The notes below the pieces were generated by a model. That model had not been told where the DNA came from and did not search any database. It saw nothing but the letters and a program-made list of their open reading frames with translations. A stretch of 64,000 nucleotides of DNA, from NCBI GenBank assembly GCA_001938485.1, contig MQRK01230776.1:10558-74557 (forward strand). Reading direction: 5' to 3'. Of this stretch, positions 1 through 64,000 are shown one piece after another. Origin of the DNA: Girardia tigrina (Eukaryota). The translations under genes and the position numbers were made by a program. Numbering within the stretch: the first letter of the stretch is position 1; every line of letters starts with the position of its first letter.

Positions 1-145
1 CAAGCCTCCGGGAATTCTGCTCTTTCCTCCCATATGTCCACGAAACATTGCTGTATCTTCTCAGTCAACTGGAGACCGCCCCATTTATATAGCTCTGGAA
101 TGATACCGTTGTTTCCAGCTGTCCGATGTACGTTTTTCGACACCC
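1..145 (-). mobile_element. RTE-clade non-LTR retrotransposon RT fragment (runs off window edge)
   Basis: Minus-strand translation TAGNNGIIPELYKWGGLQLTEKIQQCFVDIWEERAEFPEA matches the RT-proximal KAPGxDGIPxELYKxGG...IW...P..W motif of RTE-type LINEs. Confidence 0.7.
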
Positions 146-1779
146 ATGACAATTAAATTTATATACCAGTTAAAATTTTAAATTAAAAAATTACAAATTA
201 TTCGACGAATTGAAAATAACGAAAAATAATAAAATTTAAAATAAAAATAACGAATTCCTCATATTTATTTGAATGATTTTTGTTTCAGTTGTCAAAAAAT
301 TAAAGAAATTTTAAAAAGATTTTAAGTATTACAAAAAAGCAAATATTATGAAATTGTTATATTCACTATTATTTTACTCGTAATTCCTTCATGTAAAAAT
401 AAAATGACTTTAAAGTTCAATCAATAATTTTTCGCTAGCATCTTAATTTTACCTCCACCGCTCTACTATAGCGCATGGTAAACGTTTCGTAGACAATTAA
501 AAAATCAACAAATTTTCTTTCTATCAATTTTTGATTTGAACCCTATAACCTTTTTTGAGGTTTCCGAATAAATTATGTCATAATTATATCACAAAAACAA
601 TCATAAATACTTCTTAATAAAATCACTAAATTGTCATCAAACTAAGCGAAATTTATCACAGATTCGAAATTACCTTGTTAGAAAACAAAATAATATTGAT
701 GAGCAAAGAAAGTGTACGAAAAGAGTTCGTCCAGGCCAAAGTTTGTCAACCAAGTAAAGTCATAGTGACATCATACAAAAATCAAACCGAAAATGTAACA
801 AAATGCGTATCATAAATCACAGACGACGTAAATCTGTTCATCACATCATAAAACGCAAATAATTATACTTCAGTTGATTAACAGGTAGAATCACGTTTTC
901 TTAGTTAATTTATATATCTTAATTTACGTGAGTATTTGTTTATTTGACCGCTCTTACAAAACGTACTTGTTCCTTTCCTTTTAAAAGATTTTTTCCTTTC
1001 CGCAAAAGATTTCAATGATTTAGAAATGAAAAGAATTAGATTTCAGTGAGAAAAAACGGTTAACAAGCTAAGAGAATTGTTCATAGGAATAACAGATATT
1101 CAAGGTTGAATTCTATTAGAAAAATGCTATTGAGATTTTTACGATTTCCAGGATAAAAATTAGTAAATAAATTACGATCAAAACTTGATAAATAATCTGA
1201 CACAAATTTTAAAACTGGAAAATTTAGGGTACTTTAATCGAAATTAAGTTCATATTAAAAAATAAGTGTCCATTTAGAAAATCAGTCTTGTAAGTGACTT
1301 TGAAACTAGATTAAAGGAAGTTAGGCTGATATCCAACAATTTATTTATATTATGTTTAGGGATTATAAGTGTTGACACAATTTTAAATCAATATTTGATA
1401 TTTAGAAATTTGTTTGTAAATATATGGCAGCAAAATGTGGTGATATTGCCACATTGCTTCGCGCAGGCCATCTTGATGGTGAAATTGTTGAGCCACTGGG
1501 ACGCCCTGTGAAAACAGTAGATTAAGTCCGAAAACGACTGGCTGTAAACGATAGTCTACAAGACAGGCTTAGAAGTGGTCAAAAATCAAAAATATATTTA
1601 TTCCAGCTAAGAAGGAACATTAAAGCCAATCCGAAACAATCAATTACAGTTCATGCTTCACATTTTAGTGTTCCTAAGCCACAGATCAGTCGTGACTTCA
1701 AGGAACTTGGTGGCAAGAATCTTTTAATGATCAAGACACCTTTCCTAACCACTAAAAGGAAGTAGAATCGCTTTTAACG

Positions 1780-2232
1780 GTGTCAGGCCTTTTTGAATGA
1801 CAGGAAGACCCGTAAAGTTTGAATTTTTAACGTCATTGAACACGAAAAAACGTTCACAGAGGATTCGTCATGAAATGATCGCAATAATCGTATCATTCAC
1901 CATGGTTAAAGATGAAGTTTCCCCGAGGAATTTTTTTATCAAGTCGGTGTACCATGTCATACGGCTAAGGCCTTTCAAAAGTTCTTAGAGAACAAAGCCG
2001 TCTTTTACAACCAAATACAATTGGCCAACATTTTCACTGGATGTGAATCCTTATGATTACCCCATATGAGCGCGTGTATAGAGTGAAGTCTTCTGTGCTC
2101 GTCACACAAGTACTAAGGCTTTAAGGAATTCTGTTGCGAAGGTCAGAAAGAATCTGCCAGATGTGTTTGTGTTAAAAGCCTTTTCCACATTCTGGAAGCC
2201 ATCGTGCATGCAAGAGGTGATCATGTTGAGTA
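1780..2232 (+). mobile_element. Degenerate mariner/maT (DD37D-like) transposase C-terminal remnant
   Basis: Frameshifted pieces FYQVGVPCHTAKAFQKFLEN, WPTFSLDVNPYDY and LEAIVHARGDHVE* resemble FQQDGAPxH, WPPxSPDLNPLDY and the typical C-terminus. Confidence 0.7.
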
Positions 2233-5200
2233 AATTGTTTAAAAAACTTCTATTCAACTGGAATTTAAAGTTGAAATGCGGTATCTTTTATATTTTCTGA
2301 AATATACATGTTTACCTGTTTGGAGTTATTTTTTCGACAAGACTTTCACAACACCCGGTGATCTGCCAAATCCGCAAGTTGCCCCGAAAAATGGATGGTG
2401 GTAGCAGCCTCGTGCAATGAAATTTTGAATAGAGGCCTGATCTCGGTCTTATGTGCTTGGCACATTTGTAAAAGAATTCATTAATAAAGATCGTCATGAA
2501 CGCCGAAAAGTCATTTAACTGAACCGCACTCAAGTCATTATGGTGAAGCAAAATAGGGCATCTGGCTTGGATAGGGAGTGGTATCGATGATCTTCATGTA
2601 CTGAGGATCATTGTCTGCGGGCTACTTGCTCAACTGATTACAATAAGAGATGTAATTATCGTGATTCGTATTCAGGTTCACGAAATAATTCGATCACTTA
2701 ATTTATTCTAATCTGTCGGTTCAGAATATCCAAGCTGAAAATGATGACATGCCAATTTTTGCCAGTGAGAACTGACGACGAATTCCCAAGAGGATTAACG
2801 TAAAAATTTAGCTTTTAAGATATATTGATAGAAATGGTTTATTATTCTTTTCTGTAACAAATATATAATTTGTCTGTTCTGACGATAAGACACAAATTAA
2901 GTTAACCAAAATCAAAATAAATGAACCTAATATTTAAAATTTATTTCCGAAAATTACCATCAGATAAAATAATAATTAAGCTCGTTCATTACAAATCGAA
3001 ACCGGTTATTTACACGACACATTTAAACAAAAATCATTTTTTAAAATAAATCGTTCTCAATTAACAAAACCTCTTATTTTTTTAACAAATCGATTTTTTA
3101 TTTGATTTAAATTTAATCATATTTAATATTTTTTTATTTCTTTTCTATTTTTATTTAACTTTATTTAATTATTTAATTTATTATATATCTAATTTATATA
3201 CATTAAAATCCAAAATAAATCACATCAAACAAAGGCTATAAATTATTAAGATTGTCATTTAAATAGAGTTTCTTGCTTTTCAAGATGAGAGAGAGTGAGA
3301 GAGAAGATCAATGAGTATAAATAATGATAGAAAACAATATACATAATAATAACAACAATATGAATCCAGAACACCCGGTATATACATAAATTTAAAATTG
3401 AGTGTCCAATTTTTTATTATAAATACAAAAGAACGCTATCTGCAAATACATTTATAATAATATATGATGACAGATTTACCGTCATCATTACTTATAGGGA
3501 TTGCAGCTATAGTTATTCAAGTCAAATTGTATCATGTAAGAAGAAATAATGCGAGAAGCACAAAACACTTAAAACCATTAATAGAGTCTATGATAGATTC
3601 GCAAGCTTTAGCTTATTTGTTTTTTCACAAAGAGTTGTAGAGCGACGGTGAATGTATTCAAATGTTTTTAATAAATACTGTCGAATGGGCTGGACTTGGT
3701 GAATGTCAGAGACATCATAGCTGTCCATAACAATGTGTGTAATATTTATAACATTCTTGAACATACTCTATATATTTTTATCAGAAATTCTGTACTTTTT
3801 CACTTAACACTACATTTTCATGGTCAAACATCTATGAATACTAAAGAAAAAAATTTTAGGTTAAAAATGCCCAGTCTACTTATAAGAAATGATGTCTAAA
3901 CGTGTAAAAAATTTGTTACCTATTTTGTTAAAAAATGTTTATTAGTATTAAGAACATTAATTGAGTTTCCTTTACATTTATTATTATCACAATTTGAATT
4001 GTCACTACAACAATTCTCCGTAAAACTTGCGTAGCTCGTCATCGTTCTTGATTGATAATCTTTAATAATATTCTTTAACGTCTTATTATTCAAACAAATT
4101 TAAAATACAATTTAATCATTACAAAAATAATTTATACTTTAAATTATAATTTATTTATTACAAAAATTATTTATAATTGAAATTNNNNNNNNNNNNNNNN
4201 NNNNNNNNNNNNNNNNNNNNNNNNNNNNNNNNNNAATATTAGTTTAATTTTAAAGTGATTATTTAACTTTTAATAATTGATTAAACAACTCGACGTTTTA
4301 AAATATTTAAGATATCAATCTTCCATGTGGGTGGGAGAAACACAATCCTAAAATAACATACCAAACAACACACAATAAACACCATTCAAAAATATTCCTC
4401 ACAATTAGGACTATTTAAAAGTTGAACAGCACAAACAATATAAACCTTGTATATCGCCCATTGTGACAACATTTTCAACTCAACGATGGCTGAAGCACCA
4501 TTATTTAAATGTTTGTAAGACTACGAGACCATCAGTTTTATTATTACAACGCAGAAAACCATCAAATAACAGAATGCATAACAATCAAAAATTACGAACA
4601 CAATCAAGGTTTGGGCCGTAGATGCTATTTCTATAGAAGAAACAATAGAAGAAACGATCGCCTTAGAGCTTCACGTAGGATACCGGCTGATATATTTGAA
4701 AACCAAATGGTTCTCCAAACTTTCTTTTGCTATATTTTTCAAGTCCAAAGTCTAGCAAAACCATGGAACAACCGAACAGAGTTAGTTGTTTTTTAGAAGA
4801 TCTCCAATGAGAATTCGAGAGTGGAAATCTTAAGACCCCGTGGCAGTTCTATCAAGGGCTTCTAATTTCCTTCTTTATTAGTTGATCGCCAAAAGAGCAT
4901 ACATAGGTTTTCTAAAAGGTTTTTTTCTCGATGAAATCAATTGATGAAACAGGGACTGAGGAAAAACGTTATCATTAAGTTGAATCAGTTTACATAGAAC
5001 ACAAATAAGTGATATTATAATTTGAGTAGTGAGCTCCTTTGATTTTCTAATAAAACTTTCAAATTCACTTTGATCTTTAAAATTAGTGATTGTTACCGAT
5101 CCATAAATTATTTTTAATGATCTTCCAATCTGAATATGAAAATCATATTCGAATTGTTAAACTAGTTTTAAGTTTCAAGTCACATAAAAATATATGAAAT

Positions 5201-6311
5201 AAATATTTCATTATGTAATATAATTTGTTTTACTAAGAGATAATTACATTTATTAAAATTTTATGGATAGTTATATTTTCTTTTGCTAATAAAATTTATA
5301 ATTTAAAATTTTCTAATTAACTTTATATTTGTGATTGATAAAGCTGGCAGCAAGTGACAGATTTGATTACGTTGCGGATCAGAATTGATAACATTCGTTC
5401 ATATCTACATCCTCCTTTTAAGGGAATTTAGACCCACAAAACCTTTAATTAGTTTACAGTGAAATTGTTATTTTTTTATTAGAACCTTTTTTTTGAATGT
5501 TACAAAAATTAAATATTAATATCAAAATTATTTATTTATTTTTATATTAAAATTAAATAAATATTTTCTTCTTATTTTAAAAAGTTAACAGATATCAGAA
5601 AAAAAGTCCATTAGAATAAGGATTATTACAGAAAGGTATTCTTGATAAAGGTTTGACTTGCATTAATAACACTAGATGTAAAAAGAACTCTACCTGTAGA
5701 TATTTGAGTAAAATGCTTGAAGAAAAGATATGATTAAATACATTCAAGTGGATTTTTTCTGCTATACGATTTTAATAAATGATTTTTTATTTTATATAGA
5801 TACAACGTTTTTCTGAAGACTCATTCAATAATTTTATTTTACAAAAGAGGATGAATAAAAAAGATTGCTACGTCATTCTAAAATAACCATGTACAGTACC
5901 CTCGAAAAGTATCCGACCACACGGTATTTTTATAAAATTTAGTACAAGTATAATTGTTTGAATATAACAAAAGATATAAAAAATCAATAAAAATTCAAAT
6001 AATTATTATATTCCGTAAAATATTATTATTTATTATTATATAAATTAGATACAGCATTAATAGTATGAAGAGATTGTAAAGGTAATAAGACAACCTTAAA
6101 ATGAGAGCACCTCAAAGCAGAATGTGATTTGAGTATTTGAATTTATAAATTAATTGACACACATATATATTGGATTTTTATGCGAATCAGAATGCTCTTC
6201 CAACAATACGATGGGGGCGGTTTTAATTGCATAATCCTGAAAAAAATTATAACATTTTCCTGGTTAATGTGATGTAAAAATGATTAAGCCAATATGTATA
6301 CTTGCAGTATA

Positions 6312-7591
6312 CAGGGTGATCATAAAGTAACTACCAGGTTTTAAACTGCAATAACTTTTTTGGCAAAACATTATGATAAAATGGTTTTAAATAACAAAAA
6401 GCATATATTAAAATTTATGCTAACCATCGACATCAATACAATGTTTAAGGCGTCCATGAAAATACTTAATGGCATTTTGGCACATTTCACCATCTATTTT
6501 TGCCGCTTCTTGACAAATAAAATCTTTAAGTTGCTGAATTGTTTCTGGTTTTCTCTTATCCACTACATTCTTCAAATACCGCCATACAAAAAATCGAGTG
6601 GTGTCAAATCAGGTAACCTGGCCGGCCATACATATGGACCACATCGTCCCAGCCAACGTTGTGGAAATGCTTCATCCAGAAATTGTCGCATAATCAGTGA
6701 ATAATGGACAGGTGCTCCATCTTGCTGGAACACATCTTTCCGTTTGCATGTTCATGATAACGACGGCATAAAGCAACTTTTTAACATATCCAGGTAAAGC
6801 GCCGCTGTTATGTTTCCTTCAATAAAAAAGGGCCCATAAACACGAGGGCCCATCCAAACATTAACTTTTTCCCTAACCTGTGACCTGTGATATGTTTCGG
6901 TTGGTGTTTTAATGCCCCAAATGCGACAGTTATATCTGTTTACAATGCCATTAAGATGGAAAGTTGACTCATCAGAGAATATTAGGTTACTAAGAAAATT
7001 TTCATTTGCATCTATCGATTGAATTAACGTTTTACACATAACACGTCTAAGAGCACAATCTTCTTCATACAAAAGTTACGTGGCTTGAATTCTGAAGGGG
7101 AACATTTTAAAGTCGTTTCGTAATACTTTTTGAACAGTTTCATAAGAACAATTCAGAGTTGACAACGATTTCCAGATAGAAGACTGGGGTTCTTGCTTAA
7201 AATGTTCTGCTATCTCATTTTTATTTTCATCATCAATTGGTGGTCTTCCAGATTTTGGGGCATTTAGAACCTACCTATGTCTTGAAAATTTTTGAAGATG
7301 CTTCAAATACTTTTTTTCGGTTGGAATATTTTTCCATTTAAGTCGTTGAAGTTCTCTTCTTACTAAAGTTCATGCTTCACAAATAAAATAACAATTTTTA
7401 CACACTGATTTACATCCATTTTGAATCTTACGCTTAAAACAATAACAACAATGAATGCATTTAAACAAATTGTACTTTTAATTAAATTTTAAAGAATAAG
7501 CTTCAAGATGCATTTATAATTAAAAAGAAATACAATGTAAGTCAAAAGTTATTGCAGTTTAAAACCCGGTAGTTACTTTATGATCACCCTC
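6312..7591 (-). mobile_element. Tc1/mariner rosa (DD41D) element, full length, transposase disrupted
   Basis: ~48-bp TIRs CAGGGTGATCATAAAGTAACTACC... flanked by TA on both sides; IFSDESTFHLNG...VFQQDGAPVH...WPARLPDLTPLD with 41 residues between the 2nd and 3rd D; stops and frameshifts present. Confidence 0.92.
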
Positions 7592-9082
7592 TATATTAAT
7601 TCGATTGTAAAGGGTGCCAAAAGGGCATCATAATTCTATTTTTAATTTTTTTTCAAAGAACTCCAAGAGTTGTCATTATCATGGACTTGACTGTTATACA
7701 ACGCACGCAGATAGTAACTTTATATTAATTTAAAGTTTCACATTTTTTTATTTAATTCGAAATTAAACATCGGCTCCACACAATTAAGGACAGAACATAT
7801 CTGAGTTTGCTGTATTTTATTTACCAATCATTGCTATTGACTTTTTATATATGTAAATTTTCTAAGTTTAAAAACAAACATACTATTTTGGTCACCAGAT
7901 TCCAAGCAAAAAACGAATCTTCCCAAAACAATAATATTATTTAATATTCATTAAAATGAAGACACTTACATAATCATTCTAACATTTTTTTAGTGTTTAT
8001 TTTTAAAATAAAGAAATATAAAAAAGAGGACGAAATCATTGGAGGACAACTATGTCTTTCGCAAATTTAAAAATAATTTGTCAAGAAAATTACTTTGCAA
8101 AAATAATCGTATGTTGTGAATAAATTAAAAAAATTTTCTTATTTTAAATATAATCTCGACATCGAAATTTTCTAATTAGAAATTACCGATATGCTCAGTT
8201 ACCGCCGGTCTTTGAAATTGGGATTTCGGTAGTTGAGATGAGGATTCCGGCGACACCAATTACTTATAAATAATGATATCATTAACGATTAGTCGATTTA
8301 TAATCGTTATTTTATCCCATTCAAAACTTTTTATTATAATTTATATTTTTATAATAATTGTAAAGAGCGCAAACAAGATAATAAAATTTATTATATAAAA
8401 TATTGATCGGGCTTTGCTAACCAATTAAACTTGGAAATCTTCCCCTTTTATATTATGGCAATATTATATAATATTATATAATATGCCCCCGAGTCAATTG
8501 ATGCAATTGAAATTGACCCTGCAATTACACATTCCGGTGATGTCGTGACATATGAAATCACCGGAATTTGAACTCTAGTGATGCCATGAGATTTGACATT
8601 ATTGAAGTTCAATATTAATGAATGTGGCGAGGAATGCTGATTTAGCAGAATAAATATTCATTGTAAAATGTATCAAATGATTTAGTTATTTTAAAAATAT
8701 AATTGCTGGGCTTATAATAAATTAAATGATTAAAAAAATACTTAAAAAAAATTAACACCATGTTTAAAATTAATTTAAAAAGACTCACAATTGAACTACC
8801 TTTTTATAAAATTTGTAAAAGTCGTGTAAAATGTTACTGGAAAATATATATCTTCTATATAACCTAAAAGGTTTCTGCTTCTGTTCAAAAAATGTTTATC
8901 TTTATGGATTTTGCGGTACTGATTTCAAATCTGTATTCGGAATTACCCTCTGAAATTTATTTCAGAGAAATTATTATTTTTCAGATTATAATATATAATT
9001 ATACGGCGAACACCAAAGAAATACAAAAAAATATTTTATTGTGACCGTAAAGTTAAAAAATGTTCTGCAAAACATTTTTCTT

Positions 9083-10000
9083 CTAGGCATTGTTTTGTTT
9101 ATTCTTGATTAACTTCCAACTGTAGTCAGCTAGCAGAGATACATTCCAGTTGCCCTGAAACCTTCTCTCAATTACGGTAATTTTTTGATGAATTCTTTCT
9201 CTGTGTTCGTAACTAACAACATCAAGATTTATTGGAAAGAAATCGAGATGCGAGTGTAGGAAATGTGTTTTGAGGGACATGTTACATTTCATCTGCTTGT
9301 GTTCTTAAACTAGATGTACATAGTTTGGAGCCTTGTTTTCACCTAGGAAATTCTGAACTAAATCTTTTAACGCATTCCACGCTATTTGCTCGGCTCCTTG
9401 TACGAGTCCTTCAAAACTGATGGTCGCAGAGAACTTTCCTTATATCTGGTCCAACAAAAATTCCTTCATTAATTTTGGTATCACTGATACGTGGAAACAG
9501 CCTTCTGAAATAATAAAATTCTTTTCTTTAAATTTTGATTTTCGACTTTCCTATGAAGTTGGGGATAATAGAATCTTTTGGGATCATTGAATGGTTCATG
9601 GGAGATATTCTTCTCTCCTGTCACAAAACTTTTACGCTGAGATCAGTCTATTTGTACATAGTGTCGTTGCTCGGCTGTCCCAATCTCGTATCAGGCAACA
9701 GTATTTGGTTTATTCTAACTACAGTCTAAGAAAAATTGCTACAATTTTCAAATTCTCATATATATTCCAGTCATATTTGCTGTAGTTTATGCAATTAAAT
9801 ATCATTTAGTTTTGTCATATGTTTCTTTCATTTGAACAACAAATACCACTGGAACTGAGGATAAAAATTTCCATTGCAGAGCAAAATAGTTTTCAGACTG
9901 GATTTTGTTGTACCCATGAATAATGTCCATTCTTCCGCATTGATCTGTCACCCAAGTGCGGAAAATAATCCATGAAGGTCTTTGCAAACTTCACAGTGTT
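9083..10000 (-). mobile_element. Degenerate DNA transposase remnant, probably CMC/Chapaev3-like
   Basis: CNMSLKTHFLHSHLDFFP..L..VS.EH.ER.HQ.I...E.RFQG.W...LADY.W.L is a conserved transposase C-terminal motif; superfamily assignment from memory and tentative. Confidence 0.65.
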
Positions 10001-11910
10001 CGTCTGTCCGTGTTTCTAACTTCACAAAATGACTCCAAGCTTTTTATTTTTCAGTTGTGATTCAGTTTTACAAATATATTAAAATTAAAAAACAAAATAC
10101 CAAATTTAACAAAATTACCAAAATATTATTACTTTTTCCGTGACAATTTATTTATATCCACCGAGTTGCGTTGAAATACTAAAATACTAATATATTTTAA
10201 AATAAATATTAAATATTCTTTGTCGAAACCTTCTTTTCAATTAGCACAAAGTATCAGTTCTGTGACATATTTTACTTAATAAATTGGTTATTTTGACTAA
10301 AAACTGTCAGGGTTATAGTTTATTTAAGTCTTTATTGGCCCATTGTTGTTTAGGCAGTTAAGATAGCAATGAAAGCGGTCTGAACAACAATAATAAAAAA
10401 TTAAATCATATTTATTATGTAAATTTCTGTTTGAATTAGGTTTCCTTTTTCATGCTTTTTACATATAGTTTATAAGTATTGCCAACTAAGAAACAATATA
10501 CAATTCACATTTCCCAATATGTAAATGCTTAATAGTATCGATATCCCTCCTCTGAAGACTCAAACAGAAGTTTTATGACTTATAAATCTTAGATTATTTC
10601 TTGAGTCCTCAAATGTGGTCATTTTCTGTGACATCCAACAAATTATGACAAGTAAACTTTTAAGATTTCGCTCCCACAATCACCTAAAAAAGTATTATGT
10701 CTTTTTGGTAGTGAATTGAAAGCCATCTTACTCTACTTTCATTCATTACATCTACTTTGCATTCATTAAATGCAGCTTTCGAGAATTTTTGCTTAGAGTG
10801 TATGAAACTAGAATTATATATATTAAATAAATTTTAAACGAAAATAATAATTATTTATTATTGATATGATTTTTATATTAAAATAATAGATGAGATTGTA
10901 CCATATAGTTTTATTTATAACCGGAAAAATGTATTTAAAGATTAAATATAACTATAATGATTCAAATAATTAAAAAATAGTTGCATTCTATTTTTGAAAA
11001 CATAAAAACTCTTTTTAAATAAAAAATATATAATCTTGTTGACAATCAATTTCGACGTAATCGTCATGTCATAAAGACATTATTAATTTTAAATCTGCTT
11101 ATATAAACAAGTTGTGAGTATATAATCAATGAATAATTGCGTCATCTAAACACGCTCAATAAGATTGTCGAGAGACACGTTTGCACATTAATCTTAGGAT
11201 CTAAAGATCTGATAAATGCCTCGCAGGTCACCCCCTTCCAATAATTATTAAACTGGACACACGGAATTTTAAAATTGTGTTAAAACAAATTTCTTTTAAA
11301 AATTTATCTAGTGATAATGTTTTGGACAAATATTTTTTGGGAATGTTATTTATCGGTGTTTGGAACGATGAAGGGCATTTGGTGTTCTAAACTATTTACC
11401 TTAATTCTTTCATATATACGAATAAAATATGAATAAATGTCTAGAAACTAAGTTTAATGTGTATAGTTCTTTTCTTGCATGCAAATAAAATATATATAAA
11501 TACGAATAATGATTTCGATATAAATATTTATACAGGATAAATACTTTTGTAAGGCAATATCTTAGTCAGTCCCAATTGCGAAATTCACCAACAATGTTCA
11601 CTGAGATTTTAGATTATTTATAATTATATAAAATACAAAATTGCATTAGAACTTTTTTTATGTAAATAAATGTTTAAAATGAATTTCTTTACTTGTTCAA
11701 TAAACTATGTTGTTTTCACATATTTAATTGTTTTAATTTAAAAATTGTTATATATTAAATTTTAATATAAAAGCAAAATACCTTAATACATTTATCTGTT
11801 TTAATTTTTGCGGACCTTGCAGATTACTTTTTCTATGAGTCAACCAGAGGCATTTACTCTAATTACACAGAGTACTTCATAACTTTAAATATTTATTTCA
11901 TTAAAATGTA

Positions 11911-12189
11911 CAGGGTGTCCAGAAGAAAACCAAAGGATTTCATGAAACCAATATGTATTTAATTAAACACATGATAACGGCAAACATTTATATTTACAGA
12001 AATAAGCTGGCTGTTTAGAGTTGTTCAAAATTTCCTGCGTTATTGTCGCAACACTTTCAAAGACATGGAATCCAGGAAGTTGTTGTCTTGAGAATTCCTT
12101 CCATGTCAGATTTCTTCCTTGTGAGTAGTAAAGCACTTTTAAAAATTCAAGAAAAAAATAAAATCCTTTGTTTTTTTACTGGCACCCTA
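11911..12189 (-). mobile_element. Mariner-derived MITE / internal deletion derivative
   Basis: TIRs CAGGGTGTCCAGAAGAAAACCAAAGGATTT / AAATCCTTTGTTTTTTTACTGGCACCCT; retains transposase terminus KCCDNNAGNFEQL* on the minus strand. Confidence 0.7.
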
Positions 12190-13737
12190 AAGAATAATAA
12201 CTTTTGAATCCTAACATTAAAAACAAATAATCACCTCCTCCAGAAGATTACTCACTCTTAGGATAATTTCCCATGATGACAAAAAATGAGAAAAGAAGTC
12301 GGAATCGTTTAGAATTTAATTATGAATTCAATGCAAACTGTTGATAGTTTTCTTTGGTTTTTAATTTTCGTTCTTATAAATAATATTTAATAGTTATTAA
12401 AGTTATTATTATTGGTAAAGGAATTTTAAACCGTTCTCTTCAAATCATGTACAGAAAACGCAGTAACAAACTGAATGGCCATTTTGAACATAAAACAGCG
12501 ATAATTATCTACAGAGGATATTCTTATGTATCATCATTAAAAAAAACCAGCCCTCTGAATCCGAAGATAACCCCACCGTTATTCCATTGATATATTGGCA
12601 GTTATGACCCAACAGTCACGATATTTCGACAAATGCCATTAATTTTGCCAGGTGATTTGCCTGACTCTAAGTTTACATTTGCCTGTGAACACTGCATGAT
12701 TTATGTCCCGCCGAACAGTCAGCGGTTGTTTCGCTTTTCTGTGCACTTCTTGAAGATTCGCGTTATATCCATTGGTGTAGTTCACGATGACAGTTGTAGA
12801 AAGTTGATTATTATTACCATGCGACTAAAACTTGTAAACAAGTGCTTCTTATTCTTTCGATTTCCCAGTTTACATTTGTTCTTCGCTATTCTAAAATATT
12901 TTTCTAATTCATTAAAAATATGTATAAAACGTTTTATATAAGTGCATGTTTTATCAATTTTGTCGAATTGTTATAAAAACAATCAATTAATAAATTGAAT
13001 TTAAAATAAATATTATTAATATATATTTATATAAAATTTTCTATAAGTAGAAAGTGAAAAATAAATAAAAATTTGATTTGATAAATAATAAATATAAATA
13101 TATTTAAAAATGAAATATATTTTTTTATAAAATTATATTGAAATTAATTTTAATATTTTTTTACTAAATGCTCACAGATTTTACTCGTCTGACCTGTTGT
13201 GTGTGCTCACTAATACGAGTACGTCGAGTACGGTGTGTCTCTCCAATGTAATATATTGGTATAATATATTAGTATATAAACATATTAGTATACTTCCATT
13301 TTTGAATTACATTATTAGTATTATAAAATAAATCTTTTTTAGTGTTTTAAGTTATTTTCTCTAATCAGAATTTCGGCAATAATTCAGTGTTTGATACATA
13401 CCTTTTTCGGTTTCGTTTTAGTAATTTTATATATCTGTTCTAACAATAGACGATCAACCTAATGATGTTCTGATAAGATATATATATGTATATATAGCTA
13501 TAATTCGTGATTTATTGAAAATTGATATTCTAGGTGTAGTGCCCACGACTTCAGCATTAAATTTTATTGTGATGTAAATTTGAAATTAATTTACTTAATT
13601 GAAGTTGCTTACCTTGTTATGCTTTTTTTCAAAAAACATGTTTTTAAATCACTTTTAGATATCCGAATTTAGGCCTTTTCGTAAAAACCCAAACAAACTG
13701 AATCAATAAATTGAGATTGATTAGAACTATTATATAT

Positions 13738-14524
13738 CAGGGTTTCTAAAAGTTTTTTTCATTCAGGACCCTGTAAGTAGCGTTTATGTCACTTTCAGTA
13801 TTATCGAATTCCGAAATCATAATTTAACACCACAAAATTTATTAATATCAACAATTCACATATTAAACAAATTTCGCCTATTTCACATATTAAACAAAAA
13901 TTAATTCATTAAATTTTTTCGATTAAATTTTGAAATTTTACGAAATTTAAACCTTAAATTATTTTACATTTTTTACGAAAATTTTATCATAAAAGCTAAT
14001 TAATTTAAATTTACAATAAATCATTTTATTAAAAAATTATTTCTTAAAATATTAATCCGTTAATTATTTATTTTAAAATTTATTCAAACTTATTTCATAA
14101 ATTTTATTAAAATATATCAATTGTTATTACTGAAAGCATATTTTAAATAAGTATTTATTTATCATATTTTTACTCTACATTTTAGTTTTTTAATTCATTT
14201 CTTTTAAATTTCCAAAATTAAAAAATAATAAACTATTTTGGCGAAACTTAAATTTAAACTAACCCCTTATATAAACTAAACCATTAATGATTGTTAGATT
14301 TTCAGTGACGTTATAATAATATAAAAAGATGAATAAATATTCTGTAATGATTTATTAAGAAACTTTATAAATTGATATATTTTTATATATTCAGGAATAA
14401 ATTCATAAATTCATTTATACATTATTTCGCAAATACTTATTTTATTAATTCATCTACTGAAATATTTTACATAAAAATCTTGTGACCCTAAATTTAGTCG
14501 AGACCCATAGTTTTAGAAGCCATG
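13738..14524. mobile_element. hAT-like non-autonomous element (MITE)
   Basis: Imperfect TIRs CAGGGTTTCTAAAA / TTTTAGAAGCCATG; flanks TTATATAT vs CTATTTAT (6/8 match, possible decayed 8-bp TSD). Confidence 0.45.
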
Positions 14525-14623
14525 CTATTTATCATATTTTCTCTCCTTGAAATTTACTTTATTTTTTAAAAAATCTTCAATTTAACTTGTATTTGTGAAG
14601 AAAATATTTTTGTGTCTTATTAT

Positions 14624-15657
14624 TAGGGCCACTTTTTTTCGCGTTCACGAAAAAACACCACTAAATCACGAAAAAATACGAAAAAGCATAACAAACATGA
14701 ACAGTTGCTAAAAATGAATGAATTGTGAAATTGAAATGAAATTTTTACTTAATTATCAAACAATAACTTTTATTTGATAAATATAAATAAAAGTTAAATA
14801 AAAGCCATAGTTAATTTTCTAATTTGCACAAGTAAATGAAATGATCTTAAAATTACACGAATAAACAAAATAAATAATTTTTGTTAAAGTGATTGTCGTT
14901 ATTGGCTAGTACAAATATAGCAACAACGCAGCGTGTTGTCGAGAGATTATATGAGGAAAGAAGTGTCTATAGGGTCAGCAATAAGTCAGTAAGCCACATT
15001 CGCTGTAATTCAATAAAAAAACACTTTGAAGGGAAGAAGCAAGAGGATATTGCTGAATTGAGAATAAGATGCTCTACGACTTTAGAAATTTATTCGAACC
15101 ACTCAAAAAGTAGACATCAATCTCTGGTTATTTTCAGCCACATGGTGATGCAAAGATGCATCGATATAATATCTGCATAGTGGTGACGAAGAATTTTTTG
15201 TCTGCAACATCCCACTGGAAAAACTGGACAATCTATTAATCGATTCCGGCATACTTATTTGCCAAACCTGGCAACTGAGGAGCATGATCGGATCACAAAA
15301 ACTGTTTCGGTCGATTTCTAGCAGTTGGTGTAGGCGTAACTACAGACCTTATGAGCCACTCAGTTATTCATGTTATGTTTTATCCATTTGAACATGAAAT
15401 GGCACATAATGACCCAGTTAAGTGGCGTAACACTTATTAATGTTGATAAGTTATTTAAATCTTTTTAAATGATTATACTGTATAAAATTATTTTAAAATG
15501 AAATTTCAATAAACCTTTTTCAGTGTTACTCATTGTAGTTGTTAAGTTATAATAATTAGTCTCTTTAAGTATATATTTAAATAGAGGCATTATCGCGAAA
15601 TTTGACATTCGTGGATCGCGAAAATTGTATTTTTGGTTGCTAAAAACAGTGACCCTG
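14624..15657 (+). mobile_element. hAT deletion derivative with CGGBP1-type zf-BED transposase N-terminus
   Basis: TIRs TAGGGCCACTTTTT / AAAACAGTGACCCTG; perfect 8-bp TSD CTTATTAT (14616-14623, 15658-15665); decayed peptides ...LYEERSVYRVSNKSVSHIRCNSIKKHFEGKK and FFVCNIPLEKLDN. Confidence 0.85.
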
Positions 15658-16399
15658 CTTATTATTTTATTAATAAAAATATCATTTATTTAACATTTGA
15701 ATCGCTTTTATTTAATTTTTTGTTTCTTCAAAAACTTTTATTGCATTGTTTTATTTTCATTTGAATTATTTGTTTTGCAAATATTTATTTGCTCGAATTT
15801 ATTTTTGAACTAAGTTTCAAATATGCCGCACGATATTTATAAAAACTTTCTTTTTTTAGTTATTTGTTTTTACTTTTTTTCAATTTAATTTTCTAAATTA
15901 TTTATTTAATTTTATGATGAAAATTTATTAAATTTTTTAAACATTTTTTAATCTTTTTCATTTACATGAATTATGTTTGTATAATATTTACGAGAATTTA
16001 TAGAAATATTATTATTTAAAAAATAATATATTTTTATTATAAAATTGAATTTTATGGAAATGTAATTTCTTTTTAAATATATGTCGAAAATAATTGCGGT
16101 TTTCGTGATTCATCTATTTAATCTTATTTTTTAAACAAGTTTCTAAAAAAATATTTTATTGTTATCAATTTTAATAGCAAAATGAGAATCTTGAAGAGAA
16201 AGAGGGTTTTGAATAGACTTCAAATAACTAATTAATAGCCTTTTGACTGCTTAGAAAATAATTAAGAAATTAAAAAATTGAAATTAGGAAATGAATAATA
16301 TTATCATGAGGACCATAAATAAAAAAATGATTTAATTTTTTAAAAAGTTTTCATTTAATAATCTTTAATACGTATGTATTAAAGCTTCAATTCCTAAAA

Positions 16400-16700
16400 C
16401 AGCGCATTTTATTCGAACACAATTTTATTCCAACTTGTGAAACCATGGATTGCTACTGTAGCATGTGAGAGGTCGTATATTTTTCAACAAGACTCATAAC
16501 CATCTAATATAGCGAGAACAACTAAGAATGTATGGCTGAGAATTTTCATGACCATGTCACACCTAATGTTTGGATCCCCAGCTAACCAGATGTTAATACA
16601 CTGAATTTATATGTGGGACGTAGTTGAGAGGTATTCCAATATTCATCTCCGCAATACTCTTTTAGCTCTCAGACTTGCTGTAGTGGCTGCAATATATATT
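16400..16700 (+). mobile_element. Mariner/maT transposase remnant
   Basis: RSYIFQQDS*, ENFHDHVTPNVW-like and MWDVVER-like fragments across frameshifts. Confidence 0.65.
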
Positions 16701-16857
16701 TTTTGGAGATTCTTATTTCCTTTATTATTTAATCTACTTACAATCTAATAATTTGTGCTAGTGAAAGAATAGAAAGATTATAATTATTCAAATATTATAT
16801 TATTTAATATTAGGAAAATATTTTATCTTGGAAGTTTTGAATTTGGTGAGTATTGTA

Positions 16858-17097
16858 GGGGAGACTCGGTTTTCTCCGTGACATGGCTAAATTCATGATA
16901 GCTTAAGTAAAACTAATGCAAAATGTAAAAAAATTGCAAAGTGTGTAATGGTAGATTTGAAGATGATCTATCTGGAGAGGAGTGGATACAATGTAATATT
17001 TGCAAAGGATGGTTTCACAATGTGTGTGCTAACTTGGACGAAAATATGAAAAAATCAAAATTATCTCTTAATATCACGAAATTAGCCGAGTCTCCCC
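16858..17097 (+). mobile_element. 240-bp pogo-like miniature element carrying a PHD-finger remnant
   Basis: TIRs GGGGAGACTCGG / CCGAGTCTCCCC with TA flanks; internal CKVCNGRFEDDLSGEEWIQCNICKGWFHNVCANL. Confidence 0.85.
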
Positions 17098-18349
17098 TAT
17101 ATGATGATTCATATTAATTCATAGTATATTATTTGTTAGGAATTTTTAGAAAATGTTTTTAAAATTTTTGCAATAATTTTTGAATTAAAAGTATAATTTT
17201 AAATTAAAAAAATTCAAGAACTAAATAAAGTTTATGTTACGGATAATAAAAAGAAAATGAAATTATTTAGGCGTCGGAATTTTTAAAAAAGTAAAATGAA
17301 TTATTAATACTATATTTATTTTTATTATACCGGTTTGAGATTTATAAAACAAATAGTTTCTCTGAATTAAAAAAACAAAAATGTATTTATTTTCGATTAT
17401 TTTGTTTAAATAAAGAGTGTGAGATAAATTCATATTTGTAAATAATACATGTAAATAGCTTATAATAAAATTTAATTAAACATGGTTCAAAAATATTCAT
17501 ATATTTTAACTCTCCTATTTTAGAAATGCGATTTTTAAACAGACAAAATTTTGTTTAAATATTTGAGAAATTGCGAGAAAATTAAAAATATTGTGTGTTA
17601 ATAAATTTTACTGAAAGTGATGTTTAATATTATCTTATAAAGAGTATTAGTACATTTTTTGAATTAATACAAGCTTGAAAACTGATGTCATCTTTTAATA
17701 TCGATAACGTGGAAGATGTTCCAAACACCTCTAACATTATTCACAATAAAATAAAAATTTATTTGGAAAGAATTTTAACAAATTTCTTTCTAAACATTCT
17801 TGCTCTAATAAATTTCCGCTTCACGATCTTCATCTGAAGCAATGTCTCAATTATTTTGGTTTGTTTGAATTTTATTTTACCGAATAAATTTGGGTGAATA
17901 AATTCATTTTTTATTAAATACGTTAAGAATTGTTATTAATATTATTTTTATTTATTATTTATTTTTTTGTACAATATATATTTTATTAAATAAAATATCG
18001 AATTTTTGTCGATATTTTTTTATAAAAGAACATATATATTTTTTATTTATGTTTCACTTGAAATGAATAAGTGTTTTCCTGTCACAGTTAAAACAAAATA
18101 ATGATGACTGCTTAGTAATGCATTCTATGTTTAGTTTTAATATAATAATATTTATACAATTTAGAATAATTCAGAATTTTATGTTTTATATAATTTTTAA
18201 TTTTATTTTTTCGATAAAATTCAGATTTTCATAATTTAAAACGTCTTTTTCTTCAATTTTATTTATTTCAATTATTTTTGTATTTGTTTCCTATCATGAT
18301 TAATTTGAATAGACTAAAAATAATATCGGGTGATTAAACAAGCTATCAC

Positions 18350-19620
18350 AACATAAATGGAAGGGATTAATTTCACGACCGGGGTCTGTCTTTTCAATAG
18401 AACAAATGATTTCCATTCAAGGATCGCATTTTCGAAGTGGAAGTACAAATGTGTTAAATCTTTAAAACCACGACAATACCGATGGTACGGGAATGGCGTG
18501 CATTTGACCTCTATCTTTTGGTTGCAAGTACGGGCCACATGGATTGTTAAACGATAAAGAAAGAGCTGCTTGTTGCATATGATCAAAACAAGGAGAAAGT
18601 CATACACCAGTTTCCAATACGGGCCATAAAACATTAGAAATGAATCAAAGAATTTTTTTCGGCACTGAGGCGGCAGGCAAAGATCTGTTGCCCTTTCAGG
18701 AATCTCAAAAATCGCTTTTTATACAACTTTTATAGCAGACTACGTAACTGAACATATTGCGTCTAAAGACGCAAAATGTAGGATAATACTACAGCAATTG
18801 ATTTCGTTAGTACATGTCGTACTCCATGTCAAATAACCCTTAGCAGCACTTGCAGCAGCAATGGCATTACTGTCCGATAATAACGAGAACAAAAGGCGCT
18901 CAATACAGTGGGTCCTTAAATCCATTATTCGAAAAAAATATTAATATGTTGTTCTTGTAAAAAAAGGACAATTTTAGCGCGATTACAGGGCCTGTTTTGA
19001 TACAGTGGTAAGGAATCCCCACGGTATATGGGAATGGGAAACGATTAGAATATCCCATTGTAGAGCGATTGGGGTTCCTGAAAGGAGCAGTGCATAGAAA
19101 CCACTCCTCGATAATAGATTGAAGGACAGTTTGTGGACAGATTTTGTTCCATAACAATGATTGAAAAGAGATTGATAAAATCGTACCAAGTGAAACGAGT
19201 ATCAAAAGCGTTGCAAACAGTTCTCGGATCAACCAAAGTCGAACATAGCATTTGAATAGGTTAGAGTTGAATTTTAGCCAAGTGAGATGTTGGACTTTAC
19301 TAAGACGAAATTTGAGTGGAATTTAAATTTGGATGATGCTGGAAATGGATGTAATCACACAACTAGAAAGCATTGTTATCAATGGTGTTGGGAATCTGCT
19401 AGCGTTTGATTCCATTCGAGCCAACACGGCCACTCTGTCACAATGGCAGTGAGACTACTGGAATCGGATGCCCAAAGCGGGACTGAATACACATCCAGAT
19501 AACGCATTGGCCTGAAAGTGGACCCCGATTTTAGTGAAATAGCAATGGAAAAAAAACGTTGCACAATACGCACCGAAGAAGCTGCAGAAAGGGACATTCA
19601 AACGTGTACTTATAAAGTCA
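18350..19620 (+). mobile_element. Heavily degenerate Ty3/gypsy gag-protease fragment
   Basis: Gag-like ELLVAYDQNKEKVIHQF...IKEFFSALRRQAKIC; protease-like FVDRFCSITMIEKRLI (cf. ALVDSGCS) and MLEMDVITQLESIVING (cf. ILGMD). Confidence 0.6.
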
Positions 19621-19734
19621 AAATTCTAAAAACCATGGTACAAAGCATCATAATTTGTGATTGTTTAGAGACAAACCGAAACGCACCCATGTACTGAAGA
19701 CTGACACTCTAGCGTCCATAACCGTGTGAAGCTC

Positions 19735-19910
19735 TTGTATTTTTGAGTTTCCTGAAATTACAAGGGATCTTTGCTAGCCGCCTCATTGCCACAAAAAATT
19801 CTTTGATTCATTTCCAATGTTTTATGGCCCGTTTTGGAAACTGGTGTACGGCTTTTTCCGGGTTTTGACCATATGCATCTAGCAGCTCTCTCTTCATTCA
19901 CTGCCATGTG
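19735..19910 (-). mobile_element. Second gag fragment of the same gypsy family, inverted
   Basis: Reverse complement aligns to 18540-18715 at roughly 80-85% by eye; ELLDAYGQNPEKAVHQF...IKEFFVAMRRLAKI. Confidence 0.65.
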
Positions 19911-20313
19911 CGCCAATGCTGACTATCGTTATTTACTATGCATACAAAGTTATCGATCACAGTGGGACATACTTAATATATTATCAAGCTTAATATACTT
20001 CACATTTAAATATAGTTAATTGAAAGAGTTAAACTCTGTAGCGTATAAATAGCAATGAACCACAATTAGCAAGTTTATAAACTGGTTCAGTCTCATTTTT
20101 ATCTAATAAATTTATTGTTTGTTCTAACAATTTCTATTTTAAATTTTGGTGAGAAGAAACTTGACTTTAACTTACTAAATTCAATTGAATTACAATTATA
20201 AATAGTACTTTAATCTTTAATCAAATTTACTATATTTGTTATATATATATATATATATATATAAAAAGAGTTCATATAAAATGTATCACGAAGTAATTAC
20301 TTCTATCATTTAG

Positions 20314-20695
20314 ATGTACAATGTCTACGCTCGGTCTACGTACAAGTCATCTATTTCAAGAGATAGTAATACTGATTTAGGTACGTCTCGTAACAAAAAA
20401 GATTGTCAGCTAAGTCAAACTGAACTGATAAATCAGGAAAGAAATTGTCATTCTCCAATGAAACGATCTTCAAGATCTCCAAGACAATCTCCAAGATCAA
20501 GTAAGGGAGAAAAATTTCCCCGGTCTGTAACTCAGTATGAATTTGGGTCAACGAGTTTGAGAGAGAAACTTTATAAAGATATTGAGCATGAGAAACGTCT
20601 GAAGAAGCGTAGACTTCGTCTAATAGCTTCAACTGAAGACGCCTTCAGTAGACTTAAACGAATTACAGATTCTCAAGAAGACAAGAACTTAAATG
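20314..20695 (+). CDS. vangl: Vang-like (Van Gogh/Strabismus) protein, penultimate coding exon
   Basis: Acceptor tttag|ATG at 20313, donor GT at 20696; LYKDIEHEKRLKKRRLRLIASTEDAFSRLKRI matches Vangl [32 protein letters not shown]. Confidence 0.9.
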
Positions 20696-20744
20696 GTATC
20701 GTCTTATTTTCCAGTATATTTTAAGTAAATTAATTATTACTTAG

Positions 20745-21172
20745 ATAACTCAGTAAAAATTTTAACCAACGTCGAAGCAGCTCAAAATGTTCTCGCCCAA
20801 CTGGCTAAACCTTTTCAAAAATATCTCAGACTAGCTCGTTTGCAGCTTCAGTTTCCAAAATCACGAATACAGAACCACTTAGTAAAGTGTCTTCAGTTTG
20901 GAATGTCGGCGCAGGTTTTCCTAGAAAGTTTTATTTCAACCCCAAAAGTAATGGAGGCATCAGAATGCATAAATGGTCAGATTTGGTCAATTTACTGCAA
21001 AATAATGTTGTGTCGGGGTTTGTCAAATAAACTGACCTTTATGCTTAAGAGGGAAAATGTGTCCTTAATGTGTACGGTTTATCATATACCAATGTTCTCT
21101 TTGACTGAAGACACTTTCAAGCACGACTCTCAAAAGTTTCTCATCAAATTCAATTCGGAAACGTCTGTTTGA
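20745..21172 (+). CDS. vangl: Vang-like protein, terminal coding exon
   Basis: 49-bp GT-AG phase-1 intron (20696-20744) restores frame; EAAQNVLAQLAKPFQKYLR (cf. EAAQAIFASMARAMQKYLR) ... KFLIKFNSETSV* with PDZ-binding ETSV; upstream TM exons not found in window. Confidence 0.92.
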
Positions 21173-21226
21173 GATAATTTGTAAGAATGTCAATTGGATT
21201 GCATTATGTCGTAAAATATTTCCACA

Positions 21227-21232
21227 AATAAA
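21227..21232 (+). terminator. Candidate polyadenylation signal of the Vang-like gene
   Basis: AATAAA 55 bp after the stop codon, followed by T/GT-rich sequence; AT-rich background lowers specificity. Confidence 0.45.
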
Positions 21233-21289
21233 GATTTGTTATTCATTTGTCTTAAATTATTTCCTTTTTCTTTACAATTTTAATATTAT

Positions 21290-21947
21290 TGTTGGGTATT
21301 AAAATCTTTAATCTAAAATATTTACTTTTTAAAACACAAATCTTTATTTTTTAATCTTTAATCTGACTCCAATTAATCAGTAAGGACTTCCAACATAAAT
21401 ATATAAACAATGAACACAAATTCTTTTATGAAACTTTATTTCAAATAACAAAAATTAACAAGTCAAAATAATAATAATAATTCAATTCTTGATGACAGAA
21501 CACAAACACAAATCAATACTTCGTACGTGTTAACAGATTACAGCAAAAACTGTGAATCTCCAAAACGAACGATAGTTTAGATTTAAATTAAATCTTTTTC
21601 TCCCAAACGGGATACTTATGGTTTGAAAAAAAAGAATATTTTAAAAAGAATAATAAATAAAAAATAATTCTATATAACGAGTTTACATGCTTCCTTGGTT
21701 TTTTTTGTTGAGAGAATTTTTTGGGCAACCTAAACTAAATTTGCTGCTTTTTATATAGTAATTTTCATCAGCCTTGAAAATTGATAAAATAAAACAAAGA
21801 TTAAAATATTTTTAATTTTAAATTCCAAATTTTGTTAAAATGAATATTATTTTGTTTGAAATTAATAATTTCACCAAATTTATTTTAAATTTTTTCTACA
21901 TAAAATTTTATCAAAAGTGTTCATATGTATTTTTCGAAACCCCAATA
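21290..21947 (-). mobile_element. Solo LTR (family A, complete copy)
   Basis: Termini TGTTGGG...CCCAATA, 4-bp TSD TTAT on both sides, TATA-like CTATATAAAAAG on the minus strand; two further copies in window. Confidence 0.75.
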
Positions 21948-22109
21948 TTATTTAGATTAAATAATTAAAAAAAAGATAATTTTCTGCTGATGTACGATAC
22001 TTAATATTATTTGTTATGTACAGAATGTATTAGTAAGATAGAGAACATTTAGGTGTATTGCACAGACAGAAGCTTGGTTAGTATTTCAAGAGATAAATTG
22101 CATTGTAAA

Positions 22110-22760
22110 CGTTGTGTTATTTTATATTTGATAATCTCGAAGAAGAGAATCAAAGTGTTCACTTTCGCAAGGTAATGTTTTAAGAATTTTAACAAGGCAA
22201 CGACACTTCAAAACAGGCAATAATATGCAGTGAGTCCTCTGTAAAGCGAAAGAGTATCAATCGTTGTAACTGATCGAAAATTGGTTTCTAGAATTTCTTT
22301 CTGAAAGACAAACCAAGAATGTTTATCGTACTGACTTCAATAGTGACATTTTAAAGACACAATTGAATCAAAATTCATGTCAAACGACAAGAGAAAAGCA
22401 TAGAAGCTAAATTAGTTAAACTTAACTGTTTGTTCCTCCGTAGAGAATTGTAAAAAGTCAGGAAACAAGGAATGTAGTCACTCTAATATCTCAATAAACG
22501 CAACAAAATTGATGGAAAGAAAATTGTCACTTGTATCCTCTGATGAGAGAAAACTAAACAATTTTTGACAGGATTATTACAGACTACAAAATATGAATCG
22601 CTTATAAAAGAAATCATCCATAGAAGACAGTGGTTCGACCAGAATAAACTACCCTAACACTTACAGAAAGAAATTTTGCTGTATTTTTGGTAGGATAGCA
22701 AAGGAATCCTTTACTATGAGTTCTTAAATTAGAACGAAACAGTTACTGCAGATGCGTATG
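22110..22760 (+). mobile_element. Mariner (DD34D-type) transposase N-terminal remnant
   Basis: TDFNSDILKTQLNQNSCQTTRE, FDRIIT, ILLYFW*DSKGILYYEFLN*NETVTADAY. Confidence 0.7.
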
Positions 22761-23558
22761 TTCATCAGATACAAAGAGTTCAAACATATTACTACTTTAC
22801 AGCCGGGTAAGAAGATAACCTTAAGGTTAGATTTTCCTGGTCTGCTTCCTGCTTGGACTTTCATACACATAACCACCATAATTCCATCTAAAAGACTTCC
22901 ATTAATTCCAAAATACCTCCGACTTCACTCAATCATTTTATCAAGCTATCGTTCGAAAAATCGTTCCAACTCAATTTTCAATTTGAACAACAGTGCGACC
23001 TTAGATTTTAGACACTAACCTTTTTACCTGGTAAGTATATTTTTCAATTTTTTGGCCGTACTTCGAGCGTCTAGCCAATCCAAAGAAATTGTTTAACACT
23101 CTGAAAACTTACTAATACGAACTTTGCTTCTTCTTATCCAGCTCCATGTTAACAGCAATTCCTCTAACAAAAACAAAAGATAAAGAACCGCGTCGGTAAA
23201 CCTTTGGATTTTCATAATAATGGCATTTATTTATTGTGACTTTATTCAAATTTCCATTGCAGTCGAATTTCTCTAAGTGATCTAAAATAAATTTAATGTT
23301 CTGCATTTCGTGTATGCCCGGATAGATTGTCATCCAACAGAGAACAAAATCGATGCTGAAAATATGTATTAAATCAAAATTGCACCTGCTCTGAGTTTTT
23401 GTTTAAACAAAAAACATAAATAATTCTATTCCCAACGTTAGTTTTTTTTAAGAATTGATGTTTATAATGTTGAATTGTTTATTGCTGATTTGTTTAGCTT
23501 ACTTTTTTATATATGTAAATATTATAAAAAGACAAAGAATATAAAAAATAAATAAAAG

Positions 23559-23645
23559 AGTTATGATATTAAATTTAATTTGTTTTAATAATATATAATT
23601 TTATAACTGAACGTGTTTTTGATGTATAATAAACCTATCGTAACT
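23559..23645 (+). repeat. 5' LTR (87 bp, AGTTA...TAACT)
   Basis: Direct repeat of 27946-28032 with one mismatch; immediately followed by the PBS. Confidence 0.95.
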
Positions 23646-26600
23646 GGCGACCACGCCGAAAATATTAACGCTGTAACGGGTAGCCAGCAGCGCAATTTAT
23701 TGTTAGCAGTGCTTCCAAAGAAAGCTCAGGAATTGCTGAGTTTTAATCTGAGAAAGTTCGATGGAAGAGACTCACAAGAAGCTGAAAGATGGCTGAAGGA
23801 TATTGAAGAATGGCTGTCCTTGAATGATTTGCCGTTNNNNNNNNNNNNNNNNNNNNNNNNNNNNNNNNNNNNNNNNNNNNNNNNNNNNNNNNNNNNNNNN
23901 NNNNCCTTAACTCAGGACGAAGCACGAGATTGGTTCCGTGAAACATTCACGGTGAAGAAGTCCATTTTGGATAGTTTTGTGGAGCTGGCAAATGTTAAAC
24001 AAGATGAGAAAGAAAAATTCGCGACTTTTGAAATTCGATTAAGGAAATTGCTTAACAATGTTTTTGACTCGGAGCTGAGTCGTGATGAAATATTGAACGA
24101 ATTTTTATCGAAACGGGTAAGAAGTACTGGACTCAGGGACTCGTTGGCGTTAAAGCCGGACATCAAAAGGGAAGACATGAGAATGCTTGCAAAGGTTTAT
24201 GAAAATCGGGAAGCCTCGTTGACAAGGCGAAAATCGAAGTCAATGGAATTCAAAATAGAAGATACATCAATCAGAACAAACCCCAAAATTATGCACAAGC
24301 TGTGAAATCGTTTCCGAAGATACAATCCCAACACAATCNNNNNNNNNNNNNNNNNNGATGTGATGAAAGTAATGGATTTGAAAATACCGATTATTTCAAA
24401 AAGTCTAATCAAACAAAACCAATTGATTCGGAATATCGTCAGACATCTCTGAAACAACAGCCTTCGGTATCGCTGAAGCAAATCGCTCGAAGACTTTATA
24501 ATAAATGCCTCCGCCGCACGATGAACGGTTGCAACCGGGACAGTGTTTTTGTTGTGGTGAAAACGATCACAGATGATTTCAATGTCCCCTTAAGGACAAA
24601 TGTTTAATATGTTGAAAACCGGGTCACTGTTTCAAGGAATGTAATCTGTTACGAAACGCGAATTTTGAGAAACCCAAATCGATATTATGCGTTTACGACG
24701 AACANNNNNNNNNNNNNNNNNNNNNNNNNNNNNNNNNNNNNNNNNNNNNNNNNNNNNNNNNNNNNNNNNNNNNNNNNNNNNNNNNNNNNNNNNNNNNNNN
24801 NNNNNNNNNNNNNNNNNNNNNNNNNNNNNAAATGTGAAAGAACTTGAAGTGATGCGAAGGACAAATGATGGTAGACTGTGGAGTATGATGGAGATATGTG
24901 GAATTCAACTGGAGATGTTATGGGATTCTGGAGCTTCGGTCACCGTTATGAGCGAAGATTATTGGGGGAAGATTGGAGAACCCACATTGTCAGATTCTGA
25001 AGTTAGATTAAGAGGGGTATTCTCGACGGGAACGGAGTCACCCATGGGTACCGCTGTATTGAAGGTACAATGGAATAGTAAAGTAAGAGATATCAAAGTG
25101 ATTTTTGTGAGAAAAATACACACTCAGTTTATTGGGGGTGTTGACACAATGCAATTATTTGGAGTTNNNNNNNNNNNNNNNNNNNNNNNNNNNNNNNNNN
25201 NNNNNNNNNNNNNNNNGTGAAAAACACCTACACAGATGACGAGCGGACGAAAATAGCATTAGACCGATACAAGAATCACAAACAAAAGACACTTGAATTT
25301 CTTGTCAAGGAATTTGGGAATATATTTATGGCATCGAAGTTCGATTTGGAACATACTCGGAAGGTCCAACATCACATCGTCACAAGAGGAGGGCCAATTA
25401 GTCAACATCCCCGCCGGCAATCAATGCATCTAGAAAGTAAGATCGATGAAATGATTCAGAATCTATTGCAGTCAAAGATTATACAGCCTTGTAAAAGTCC
25501 ATGGAACTCCCCGCTCGTTATTGTGGCGAAGAAAGACGGTACGATAAGAATGTGCGTTGATTATCGCCAATTGAATGCCGTTACAAATAGTGTATCTTTT
25601 CCGATGCCAGATACACATCATTTATTAGATTGCTTGGCTGAGGCTTGCTGGTTTTCTTCGATAGATTTGGGTCAAGCGTATTATCAAGTTGAGTTAACCG
25701 TGGAATCTAGGTTATGTACAGCATTCAGCACTAAACGGGGACAATTTTGTTTTAATCGCATGCCTTTTGGGCTATCTACAGCACCGGCGACTTTTCAGCG
25801 GTTGATGCATAATTTATTGGAAGGTATGATTTTAAGGGCGTTCTCGTGTATTTAGACGACATATTGGTATACGCAAAAACATTAGAAGAGCACGATTGTA
25901 TTCTGAGGGAAGTATTCCAACGATTGAGCTTGTGGGGACTGAAAATTAATCCCGAAAAACGTCAGTTCCACCAGAGGGAATTAGTATTTCTGGGTCATAC
26001 TGTGAATCCAGACGGTATCCGAACAAACAACGCGAAAATTAAGGAAATTGAGGAGGCGACTGAACCACAGTGTTCGACACAATTAAAGTCTTTTCTTGGT
26101 CTTACAAATTATTATCGTCGATTCATAAAGGATTATGCCAAGATAGCAATTCCACTCCATGCGGCAATTTCGGGATGTGACAAACAACTACAATGGACAA
26201 AAGAATGCCGAGAAAGTTTCAGGAAATTAAAACTGGCTCTTTGCAATGCTCCGGTTTTGGGCTATCCCAAATTAGATCGTGTTTTCATTTTGGACACCGA
26301 CGCTAGTTTTAGTGCAATCGGTGCAGTGTTGAGCCAACTGATGGAGAACTGGGAAGAGATAGTTATAGCTTATGGCTCCAGACATCTAAACGTACACGAG
26401 AAGGGCTACTGTGTAACGAGAAGGAGCTCTTGGCACCGCATGAATATGTTCTGCATTTTAAACAATACTTGTACGGGAAAAGATTTGTGGCTCGCACGGA
26501 CCATAAGGCCTTAATTTTTATGAACACTACAAAAAAACCAATAAGCCCACAATTCCAGACCTGGCTGGCAAACTTATCAGAATACGATTTCACACTGCAA

Positions 26601-27875
26601 TACAGGAAAGGTAAACAACAATGCTGATGGACTATCTCGTATAAAACAAGCTCTTTGCTCACAATGTGAAACTACACATAGTGAGGCTAAAGAGAAAAGG
26701 TCTAGAGTGCGATATTTGAATTCCTTACAAGAAGACTGTGATTTAATCAAAACGATCGAAGAAAGGCAGCGTTCTGATTTAGTGATAAAAGAAGCGTTTG
26801 ATACATTGATAGATGGCAATGAAAAATTTTCAAGCGTTTTTAAGAGAAGCTATCTATACAAATTGAGAAAACAGCTGGTAATATCAAATGGACTGTTGAT
26901 GGTCGAGATAAACAACAACCAGTTGACGATCGTACCTGAAGGATACGTATATGAACTTAATAAAAATATACATACCGATCTATGTCATCTTGGAATTAAA
27001 AAGATATTTAAATACACGCAGGATAATTTATACTGGCACTCTATGTACGAAACTATACAGCAATGTATAAACCAATGTGTCGTATGTGCAAAGATGAAAA
27101 TTGATCAAACAAGAACGAAAGAAACTCTATTGCCCCGAATCAGTAACAATTTCCTAGATCAAATTGTAGTAGACATCGCACACATGGATAAAGTTGCGTC
27201 CAACAAAAGATATCTGGTGGTCATTATAGATAGATTCAGTAAATTAGTGAGTTTAAATGCCGTTTCCAAACAGGATGAACATACCATATTTAAATGCATT
27301 CTGCACAATTGGATTTACGGGTTTGGGAAACCGTCACGTATCCTGATGGACAGGGGAAGACAATTTCAGAACGCATTTATGAGTAGTAGTTTGGGTCAGT
27401 TACAAATCAAACAAGAATTCAGCTCGCCCTACCAACACCAATCAAACGGTTTGGTAGAACTGGTGATTCGAACAGTGAGAGACATGATTGCCACTTCATT
27501 AAAAGGGAAGTGTATAGAAAAAAATTGGTATGATCTATTGCCACGAATCGAGTTTAGCTTAAATGCCACCATACAAGATTCAACAAAGTTCTCACCTTTT
27601 GAAATCGTTTTCGGACGAAAGTGAACATCCATTCCGCAGTTGGTTGCCATACTAAAACAAGAGATGAGATTATTGCAGAGGCCCGGATCAATTCCAGAAT
27701 GACAGCGGAGAAAATGAAAACATATCAAAATTCGATCCGAGGTGAAAGACATTTCAAGGAAGGGGAGATGGTACTGGTCAGGGTAGATCCTAACAAAAGG
27801 AACAAGAATGATTTCCAATATGAAGGCCCATACAAGATCATCAGGTTTACTTCGCCACATCAGGTAGAAATCTAA
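23646..27875 (+). pseudogene. gag-pol of the gypsy element (frameshifts/stops near 24300, 24612, 25840, 26425, 26620, 27622; several N gaps)
   Basis: Consecutive ORF-track fragments carry gag, CCHC knuckles, PR, RT, RH and IN motifs in gypsy order. Confidence 0.92.
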
Positions 27876-27945
27876 TTTCCACATGATGTGAAAAAGAGAC
27901 GCATTGAATGGTTGCAACGTTGGACGGGTTTCAAAAGACGGGGAC

Positions 27946-28032
27946 AGTTATGATATTAAATTTAATTTGTTTTAATAATATATAATGTTATAACTGAACG
28001 TGTTTTTGATGTATAATAAACCTATCGTAACT
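27946..28032 (+). repeat. 3' LTR (87 bp)
   Basis: Preceded by purine tract, followed by AAAAG TSD. Confidence 0.95.
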
Positions 28033-28900
28033 AAAAGAATTTAATTGAAATAAATATAATTAAAAAAAATTAAAATTTAAAAGTTGATTAATAATCAGTT
28101 TGAAAACCCGAACAACTTCATTTTTACTATTATCGTTTTCGTTACTTGCCAGTATGTGTACCGAGTATGAGTGAAATTGGAATAATTGAGTCAATTGGCT
28201 TGCCTGATTGGTTTACCAAATAGAGCAAACTTGTCGGCTCCAAGGGGATTGTAATCACTTTTAATAGTCATCTATTACTGAATCGAATTTTTTAACCAAA
28301 TTTTGAAAGAATTTATTTTGACTGAAATAAAAAAAACGAACTATTTTGACTGGTAACCTTTTGATTAATGTAAAAACAATCAAATTACCAGACACAAAAA
28401 AAATGTAGTGATAACCCGATTTTTTTTTAAAAAAAATAAAATATGTATAAAACCGAATATATTTTGTAGAATAAGATAGTATAAAAATTAAATTCCTTGT
28501 TACACTTTAGTTTAGTTACAAAAAATAAATAAAAGATTAATATAACAGTAACTGCGATAAATAGTGTTAGAAAATTATAATTGCTAATCAACTAATTATA
28601 ATAAATTAATAGGAACAATGACTATAAAAAACAGTATAATCAGGTGAACAATAAAGATAAATAATTAATTCGGAGGTGGAGAATATTTCGGGTTTAATAT
28701 TGTATTTTTTCTTTGAAAACAAAATTAAAGTAGAATCGAGTACGGGTAAATATGTGGAATTAGATAACGGGTGAAAATGAACTGGTTGAGAAATTCTTGA
28801 AAAGTTTAGTTTCACCAAGTAATCATCCCACAAAATCATCTGGGCATAATCTGATACAAACATTCCCACTGTTCCTTGACATTTAATTTCTTTTCTTTAA

Positions 28901-29445
28901 TTTTTACCACGTTTTTATTAGCTTGCTTTCTTGTCTGTTTGTCTGTCTGGAACAAATCTTGTGATTGATTTTTCGACCACTTTCAGTCATCCAATTGAGC
29001 TGATTTTTTTTATATAGGCTTGCTTCCGATGACAATACAATTTGATAAAAAATATTTTGAAAAAAAATAATTTTTTCTAATTTTTTTTGCAAAAAACCAC
29101 TTACGATTATCTACAAATTTATACACTGTATTAAATAGCAATCTTTTCGTTTATTTTCATGAATGAAGTTAAAACTCTTTCAAATTACCAAATAATTTTA
29201 TTTTGAAGATTGAAATTTTTTCAAAAATTTTTTTTCAATTAATTTTTTTACATTTTATACACACACATATGTATATATTGAAATAATCAATGGTTTTTTA
29301 CCACGTTTTTCTTAGCTTGTTTTCTTGTCTGTCTGTCTGTTTGTCTGTCTGGAACAAATTTTGCGAGTGATTTTTCGACCACTTTCAGTCATCCAATTGA
29401 GCTGAATTTTTTTATACAGGCTTGCTTCCGATGACAATACAATAT
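28901..29445 (+). mobile_element. Two tandem 5' segments of a Helentron/DINE-1-like non-autonomous element (28901-29040, 29296-29445)
   Basis: TTTTACCACGTTTTT start in a T-run, (GTCT)n microsatellite, then CCAATTGAGCTGA(A/T)TTT core; architecture typical of HINE/DINE-1. Confidence 0.55.
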
Positions 29446-29702
29446 TTTAAAACATTTACGGCTCTACATAAACCGTATATGCTATAATTAAATAGCTTAT
29501 TTCTTATACGGGAAAATAATCCGTGTTAATGATGTACGGAAAAAATTAATAAATTGAACTAATATTGTGAAAATCAAGTGATAATTAAGTGTCGAAGTAT
29601 TAAAATTAGGTTTAAAAAGTTTTATTTTGGTTTTATTATCATTTCTGTTATTCGAAATCAATCGAACGATTTGAATTCCTAAATGATAACTAAAAATAGT
29701 TA

Positions 29703-30070
29703 AATAATATTATTAATAAAAAAAATTTTATAAAAACAACCACGTTTTTTAAGCATTACCAATCCACTAAAAAGAGGAAACTAATTTTTTTCTAGACATG
29801 TGCAAAATTTTATGCCTAACCAAAAACGTGTGGCATAGAAATGATCGATTGTTACTAAAAAGCAGTAACTTTAAAATAATTTGTTTTCTTTCACTTCCTG
29901 ATAGGCGAAATTCTTCCAAAATTTAAAAATTTAAAAATCCACCCCGTTTTGGTTAGGAATAAAATTTCGCACATGTCTAGAAAAAAAAATATTTTCCTCT
30001 TTTTAGTGAATTGGTAATGCTTGAAAAACGTGGTTGTTTTTATAAAAAAATTTTTATTAATAATATTATT
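29703..30070. repeat. Foldback element with ~128-bp inverted arms; partial inverted copy at 31615-31880
   Basis: Arms 29703-29830 and 29942-30070 are reverse complements and contain ACCACGTTTTT/AAAAACGTGGT. Confidence 0.85.
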
Positions 30071-31614
30071 ATTAGCTTACTTTTCATAAGTATACATATA
30101 TATATGTATCCATGGAATTTAGAAACCAATTTTTGAAGACATTCTACTCAATCGATTTTCTTCAAACTTTGCACACTTTCTCATTCTCGATGACAATAAA
30201 TGATTATGTAAAAATCTGATCGAAAAAAACTTTTTAAGATCCCAAAATTGGAAAAAAACAGAAAATTCGGAGTCCCAGAACAATAATAATTGCAAGATAT
30301 CTATTTATAAATTATAAGTAGTTTATATTAATTTTTATTGTGTTTTTTAAATTAAAATTTTAAAATCTTAAATTTTAAAATTTTAAAAACTTTGTTTTAA
30401 AATTTTAATTTTTTGACTTACTAGTCACAAATGAAAAAAGAGAAAGGATTTAACAATTTCCTTTTACTGTGATATAGCCATTGCATTCTTTCTCTCTGAG
30501 TTAGTTTGTTATATTGAATTCAGACTTTTACGATTCAATGAATCTTATTTGTGTATTTTATAAAATAAAAGCTCTTAGATTGTTCCTGAAAAAAATATAA
30601 ACTTTTTGTTGTGAACAATGACTTATATATGTTATCTCTGGATTCAGGAAAATATTTTTCCAGGAAAAATTATATAAGGACTATAAATCAAGTTATAATT
30701 TGGAGTACTTTGTAAAATATATAAGTCAAAATCACATTTTTATCTTTACATCAAAATTATCAGTAACAGTGCTCTTGTATCCAATATCATCATTTACTAT
30801 CATTTACCATCGTATATCATGGTAAGGCATCACTACAAACATTCATGTAGTGGTAGGTAACCTAACATTCATTATTTTCTTCAATTTATGTGTTATTAAA
30901 ATATAATTCGTAAAGCGGTATTAAAAAAATAAAAATTAAGAAGAACTAAATACTTTTTTATAAATCAGACAACTTAAAACCAAATTAATGATAACCTTTC
31001 AAATAAAATAATTATTACAAAAGAATTTCAAAATATAGTGGCTTCCACATACATCAAAATGGCACTTGCCAAAACAAAATTTCAGTATATCTGTAGTTTG
31101 ATATAGCCACAGCATCACCTTCCATTACCTAAGCACTGATATTTAGTCGGTACAATAACATATCTTCGATATATACTGAATGCACTGTATAAAGAATATT
31201 AAGCATTCTCCTAGAATGAAGAAAAACTTGCTATCTTACAATATCAGGATTAAATCTTTACAAATTCTGTATATTATAGATATACTTGGCGCGAAAGATT
31301 CGAAGAACATCATAGTGAAAGTATATGTAACATAATATATTCTTAGAAAAAATAAATATGATCTAATTACGCCACAATCCAGACTAATGAGACATAGTGT
31401 ATTTGCCCTGGGATATCAATTTTATGATTTCATTTACATTAACAAATTAAGGGATTCAGAGATAACAGTAATATACGGAAACAGGTCAAAAACACCCCGC
31501 ACAAAACCCCTGTAGACAAATACCCCCTAAGATCAATCCTATCCAATAAATATTAGGTGTATAACATAGTTTTTTGGATTTTTTGCAGAACAAACAAGTT
31601 TATTTATATGACAT

Positions 31615-31880
31615 AAATACCTAACCAAAAACGTGGGGCGGATTTTTAAATTTTTAAATTTTAAAAGAATTTCGCCTATCAGGAAGTGAAAGAAAACAAA
31701 TTATTTTAAAGTTACTGCTTTTTAGTAACAATCGATCATTTCTATGCCCCACGTTTTTGGTTAGGTATAAAATTTCGCACATGTCTAGAAAAAAAATTAT
31801 TTTCCTCTTTTTAGTGGATTGGTAATGCTTGAAAAACGTGGTTGTTTTTATAAAAAATTTTTATTAATAATATTATTTAA
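31615..31880. repeat. Inverted partial copy of the 29703-30070 foldback element
   Basis: Reverse complement of ~29700-29962 including the unique spacer. Confidence 0.85.
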
Positions 31881-32255
31881 TATCTATTCCATGGAGATAT
31901 TGATTTTTTTTATTTTAATTTATCATTGAAATTTTTTAAATTTTAATTTTAATAATTAATGAAAGGGAAAATAGTTAGATAGGATTTCTCTGTCTTTTCT
32001 TCTTTTAACTTTTAACATTCTTTCTTCTTTTAGCAATCTTTGAACCCTTTATAACAATCCTTATAATTAAAGTAAAAAAAGTAAAACAAAACAAAAATAA
32101 AACAAATTCCATCTAGACCTAAAAAACATGATCCCATATGAATGTTTAATTATCATATCATACCTAAAAAAACTGACACGTTATGAAAAAAATTCGACTT
32201 CGTAAAACAAATATAAATTGTAGTAACCCAAAATTTAAACTATAAATATTTATAA

Positions 32256-32298
<43 letters not shown>

Positions 32299-32479
32299 CT
32301 TCAACAAAAAACTATGAAATCAAAAAAAACGTGGAAACTGTAAAACAATTGTGATTATTTCTTTATATTTGTTTTACTGTACAAAACGAGAAGGTCAATA
32401 AAATTGTAGATAAACGATTTGCGTCTTTAAAAAATACGAGATTGGAAAGTATTAAAATATCGATCGATAATTTGTTCCA

Positions 32480-33511
32480 CGCGAATATTTTGTCTCTATT
32501 ACTGGTTCTGTTTAGAGAAAGGAATTTTTTCTTTGGCGAACAATGAGTTGCTTAATTCTTGATCACTATGGGCTAGATGGAGGCCTCGATTTGAATATCA
32601 TAATGTTAAGGCCTGGTAAAAAGCATCCATGTTTACAGAAGTATCTAACAATGATCTTCAGCTGCTTATTAGCTTTTTGAGATGTAGATCAGTAAATTCT
32701 GCTATTTCAAGTACCACAACCCTAAAAATGCTGCTGCATTTGTGGATTCTTTCTGAAAGTTTTGTGGGTCGGGCATTTTTTAACAAATATATTGGTTGTG
32801 ATGTCAAAGATAAAATGGAAAGAGCTGTATTTTAATTTGATGATCCACCAAAAACGGCTAAGTTAGATCTAGTTTCCTCAAATGAACTTCAAAAGAAATC
32901 AGTTACTGACTTTGTAACAAAGAAGAGTATTTCACTTTTTACAAAGCTGAGACTCCAACACGTATTTCTCAAATTACCCGACTCACAGTGGTTAGAGAAT
33001 ATCGATTATCAGGTAGCTGCCAGAGCTGTTTCTAACTTACCAGCTACAAACGATCATGTTGAAAGAGTTATAGTTCTCATACAACAGTATTCAGGATCCT
33101 TGACTAAAGATGAAGATCAGTTGCAGTTTCTATTGCAAGTTGTTACAGAAAATCGAAAACGTTTCCCAAAAGCTAGCAAGAGTGCACTAATATCACAATA
33201 ATGCCCGAAGTGAAGTAACTGATAATGACTGAGGACACTATATTAATTTTATTTCATCTGTTATATAGTAATAAATACTTACATGGTTATAATTAATGTT
33301 TTAATATCTACTTGTAAATAAATATGTTAAATATACAGCAAAAAACGCAATGTGCCTTATTACCTGCAATCTTTTAGGTTCTTGAGTGACCTGTAAATAT
33401 TAATATTATGTCTTTAAACTTTTCAATTAATGTTTTTATATGAAATGGACGCTTTTCTAAGGGTCAGAGCTTACAAAATTAAAAAAAATTATCATAATAA
33501 TTTAGGCAACC

Positions 33512-33515
<4 letters not shown>
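32480..33515 (+). mobile_element. hAT-superfamily (hATm-like) transposase 3' remnant with right terminus
   Basis: HLWILSE..V..AFF, ATNDHVERVIVLIQQYSGSLTKDEDQLQFLLQVVTENRKRFP; terminus ...GGCAACCCTAA. Confidence 0.75.
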
Positions 33516-33563
<48 letters not shown>

Positions 33564-33632
33564 NNNNNNNNNNNNNNNNNNNNNNNNNNNNNNNNNNNNN
33601 NNNNNNNNNNNNNATATATATATATATATATA

Positions 33633-34415
33633 TATATATACATTGTAAGGTAAATTCTATATAATAGGGATAAAAACAGGACGACGCGTTTCGAGATAAT
33701 AAAAATCCCATCATCACGTCACAAATGTACCAAGCAGGTACACTATATGGAAACTTGCCGAAAATAAATAAAATTTATCCAATAAATTATTGGATAATCA
33801 ACTCAATTTTAACCTTCCCATCAAACTCTAAACAATCCGAAATCTCATCGATGCAATTTGACTGAAATGTCTGACCAAATGGACTAAAATAACACATTTG
33901 ACCACTGCAAAACAATCGCACACCGACTTAATACATTTTGTTTTGAATTCCTTCGTTCTTTCCAAGTTGTTCAAAAAATAATTGATTTTAACGTCAGAAT
34001 ATATACATTGTAAGGTAAAATCTATATTGTATTGAATGTGAGAAGTTTCATCTCAAAGATTAGCTTTTGGTGTGCTGTAAGTTGTCATCTTTATCATATG
34101 TCTCCGTTACCTTGTAAAGTACGGAACGAAAGAGAAAACATATCGTTTTCTCAAATGGCAATTGATAGCTGCCAATGGTTGGTTTGCGAGAGTGAGATTG
34201 ATTGCATTTAGTGCATTTTTCTTAATTTTAAGGAAAAGTGAAATAAAGTTATTTTCATCCAATAATTTATTGTATAAATTTTATTTATTTTCGGCAAGTG
34301 TCCATATAGTAACAAGGAAAATTAAAAAAAATTAAATTTTATTAAATAAAATTAATTAAATAAAATTAATTTTTATTATATCGAAACGCGTCGTCTTGTT
34401 TTTATCCCTAATATA
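33633..34415. mobile_element. Penelope-like element remnant with inverted pseudo-LTR pieces, embedded in (TA)n
   Basis: Inverted repeats 33665-33800 / 34255-34410, direct repeat ATATATACATTGTAAGGTAAA at 33633 and ~34000, minimal hammerhead motif, (TA)n on both sides. Confidence 0.6.
33680..33720 (-). ncRNA. Minimal type I hammerhead ribozyme motif (C3 position is G; possibly inactive)
   Basis: Minus strand GAC-GTGATGA-T-GGGAT-TTTTATT-ATCTC-GAAA-CGCG-TC-GTC: 3-bp stem I, stem II, palindromic CGCG loop III as in Penelope-associated minimal hammerheads. Confidence 0.65.
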
Positions 34416-35358
34416 TATNNNNNNNNNNNNNNNNNNNNNNNNNNNNNNNNNNNNNNNNNNNNNNNNNNATATATATATATATATATATATATATGTTTTT
34501 ATACATTTATTAAATAAATGTATAAAAACATTCCAAATACATTCCAGAATCGTGCATATTGATAAATTGTTGTCTGTTGATTAAAATTCTTCTTTAAAAT
34601 CAGAAAAAAACATTTAAATTGATTCCAAATAGAATTTCATCAACAGCACAATATTCAACATTTGCATGTAGAAGTATGCATAATAATGAGAGAAAATAAC
34701 AAAATCATTTCAAACATTTCTCTCATTAACATACTATCACCTTAAAGAGATACTTTCAATAAAACAATTCAATACTATAAGTGGTCTCTCAAAACACTAC
34801 TATTGAACGTAGTGATAAGTTTTATGCCAACCCTCAGACAGATGTGGGTATATGTATAAATATATGTATATATATATATGTATAAATATATGTATATATA
34901 TATGTATAAATATATATATATATATATATATTATTTTGTGAATTATAAAAATTAAAAGAACAATTCCCAAACAAACTTTAAATTATTTTCGTTGAATTTT
35001 TCATTCAATGAAAAACATTGTGACATTTTTTGCAGAATAAAAATATTTTGAAAAAAATAATTCTTAAAAATCTTTACCTTTTAAATTACTCTTTCATTTT
35101 GTACCGCCATTTGTTTACTTTTAAATAACTCTTATGGCAAACATTGTAACGCTAAATCATAGACGAAAGTTAATACAATGATAATACAATAGACGCTGGT
35201 TATTCCAGTCAAAATTTGTGATGTTATTTTATAATTCATCTTTGTCTCAAGTTGATTGGAATAAAATATTTGTTAAAAAAATACAATAAAATTCTTTTAT
35301 TTTCAGTTTCTTATTGACTAAAATATTTGTATTTTTAAAGAAAACTCTTGATCAAAAG

Positions 35359-37765
35359 AGTTAGAATTTATTAGATATGTGTCCAGTTAGATAAAACGTT
35401 GTTTTAATAATTATTTGATTATGTATTTGCTTGTCACATTTTAGAATTATTTAATAAATTTTATTGTAGATGACTGATTTTCTTACTGGTGACCACGCCG
35501 AAATAAATGCAGTTACCAGAGCGAGGCGAGAAAAAGAAAATATTTTCCAATTTACCACAGAAGACACAAGAGTTGTTGGTTCCTAAACCAACATTTTTTG
35601 ATGGAGTATCCGATAAAGCTGAAGATTGGATTCAAACGACCAAGGATTTTGCAATTTTCAACCACATGGAATTGAATTTTGCATTCGATATGTTACTGCG
35701 AGGGGTGCCAAACTGTTATGGCAAAAATTCAGTAGCCACAGAGATAGTATTGTCAATGAAGAAGTGGAAAATGGTTTTCCGAAACATTTGCTGACGTGCG
35801 GATAGTTTGTGACAAAATGAAAGATTTGTCATTCGTTCAACAAAGAGCTAACGAGAAGTACCGAAGTTTTGAGATTAGAGTTCGGAAAATGGTGAATGAC
35901 GTTTTCAATCTAAAGTTACCCGCAGAAGAAATGACTTGATTATTTGTATTTCAGGGACTGAAATGTGACAAATTGAGAGTCTTTTGCATTGGATCTTTCA
36001 TTAAGTGATGACAGGCGCCAAGAACTGACTAGCAATTTGGAAAAATTGACAGTGCGTCAGGAGATCAATGCGGTCAAACCCAAGTATGCCGATATGGTAT
36101 CCAAAAATACCAAACCAGAGTATGCGCCTCAGTTTACACAGCCCAGTCATTCTGTACGACAGCCTTCCCGAATTCCAGACAGATCACAGTCTATTGTCGC
36201 TAATAATGATCGTTTTTTTATAATAAATATTTGCGTAACACAACCCCATCTCGAGATCAGTCTGAAGATCGATATTGTCAGAATAATAAGCCTCAGAGAT
36301 CTATGAAAATGATAGCAAAGGAGTTTTATAATAAGTGTAGATGTATTGCCCCGTCGAATCCAGAGGTTCTCCGTCCCGGTGCATCTTTCTGTTGTGGAGA
36401 CATAACCCATCAAAGAAGAGAATGTCCCTTGAGAAATCGTTGTTTAATATGCGGTAAGTACGATTAAGATTGTTATTTGGCAACAAAACCAAATCAAATT
36501 TCCCAAAGAAGAATAATGTGCATCCATGATGATGAAACTGATGACCCTATCGAAGAAAAATTACAGGAAATTGAAGAAGATAACGACGAAAAAAACCGAT
36601 ATCAACCCCTCGTGCCTATCTCATCGGTGGGGTTGAGTCAGTAAATATTATTGAAGGTAGATATAGAGGACGAAGAATGAGACAGGTGATGAAAGAGAGG
36701 ATGTTCCAGAAAGCAGATGGTAGAATATAGAGTTTGATGGATTGTAATGGAATTAATGTTGAAATGTTATTGGATTCCGGTGCTTCAATCACAGTTATGA
36801 GCGAAGATAACTGGCATCGGATAGGAAGACCATATATGCAGAGATCAGACATTAAACTTTCAGGTGTTTTTTCTACAAGTTCTGAAAGGTGTTTAGGTAA
36901 AATATATGTTGATATTTTGTGGTACGGTGTTAAGGGGTAAAAAGAAATAGTGATTGTGCGAAATATATCCCCTGGATTTATTGAAGAAATCGATATGATG
37001 AGAATGTGTGGCATAGGCTTAACGGAAGTGAATACTATAGATGCTTCTGACTTGGAATTGATATTTAATAATCGTGATCGTATTACTGCCGCATTAAGGA
37101 GTTTAATTGACAAGTCAAACTTGCCATTAACTTTACCTGTTAAAGAATATGGATCAATTTTTGTGGCTTCAAAATTTGATTTAGGCCACACAACGGTAAT
37201 AAAACATGAAATCCGGACTACCGGGTCCACCAATTTCTGCAAATCCTAGACGCCAGCCCATGCATCTTAAAGAAAAGATTGATAAATTAGTGTTTGATTT
37301 ATTAAAAGGTAATATTATTAAGTCATGTAAGAGTCCTTATAATTCTCCTCTGGTTAATGTACCGAAAAAAGATGAATCCTTCAGAATGTGCTTAGATTTT
37401 AGACGACTGAATAATGTTACGGAGAAATTTACATTTCCTGTGCCGGATATTTACACATTGTTGGATACTTTAGGGGGGTCAGTAATTTTTTGGTCCATTG
37501 ATTTAGGTCAAGCGTATTATCAGGTGGAACTGGATGAAGCATCAAAATTAAAAACAGCTTTTAGTACTAAAATCGGTCAATTTTGATTCAATCGCTTACC
37601 GTTTGGATTATGCACAGCTGCAGCAACTTTCCAGAGCCTTATGAATTTATTGTTTAAGGATTTGCTTTATAAAGGAGTTATTGTATATTTAAATAATATA
37701 TTAATTTATGCTAAGAATGAGAAAGACCCTTTAAGTATATTAAAACAAGTTTTTACAAATTTGTC
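35359..37765 (+). mobile_element. 3'-truncated Ty3/gypsy element related to 23559-28032 (5' LTR 35359-35487, gag, PR, partial RT)
   Basis: LTR candidate AGTTAGAA...TTCTTACT, PBS TGGTGACCACGCCG, MLLDSGAS protease, ASKFDLG, SIDLGQAYYQVEL, VYLNN (decayed YLDD); many stops. Confidence 0.9.
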
Positions 37766-37783
37766 TAGGTGCGCCGTTTCCAT

Positions 37784-38011
37784 AACGACTCTAAGTCTTA
37801 AGAACATCTGGATAGTGCATCCGTGTTTTATATTGCAGCTCCCTGCAGTTATCCCATCCAGAAGCTCTGTACTACGGAGAATCAATCTCCGTAAGCGCAC
37901 TGGAATCCCTTCTTTGTGTCACAATCTTTCCTTTACAGTCTCGATCCCATCGTTCAGTTGGACTTCAAGGAGAACAGTTTTACCTGAAATTGTTCTCACG
38001 CATATTTGAAT
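37784..38011 (-). pseudogene. Ubiquitin/NEDD8-like domain, degenerate
   Basis: Exactly 76 codons IQICVRTISGKTVLLEVQLNDGIETVKERL*HKEGIPVRLRRLILRSTELLDGITAGSCNIKHGCTIQMFLRLRVV, colinear with ubiquitin; one stop, GG replaced by VV. Confidence 0.88.
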
Positions 38012-38796
38012 GCTTTCAGCTCTCTCGCTCACATTCTTTGAATCTTACAATGATCCGTCTTCTGCTAACTTGGCTGTCGTCTGAAAGGCTTTCAATGTCC
38101 TTTCTCCTTGAATATCTGTAATTGTAGTTATTTTTTCAACTCTCCCCAAGACTTCATTCCGAATTTGGATTCCCCCGAGGGACCGTCTCCGGTTGTGCGC
38201 CTTATCATCTAGAATCAGAGATGGGCGTCTCATTTTTTTTGAGTGAGAGTTGACCCCTCCAGACAAATCAAAGCCTTTCCACATATTGCTGCTTAGCAAG
38301 CTTTTTCCTCGAGCATTTGAAGCGATTGCCACTCTCGGCTCCTGCAACGCCACAGGCACAGAGAAATTACGAAGAGCTTTCTCACATTGGTTGAAAAATT
38401 TCACCCCCCCCCAAGTCGCAACAAAAGAGGGGATGAAGTAATGAAAATGTTTTTTATTTTATTAATAATATAAAGTATATTTTTAAAATTATTATAAATA
38501 TTAAAACTACAAGAAAAAATATCAATTTTAAACTTTAAACAAAAGTCATCGTATAAAATCACCTCGGTTGCCGGCGGCTGCCGACAACCACACTCTGCTA
38601 CCAAATTTTATCGTTCAACAATTTGCGTAGTGAGGCTGCCGCGCTTCGTCTTTGGAGTTTCTGAATTCGCTCGGAGACAAATTATATCGTCGCTAACCTT
38701 AAGTGAACAAAGGCACTCAAAAGTCCGCCGAAACTCTGCATTGTATAGCTACCAATCGTCAATTGTGGTCCTTAAGAGGACCGTATTTCTTTCGCA

Positions 38797-39084
38797 ATTA
38801 TTAGAAGCACTTGAGGAACCACCTGTGAAATAATCTGGTTGAAACAATTTCCGGATATTCGAATTCAGTACGTAATCGAGAGTGGTACTATTCAATTCAA
38901 CTATGACGCTGATCGGCACACACTTTCCATGAATTCCAGAAGTAAAGTAAACATAAATTCTCTGTAATTGTAAATCCCTGTCGCTTTCGTAAACACCAGT
39001 GGTCGGTTTGATTCCGTGTTCATTGGTGATTATTTTCCAAAACTTCGTTGCAATACTGTTTCCACAACTTTGAAATATTCTCAT
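38797..39084 (-). pseudogene. Divergent beta-tubulin N-terminal fragment (~first 100 aa)
   Basis: CGNSIATKFWKIITNEHGIKPTTGVYESDRDLQLQRIYVYF...GKCVP..VIVEL...TLDYV...LFQPDYF..GSSSASNN is colinear with beta-tubulin up to GAGNN. Confidence 0.88.
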
Positions 39085-39401
39085 TAATTCCTACCATTGA
39101 TCATGAATGTCTTCACAAATTTTAGGTGTTGAAATTTCTGATCGGGAATCCTTACATGATTATCTTCAAATATATTTATAAAATAATCCACATTAAAAAA
39201 TATAGCCAAACGGCAAAGTTATCTGTTCTTTCAAATAAGACATTCAATTTCAGTTAGTGAATATTTTTCTTTAATGAAAAGAAATCGATATCGACAGCAA
39301 TAATTTTATTCGATATCAAAATCATGTAACAATAATTCGTTTAAACAAACGAATTCAATTAACCAATTTTTAAATTTCTAATATGTATTTTTTTAAATAT
39401 A

Positions 39402-39480
39402 CAGTAGATACCGCTTAAAGAGAATATTTTTGGGACTTGAAAAAATGTTCTCTATAACCGATATTTCTCTTTAACAGATA
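39402..39480 (+). mobile_element. Tigger/pogo-like left terminus
   Basis: TA|CAGTAGATACCGCTTAAAGAGAAT followed by subterminal TCTCT(A/T)TAAC repeats; partner end not identified. Confidence 0.45.
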
Positions 39481-39564
39481 CTTTTTTATAAGGATAATTT
39501 TTAAAAAAATATCANNNNNNNNNNNNNNNNNNNNNNNNNNNNNNNNNNNNNNNNNNNNNNNNNN

Positions 39565-39610
<46 letters not shown>

Positions 39611-42323
39611 GTTATATAGATGTTATATTAATAATTTTTATTAAAACATTTTTTGACATAAATCTAATTTTTATTTTCCAATTTTAATAAAATTTTTAAT
39701 TCATTCTGAAACAAACACATCAAAAAATTGAAGAATAGTAGCGAATAAATGTAAAATTGGATAAATTGGAACATCGCCAAAAAGATAAATAATAATAAAA
39801 GCCCACGAAATGGATGCAAAAAAATCGCAAAATAATCAGAAAAATCGTATAAAAATCAAGAAGATATAAAAAAATCACAATCAACATCGAATAACAGGAA
39901 TTCTAAGAAAAAATAATTAAAAAAAATAATATTTTATTTTATTTCGTTATTTCAATCAATAAACACAAACATCGATGAAAAGTGACCGGTAAAATCAGGA
40001 AAAATTCGCAAAAATTGAGAAAAAGAAGTAAGCGATAGAAAATACGGAAGGACACGCAACGGAAGCAAAAAAAATATAGAAAGAAACACAATATTAATTA
40101 AATTAAAAATCATCCAAAAAATATCAAATATTCGATTGACCAATGAGTCCTACATTATGCGGACGTCATTGAAATAAATTACAATTAATCCAAAATAACG
40201 TAATGAGTTATAAAAACGCAATAATAATTAATATTTTTAAAAATCCGTAACAAATACAAATCGGAAATGTATCAAAATAAGTAGATTAAATGCAAAAAAA
40301 TTGAAAAATTATCAAAAATCAAAATAACAGGATTAACAAAATAACTTAACTCCACGTAAAAATCCGATTAAAGATCGACGTGAAAAACAGAAATCGAAAA
40401 ACAACGCACATAATAAATATTTGCAAAATCGCGTAAAATCACAAATAAAAGTATATGAAATAAAACCTCAACTCTCCTCTGATCGTACCAGAGTCGGATC
40501 GACACATTACGCTGATACCGTAAGGTAAAAAAAGTGATTTAAACATATAAAAATAAAGGTCATTTATAAAAAGGAATAAAAACTGACTTTGCAATGGAAT
40601 TTCCGGACAAATTTTGAACGACGCGCGTGGAATAGCGTCACCAACATGGTCCATGGATTTTGATAAACAAAATCATTCCGAAGGTCTAGAAAAAGGCTAA
40701 AAATGAATATTAAAAATAGCAAAATTAAAATAAAAGTACTTTCATGCCTAATCATCGTTACAAAATTTTCCAAAATTTTCTATTTTTGGAAAGTCTAAAA
40801 ATGGCACTGACGTGTTCCAATCGAAATTGGTCGTACGATTCCAAAACGTACGTGGACCAATTAAGAACGGACACGCGAAAATTTTAGAACAGAATCTCAG
40901 TATAAGTACTAAGTGAATCTTTAGACAAAATCAGATAAATTTTTGAGATGAAATTTTTAGAGACAAATTTTTGAGAAGACAAAAAACTGAATAAAATTTT
41001 TAGAACGAAATTTTGAGAATAAGAATCAGAATAAAACTTTTCAAGAAACTCCAAGAATAAAATTGCAACAGGTCAGTATCGTTGAATTTTCGCGACCGAG
41101 AATAAAAGTAGTGAGTTTCTCTTTCTCAGAGATCCCGAATATTTAAATTTTCTTTTCTACGAGTCGGTCGGTATATTTGTATATTTATTTTATGAAATAT
41201 ACATTGTATATTTATATAAAATATAAATTGTATATTTATTTTGTATATTGTATAAAATATTCAAATATAAATATTTTATTTATTTAATAAAATTGTATAT
41301 TTTATTGTATATTTATTTTATGAACAGGTTATCTAATTTTTTATTATTCTAATTATAATTTTTTTCATATTATCTATTTTTTATCTCATTTTGATTATAA
41401 TATTATTGTTGAGTCTTTCTTTTTAGTTTGATTAACTGAATAAAACTCTGATTTTATAAAATATATTTATTATCTACAATAATTACAAAAATCAAAGGTA
41501 GAGGATTTATGCTTTGTTTCGCTCCTGGACGATTTTATATTTGTTTCGAGAGTTTTAGCGACAACTCGAGTAACTGTGTTTTAGGGTTTAGATCACACTT
41601 TACAGCGTGATATATAAAAATATAATATTTAATATATAGTTAATGTTAATTACTTTTTATAATTCAAGATTCTCTTTTTGCCTCGAACTATTTCAGTGTG
41701 TTATAATTCAAGATTCTCTTTTGCCTCGCACTATTTCAGTGTGATTTTTAAGTGATTCTTTTCAAATTCTTGGCCAGTTTAAATACTACGGACGCTGTGC
41801 TGACAAATTCTCCTCACTTTGAATAAATAAACAGGTTCAAATTCCTTTCTTGTGATAATAAATAAATAGGTTCGAATTCCTTTCTCGTCTGAACTTTTAA
41901 AATCAACAACTTTTCTGTACTTTTAAACTTAATTAAAAATGACCTTATATACTAGGTCTTCCTTTTTAAAATCAACTTTATTTTAATTTAAATTTATTAT
42001 TTATTATTTCTTTTAAAATATCTGTCTTTCTTATTTACTTAAACCTTAAATATTTTATTTATTTATAAAAAAATATAATTTTATATTTATTTATCATAAA
42101 TATTCCATCTATGAAAAGTATAAATATTTATCAATATTTATTAATTTAAACAACAAATACATATAAATTTATAAAATTAAATATATTCCTCAACATTATT
42201 ATAACGATATTTGATAAATAATTTCTATCAATTAAATTTGAGTTAATTATCTTATTTAATAAAATGGTAAAATTTTACGGTTTCAACTCGAATACCCTTG
42301 GGTAGAGTAATCTTTAAAAAATT

Positions 42324-42943
42324 TGTTTGGTATTAAAATCTTTAATCTTAAATATTTACTTTTTAAAACACAAATCTTTAATCGTTAATCTTACTCCAAT
42401 TAATCAGTAAGGACTTCCAACATAAATATATAAATAATGAACAAAAAAACCTTTTATGAAACTTTATTTTCAAATAACAAAAATTACCACGTCAAAAATA
42501 ATAATAATTCAATTATTTGATGACAAAACACAAACACAAGTCAATATTTCGTGCTAGTTAACAGATTACAGTAAAAACTGTGAATCTGCAAAACGAACGA
42601 TAATTTTTAAATTAATTAAAACATTTGTCTCCCATACGGGATACTTAAGGTTTTATACAAAAAAATATATTAAAGAACATTTAGTAATTTTACTTGACTT
42701 CCTTTTTTGTTTGTTTTTAAAAGAAATTTTTAGGCAAACTAAACTAAATTTCCTGCTGTTTATATAGTGGTTTTCATCAGCCTTGAAAATTGATGAAATA
42801 AAACAAAGACTAAAATATTTTTAATTTTCAATTCCAAATTTTGTTAAACTAAATATTATTTTGTTTGAAATTAATAATTTTACTAAAAGAATTATTTTAA
42901 ATTTTTTCTACATAAAATTTTGTCAAAAGTGTTCAAATGTATT
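42324..42943 (-). mobile_element. Solo LTR family A, copy 2 (slightly truncated)
   Basis: Colinear with 21290-21932. Confidence 0.8.
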
Positions 42944-43860
42944 ATTGGGTTCTTGATCAAAAGATGTTGTCATGAAAACAAAACTTTATTTCTACCACAA
43001 TTTGAGTTTTTTTTAACAAATATTTCCGAGGAACTTTTGCACTTTCTTTTTACACAGACCATTATAAATAAGAATTGATATAAATATAAATATGGTTATT
43101 TTATTTTTTTTCGAATTAAAATTCTATACTTTTTTTAATAAAAAATTATAAAATGAATTAAAATTTTGTCACAAAGATTTTGTTTCGTCTTTTATTAAAT
43201 TTCAATTTTATTGTACCTTGAAATTTACCTGTTTCTCAATTAAATTTCCCAATTCTATACAATAGGATTTTTTATTTCGTTTTCAGAATAAATTTAGAAA
43301 TTATTTTGGATTTAATAATGTTTCGAAAATAGAATTTTAAATCGCAATTTCGTTTAATTTAACATTTTTTTAATTACCCCTTTTTTTACATGAAAAATAA
43401 AATTATATTTCCATTAATACTTACGTTTTCCAAAATAAAATTAAAACCGCAGTTTCATTTAAATCGATTTAATTGTTTTACAATTATATTTTGATTCAAA
43501 TTAAAATTTCCAAAAATAAAATTATAGTGACATTTTTAATTTACTTCGATTTAATCGTGTAAAATAAAAGAAAGTTACAAAAATATTTTAGTTTACATTC
43601 ATTTCGCAAATAAAATATTAAACTTTATATTACTTTTGATTTTATTTCACTTAAATATTTTCATCAAATTTGAAATTAACTTATTTTACTTTATAATAAA
43701 TCTTTTAATAAACCTACCGTAAAATTTATTTTATTTCTTACATGAATCAATTTTTTACATTAAATTTCTGAAAATCTTATTTTAACATATATATAACAAT
43801 ATTTTACGGAATGTAATTGTTTAATTATTAATTTGATAAGATTGTAACTTCAAAAATATT

Positions 43861-44559
43861 ATGAACTCAACAACGCTCCAAACATGTATTTTTCGAAACC
43901 TTAACAAATTGATCTACATAAAATTCTTGAAGGCTGGCTCTGGACCGCGATTCATCGTAGCCAGAATAAATCCCCGGCTTTGGAGTATAAAGGTGACAAC
44001 AAAACCCGAAAGACTTCATACCGGAGAGCAGGTTTGGAATCAAACTGCTATCTTTCTCGACCACTAACGTAGAATATGAATAAATAACGAAAAAACAACT
44101 ATATCTCTCTTTTAATAATAATCTTTCCAGATGTTCCAACAAATTGAATTACAACAGGATAAGATGACCATCGAGCGTCTTCAACAAGAGAATAATTTAT
44201 TGAAAAAGGGTAGAGAAGCAGATCGCAGAGAGATTCTGAATTTACGCGACAATGTAGAGGGTTTATCAAAAAGTCTAAGAGCAGCAAAAGATGCTTCTGT
44301 CGAGCCCGAAGAATACGCACACGTGGTAAAGCGAGGCGTCATGATGGAGAATCAAATCCGCGAGTTAGAGCGGCTTTATTCCGAGCAATTTCAGTTTCAA
44401 ATGCGACAAAAGATGAGAGCTAAGGAAGGGAATGAGTCTCGCACTTTGGAAACGCAATGGTCGATAGCCTATTACAGAGGCGAAGGTTATTTAAAGCAGC
44501 GTCAAGAACAGAAAATTCGTAAAAGTATCGACAACGTCGTAAAATGTTTTAATAAATAA
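43861..44559 (+). CDS. Putative two-exon coiled-coil protein (43861-44031 + 44131-44559), unknown function
   Basis: Less AT-rich open frames; CAG|GT...TTTCCAG phase-0 intron would join them; heptad-like IERLQQENNLLKK...ILNLRDNVEGL. Confidence 0.4.
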
Positions 44560-45159
44560 TTTTTTATTTTTGTTTCATGTGAGTTGTTGTTTCGGTATTT
44601 TAAAATATGATGAGCACCAAATAGTTAAAATCAGTTAGCATCTCTTTCTTCATCTTAACACTACGTCTTAACACTAGAATCACACACATAAACGGAGTAT
44701 TTGTGTCAGGGTATTCGACTCTACACTTTTGTAAATAAATTCGCAATGAATAAAATAATAAAAGATGGATTTTTGACATGATCTTTCGTAATTGTTAGGG
44801 GCCTATCACATTACCAAAAAAACGTAATATCACATCCTGGGGTCAACACATTAATACAAATTATATTCAATCATAACATTACACCATACCCATTAGAGCT
44901 GATCTGGTCTATCTGGTCTTAAACCTATGAAGGTCTTGAACCTAGAAGGTTTTCATCACCTATCACTGCTTGCAGATGATATGGGGGTTGAGAGGCAAGT
45001 TGTGGTCTCAAGTATAAGGGGTTAAGAGCTAAAATACACACGCCGAGATTACATTAATATAACAAGATCTTTTGGATTGTTACCGATAACCTAGGGGCTC
45101 AAAGCCAAATAACTCAGTTCCCAAAATAAGTTCAAATGTTTTTGAAAAACACAGAACCA

Positions 45160-45863
45160 AAACACATTGATCCTCGATAACTGTCCTGCTCATCCGATAA
45201 TCGAAGGGTTAATTAACATTACACTGTTCTTTCTACCTCAAAATACCTCGTCGCATACGCATCCTATGGATGCGGGGGTTATTCGCAACATAAAGCACCA
45301 CTACAAATTGGCTTTGGTAGGGCGGATGATTGCAGCAATCGACAACCAGGAACCCTTCCAGATCAATATTCTGCAAGCAGTACACATCCTCAAGGACTCC
45401 TGGGAAAAGGAGATGGAGAGGATCATAAAAACTGTTTCTGCCAAGTTGGATTCGATGCCATTGGTGAAGAACCTGCAGCTATGGAGCCTGGGGAAGAACA
45501 GCCCTCAGACAATATCTTTGAGTGGATGGCATCTTATTTTTGACTTGTGGATTTCAGTGAGTATGTCAATGTGGATGATGACCTTATCACCTGAAACTCG
45601 CTATCAGAGGAGGTAATTTTGACACTGGCAGGTGGAAGTGAAGAGCAGCCAAGCAGCGACGACGAAACCTTGCAGCCACCGGAAGAAATGCCACCATCTC
45701 GTATAGAAGCTCATTTTGCCTTGCAAACTCTCCAAAACTTTCTAGAAGCAAAGGATAATGACTTACCTGCTTTGCAAAGTCCACGTTAAGTGGAAAATTG
45801 TTAACTAAACTTTCTTTTACAAAGAAGCGACAAACTACCATCCCAAATATTTTTAAACAGTAA
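45160..45863 (+). mobile_element. Tigger/pogo DDE_1 transposase C-terminal remnant
   Basis: LILDNCPAHP...LFFLPQNTSS..HPMDAGVIRNIKHHYK and C-terminal KRQTTIPNIF. Confidence 0.88.
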
Positions 45864-47759
45864 AATAAAATATATGATTGGAATTCCGTATGCCTATTGG
45901 ATTATTAAATGGTGTCTGTATTATTATATTTAATTATATTTATTATATTTATTATAAATAAATAAATTTATTATATTTATTTATTAATTTTTTAATGCTT
46001 TTATTGTAAATATCATGAATATAATTTATAAAAAATGAAATACGTATTTAAAAATAAAATGTTTTTAATGTGTTTTTAAATATTTTGAAAAAAATTAAAA
46101 AGATATAATAAAAGAAAATCATAAAAAATTAAATATCTATTTAAAAATAAAAAATATCTTTTAAATGTATCTATTAAATATCTTAAAATTAAAAATGATA
46201 AGAAAACCATTAAATATTAAATATTTATTTATAAATAAAAATATTTTTAATGTCAAAACAATTTATATATTTTAATAGAAGTATTAAGCAATTTAAATAC
46301 ATTTTAAAATAAATTTTTGGTTTTAATGTGAAATATATTTAATAAATTTGCAAGATTTTTTTAAAAATTGAATCGAAAAGAATTTAATAGATTAATTTGC
46401 GGCGGGATAATTAAATTAACAGAAAAATTGTTTTATATAAGTGAATTGTTGTTATATAAATTAAGTATGGTGTTAAAAAAATGAATTTGGATATTGATGT
46501 TCCAACCACCTCTCTCAATTATGTATCAAATTTTGTAATAATTTTGTATCATTATGGTGCTGGCCTCCAGATCGAACTGTGAAGGATAGCACCCGTTTCT
46601 CATGTGGGAATTATCAGCCGGTTCGATGTCGACTGACCCTCGATTGAATCCGACTAGTACCGGTTGGTGCTCCGACGGACAGCAGTCATTGGTCCGACTC
46701 GCCGAGACTAACATAAACGCGGATTCGTTCTCATGGCCGCCAGGATAGTTCCAGGCAGTTTGAGATCGACAAAGCCTGTGGCGGCTACATTATATATTTG
46801 AGAATTATATATTTGTAGTAAAATAATATAAATTTAAACATTGTAAAGTAAATATTTGTTGTCAAATTATATATATATATATATATATANNNNNNNNNNN
46901 NNNNNNNNNNNNNNNNNNNNNNNNNNNNNNNNNNNNNNNTATATATATATATATATATATATATATGTTTGTATAAAATTATTTTAAACTAAATCAGATA
47001 ATATATTGAAGTGTAATTTTTTAAAATTATTGTAATTTTAAAAAAAATAATAAATTGAAATCATAAAAATAACAATTTTAATAAATAACTTATCAATATT
47101 TATAATTCAGTATTTTAACGTATAATCACTCTGGTCTGAAGTGCTGGCCTCCGGATCGAGCTGTGAAGACCAGTACCTCTTCAAAGTGCGGGAAATTTTC
47201 ATTCGACGGGACAGATCAACCGGTCTCGTGCTGAATAGGATTCGATTAGATTCGACCGACATTGAATGATACACCGCTGAGTAGCGGTCGCTCATCCTGT
47301 TTTATGCGGCTTTCCGTACCGCATCCCCGTCTCCGTCACCGCCGACACCACACGTGATCTGACTGATTGAGGCCACTGTCGCAGTGTGGTTCGAGTTTTT
47401 ATCCCTTCGAAAGTGAAGATTATGCTTACAAGAACAAAAAGATGGTCAAAAAAGAGAAGACATTTATTTGTTCCATTTAAATTCTTACACAATTTTTATT
47501 TCTGTTAGTTTATTTAAAAAATTGTTTGGTGTTCGATTTTTGATTTTTTGATTTTTTTCTCAAATTTTTCGAGCACCACATGGTCGAAAAGAAAACAAAG
47601 AAAAGATCTTCAAAAAAATAATTTTTTGAATAATTGTTGATTGTTATAGAAATAAAGTTTTCCTTTTTCATGACTTCAATTATTGATCATGAACCACACA
47701 CATTATGCCGAATTTACTAACATGGCAATTACAAAAAATTAATTCAATAATAAATTTAA

Positions 47760-48312
47760 TTGAAAGTTTAATATGAAAAAATATAAATCTAGTATTAAAA
47801 ATATGTATTTAATACAATAAATATCAAATTAACATGAAAAAAATATCTATTTAATGTGAACAATATCGATTTAATAAGAAAAATTTTATTTAATGTAAAA
47901 AATATGTATTTAATATGAAAAAAATATATATATAATACACAAATATCAATTTAATATGAAAAATATCAGTTTAACATGTAAAAATATCATTTTAATATAA
48001 AAAAATATAAATTTTTTATGAAAAAATATTAATTATATATGAAAAAATATTAATTATATATGAAAAACTATATATTTATATTAAAAATTATCAATTTAAT
48101 ATGAAAAATTATTTAATATTAAGCAATATTGATTTAATATGAAAAAATATCAATTTAATGTGAAAAAAATATGTATTTAACATGAAAGATATCGATTTAA
48201 TTTGAAAAATATCAATTTAACATGAAAAGATATCAATTTAATATGATGAAATATATATTTAATATTGCAAATTATCAATTTAATATGAAAAATTTTATTT
48301 AATATTAAAAAA
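47760..48312. repeat. AT-rich minisatellite, ~20-22-bp unit AAATATCAATTTAATATGAA
   Basis: About 25 degenerate tandem units visible. Confidence 0.85.
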
Positions 48313-48941
48313 AATATTGTAAGATGCACTGACAAGAATTATTGTGGAAATTTCATCAGTTTGATTCTTCTGTAGCGAAACTTCGCCAAATTATTAAGTG
48401 GATAATCGACGATTCCTTTCAATTTGAAACTAAATATAAATAAACATCCATTTTATTATTTTTATTCCATGATTTATGTCGTCTAAATCAGAAGAAAATA
48501 AATAAACTGCACAAGTATTTATTTAAATCAAACTCTGAATCGGTAAACAACCGATTAAAACAAATTACTTAATTATTAATCGCAATTAATAAAAATTTAT
48601 TAATAAACACTTTCTTAATCTATTTATATTTTCATTTCCATATAAGTAACAATGAAGCTTCTCCTCTTGGCGTTCCTCAAACAACAAGTCTCCAGCAATA
48701 AATTATGTAGCCTTAATTTAAAATTATATACTTTAAAATTATCAAAATATATTACAATTCATTTAAACATAAAATTTTTTATTCATCTAACACAAATTCC
48801 TTATTTATAATTTATAATTATTTTATCCAATTAAAATTAAATTAAAGAAAATTTATTATTTTTGTTTCAATTTATCAAAATTTATTTTAGTATTTATCAA
48901 CAAAAATAAAGAATACAATTATTTTGTTAAATTACGATATT

Positions 48942-50327
48942 ATGAATAGCAATATTGAAGTAAATGACGATTTTACAAATAAAAATAATAAAACCCTTGA
49001 GTCAAGTGAATTGTGTACCACAAAACGGAGAAAATTAAAACGTATTCTGCCGTCAATTAAACAAAAATGTATTGAAATGTATCAAGAAGGAAAGATGATA
49101 AAAGACATAGTTCGAGAATGTAATGTAACACTATCCGATGTGTTTTACTATGTAAAAAGGTATAATAATTCAACCTCTTCAAATGGTAAAAATGAAAATT
49201 CGAATAAAATACAAATACCTTTACGTAAAAAAGTTGTGCATTTTTCAGTAAAACAAAAAGTCATCGAAATGTATCAAGAAGGATCGAAAGTAAAAGAAAT
49301 AGCTCAAAAATGTAATGTTTCAATGGGATACGTTTCAAATATTATGAAAAAATATAATAAAAAGCTATTGATAGATTCCAATAAAAACATAGACGACAAA
49401 AATATTTCTAAAGCTAATTCATCACTCAATGATAACGAATTTTCAAATACTAATAAAAGACCTTTGAAAAGGTATAAAGTTATTTCTCCTACAAAAAAAG
49501 TGAAAATAATTGAAATATATCAAGAGCAAAAGAATCTAAAAGAAATAGCTCGAGAATGTAATGTGACACAATATTGTGTATCTTATCATGTAAAGAGGTT
49601 TAATAAAGAACTATTTGCAAAATCGAGCAGGAACAAAGAAGATGAAGATCACTCAATCCTTAACTCACCGACTGATATAAACGAATATTCGAACATTAAC
49701 CGAATGCCTCTAAAAAGACCTCACGATCATCAAGTTGTGTCTCCTTCAAAGAAACAAAAAAATTGTGAAATATATCAAGAAGAAACAAAGTTAAATGAAA
49801 AAGCTCAAGAATGTGTTGTATCAGAAGATGCAATAAATAAATATATAAAAGTACACAATGACGAATTGTTAAAAATAAATATAAATGAGGAAGATAAAGA
49901 AGAAAGATTTATTGATTCAAGAATCAAACATATGTTAAATGAACAAAAATTAAAGGACATTGAAATGTATAAAAAAGGACACAAATTGTCGGAAATATCT
50001 CTCTTTTATGATAAATTATCGAAATATGCGCAAGACGTTTTCAAGAGGTACGATACACTCGCAAAAGTCACAAAAGAAAGCAAGGAAAATGACATTTTTC
50101 CTACAGACAAAATTGATAATTTATCAACAGGAAATAAAGATAGAAGAGAAAAGTTTGATATAAGTAAAAATATAACAGAAGAAAGTATAAAACAGTTAAA
50201 GTGTATCAATTTAAATCTGTCTGGAAAGTCGGTAGATGATATTGTGAGACTGCTCAAAGAACCGAAGGAAACCATTCAAAGATGGATAAACAATAAAGAT
50301 GAGATTATCGAAAACTGTTTTTATTAA
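48942..50327 (+). CDS. Multi-HTH DNA-binding protein (about 6 Tc1/paired/psq-like HTH modules), probable domesticated transposase-derived gene
   Basis: Intact 461-aa ORF from ATG 48942; repeated KQKxIEMYQEG...KEIAxxCNVSxxxVxxxxKxY modules; final GKSVDDIVRLLKEPKETIQRWINNKDEI; no DDE domain, no TIRs seen. Confidence 0.82.
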   Translation: MNSNIEVNDDFTNKNNKTLESSELCTTKRRKLKRILPSIKQKCIEMYQEGKMIKDIVRECNVTLSDVFYYVKRYNNSTSSNGKNENSNKIQIPLRKKVVHFSVKQKVIEMYQEGSKVKEIAQKCNVSMGYVSNIMKKYNKKLLIDSNKNIDDKNISKANSSLNDNEFSNTNKRPLKRYKVISPTKKVKIIEIYQEQKNLKEIARECNVTQYCVSYHVKRFNKELFAKSSRNKEDEDHSILNSPTDINEYSNINRMPLKRPHDHQVVSPSKKQKNCEIYQEETKLNEKAQECVVSEDAINKYIKVHNDELLKININEEDKEERFIDSRIKHMLNEQKLKDIEMYKKGHKLSEISLFYDKLSKYAQDVFKRYDTLAKVTKESKENDIFPTDKIDNLSTGNKDRREKFDISKNITEESIKQLKCINLNLSGKSVDDIVRLLKEPKETIQRWINNKDEIIENCFY

Positions 50328-50434
50328 TTAAATTTAATAATATCTTGTTGTTTTATTTTTAATTTTGTAGTCAATTATTGAATTTATTTATTTATTTTTT
50401 TTAATATTTATTATTTAATTTTATTCTTTAAAAT

Positions 50435-50890
50435 TGTTGGGTATTAAATTATCTTTAATTTCAATTGTTTATTTTTTAAACACAAATCTTAAATCTTAAT
50501 CTTTAATCGTAAATCTCTATTTTTTATTCTTTAATCAATAATCTTTAATCTGAAATCTTTAATCTTGATCTGACTCCAATTAATCAGAAGGGACTTCCAA
50601 CATAAATATATGAATAATGAACACAAATTCTTTTATGAAACTTTATTTCAAATAACAAATATTGACAAGTCAAAAATAATAATAATAATTCAATTCTTGA
50701 TGACAGAACAAAACACAAAACAATATTTCGTTCCAGTTAATAGATTACAGCAAAAACTGTGAATCTCCCAAAACGATCTAAAAAATCTAATCTTTAGAAT
50801 AAACCTTTTTCTCCCATACAGGATACTTATGGTTTATCAATATTTTAAAAGAATAAAATAAAAATAAAATAAGTTTTGTATTTACGTTAC
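50435..50890 (-). mobile_element. Solo LTR family A, copy 3 (truncated)
   Basis: Starts TGTTGGGTATTAAA and is colinear with 21290-~21690. Confidence 0.8.
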
Positions 50891-51410
50891 TTGTTACAGA
50901 GAGACCCAAGAATTTTTCCACATGAAATTAAATATGTAAATAAAAAAAAACGAAATGGTTTAACGGAAATAATTCGAGTGTCACAAATTCAAAACCAATT
51001 CAAAAAAAATATTTTTAACCGTGAGCGAACTGCCGAAAAATCGCATAAAATTTATTTTTGTGATCAATAAATTTTGTATCCGATTCTGTCTGCTCCTTGT
51101 TTTTTGCAAATGGGAACCGCCATGGAAACTCCCACTTCACTAAATTATAAATATTTGTAATTAAAAATTCAATATAAAAAATGAAATAAGTTATTAGGTT
51201 TTTATAAATTATGTGCTAATGTTGAGTGATAAAAGTTGAATATGTGAATATTATTAGTTAAAGAAAAGCAGCAAAAATTGTTTGAAAAGAAATTAATTGT
51301 GCTATTTATGAAAACAAATCCAAATTAAAATTGATTTGATTGCGGGTTTCGCATTTGCGCTTTCTTCATAATTCTACCCTTAGTTTATTTAAACAATTCG
51401 TTTTCTTTTA

Positions 51411-52226
51411 CAGTGTACTCTCGATTAACCGTGCGCGGATTAACTGGTTTGCGGATTAACCGTGCCTGAAAATAAATATTTTTTAATAAAAATTTAGTTT
51501 GATTATTTTTTATATAAGACGATTTTAAGACGCATTAATGAATCGCGAATTAGTTATTTGTAGATTAGTTATTTTTTGTAATAACTATCAAAATATTTTA
51601 TTTTGTAATAACTACAAAATAACTAGCGAATTTTAAAGACGTGGATGAAGAAAATATAGAAGAATGGCTCAACCGTGATTTGAATGACCCCGGATTTCAA
51701 CGCATGGATGACCCTGAAATCGTTTCTCTTNNNNNNNNNNNNNNNNNNNNNNNNNNNNNNNNNNNNNNNNNNNNNNNNNNNNNNNNNNNNNNNNNNNNNN
51801 NNNNNNNATTAAATTGTATAGAAACACTATTAGAGTATGCTAATCAAAGGGGAACAGAATATAATAATATTATGGCTTTAAGGATATTTAGATGTGAAAT
51901 TAGAAATTCTTTAAAAAGACGTCAAAAACAAACAAAACTAATATTTTTTAATTTGTATATATATAAAACTATGTATATTTTTTTATATTTTGATGTTTTA
52001 TTGATGTTTCATTTTATGATTTATGATAAAATATTATATTTTTACTTATTTTTTTGGGTTTCTTGATAAATAATGAATATAAAAATAATGTGTTAAAAAT
52101 TTATGTTGTGTAGATGATATTGTATTCGAAAATAAAATAAAAATTTGATGATTCTGATTCATCGTGTTTCTCAATTAACCGTGTCCATCCTCCCCAGCAT
52201 TAGCCCGGATAATCGAGAGTGCACAG
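51411..52226 (+). mobile_element. Tigger/pogo internal-deletion derivative
   Basis: TIRs CAGTGTACTCTCGATTAACCG / CGGATAATCGAGAGTGCACAG; C-terminal peptide ENIEEWLNRD.NDPGFQRMDD.EIV...KQTKL. Confidence 0.85.
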
Positions 52227-55200
52227 CAGTTGCAAATTAATTAAATTAATTTGATTTTAAATTTCTCGTTTCTTTTGATTTTTTATTAAGAGAAATTCTT
52301 CTTCCGATTTAGCAAATTTGTTTTAGGAAATTTAGTTTCGATAATTTAGTTAAAAATTATGATTTAATTATTCGAAAGAAAACAAAAACGCTACAGTAAC
52401 TAAAGTGAAGCAAAAGTTAAAAATTTTTAAAAGATCATTGATGAAACAAAATCAAAAAAATTCATTTGCCTTTGAAGAAACAGCATTGTTTTTTTAATAT
52501 ATTCTTATATAATTTTCTAACATTGAAAAAGATCTTAAAAATTTTGATTCTTTGATCAAATTTTTTTACTGAAAAAAATTACAAATATTTTATTCTAATC
52601 AACTTAAGGCAAGGATCAATTTTAGAATAACTTCATAAATTTTGTCCAGGATAACGAGCGTATATTGAAATATCATTTGTATAAGTGTCATCAAGCTTAA
52701 CGTTAATATGTTTGTCATTATGGTTATTTAAAAGTTAACGAATGACGGTACAAAAAAGAAAGAATAAGAGTAATTGTTGAAGCTATGTTTTAAGAATATA
52801 TTATATATCAAAATATTTTATTTTTGCAAAAAATATGAAGGGAAAATATTCATCCATTAATTGAAAATCCAAAGAAAATAATTTGTAGATCGTTTCTAAA
52901 TTATTATTTTAAAATTTTATTCATACAAAAAATAATTAAATTATATNNNNNNNNNNNNNNNNNNNNNNNNNNNNNNNNNNNNNNNNNNNNNNNNNNNNNN
53001 NNNNNNNNNNNNNNNNNNNNNNATATATATATATATATATAATAAATTTATCCATTATTTTTAATTTAAATATTATTTAATACGGATATAAAATGTTCTA
53101 TTTTTAAAAATTATTTTATTTGAAAAATGTAATGAATGGATCTTTAAGGGTAAATTTTAATTTCTTTAACTAAAGAATTTACGAATTGAGACTTATTTGC
53201 TTTGAATATTTAGAATATTAATTAATGATTTTCATTGCCTTATCAATAAAGATTTACAGAAGTGGTGATCAAGTTGTGAATCAAAGCCCTTCTGTAGAAC
53301 AGACAAATCATTCTTTTAAAACTTACAATTTTAATTCTTACAATGCATCTAATTATCAAAAAACGTTTTTAAACAAGCAAATCAAAAGGTATAATCTCTT
53401 ATTAAAGGCTTACAATACAGAGAAGGCACTTAAAACTACTTTTGTTGGGGTATCTGAGTGATTATCAAAATTAAAATGGAAAATATCAAAACACGTAGAT
53501 TTTTAATAAAATATTTATTATCTATATAAAGATGTATACAATATTGTGAATAAATTTTAAGAACAACTTAACCTTATTTAAATGATTTTAGATATTGGGT
53601 AAAACGGAGAAACAATATTTTGCTTATTCCGAGATTGATTTTAGAAGATATATATATCAAATATGTTAACCAAAACATATAATTATATGATTTCACTTTT
53701 TGGCCTTATAGTACCTTTTTTAATGTTGGCTTTAGTTTGATAAGTAAATCTTTAGATGAACTGTAAAGTTTTAGCTGTTCCTTTTTTATCCGCTCAATCC
53801 GTTGATGGCCTTCCTTTTTATATTGGGGCACTTGCGTAGGTATTCACGCCTTTTGAATAATTTTATGTAAATTAGAATCTGGAATCACACGAGAATGCAA
53901 ATATGACCACACGTAGCTTATAATCGCACGATTATTATTGAAAAAATAATTAAGGTCAAATAATTAAGGTCTCGAACTCTAATACTTGGAAAAATAATTA
54001 GCGTTCTACTTTTGCTCTTTTTCTTCTTCCTTTTATAACTTTTTCTTACTTTCTTATTTTCTTATTTACTTTTCAAAATAATTTAATTATTTTTTTATGA
54101 TAAATATTTCCTGTTCTATTCTTAATTGTTTATTTTTTCTCTTCTTTCTAATTTGATTATTTATATATAAAATATATTTAATATTGTAAAAGGATAAATA
54201 AAGTTTTATTTTATCCATTAATAAAAACAAAAATTATTTTTTCAATACTTATGTTGGGTTATTGGTGTGAATTTATAAATGTTAACAAGAAAATTAAAAC
54301 AAAGTGTTTTTATTATTAATATTTATTTTTATAAACAAATATACAGGTCAAAAATAAAATTGATTTAAAAGAGTAAAATCAAACTTGATTTTTGNNNNNN
54401 NNNNNNNNNNNNNNNNNNNNNNNNNNNNNNNNNCAAGAAGGGATTTCCCTTACTCAGATTCAATTTATGATATATACGAATATATTAAATCAATATATAA
54501 AATTTATATGATTCGCCGTACTTATTCTTTTCTTTTCTCGACTTTGTAAATTCTTGAGTTTCGCTTTCCGTAGCCTTAATTGACTCTCCTTTTTATAGTC
54601 TCTTTTTCCTTTCGTGCAATTAGGCAATTTACTCTAAAACACCTGCTTGTCAACAAATATAATTAAAGCCAGGTGTTGTCTTTCACGAGNNNNNNNNNNN
54701 NNNNNNNNNNNNNNNNNNNNNNNNNNNNNNNNNNNNNNNNNNNNNNNNNNNNNNNNNNNNNNNNNNNNNNNNNNNNNNNNNNNNNNNNNNNNNNNNNNNN
54801 NNNNNNNNNNNNNNNNNNNNNNNNNNNNNNNNNNNNNNNNNNNNNNNNNNNNNNNNNNNNNNNNNNNNNNNNTTTATTTATCTTTTAAATTAAATTATTT
54901 CTTCTTTACATATAAATAATTCCTTATTTATCTTAACATATTTATCTTTCAAAAATCTTTCAAAATTATTTTATTGCCTTTATTTATATATAAATAACAT
55001 TTAATATGATAAAAGGGTAAATAAATTTTATTATACCCACTTAATTAAAACAAATACATAATTAAAATATTTGTATTTTTTAATACTTTTACAATACGTT
55101 TTCTATACCTCAACAGCTCATTGCCTTTAGTTTGGCCACAAAAAAGTAATTAAAGTGTCGTTCTCATGTTTTCCTTAGTAGTAGGCTTTGAAATTTGCTA

Positions 55201-55952
55201 CATCTAAATGCAAATAGAAAGTGGGTTTTCGCCTAGTAGGCTTTGATAATTCAGTCAAAAAATGTGGGAAGTGTGTGAAATAGATACAGAACCGCAAATA
55301 TATGACAAATTATAAAAGCTTGTACACCAAAAATTTTTTTGGTATGATATTTATTCGATACTTAATTTCAAGTATATTATATATCAAGTTTATTTAAATT
55401 ACAAAAAAATATTTTTTTGAATTTGCCAAGGGATGGAATCACTTGTAGGAGAAAGATTATTTTGTTGGCGTATCTAGGTGATCTTTATAATTTTTGATTA
55501 AAAAGAAAATAAAATGTGGCTTTGTTAAAAATATTTATTTATTATTCACAGTTATGATTACAGAAGAGTTTAAAAGCCTAAACATTATATTTCGATTTTG
55601 TATTTTGAATAATTATGGAAATATAATATACTTGCCCTAAATAATTTTAAATATATAAAAGATATAATTATTAAAATATTTAATATTATATCTCGTACTT
55701 TCAATATCAGGTGTAGTTTTTTTTTAATTTCGTTTTTTCCTTTTTTCAATATTAGTTCTTTTTTTATTTATTGCTGCACTTAAATTTATAGAACTCTTGT
55801 TGTAATTATCCAAAACGACTTCAGAAATAAATAATTTCCTCTTTCGATTAAAATATTTTTTGTATCATGACAATTTTGTGTATTGTGAAAATTGGCCATA
55901 CAACATCTGTATAATGGATATTGTTGAATTTTCGTTGGAATTTTCTGTTGAA

Positions 55953-56375
55953 TCATTTGTGACATGTATTGTTTGAATATATTCTTTTTCTAATTGGTGA
56001 AAGGAACCTGATGTTGATTATGATCATTGAAAAATTCTTCAAAGCTGGTGATCGCAGAGTGGCAGGTTGAGCGCGGCAGCCACACCCAGAGTTTTTCAAA
56101 TCGTGCCCTGTTGTTGTTTTCTGGATATCGAAATGTTTATCGAAATTTACTGTCCAATCACCAATTTTGGCTCTAAAGAGGGCCGTATTTCCTTCGCAAA
56201 TTTCTGCTTTCTCAGCTGAATATCCCAGTAGCGGCAGTACCACTCCCGTCTGCTGCAGTAAGAATTCTGTGATTTATCTTTCATCTTCGGTTTTCGATTC
56301 GGGAATTGATAGAGATATTAAAAGTTCTTGAATTTTCTTTAATTTCGATTTTAATGTCGTTCGAGCCGACTTCTC
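55953..56375 (-). pseudogene. Unknown gene-family fragment homologous to the module fused to tubulin at 38530-38796
   Basis: CEGNTALFRAKIGDW...GCGCRAQPAT vs CERNTVLLRTTIDDW...ECGCRQPPAT; one in-frame stop upstream. Confidence 0.55.
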
Positions 56376-57007
56376 CTATATCAAATAAGAAGCAGTGCTT
56401 CGCGCACTCATATCGCCGATTCAATGTTCGTCTTTTTTACTTTAGATTTCTCTAAAATTCTCCGATTCGATTTCGTTGGACGAGATTCAATTTTCCTTTA
56501 TTCTTTTTACTTTCAACAACGATAAGAAAAACCAATGAAAAAAATCAATATTGCTTAGTAATTTTTATTAGATATGAAAACTGTATGATAAATATTGCAG
56601 TAAAACAATGCCGATAATAAAAAAATAATTAAAAATTTCAAATAATAATTAAATTTTTTTTATAATTTACATTTTTCCATTTACAAAAACCAAATTAACC
56701 AATACATAAAATTTCCAAACTCAAAATTTTTTAATTTATTTTTTTTATATTCTCAAAAAGCTGGATTGGCATACAACTTCACATTTTGGACAGATGAAAT
56801 ACTCAATTGAATTAAATAGGTATTTACAGTAATTGTAGACATTGCAATTCTAAGAAAATACAAATTAATAAATGTGCGGAGCTCAAATAAAAAGTCACCA
56901 TTTTCGTAATTAGGATTTCGAAATAATGACCAAATGCTTTGATATCACGATATCTTATAACGTTTATTACATTTATTTTAATTGATGCATTAAAACAAAG
57001 AGACATA

Positions 57008-58490
57008 TACTGGTCGTCAAAATGATTAACGCAAACAACTTTTTGGGGATAATTATTTTTCCTTTGAAATATTTTTATTCTGCCAATATAAATTATTTTC
57101 CTTATTCAAGTACTTATTATTATATTAATATTTTTTCTTTTAATTTTGATTTGTTTAAATAATATTTGAATATTTATCACTTAGGCGGTTTTTTAAAACG
57201 TCAAAATGAATAACGCAAATTTATTTATTTAATTATTTCATTGAAATTTGTTAATTTTATTAAAGTTTATATATTATTTAAGTGATACATTTTTTTATTT
57301 TTTTTTGCTAAATCGTTATGTGAGACTGGAAAAATCTAAAACGAAATCGGAAATATTTTAAATGTTACTCGACATGCTGCTCGTGGTTTATGGGTTAATA
57401 TATCAAGGTCTCATCCTAAGAAAACTGGTAGAAAAGAATTATTACAAAAAAAGACAAATTGAAGATAAAACGATGTGTTTCAAGATTAATTGATGAAAAA
57501 ACGAAAGTAAATTCCTCAAAAATTAAACAAGAATGCGAACTAAATGTATCTACGTCTGCAGTACAACATTGTATGAGAAAGATAGGTTATAGATATAAGA
57601 AGGCGAAAACACAAATTGTTTTATCTTCGATGCATAAAAGAAAGAGAATTGAATACATAACCAATTGGATTTCCAATAATCACCCATGGGAAATCACTGT
57701 ATTTTCCGAAGAAAAGAGATTCTGCCTTGATGGTCCTGATTGCTGGTACTCATATAGCATAGATTCAGTTACATTGATTAGACCTAAGAGACAATGCGGG
57801 GGTGGAAGTTTAATGTTGTGGCTGATGGTCCTCCCGAATGGATTATTATCATATAGGGTTATTGAAGGAATTTTTAAAGCTAAGAGTTACGAAGCCTTAT
57901 TATGTGAAATAATTAAGTTAAACCTAGGGTCGAATTACTATTTTCAAGAGAACAATTGTTCAATCCACAAATCAAAGGCAATTAAGTCCTTTATGTTAAA
58001 TAGTGATATAAAAGTTCTAGAATGGCCATCAAAAAGTCCCGATATTAACATTGTAGAGTACATATGGAAAATGATTTCTGATACGGTTTATGACGGCGCA
58101 TCCTTTAGAAATAAATCTGAATTACTAAGTGTCATTAATAAATGTATTTTTGATTTAAATTCATGTAAAAAGGATATAATAAAAAAGTTATATGAAACAT
58201 TTCGAAAACGTTTAGCCACCATATTTTGTAAAAACGGTGGATTGTACAATAAAATGTAGCTTATGTTAATAAAATTAGTTTGCGTTATTCATTTTGACGT
58301 TTTAAAAAATCGCCTAAGTGATAAATATTCAAATATTATTTAAACAAAGCAAAATTAAAAGAAAAAATATTAATATAATAATAAGTATTTGAATAAGGAA
58401 AATAATTTATGTTGGCAGAATAAAAATATTTCAAAGGAAAAATAATTATCACTAAAAAGTTGTTTGCGTTAATCATTTTGACGACCAGTA
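57008..58490 (+). mobile_element. Tc1-like DD34E element with 212-bp IR-DR type TIRs
   Basis: TIRs 57008-57219 / 58279-58490, each with two CGTCAAAATGA(T/A)TAACGCAAA repeats; TA flanks; transposase 57459-58259 (VFSEEKRF, FQENNCSIH, SPDINIVE, 34 spacing). Confidence 0.95.
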
Positions 58491-58950
58491 TATATAACAA
58501 GATTTATTAACACAACGATACAACTTGCATCAACAATTAAATACAATGAATTTCTTACAATTTCCATATTGCATAATTTTTGCAATCTTTTTCTTTTTTA
58601 CCTTGTATGAATATTTTGATAAATGACCTAGTATAATTAGATAAGTCCATTGTTGGTTTTTCAAGACCCATAAAATCTCTGAATTTTAATCCATCATCTG
58701 AGCAAAAATATTGTTCTCTATGTTCACTTAGCTTTCTATCTGGTATTGTTCCAACTTCTTGTAGAGCAATATTCAAAAGATCATAATTGCGATCACTAAT
58801 GTCCTTTACATGATAGCTAAATTTGCTCTTTCTAACATATACTGGATCCCTCAATTTAATCGATGTTGGATATTTGAAAAAGTTAATCTGATATCCTCTA
58901 TATGTTGTTGAATTAGAAATCCATGTTGAAGAAATTTTTTTTGGAATATC

Positions 58951-59784
58951 TGTTACGCTAGAGACTCAGAACAAATCCGCAGGGAACCCTTCTCCCCACC
59001 CGAGGCCCATGTGCCCGGGACCGCCAGTGAAAGTTGTGAGGATAGTCAAACTCGACTATCCTCATTTAGGTGTAAGATTGGTCCCGGGCGTGCAGAGCAA
59101 AGGACGTGGAGAGGGCTCCTTGTGCTTTGTCCTATCCCTTTTGATTGGCCCCGACTAGTGAAGAGGCTTCCACAACCCCAAAAGACTTTTTAGAAACCCT
59201 GAAAAGAACAAAATTAATTAAGAATCTTGATTAATTAAAAAATTTTACCAAAAGTCCATTTGAACGCGACAAACGAAAAACCGTGCCTCGAAAATAATCC
59301 TTTGATCCTGAATGAGCTTCGGGATGATAAACAATCCGCAGGCATTCTAAATGGAAAAAAATATTAACGAATGTTTATACAATAAAATAAACATCCGTTG
59401 GTCTACGCGCCGACATAACCTAAAGTAACAACACAGAACGTTGTCCGAATCCAAAAACATAAACAGGACGCTTTGAGTCCCTGTAGGGTATAAATACCCG
59501 AAACGACAAAAACAATTCACACAATTAATATAATTAAAACAATTAACAATTAACAGAATTAAAACAATTTATTATTATTGATATTAACAATTCTTTGTTC
59601 GCACTACATTTTAACGAAGTCGAAAATTATACGAAGAATTAATTTGTATCAAGAGAGTTACCCGAAGAATTAATTTGTATCAAGCGAATTATACGAAGAA
59701 TTATTTGCCAAAAATTTACACTTTTATAGTTACGGAGCTGACGCAATTGGAGAATTCTTAAAGGTATACTCGCTGTTTGTTACA
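58951..59784 (+). mobile_element. Probable solo LTR (family B)
   Basis: TGTTAC...GTTACA termini, GC-rich U3-like part, GGGTATAAATACCC TATA box at ~59486, internal tandem repeat 59632-59705; no matching TSD. Confidence 0.55.
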
Positions 59785-60278
59785 TAAATTTTTATTTCCT
59801 CTAATAAAATTCCCTGTTATATGCTATATTGTTTCCATAAATAATTATTTTCGGTTAATTATTATTTTATTGTTGTCTCAATTAAATACTTGTTTTCATG
59901 TGTTGTTGTTTTATTATTGACGTACTTGATTAAAATATCTTATCACAATTGATTTTTGATTGCTATTTTACCATTAAAATTTGATTAAAATACCCAACTT
60001 CACCATTGTTATCTCAATTCAAGTATTCGGATAATATGACAAAGCATGTAGAGTGGGAAGGTCTTCTCGAAATAACGACCGGAGAGTGCGGGGACCGGGA
60101 TTGCGAGTACGGTTCACCTCCGCATCCAAGGGATCGAGCGAGAGGGTCCTTGGATTCGGACGTGTAAACGAGTCGTAAAACGTTGTAGATAATTGTAAAT
60201 AACTTTAGAACAATGACTTTACGATTAATTTAATTAAAAATTTTTTTATTTTTATTTTATTTACTTTATTTTCCCTTT

Positions 60279-61911
60279 TGTTGATATTTTGGTAAAGATA
60301 ATTTGAATAAAAACTTTATCTTAGGTAAACAAAATGAAGAATAATTTATATTTATTATTCGAAATAAGAAACATACATTGACTGGAATAACATAAATAAA
60401 AAAAATAAAAATATAAATTAGTAACAGTATCAAGTGTGGAGATTTCGTTTTTATTTGTTAATGACGAATAAAGCGATTTCATTTCATGATTCGATTTCAT
60501 TTCATTTTTGTGGCGTTTCCTTGATACCAGACTAATAATCCATAAATTGAAATTGGTATTAATATAACGAACCAAATTGATAATATAAACACTGTACATT
60601 GTAAATAAATATGTTAATTCGTTAATAGTAGAATTTGATCCACTGACCACTTTAATATTATTCATCAAATGGTTTTGTAAGGAAAGTACTTTGACAGATA
60701 AAGTCCAGCAGGTGATAACTATCGTGTAAATATTTTTTTTTGAAGAAGAAAACACTCAGGATAGTAGGTCTGTTATCCTGATTTAAACATAAACAGATCA
60801 ACGATATAATTGTAAGGTAAATATAATCAATCATCAAAACTAACGAATTACGACTTCTTAAGTGTTTGAATGAGCCTGAGACAATGTGGATTATTCATTA
60901 AACAAAATAGTGTGGGTTTATAGGAAATCATCAATATCGATCATAATCCGTTAGTCTTAGTCATTAAAGTTTAAGGAGCTTTGGAAGAAATGTACACCTT
61001 TTCATTCCTAATTATGTTCTATGTACTGGAAATATTTCGATGACTGGAACAAATTTGAAACAAAAAGAATTTGCAGAGGAAATTGATAACAAAAGCTGTT
61101 ATACACCATAAATATTTTTGACTTTCGAACCGAATTATTTTACATTGAACACGACAGGATGTCTAAACTTGCATGTCACAACTATAAATAAATTTAAGAG
61201 GTGGAGAATCCTATGTACAAGTACCGAAAAGTGAACCAAGCCTGTTACATAACAGTAACGTAAAATAAACAAAGTTAATATCTTTGTAAAAGCGGATTTC
61301 GACAAAACTCTCTTATTTTAATTTTAACAGTGACTTGTGATTCTTTTCCTTTTGCTTGGTGTCGCGCTGCGCATCCAATCAATAATTTTAGTCCTCAAGA
61401 GGACTTTTTCTCGTTCTCTTTCTTTGGCATACATAAGGGAATTCTGTACTGATGATAACGAACATGAATTCTTGAAAATCCGGGAATACTCCCGAAGATT
61501 ACTAATTAATTTCTTATTATCCGTATCATTTACAAGGGAATTAGTAAAGTTTAAATGCTTTCGCCAGTCTTTTGGTGATATAAAACTGATGAATAGTTTT
61601 TCTTTGGAGATTGATTCAAAATTATCCGATTTAACGGATTCTTTAATCATAAATTNNNNNNNNNNNNNNNNNNNNNNNNNNNNNNNNNNNNNNNNNNNNN
61701 NNNNNNNNNNNNNNNNNNNNNNNNNNNNNNNNNNNNNNNNNNNNNNNNNNNNNNNNNNNNNNNNNNNNNNNNNNNNNNNNNNNNNNNNNNNNNNNNNNNN
61801 NNNNNNNNNNNNNNNNNNNNNNNNNNNNNNNNNNNNNNNNNNNNNNNNNNNNNNNNNNNNNNNNNNNNNNNNNNNNNNNNNNNNNNNNNNNNNNGTAAAT
61901 TATTTCAACCA
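60279..61911 (-). repeat. Candidate 3' LTR of the Bel/Pao element
   Basis: Minus-strand PPT GGGGGGAGAAA (61912-61922) directly before TGGTTGAAAT; far end inferred from ...AATATCAACA at 60279. Confidence 0.45.
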
Positions 61912-64000
61912 TTTCTCCCCCCATTGACCGAACTTAAGCTAATTTATATATATATTTTTTTAATATTATTTTATTTATTATTTTAGCTTTTATTTTATTT
62001 TTTTTGTAATTAAAATTTTTTTACGTAATTTCTTTTACAAGAGATTTCTCCAACTTTCCCAGGATCTATTCCAGAACTCCTAGTTAGCGGCCACTTTCTA
62101 TTTTTCTTTTTTATAATATTAATTTTATCCAAACACTTCAAACCACGGAAACATTTTGATTTACAAACAGTCGATTATTGTTTAAATTTTTAATACAATT
62201 TTATTTATACTTTCCTCACATTATGAAAGTCATGAAAGAACTTTCGTTTTGAGATAAAGAAGTTCTTCTTGTGGAACCGTTCTACTTTTTTCTTTCTCTT
62301 TTTCCAACTCTCCATCCGTCGGAACACTGGATCAATTTTCTTTCTAGTTTTCCAATTTTTCAATCCGTAATCAATAACTTTTGATTGATCTAAAGTACTC
62401 GATGATGAAGTAACAGATTTGACGTATTCTATCCATTTGTTAATCCCATAGATTTTTGAATCCTTCCTTCGATATTCTATCACACCTAAATTCTCTCGTT
62501 GTTTCTCCACTCTCAGAATGAGTGTATCCGTTGAACAGAATTTTTTATTTTCAAACATTAATCCTTTACGAAGGTTTGTCCGTGACTTTTGGCTTACTTT
62601 TGGTATCTTATTTACCATTATTATTTCTCTTTTATTTTTACACGTTTTATTTTTATTTCTGTTCGAATACCTTCATTTGAGTTTTGCTCTTCTTTTGATA
62701 CATCATTTATTCCTTCTACAAAAAAGATTCTTAGTTTATTTTTTGAATTTTGCATTTTTTTCTTTTAACCCATTTTTCTCTATTTACTTTGTTGTGTTTC
62801 ATTATTTTTAAACCAAGTTTCTCTTCTGTTAAAGTTCTTTCCAATGACATATCCAATTGTTTTAGTTTCAACTTTTGATTTTTAATTTTTTCATATTCTA
62901 TTTCTTTTACTTTGAGCGCTACTTTTTCATCCTTCAACATTTTAATTTCCTTTTCTTTTTCAGTAACTCTATTTTCTAATTCCACATGAGATACTTTAAT
63001 TTTAGCATTTTCATATTGATATTTTTCTAATTCAGTATTTAATTCTTGTACTGTATAATTAGCGTAAAATAATTTTCTTATCAGATCATCGTCTCTCTTT
63101 TGTAACTCTTTTTGCATTGTTTGATATTCAGTTAATTCTCCTTGAAAATTACTATCTATTTCTATTATTTCATTTTCCTTGTCTTCCAAACTTTTTCCCA
63201 TTTGTTTAATTGTTTCTTCTCCATTTTCCAAAAGTATTTTCGTTTTCTCCAATTCTTTATATATTTTGACACAATCTTCAATTGTTGATTTTGATTCCTT
63301 TCTTCGAATTTCGATTTCTTTTTCTAAATTTTCCTTTTCTGATTTCATTTCCGATATTTGCTTTGCATTTCCGTTCAATATTTCACAATTTTTCAGCTGA
63401 TTTTTATTTTCATAGTTTTCACAATACAAATTATCGTATATTTTACCACTATATATCAGTTTGTTGGTTGACTCTTCAATTTCTTGTTCTTTGTTTTTCA
63501 ATTGTATCTTGAGACTTTTTACCGGAACAAACTGATATTTTAGTTCATTAAATTCTTTAGTTTTAATTTCAAGTTCTTCATCAATTTCCCAAAAATACAT
63601 TGGAATGCGTTCCGCAATCATCTCATCATCAATTTGTTGTGACACTCCAAATTTAGTAACAACTTTTTCTTTCATATCCCCATGAACTTTTCCAACAACA
63701 GTCCATCCCAACACGGTTCTTCTGGCTATTGGATGAGAGATATCACCGATTTTTTCCTCCAAAAGAGTTATGCAAATACGGATAATCTAAACCAATTAAA
63801 ACTTGTACGATTTCATCTTTATTTATTTTTGTGAAATGTATGTCCCGTAAATGTCTCCAATTCTTTGATTCTTTTCCCCAATTTATTGTAGTCACTCCAT
63901 CAATCACTTTTTTAACAACTAGTGGCTGGAATTTAAACGTCTCGTGTAGTTCAATTCCCTTTATCATTGAAGATACTCTTTCTGTTCGCACTATTTCTTC
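61912..64000 (-). mobile_element. Bel/Pao LTR retrotransposon derivative (protease, coiled coil, post-integrase remnant, PPT); continues beyond window
   Basis: WRHLRDIHF...VQVLIGLDY...PIARRTVLGWTVVG and FWEIDE (Pao protease region); RKWPLTR...PGKVG at ~62050-62100 (cf. DUF5641 KWPLGRV..PGKDG). Confidence 0.8.

What the first reader, a model, noticed from the sequence alone, without database searches (positions are those of the whole stretch)
38530..39084. Beta-tubulin N-terminus fused in frame to an unknown module that recurs 17 kb away
Seen: tubulin similarity stops exactly at SASNN (38797), and the same frame continues CERNTVLLRTTIDDW*...ECGCRQPPAT. An independent copy without tubulin at 55953-56375 reads CEGNTALFRAKIGDW...GCGCRAQPAT, and the DNA also aligns (38751-38797 vs 56153-56200). 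The junction has potential microhomology (tubulin NNW would be AATAATTGG; here AATAATTGC). Inference: a chimeric gene made by capture or template switching into a dispersed, unrecognised gene or TE family.
Basis: partly seen in the sequence, partly recalled or inferred. Interest (0 to 1): 0.7.

Follow-up and report, generated by a model that had tools for sequence, protein, structure and literature searches.

The report
Retrotransposon LTR carrying histone mRNA end
The tubulin scrap and the 'unknown module' both sit inside the end repeat of an abundant jumping gene, which strings bits of host messenger RNAs into one likely translated reading frame and carries a copy of the hairpin that ends the host's histone messages, which it may use to tie its activity to dividing cells.

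Summary
39713-38608 (-) is the 5' LTR of a BEL/Pao retrotransposon, followed by its primer site and a truncated ubiquitin-Gag frame; 56759-56049 is a solo LTR of a sister family. The only DNA they share (46 nt) is the host's histone-mRNA 3' cassette (GAGAA element, stem-loop, GATTG), matching the host's H3, H2A and H2B genes. 'CERNT..DW' is its translation; 'ECGCRQPP' is the primer site. The 'tubulin start' is a phosphatase scrap; tubulin begins at 39066 and lacks the host intron. Related LTRs carry other host scraps (H2B, cyclophilin, PP1, PRMT, Vac14, RBMX2) in the same frame, and LTR-start-to-primer-site distances are multiples of three in 12 of 12 scored copies, so the frame is likely translated. 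Whether the hairpin is used is open: it survives many swaps on both sides, but sister LTRs lack it and RNA contigs show no end there. Earlier scan notes saw such cargo cassettes in this genome; none shown to me named the histone cassette.

The parts
38608..39713 (-). 5' LTR, family A, of a BEL/Pao element (TGTTTCAG start; holds an N gap at 39516-39565)
   Evidence: Shared extent in copies, sharp 3' end, 5-bp duplications and a polypurine tract in other copies, coordinates
39305..39317 (-). Conserved GATATCGAATAAA block; TATA-like element or poly(A) signal (not resolved)
   Evidence: Seen in several LTR families; RNA-guess contig cover begins just 3' of it (weak)
38401..39243 (-). Relic of the LTR-started frame (ORF1): MSYLKEQ start, cargo, hairpin, LTR tail, primer site, leader, stop at a G run; broken in this copy
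39067..39138 (-). Captured PPP (PP1/calcineurin-like) phosphatase fragment
   Evidence: copy L066; longer piece in L335, E 2e-11
38797..39066 (-). Captured beta-tubulin fragment, about codons 12-102, without the codon-19 intron
38752..38796 (-). Histone-mRNA 3' cassette: TGCGAA element, stem-loop GGTCCTCTTAAGGACC (38782-38767), GATTG (38757-38753)
   Evidence: Rfam Histone3 21.2 bits, below the gathering score of 34; match to host histone genes
38608..38751 (-). Family-A LTR tail after the cassette (one of at least four tail types)
38586..38603 (-). Primer-binding site TGGTAGCAGAGTGTGGTT, tRNA-Met type; reads VAECG in ORF1
38404..38585 (-). AT-rich leader, open in the ORF1 frame
   Evidence: 0 stops; shuffles mean 5.0, P(0) 0.004
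37760..38404 (-). 5' end of ORF2: about 130 aa of unknown kind, ubiquitin-like domain (about 38011-37784), first codons of Gag; broken, and cut off by a Gypsy pol
56049..56759 (-). Solo LTR, family B, flanked by the 5-bp duplication CCAGC (56760-56764, 56044-56048)
56154..56199 (-). Histone-mRNA 3' cassette of LTR B; stem-loop GGCCCTCTTTAGAGCC at 56184-56169
56200..56253 (-). Short relic of histone H2B coding sequence (traced through sister LTRs; not significant against the host gene alone)
   Evidence: negative control

Best explanation
Both loci are LTRs of BEL/Pao retrotransposons whose first reading frame starts inside the LTR and is likely translated through captured host-mRNA scraps, a histone-mRNA 3' cassette, the primer site and the leader. 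Shown: LTR anatomy, cargo identity, frame register, identity of the cassette with host histone genes. Inferred: host mRNAs packaged with the element are copied in by template switching during reverse transcription; because both LTRs are rebuilt from one template, each capture spreads to every daughter and solo LTR; only captures that keep the frame survive, because ribosomes must run to the G-run junction where ORF2 (ubiquitin-Gag-Pol) is reached by a stop-start overlap or by read-through; host deubiquitinases would then cut after LRLRGG to free Gag. The tubulin scrap is a frame-keeping passenger. The histone cassette most likely came in with a histone capture; one sub-clade keeps it intact and may use it as an SLBP site (about 0.35), but it is optional for the wider clade.
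For: LTR: sharp ends; family-B exact 5-bp duplication in 11 of 24 scored rows (8 distinct insertions), 18 of 24 with at most 1 mismatch, 6 of 30 loci unscorable; primer-site pattern 451 hits, control 0. BEL/Pao: DUF1759 E 3.9e-12, rve E 1.2e-8, triple Cys-His and protease motif. Cargo in the primer-site frame: tubulin 6 of 8 copies, H2B, cyclophilin, PRMT_C, Vac14, PP1, RBMX2 with one stop. LTR ATG to primer site is 0 mod 3 in 12 of 12 scored copies, 9 lengths from 264 to 669 nt. Seven main hairpin-to-LTR-end lengths (40, 58, 112, 124, 136, 163, 175) are all 1 mod 3. Leader stop-free in 9 of 24 copies where shuffles give 5-12 stops. Tubulin lacks the intron present in 6 of 6 host genes whose 5' end was seen; against host exon 2 it has no stop (neutral P 0.004-0.02) and milder substitutions than neutral (P at most 0.007). 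Ubiquitin E 1.3e-15 in frame with Gag in L302. Cassette: perfect hairpin behind 15 of 30 host H3 loci, recognisable behind 12 of 18 printed H2A/H2B frames; SLBP domain gene present.
Against: No protein or ribosome data. ORF1 is not shown to join Gag: at the G run 13 of 27 copies stop, 6 read on, 8 fall in the third frame, and leader length is 0/1/2 mod 3 in 9/8/7 of 24 copies. The 12-of-12 count left out copies with N or without a recognisable start motif; L298 and L318 are shifted, and L320 and L325 cross the primer site in another frame. In the unselected primer-site set the frame was the longest open one in only 12 of 25 loci. Families are related, so lengths are not independent. The constraint seen could date from a diverged host paralogue that I did not find. 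Genomic copies decay neutrally (pN/pS 0.94; 7 of 22 frameshifted, 7 of 22 with stops).
Confidence: 0.7

Rival explanations
1. The histone cassette is the working 3' end of this sub-clade's RNA: the 3' LTR is cut just after the hairpin, SLBP binds, and the element's RNA is made, translated and destroyed like histone mRNA, in S phase.
For: All three parts of the host signal are kept in sense orientation. The cassette stays in 31 of 31 tubulin LTRs with at least four different tails, and behind other cargos. Subfamily-level changes in the 16-mer fall only on the three positions that vary among host genes, two of them one base pair; 23 of 73 rows change both sides of that pair, 0 of 500 shuffles reach it. 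In one family the LTR ends 24 nt after the hairpin. 676 pattern hits, control 0; of 30 exact-16-mer loci read, 22 were LTR-type, 2 histone genes, 6 unassigned.
Against: Only 3 of 30 primer-site loci have the hairpin; cyclophilin LTRs with the same leader and Gag lack it. The pair change may be one event, or a second capture from a GGTCC-type histone gene; flanking positions are about as conserved. Contig cover runs on past the hairpin into tails and flanks. The hairpin folds as well in 5' LTRs (median P 0.97), where a cut would truncate the RNA. No U7 over the Rfam cut-off.
Confidence: 0.3
2. Everything in the slot, hairpin included, is neutral baggage; frames look open only because captured coding DNA is stop-free and the families share ancestors.
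For: Neutral decay of copies; hairpin absent from sister LTRs; G-run frame mixed.
Against: Seven unrelated cargo types share one register with the primer site; nine lengths are multiples of three; an AT-rich non-cargo leader is open.
Confidence: 0.15
3. The locus is a domesticated chimeric host gene (tubulin fused to a new protein module).
For: Open 113-aa frame; signs of past protein-level constraint.
Against: Over a thousand candidates with neutral decay; this copy has stops and a frameshift; the module is explained at the DNA level.
Confidence: 0.03

Closest known systems
BEL/Pao LTR retrotransposons (PMC3118150, passages read; it reports BEL/Pao families in Schmidtea)
   Same: DUF1759 Gag, Cys-His motifs, protease, rve integrase near the 3' LTR, TG-start LTRs, 5-bp duplication
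   Different: Reading frame inside the LTR with swappable cargo, histone cassette, ubiquitin before Gag ('ubiquitin' occurs 0 times in that paper's main text); some LTRs end in AA, not CA
LTR-mediated retrocopies (Tan et al. 2016, PMC5131818, passages read)
   Same: Partial, intron-less, multi-gene mRNA captures with short microsimilarity, ascribed to template switching; includes a Pao BATUMI case
   Different: There the retrocopy replaces part of the internal ORFs between the LTRs; here it lies inside the LTR, in frame, beside coding elements, and reaches high copy number as solo LTRs
Replication-dependent histone mRNA 3' end (Rfam RF00032; planarian stem-loop histones in PMC10954484, passages read)
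   Same: Same 6-bp stem and 4-nt loop, upstream and downstream elements as this host's histone genes
   Different: Sits in a retrotransposon LTR, inside an open frame with no stop before it; function untested
Yeast Ty1 (recalled, no call)
   Same: GAG starts in the 5' LTR and runs through a tRNA-iMet primer site
   Different: Copia-type; no cargo slot, hairpin or ubiquitin that I recall
GalEa Copia elements (PMC5445492, passages read)
   Same: TGGTAGCAGAGC primer site, TGT..CA LTRs, 5-bp duplication
   Different: The coding domains here are BEL/Pao, not Copia
U7 and human LTR12 (PMC11417402, abstract and outline only)
   Same: A link between histone-processing signals and LTRs
   Different: There U7 represses LTRs through HDE-like motifs; no stem-loop capture in the abstract

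Membership tests
BEL/Pao LTR retrotransposon | LTRs with TG start, sharp ends and 5-bp target duplication | tested here: met
   some ends are AA rather than CA
BEL/Pao LTR retrotransposon | Primer site after the 5' LTR, polypurine tract before the 3' LTR | tested here: met
   only fragments of the matching tRNA were found
BEL/Pao LTR retrotransposon | DUF1759 Gag with three Cys-His motifs, then protease (motif labels recalled) | tested here: met
BEL/Pao LTR retrotransposon | Integrase after RT, next to the 3' LTR | tested here: inconclusive
   rve upstream of a 3' LTR in L063; no single full-length element with RT was read
BEL/Pao LTR retrotransposon | RT phylogeny within BEL/Pao | not tested
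   No RT tree built
Histone 3' UTR stem-loop (RF00032) | Rfam gathering score | tested here: not met
   21.2 bits against 34; the host's own genes were not scored
Histone 3' UTR stem-loop (RF00032) | Identity with the host's histone 3' signal | tested here: met
Histone 3' UTR stem-loop (RF00032) | RNA ends just after the hairpin without poly(A), bound by SLBP | not testable with these tools
   Only contigs were available
LTR-mediated retrocopy | Intron loss and partial mRNA | tested here: met
LTR-mediated retrocopy | Microsimilarity at the junction | tested here: inconclusive
   3-4 nt at the 3' junction; donor gene not identified
LTR-mediated retrocopy | Cargo replaces internal ORFs between two LTRs | tested here: not met
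   Cargo lies within the LTR, also in solo LTRs
GalEa Copia | Copia coding domains | tested here: not met
   DUF1759 Gag

The most novel reading that the evidence does not exclude
A clade of animal retrotransposons has hijacked the histone-mRNA 3' end pathway: its LTR carries a working stem-loop cassette, so that its RNA is processed and translated through SLBP only in S-phase stem cells, while a translated cargo slot in the same LTR samples host mRNAs in frame and a ubiquitin fusion frees Gag from whatever the slot encodes.
Probability: 0.25. Interest if true: 0.92.

Novelty: new variant of a known kind. Interest (0 to 1): 0.68.

Why it matters
[quoted passage not shown] A transposon using that signal would be a new way to time retrotransposition to dividing cells, and it can be tested directly with 3' end mapping and SLBP knock-down. 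Even if the hairpin is idle, an LTR that is a translated, in-frame collector of host mRNA pieces explains many odd chimeric fragments in this genome and is a standing source of shuffled proteins. It also warns annotators: hundreds of 'tubulin' and 'histone stem-loop' hits here are LTRs. Ten full-text searches (listings only, apart from the papers named) showed no description of either feature; Repbase and subscription journals were not covered, and no supplements were read.

Tried and rejected
Helitron or SINE-like end (3' hairpins): dropped once duplications, primer site and polypurine tract appeared. TGF-beta or cystine-knot reading of the Cys peptide: no Pfam hit. GalEa Copia: rejected on coding domains. 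A 1151-aa open frame with tubulin was mostly N. Expanded diverged tubulin genes as donors: 20 loci fetched were alpha-like with no match to the fragment's start; of 17 beta candidates fetched, 6 showed a 5' end, best DNA match 73% over 97 nt; donor not found. pN/pS 0.30 in protein-picked copies is ascertainment. RNA: four probable-RNA contig sets dropped about 50-fold past the hairpin on the window copy, but that tail is only 6 of 31 tubulin LTRs, and on a short-tail copy cover continued to 17 nt past the hairpin and into flanks; no conclusion on ends. Hairpin occlusion in 5' LTRs: not seen. U7: one hit below cut-off, no match to the downstream element by eye. Intact tRNA-iMet gene: not found. 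A phase-0 intron from 38562 to 38343 that would join ORF1 to ORF2 is possible (GT in 20 of 21, CAG in 18 of 21) but post hoc, and the open leader argues against it. ESM Atlas: no usable hit. Host taxon: not established; a freshwater flatworm is my inference only.

Full report
Observation. The frame 39087-38749 (-) and the second locus read as stated. Their DNA match is 46 nt at 82.6%, E 1.3e-5. The window lies in a 1.43-Gb AT-rich genome. The host taxon was not established; a freshwater flatworm is my inference.

Both loci are repeats. The DNA 38450-38800 gave 1276 first-look candidates, of which 40 were scored at 89-96% apart from the window itself; most fetched copies also cover the tubulin part. 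The tubulin protein gave 1812 candidates and the second locus 1892. Copies end sharply at GATCA before unique flanks and start TGTT. In family B, 11 of 24 scored rows (8 distinct insertions) have an exact 5-bp duplication and 18 have at most one mismatch; 6 of 30 loci could not be scored, and two rows have a polypurine tract instead. The window's B copy is a solo LTR flanked by CCAGC. The A copy is followed by TGGTAGCAGAGTGTGGTT, a tRNA-Met-type primer site (PMC5445492 passages; 451 genome hits, control 0; only tRNA fragments found).

Family. Behind the primer site lies a repeated region (125 candidates, 40 scored) that in other copies encodes about 130 unknown residues, a ubiquitin-like domain ending LRLRGG, then Gag with DUF1759, three Cys-His motifs and a protease motif (Pfam ubiquitin E 1.3e-15, DUF1759 E 3.9e-12). 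An integrase lies before a 3' LTR A. This is BEL/Pao by domains; no RT tree was built. The ubiquitin region also matches behind the primer site in other families. The window copy is cut off at about 37760 against a Gypsy pol.

What the module is. Rfam gave a sub-threshold Histone3 hit at 38744-38787 (21.2 bits). The host's H3 genes end TG(A/C)GAA..GGCCCTCTTTAGGGCC..TGATTG (perfect hairpin in 15 of 30 loci); H2A and H2B genes carry the same cassette, mostly with GGTCC..GGACC (12 of 18 printed frames). LTR B copies carry the H3-type 16-mer and LTR A the GGTCC type, each with both flanking elements. The exact 16-mer has 259 genome hits and a degenerate cassette 676, controls 0; of 30 exact-hit loci read, 22 were LTR-type, 2 histone genes and 6 unassigned. 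Several LTRs have H2B coding DNA just upstream, 80% identical to a host H2B gene, which suggests how the cassette came in. An SLBP-domain gene is present; U7 was not found. So CERNTVLLRTTIDDW is the cassette read as codons and VAECGCRQPP the primer site.

The cargo. The residues before CGN are a PPP phosphatase scrap; an earlier scan note (e1-9046388) mentions a phosphatase-tubulin fusion and reads its carrier as rolling-circle, which the LTR evidence here does not support for this locus. Tubulin runs from about codon 12 to 102 and lacks the codon-19 intron seen in 6 of 6 host genes whose 5' end was fetched. Other LTRs with the same primer site carry H2B, cyclophilin, PRMT, Vac14, PP1 and RBMX2 pieces. 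This fits template switching onto packaged mRNA as in Tan et al. 2016 (passages; lead from note e1-9162187), except that the cargo is inside the LTR.

The frame. Each identified cargo is in register with the primer-site frame. From the LTR's own ATG to the primer site the distance is a multiple of three in 12 of 12 scored copies, nine lengths; copies with N or without the start motif were left out, and L298, L318, L320 and L325 are exceptions seen elsewhere. The seven main hairpin-to-end lengths share one remainder. The AT-rich leader is stop-free in 9 of 24 copies, against 5-12 stops in shuffles. Tubulin shows no stop and mild substitutions relative to host exon 2, while genomic copies decay neutrally, as dead insertions should. 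I infer that active elements translate this frame. How it reaches Gag is open: at the G run 13 of 27 copies stop on a TGA that overlaps the GTG of the next frame, 6 read through and 8 are in the third frame. Coupled stop-start or read-through, followed by deubiquitinase cleavage, is my best guess. A Gag frame starting in the LTR is known from yeast Ty1 (recalled).

Is the hairpin used? For: it is kept in 31 of 31 tubulin LTRs across at least four tails and behind several cargos; common variants touch only positions that vary in host genes, including one compensated pair (possibly a single event). Against: only 3 of 30 primer-site loci have it and sister LTRs with the same Gag lack it; flanks are about as conserved; it folds equally in 5' LTRs. 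RNA contigs do not decide. I put use through SLBP at about 0.3-0.35.

Literature. Ten searches listed nothing on histone stem-loops in LTRs, in-frame cargo within LTRs or ubiquitin-Gag in BEL/Pao. Read as passages: PMC5445492, PMC5131818, PMC3118150, PMC10954484, PMC4558846; abstract and outline: PMC11417402; bioRxiv 10.64898/2026.10.14.759114 had 0 occurrences of 'transpos' or the flatworm terms. No supplements were read; Repbase entries for planarian BEL families, which I could not see, may bear on novelty. Earlier scan notes describe shared-tail cargo cassettes in this genome; the word search for the stem-loop and the sequence search found none.

Verdict. Real; a new variant of a known kind; interest 0.68.

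Noticed in passing
window 61390-61405 (-), with BEL-like frames at 62205-63786: A third hairpin look-alike, AGTCCT-CTTG-AGGACT followed by TTGATTGG (reads KVLLRTKIIDW), probably in the LTR of another BEL family.
   Followed up: partly
L099, L100, L104, L114 (and L125): A separate repeat with the exact histone 16-mer, GAGAA and TGATTG, a cyclophilin-like piece upstream and a ubiquitin-like frame downstream; LTR status not established.
   Followed up: partly
L117, L120, L004, L024: LTRs that end in AA, not CA, with clean 5-bp duplications.
   Followed up: partly
L133, L135, L139, L141, L146, L147, L152: An H2B-like fragment lies downstream of the hairpin in one tail type, so captures occur on both sides.
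   Followed up: no
window 38401-38430 (-): ORF1 ends in LLLRLGGG, resembling the ubiquitin C-terminus, at a variable G run.
   Followed up: partly
L062, L064: LTR A and LTR B are each followed by the same leader type, different from the window's, so LTRs and internal regions recombine.
   Followed up: no
L191-L210: Many strongly diverged alpha-tubulin genes with long C-terminal extensions.
   Followed up: no
window 35977-37759 (+) and 23607-27624 (+): Two related decayed Gypsy elements; L018 and L028 show a family-A LTR inserted in the same Gypsy family about 60 nt from the window's break point.
   Followed up: no
window 48891-50327 (+): 478-aa frame with repeated helix-turn-helix units, and a Tc1-like transposase frame at 57432-58259 (-) (label recalled).
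   Followed up: no
L300, L305, L307, L313, L103, L122: Open LTR cargos with no significant Pfam match or not scanned; L313 has a weak BTB hit, E 0.04.
   Followed up: partly

What the first reader, a model, noticed from the sequence alone, without database searches (positions are those of the whole stretch)
48942..50327. Intact gene made of about six tandem transposase-type HTH modules with no catalytic domain
Seen: the longest clean ORF in a window where every TE frame is broken. Modules lie at roughly aa 43-80, 107-144, 189-226, 274-311, 339-376 and 418-462 of the ORF track, separated by N/K/E-rich linkers and mostly preceded by basic motifs (KRRKLKR, PLRKK, RPLKR). Established: this module resembles the first HTH of Tc1/mariner, paired and pipsqueak/CENP-B domains. 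Inference: a lineage-specific DNA-binding array built by internal duplication of a transposase HTH. It could be a domesticated regulator or a TIR-binding transposon repressor, analogous in logic to zinc-finger arrays.
Basis: partly seen in the sequence, partly recalled or inferred. Interest (0 to 1): 0.78.

Follow-up and report, generated by a model that had tools for sequence, protein, structure and literature searches.

The report
Expanded family of tandem-HTH genes
This intact, intron-free gene encodes five transposon-type DNA-reading units plus a conserved tail. It is one of at least about 55 open, fast-diversifying copies in this animal's genome, an apparently undescribed DNA-binding family built like a zinc-finger array.

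Summary
Window 48942-50327 (+) is a clean 461-codon ORF, the longest in the window. It has five helix-turn-helix (HTH) modules of the Tc1/Sleeping Beauty PAI type and a separate conserved C-terminal helical domain. It has no catalytic domain and no terminal repeats.

It is not a lone gene. The genome holds 87 copies of the C-terminal domain, about 55 of them in open frames of 300 aa or more. Many sit in clusters on TE-rich contigs. Module number varies from 3 to 8.

Copies share an exact 20-nt CCAAT-containing block 119-121 nt upstream of a conserved ATG. Duplicated units have no fixed ends.

Coding constraint is clear:
- Simulated neutral decay destroys the ORF by 5-10% divergence, yet the window copy differs about 30% from its nearest relative.
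- dN/dS on the window copy's own branch is about 0.4.
- Within modules the scaffold gives 0.33. Helix-3 positions that map onto Sleeping Beauty's DNA-contact residues give 1.45 (Fisher p = 2e-4).

No orthologue turned up among 1.84 billion representative proteins. The only matches are module-level hits to unnamed tandem-HTH arrays, bacterial where identifiable.

Expression could not be tested.

First-stage notes on other pieces of this genome describe similar genes.

The parts
48803..48941 (+). Conserved promoter/5'UTR block shared by the paralogues
   Evidence: blastn homology with paralogues starts at L001:1362-1375, which is window 48803-48816. The alignment of 25 upstream regions shows conserved blocks running down to the ATG.
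48821..48840 (+). Exact 20-mer TTTTATCCAATTAAAATTAA (CCAAT-containing), 121 nt upstream of the ATG
   Evidence: There are 39 exact genomic matches. All matches I compared with gene starts lie 119-121 nt upstream of a family ATG on the same strand. With one mismatch allowed there are 292 matches, against 31 for the reversed control.
48942..50327 (+). Intronless CDS of 461 codons plus TAA
48942..49031 (+). Conserved N-terminal leader (MN..N...D.TNKNNKS.ES.EL), predicted disordered
   Evidence: Alignment A1; pLDDT about 30.
49032..49187 (+). HTH module 1 with preceding basic arm KRRKLKR (aa 31-82)
   Evidence: block pLDDT 84-86
49224..49379 (+). HTH module 2 (aa 95-146), the best Pfam stretch
   Evidence: HTH_23 at 7e-7 and PAX at 1.3e-4 on this module alone. 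The single-module model has pLDDT 87.6 and three helices.
49470..49625 (+). HTH module 3 (aa 177-228)
   Evidence: block pLDDT 81-86
49725..49880 (+). HTH module 4 (aa 262-313), the family's 'last-module' subtype; degenerate in this copy
   Evidence: The motif KY[IL]K.HN.ELL.IN is shared with the paralogues. The scaffold residues I, G and I at module offsets -1, +5 and +11 are replaced here. pLDDT is about 45-50.
49920..50075 (+). HTH module 5 (aa 327-378), a divergent subtype; kept full length here and in L014, and cut short by a deletion in most paralogues
   Evidence: Alignment A1, columns 590-640; pLDDT about 50.
50163..50324 (+). Conserved C-terminal helical domain (aa 408-461), the best-conserved part of the family
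   Evidence: It is 58-76% identical to the paralogues, against 40-53% for the whole protein. Block pLDDT is 81-92. There is a weak HTH_SB hit at E=0.0018, below the cut-off.
50328..50476 (+). 3' flank still alignable with the paralogues (probable 3'UTR), then cut off by a very high-copy repeat
   Evidence: blastn matches run to L001:2968-3035 and are visible in the downstream alignment. Repeat depth is 2.6e5-3.2e6 from 50406 onwards.

Best explanation
The ORF is a functional, intronless host gene. It is one deep-branching member of a large gene family specific to this genome or lineage, whose proteins are strings of Tc1/Sleeping Beauty PAI-type helix-turn-helix modules.

Proposed mechanism (inferred):
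- Each roughly 40-aa module folds as a three-helix HTH. Helix 3 reads a few base pairs in the major groove.
- The K/R-rich arm in front of each module contacts the backbone or minor groove and may also serve as a nuclear localisation signal.
- Disordered N/S/K/E-rich linkers of 20-45 aa let three to eight modules read a long composite site or a tandemly repeated one.
- Paralogues differ in module number and in the DNA-facing residues of helix 3, so they should differ in target.
- The shared C-terminal domain is a common anchor, oligomerisation or effector domain.
- Each copy is its own transcription unit, driven by a conserved CCAAT-containing promoter.

Shown here: the fold, the family, coding constraint, the conserved promoter block and the fast-evolving DNA-contact face.

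Inferred only: DNA binding itself, the identity of the targets (TE ends or satellites are the leading candidates) and a regulatory or repressive output.
For: Fold and class:
- Pfam HTH_23/HTH_28/PAX.
- Module profile against PDB: Cbp2 2lvs at 1.4e-8 and Sleeping Beauty PAI 2m8e at 5.9e-5 over module positions 3-47.
- The single-module model has pLDDT 87.6 and three helices. It superposes on DNA-bound Pax5, Pax6 and Prd and on resolvase HTHs, with TM 0.65-0.75 and rmsd 0.5 A.
- The whole-protein model is beads on a string with disordered linkers.

Family:
- 202 protein matches in the genome.
- 87 C-terminal domains, about 55 in open frames of 300 aa or more.
- Clusters on C219237, C217418 and C241809, in both orientations.

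Not a TE unit:
- No TIRs.
- Duplicated segments vary from 1.9 to 2.4 kb with different ends.

Constraint:
- Simulated neutral AT-biased decay leaves 2% of ORFs intact at 3% divergence and none at 10% or more. The window copy is only about 69% identical in DNA to its nearest paralogue.
- Pairwise dN/dS is 0.3-0.9.
- The window's terminal branch has dN 0.19, dS 0.48 and omega 0.41, with a range of 0.34-0.50 over 44 triplets.

Promoter: an exact 20-mer lies 119-121 nt upstream of the ATG in 39 copies.

Diversifying read-out:
- The highest-entropy module positions are 19, 20, 23, 24 and 28. They map to Sleeping Beauty residues 38, 39, 42, 43 and 47, which PMC7827188 lists as DNA contacts.
- On the literature-defined contact set omega is 1.45, against 0.33 elsewhere in the module (Fisher p = 2.4e-4).
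Against: - There is no expression evidence. No RNA run holds the locus, and the three small putative RNA runs gave nothing.
- No orthologue from another species could be examined, so conservation across species is unknown.
- dN/dS of 0.4-0.7 is only moderate constraint, and linkers are at 0.66.
- Modules 4 and 5 of this copy are degenerate.
- The family lives in TE-rich DNA, and one cluster contig carries Maverick-like ORFs.
- The NG86 estimates are rough in 25%-GC DNA, and the gene pairs are not fully independent.
Confidence: 0.6

Rival explanations
1. Dedicated transposon repressors. The arrays bind the terminal inverted repeats of resident Tc1-like elements and block the transposase. The family diversifies in an arms race, as KRAB zinc-finger proteins do with retroelements.
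For: - The modules are PAI-type, and PAI is the subdomain that reads the direct-repeat core in Sleeping Beauty TIRs.
- Tc1-type HTH_SB sequences are very abundant in this genome, with more than 4000 first-look candidates.
- The DNA-contact face evolves at or above the neutral rate while the scaffold is constrained.
- Module number varies between copies.
Against: - No binding or co-variation data exist.
- No resident Tc1 PAI close to the modules was found in about 330 kb of local sequence.
- The modules are no closer to Sleeping Beauty than to bacterial or archaeal HTHs, at about 25 bits each.
- No known repression domain is recognisable.
Confidence: 0.2
2. Cargo or accessory ORF of a mobile or virus-like element, for example a Maverick/Polinton or another large element. 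Copies would multiply because the element does, not because the host needs them.
For: - The family is multi-copy, intronless and compact, and carries its own short AT-rich promoter.
- Copies lie in TE-rich contigs in both orientations.
- C241809 carries an rve-integrase ORF and a weak Pox_A32-like ORF 3-6 kb from family genes.
Against: - There are no shared element ends, and duplication units vary in length.
- Copies are old, with dS up to about 1, yet mostly open and with omega below 1.
- The window copy is solitary, single-copy by depth and lies 28 kb from a Vangl host gene.
- No viral hallmark gene is consistently adjacent to family genes.
Confidence: 0.1
3. Satellite or structural-chromatin binders. 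The periodic arrays bind tandem repeats such as AT-rich satellites, centromeric or telomeric DNA, in the way archaeal Cbp1/Cbp2 bind CRISPR repeats. They would diversify as the satellites turn over.
For: - The best solved sequence relative is Cbp2, two linked HTHs that bind repeated DNA (PMC3597662).
- The periodic architecture with flexible linkers suits tandem targets.
- The genome is rich in very high-copy short repeats, including some right next to the gene.
Against: The argument is purely architectural and no target is known. The similarity to Cbp2 is at the generic HTH level.
Confidence: 0.1

Closest known systems
PAI subdomain of Tc1-family transposases (Sleeping Beauty, PDB 2m8e/6urs; Pfam HTH_SB, HTH_23, HTH_28)
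   Same: A three-helix HTH of the same length. The profile-to-sequence match is E=6e-5 over the whole module, including the K-x-I...G...I...V/S...V...KY pattern. Helix boundaries agree with the NMR structure.
   Different: There is no RED subdomain, DDE catalytic domain, TIRs or mobility signature. The module is repeated 3-8 times in one protein and followed by a family-specific C-terminal domain.
Tc1/mariner DNA-binding-module domestications (Pax paired domain; Drosophila CG4570, cag, toy; PMC13548663)
   Same: The DNA-binding part of a transposase-type protein is kept without the catalytic part. The genes are intact, under purifying selection and lack TIRs.
   Different: The known cases are single-copy or low-copy, conserved genes with one bipartite domain. 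This is a family of roughly 55-87 members in tandem clusters, made of arrays of the PAI half only. Orthology across species is untested.
Pipsqueak-type proteins (four tandem psq HTH repeats; from my own knowledge, not checked in a paper here)
   Same: A tandem array of transposase-related HTH motifs used as a DNA-binding domain in an animal protein.
   Different: HTH_psq is not among the listed Pfam matches. There is no BTB domain. Those genes have introns and are conserved developmental genes, not an expanded family.
Archaeal CRISPR-repeat-binding proteins Cbp1/Cbp2 (PDB 2lvs; PMC3597662, PMC10883916)
   Same: This is the best solved-structure sequence hit, at E=1.4e-8 with two stretches. They have two or three imperfect HTH repeats tethered by basic linkers and bind repeated DNA.
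   Different: They are archaeal, small proteins with 2-3 repeats, tied to CRISPR arrays. Nothing indicates common descent beyond the HTH fold.
Unnamed tandem-HTH arrays, bacterial where identifiable (e.g. Ca. Phytoplasma fraxini WP_341266836.1; metagenome proteins P0001-P0010)
   Same: They have 4-13 tandem HTH_23-like modules with very similar module wording, such as KAIEMYKSG...EIAEEL.IS. They are the best hits in 1.84 billion representatives, at 1e-46 to 1e-22.
   Different: The similarity is at module level only, with at most 175 bits over 7-9 stretches. They lack the family's leader, C-terminal domain and promoter. Some are fused to ankyrin repeats or signal peptides, and none is characterised.
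KRAB zinc-finger arrays (analogy only)
   Same: Tandem arrays of small DNA-reading modules, large clustered families, variable module number, a conserved scaffold and fast-changing contact residues.
   Different: The fold is unrelated and no KRAB-like effector is recognised. A link to TE control is unproven here.

Membership tests
Tc1/mariner (IS630-Tc1-mariner) transposon | PAI-type first HTH | tested here: met
   The module profile matches the Sleeping Beauty PAI at E=5.9e-5 over module positions 3-47. HTH_23 matches in 69 of 74 modules.
Tc1/mariner (IS630-Tc1-mariner) transposon | RED subdomain (HTH_Tnp_Tc3_2), completing a bipartite paired-like domain | tested here: not met
   It is not among the Pfam families listed for the protein or its modules. 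Only the best 25 families are shown in each output, so a very weak hit cannot be excluded.
Tc1/mariner (IS630-Tc1-mariner) transposon | DDE/D catalytic domain (DDE_3) | tested here: not met
   No DDE family appears in the Pfam scan at E up to 10. The ORF ends after the C-terminal helical domain, and the flanks hold only repeats.
Tc1/mariner (IS630-Tc1-mariner) transposon | Terminal inverted repeats with fixed element ends | tested here: not met
   Only low-complexity AT-rich inverted matches of 70-90% were found. The ends of homology between copies vary.
Domesticated transposase-derived host gene (criteria as in PMC13548663) | Intact ORF, no TE termini, purifying selection | tested here: met
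Domesticated transposase-derived host gene (criteria as in PMC13548663) | Syntenic orthologues in other species | not testable with these tools
   No related eukaryotic genomes were available. The profile search of 1.84 billion representatives found no orthologue.
Domesticated transposase-derived host gene (criteria as in PMC13548663) | Expression | tested here: inconclusive
   No RNA run holds the stretch. Three small putative RNA runs laid nothing.
Paired-box (Pax) proteins | Complete 125-aa bipartite paired domain | tested here: not met
   The PAX profile matches only positions 21-59 of 125, the N-terminal subdomain.
Pipsqueak-family HTH proteins | HTH_psq motif repeats, usually with a BTB domain | tested here: not met
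   Neither HTH_psq nor BTB is among the listed Pfam matches.
Cbp1/Cbp2 CRISPR-repeat-binding proteins | Linked imperfect HTH repeats with basic linkers | tested here: met
   2lvs matches at E=1.4e-8 with two matched stretches, and the fold match has TM 0.70.
Cbp1/Cbp2 CRISPR-repeat-binding proteins | Archaeal protein associated with CRISPR arrays | tested here: not met
   This is an animal genome; a Vangl gene lies in the same window.

The most novel reading that the evidence does not exclude
This animal lineage, probably a flatworm, has built its own programmable DNA-reader family out of a transposase part. The family is a clustered, fast-diversifying set of arrays of Tc1 PAI-type HTH modules. 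Module number and helix-3 contact residues would set the target. It would play the role that KRAB zinc-finger arrays play in vertebrates, tracking transposons or satellites, and could hold a readable modular recognition code.
Probability: 0.25. Interest if true: 0.8.

Novelty: new variant of a known kind. Interest (0 to 1): 0.6.

Why it matters
Co-option of a transposase DNA-binding domain is well known, but as single, conserved genes with one domain. Here the same building block has been multiplied twice: within the protein into 3-8 modules, and across the genome into at least about 55 open genes in clusters.

The evolutionary signature matches that of adaptive DNA-reader families. The scaffold is constrained and the DNA-contact face changes at or above the neutral rate.

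If the proteins bind DNA as predicted, this would be an independent, non-zinc-finger solution to the problem of making many new DNA specificities quickly. It would also be a candidate genome-defence or repeat-management system in an animal group with very TE-rich genomes.

The short modules, with few variable contact positions, would make a recognition code experimentally tractable.

Tried and rejected
- **Word search.** The word-based search of 5.8 billion proteins with the whole protein found nothing at E<=0.001. Low-complexity words probably dominated the candidate list.
- **ESM Atlas.** Only generic bacterial HTH clusters came back, at scores of 0.82 or below.
- **Expression.** No RNA holder was found. 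Three small putative RNA runs laid no contig. This is no evidence of silence.
- **RNA families and inverted repeats.** An Rfam scan of 46-53 kb gave nothing relevant. The inverted-repeat search gave only AT-rich chance matches.
- **Organism identity.**
  - A stop-free COI piece from a mitochondrial-like contig gave only 60-64% identity to named arthropod and mollusc COI, and 83% to an unnamed Logan protein. The species stays unidentified.
  - 'Flatworm/planarian' comes from other agents' unchecked notes. It fits the 25%-GC, 1.43-Gb, TE-rich genome.
- **Resident Tc1 PAI.** I looked for a PAI domain closer to the modules than Sleeping Beauty. About 330 kb of local sequence held only family fragments.
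- **Context of the best bacterial hits.** Cluster look-ups gave no names except a phytoplasma hypothetical protein.
- **Nested insertion idea.** I considered that the gene sits as an insertion between two halves of one pogo element (DDE_1 at 45146-45613, pogo-like tail at 51623-52063). I rejected this because the first pogo fragment has its own C-terminal tail at 45619-45789.
- **Circularity in the first dN/dS partition.** The first 'recognition' class was chosen from observed variability. I replaced it with canonical HTH positions and then with the literature-defined Sleeping Beauty contact set.
- **Literature.** Searches found no description of such a family.

Full report
**1. The observation**

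Window 48942-50327 (+) is an uninterrupted 461-codon frame. The ORF listing extends it to a TTG at 48924. The ATG at 48942 is the start that all paralogues share, with the context GATATTATGAAT and an 'MN..' N-terminus. At 478 stop-free codons it is the longest open frame in the window; the next are 359, 351 and 275.

Pfam finds HTH_23 (E=2.2e-17, four stretches), HTH_28, HTH_29, PAX (5e-7), CENP-B_N and other HTH-clan families. It finds no catalytic domain.

Five modules align in register on the motif K-x-I-E-M/I-Y-Q-E-G...E-I-A...V-S...V...Y.K.Y/F-N..L. Each is preceded by a basic stretch.

**2. Fold**

I aligned 74 modules from the window gene and its paralogues (A2).
- AlphaFold gives a confident three-helix bundle with pLDDT 87.6 and helices at 2-19, 23-29 and 34-51.
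- Foldseek places it on DNA-bound HTHs, with TM 0.65-0.75 normalised to the query and rmsd 0.5 A. These are the N-terminal subdomains of the Pax5, Pax6 and Prd paired domains, Sin/gamma-delta/Tn3 resolvase HTHs and the archaeal Cbp2. E-values are weak, as expected for a 52-residue query.
- By sequence, the module profile hits Cbp2 (2lvs, 1.4e-8, two stretches). It also hits the Sleeping Beauty PAI subdomain (2m8e, 5.9e-5) across module positions 3-47, which correspond to Sleeping Beauty residues 7-51.

The whole-protein model is beads on a string:
- Modules 1-3 and the C-terminal domain (aa 413-460) are confident.
- Linkers and the N-terminal leader are disordered.
- Modules 4 and 5 of this copy are low confidence.

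The C-terminal domain is a separate helical domain with only a sub-threshold HTH_SB hit.

**3. It is a family**

- A six-frame search of the window's own 1.43-Gb assembly returned 202 matches at 40-54% identity. Most had no internal stops.
- The C-terminal domain occurs once per gene. It gave 87 matches, with all 108 candidates scored. About 55 lie in open frames of 300 aa or more. Some are identical haplotig duplicates.
- Paralogues share the leader, a first-module type, a variable number of middle modules, a 'last-module' type, a degenerate fifth type and the C-terminal domain. The number of modules per protein varies from about 3 to 8.
- On contigs C219237, C217418 and C241809 the genes sit a few kb to tens of kb apart, in both orientations, among gypsy and other TE debris.
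- In a maximum-likelihood tree of 25 members the window copy has the longest terminal branch, at 0.77. It is solitary in its window and single-copy by contig depth.

**4. Gene or transposon?**

- Homology between copies covers about 120-350 nt upstream and 100-350 nt downstream of the CDS. For the window copy it starts at about 48803 and fades by about 50476.
- Within one cluster the duplicated segments are 1.9-2.4 kb long and have different ends.
- No TIRs or LTRs flank the gene.
- The 20-mer TTTTATCCAATTAAAATTAA has 39 exact genomic matches. Every match I compared with the gene starts lies 119-121 nt upstream of a family ATG on the same strand. The window copy (48821-48840) is one of them, although its CDS is only about 69% identical to its nearest relative.

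This is what a conserved promoter element looks like, not neutral flank.

**5. Selection**

- Simulated neutral, AT-biased substitution leaves 2% of family ORFs open at 3% divergence, 0.1% at 5% and none of 5000 at 10% or more. The many open copies at 5-50% divergence therefore require selection against stops.
- NG86 dN/dS between paralogues is 0.3-0.9.
- Triplet decomposition puts the window's own branch at dN 0.19, dS 0.48 and omega 0.41.
- Partitioned over 12 disjoint gene pairs, omega is 0.40 for the module scaffold, 0.47 for the C-terminal domain and 0.66 for linkers.

The most variable module positions are offsets 19, 20, 23, 24, 26 and 28. Using the HMM alignment to Sleeping Beauty, offsets 19, 20, 23, 24 and 28 are Sleeping Beauty residues 38, 39, 42, 43 and 47. 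All five are in the NMR-defined DNA-binding set (residues 38-43 and 47) quoted in PMC7827188.

I then used that literature-defined helix-3 set, rather than my own choice of positions:
- Omega is 1.45 on the contact set, against 0.33 for the remaining module positions.
- The odds ratio is 2.8 and Fisher p = 2.4e-4.

These are rough estimates. The method is NG86, the codons are AT-rich and the pairs share history. The pattern is still the one expected if specificity diversifies on a fixed scaffold.

**6. Relatives elsewhere**

- The word search found nothing.
- A profile of 13 family members searched against 1.84 billion representative proteins found 1135 hits, but the best scored only 175 bits spread over 7-9 module-level stretches.
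- The top hits are unnamed metagenome proteins, plus one hypothetical protein from Ca. Phytoplasma fraxini. They carry 4-13 tandem HTH_23-like modules, and some add ankyrin repeats or signal peptides.
- None has the family's leader or C-terminal domain.

So the architecture recurs outside this genome, at least in a bacterium, but no orthologue of this family is on record in that library. Literature searches found the known single-gene domestications of Tc1/mariner DNA-binding modules (PMC13548663) and the Cbp1/Cbp2 tandem-HTH repeat binders (PMC3597662, PMC10883916). They found no description of such an animal family.

**7. Organism**

The window carries the C-terminal exons of a Vangl/Strabismus gene ending in ETSV, so this is an animal. 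Other agents' notes call it a flatworm, probably a planarian. I could not confirm this. A COI fragment was only 60-64% identical to named animal COI sequences. First-stage notes on other pieces of this genome describe 'intronless genes made of tandem HTH modules'. They are probably further members of this family, but I did not check them.

**8. What could not be done**

- Expression is untested because no RNA run was available.
- No binding target can be named.

**9. Verdict**

The gene is a real, constrained, intronless gene of a large, clustered family of tandem PAI-type HTH arrays that appears undescribed.

Its picture of a single gene should be replaced by one of a gene family. Its TIR-repressor idea remains one of several untested target hypotheses.

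Noticed in passing
window 20314-21169 (+): C-terminal exons of a Vangl/Strabismus planar-polarity gene. Pfam Strabismus scores 2.6e-33 and the protein ends in the PDZ-binding motif ETSV. This is a bona fide animal host gene 28 kb upstream of the HTH gene.
   Followed up: partly
window 48462-48623 and 50406-50700: Very high-copy repeats flank the gene. Summed contig word depth is about 5e4-9e4 for the first and 2.6e5-3.2e6 for the second, against about 130 in the gene body (run X1). The downstream repeat includes a TTAATCT-like microsatellite and truncates the conserved 3' flank.
   Followed up: no
genome-wide: A one-mismatch variant of the family's promoter 20-mer, TTTTATCCAATAAAAATTAA, makes up most of the listed one-mismatch matches (292 matches in all, 39 of them exact) and lies on contigs not listed among the family hits. 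It could mark a related gene family or a repeat that carries the same promoter.
   Followed up: no
L028:4872-7736 (contig C241809): An ORF with an rve integrase core plus a PLA2-like domain sits next to an ORF with a weak Pox_A32 packaging-ATPase hit. This may be a Maverick/Polinton remnant, and it lies 3-6 kb from HTH-family genes.
   Followed up: no
L037:4603-7355 (contig C219237): A retroelement carries an aspartyl protease and an envelope-like ORF that matches Monjiviricetes_fusion glycoprotein at 1e-20, so it is an env-bearing gypsy/errantivirus-like element.
   Followed up: no
genome-wide: There are more than 4000 first-look candidates for the Sleeping-Beauty-type HTH (PF25787). Many sit in open frames of about 165 aa.
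   Followed up: no
window 57022-58500: A Tc1-like element has inverted ends of about 140-165 nt (57022-57162 and 58336-58500). Its 266-275-aa transposase remnant carries HTH_Tnp_Tc3_2 and DDE_3 but no recognisable PAI subdomain.
   Followed up: partly
window 45146-45789 and 51623-52063: Two separate pogo/Tigger-type transposase remnants flank the HTH gene region. The first has the end of DDE_1 plus an acidic tail. The second is a C-terminal tail interrupted by an N gap.
   Followed up: partly
window 48000-48300: An AT-rich minisatellite made of roughly 20-30-nt units of the form '(t)atgaaaaa(a)tat(c/t)aatt(t/a)a(a/t)' lies just upstream of the gene.
   Followed up: no
proteins P0001, P0004, P0007 (metagenome; two on one 2.66-Mb contig): These proteins, probably bacterial, combine ankyrin repeats or a signal peptide with 5-9 near-identical tandem HTH_23-like modules. 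This is an uncharacterised architecture, possibly that of effectors from intracellular bacteria.
   Followed up: partly
L041-L043 and other contigs: There are 31 COX1-like matches across many contigs, with TGA, TAA and TAG inside them. This suggests numerous nuclear copies of mitochondrial DNA.
   Followed up: no
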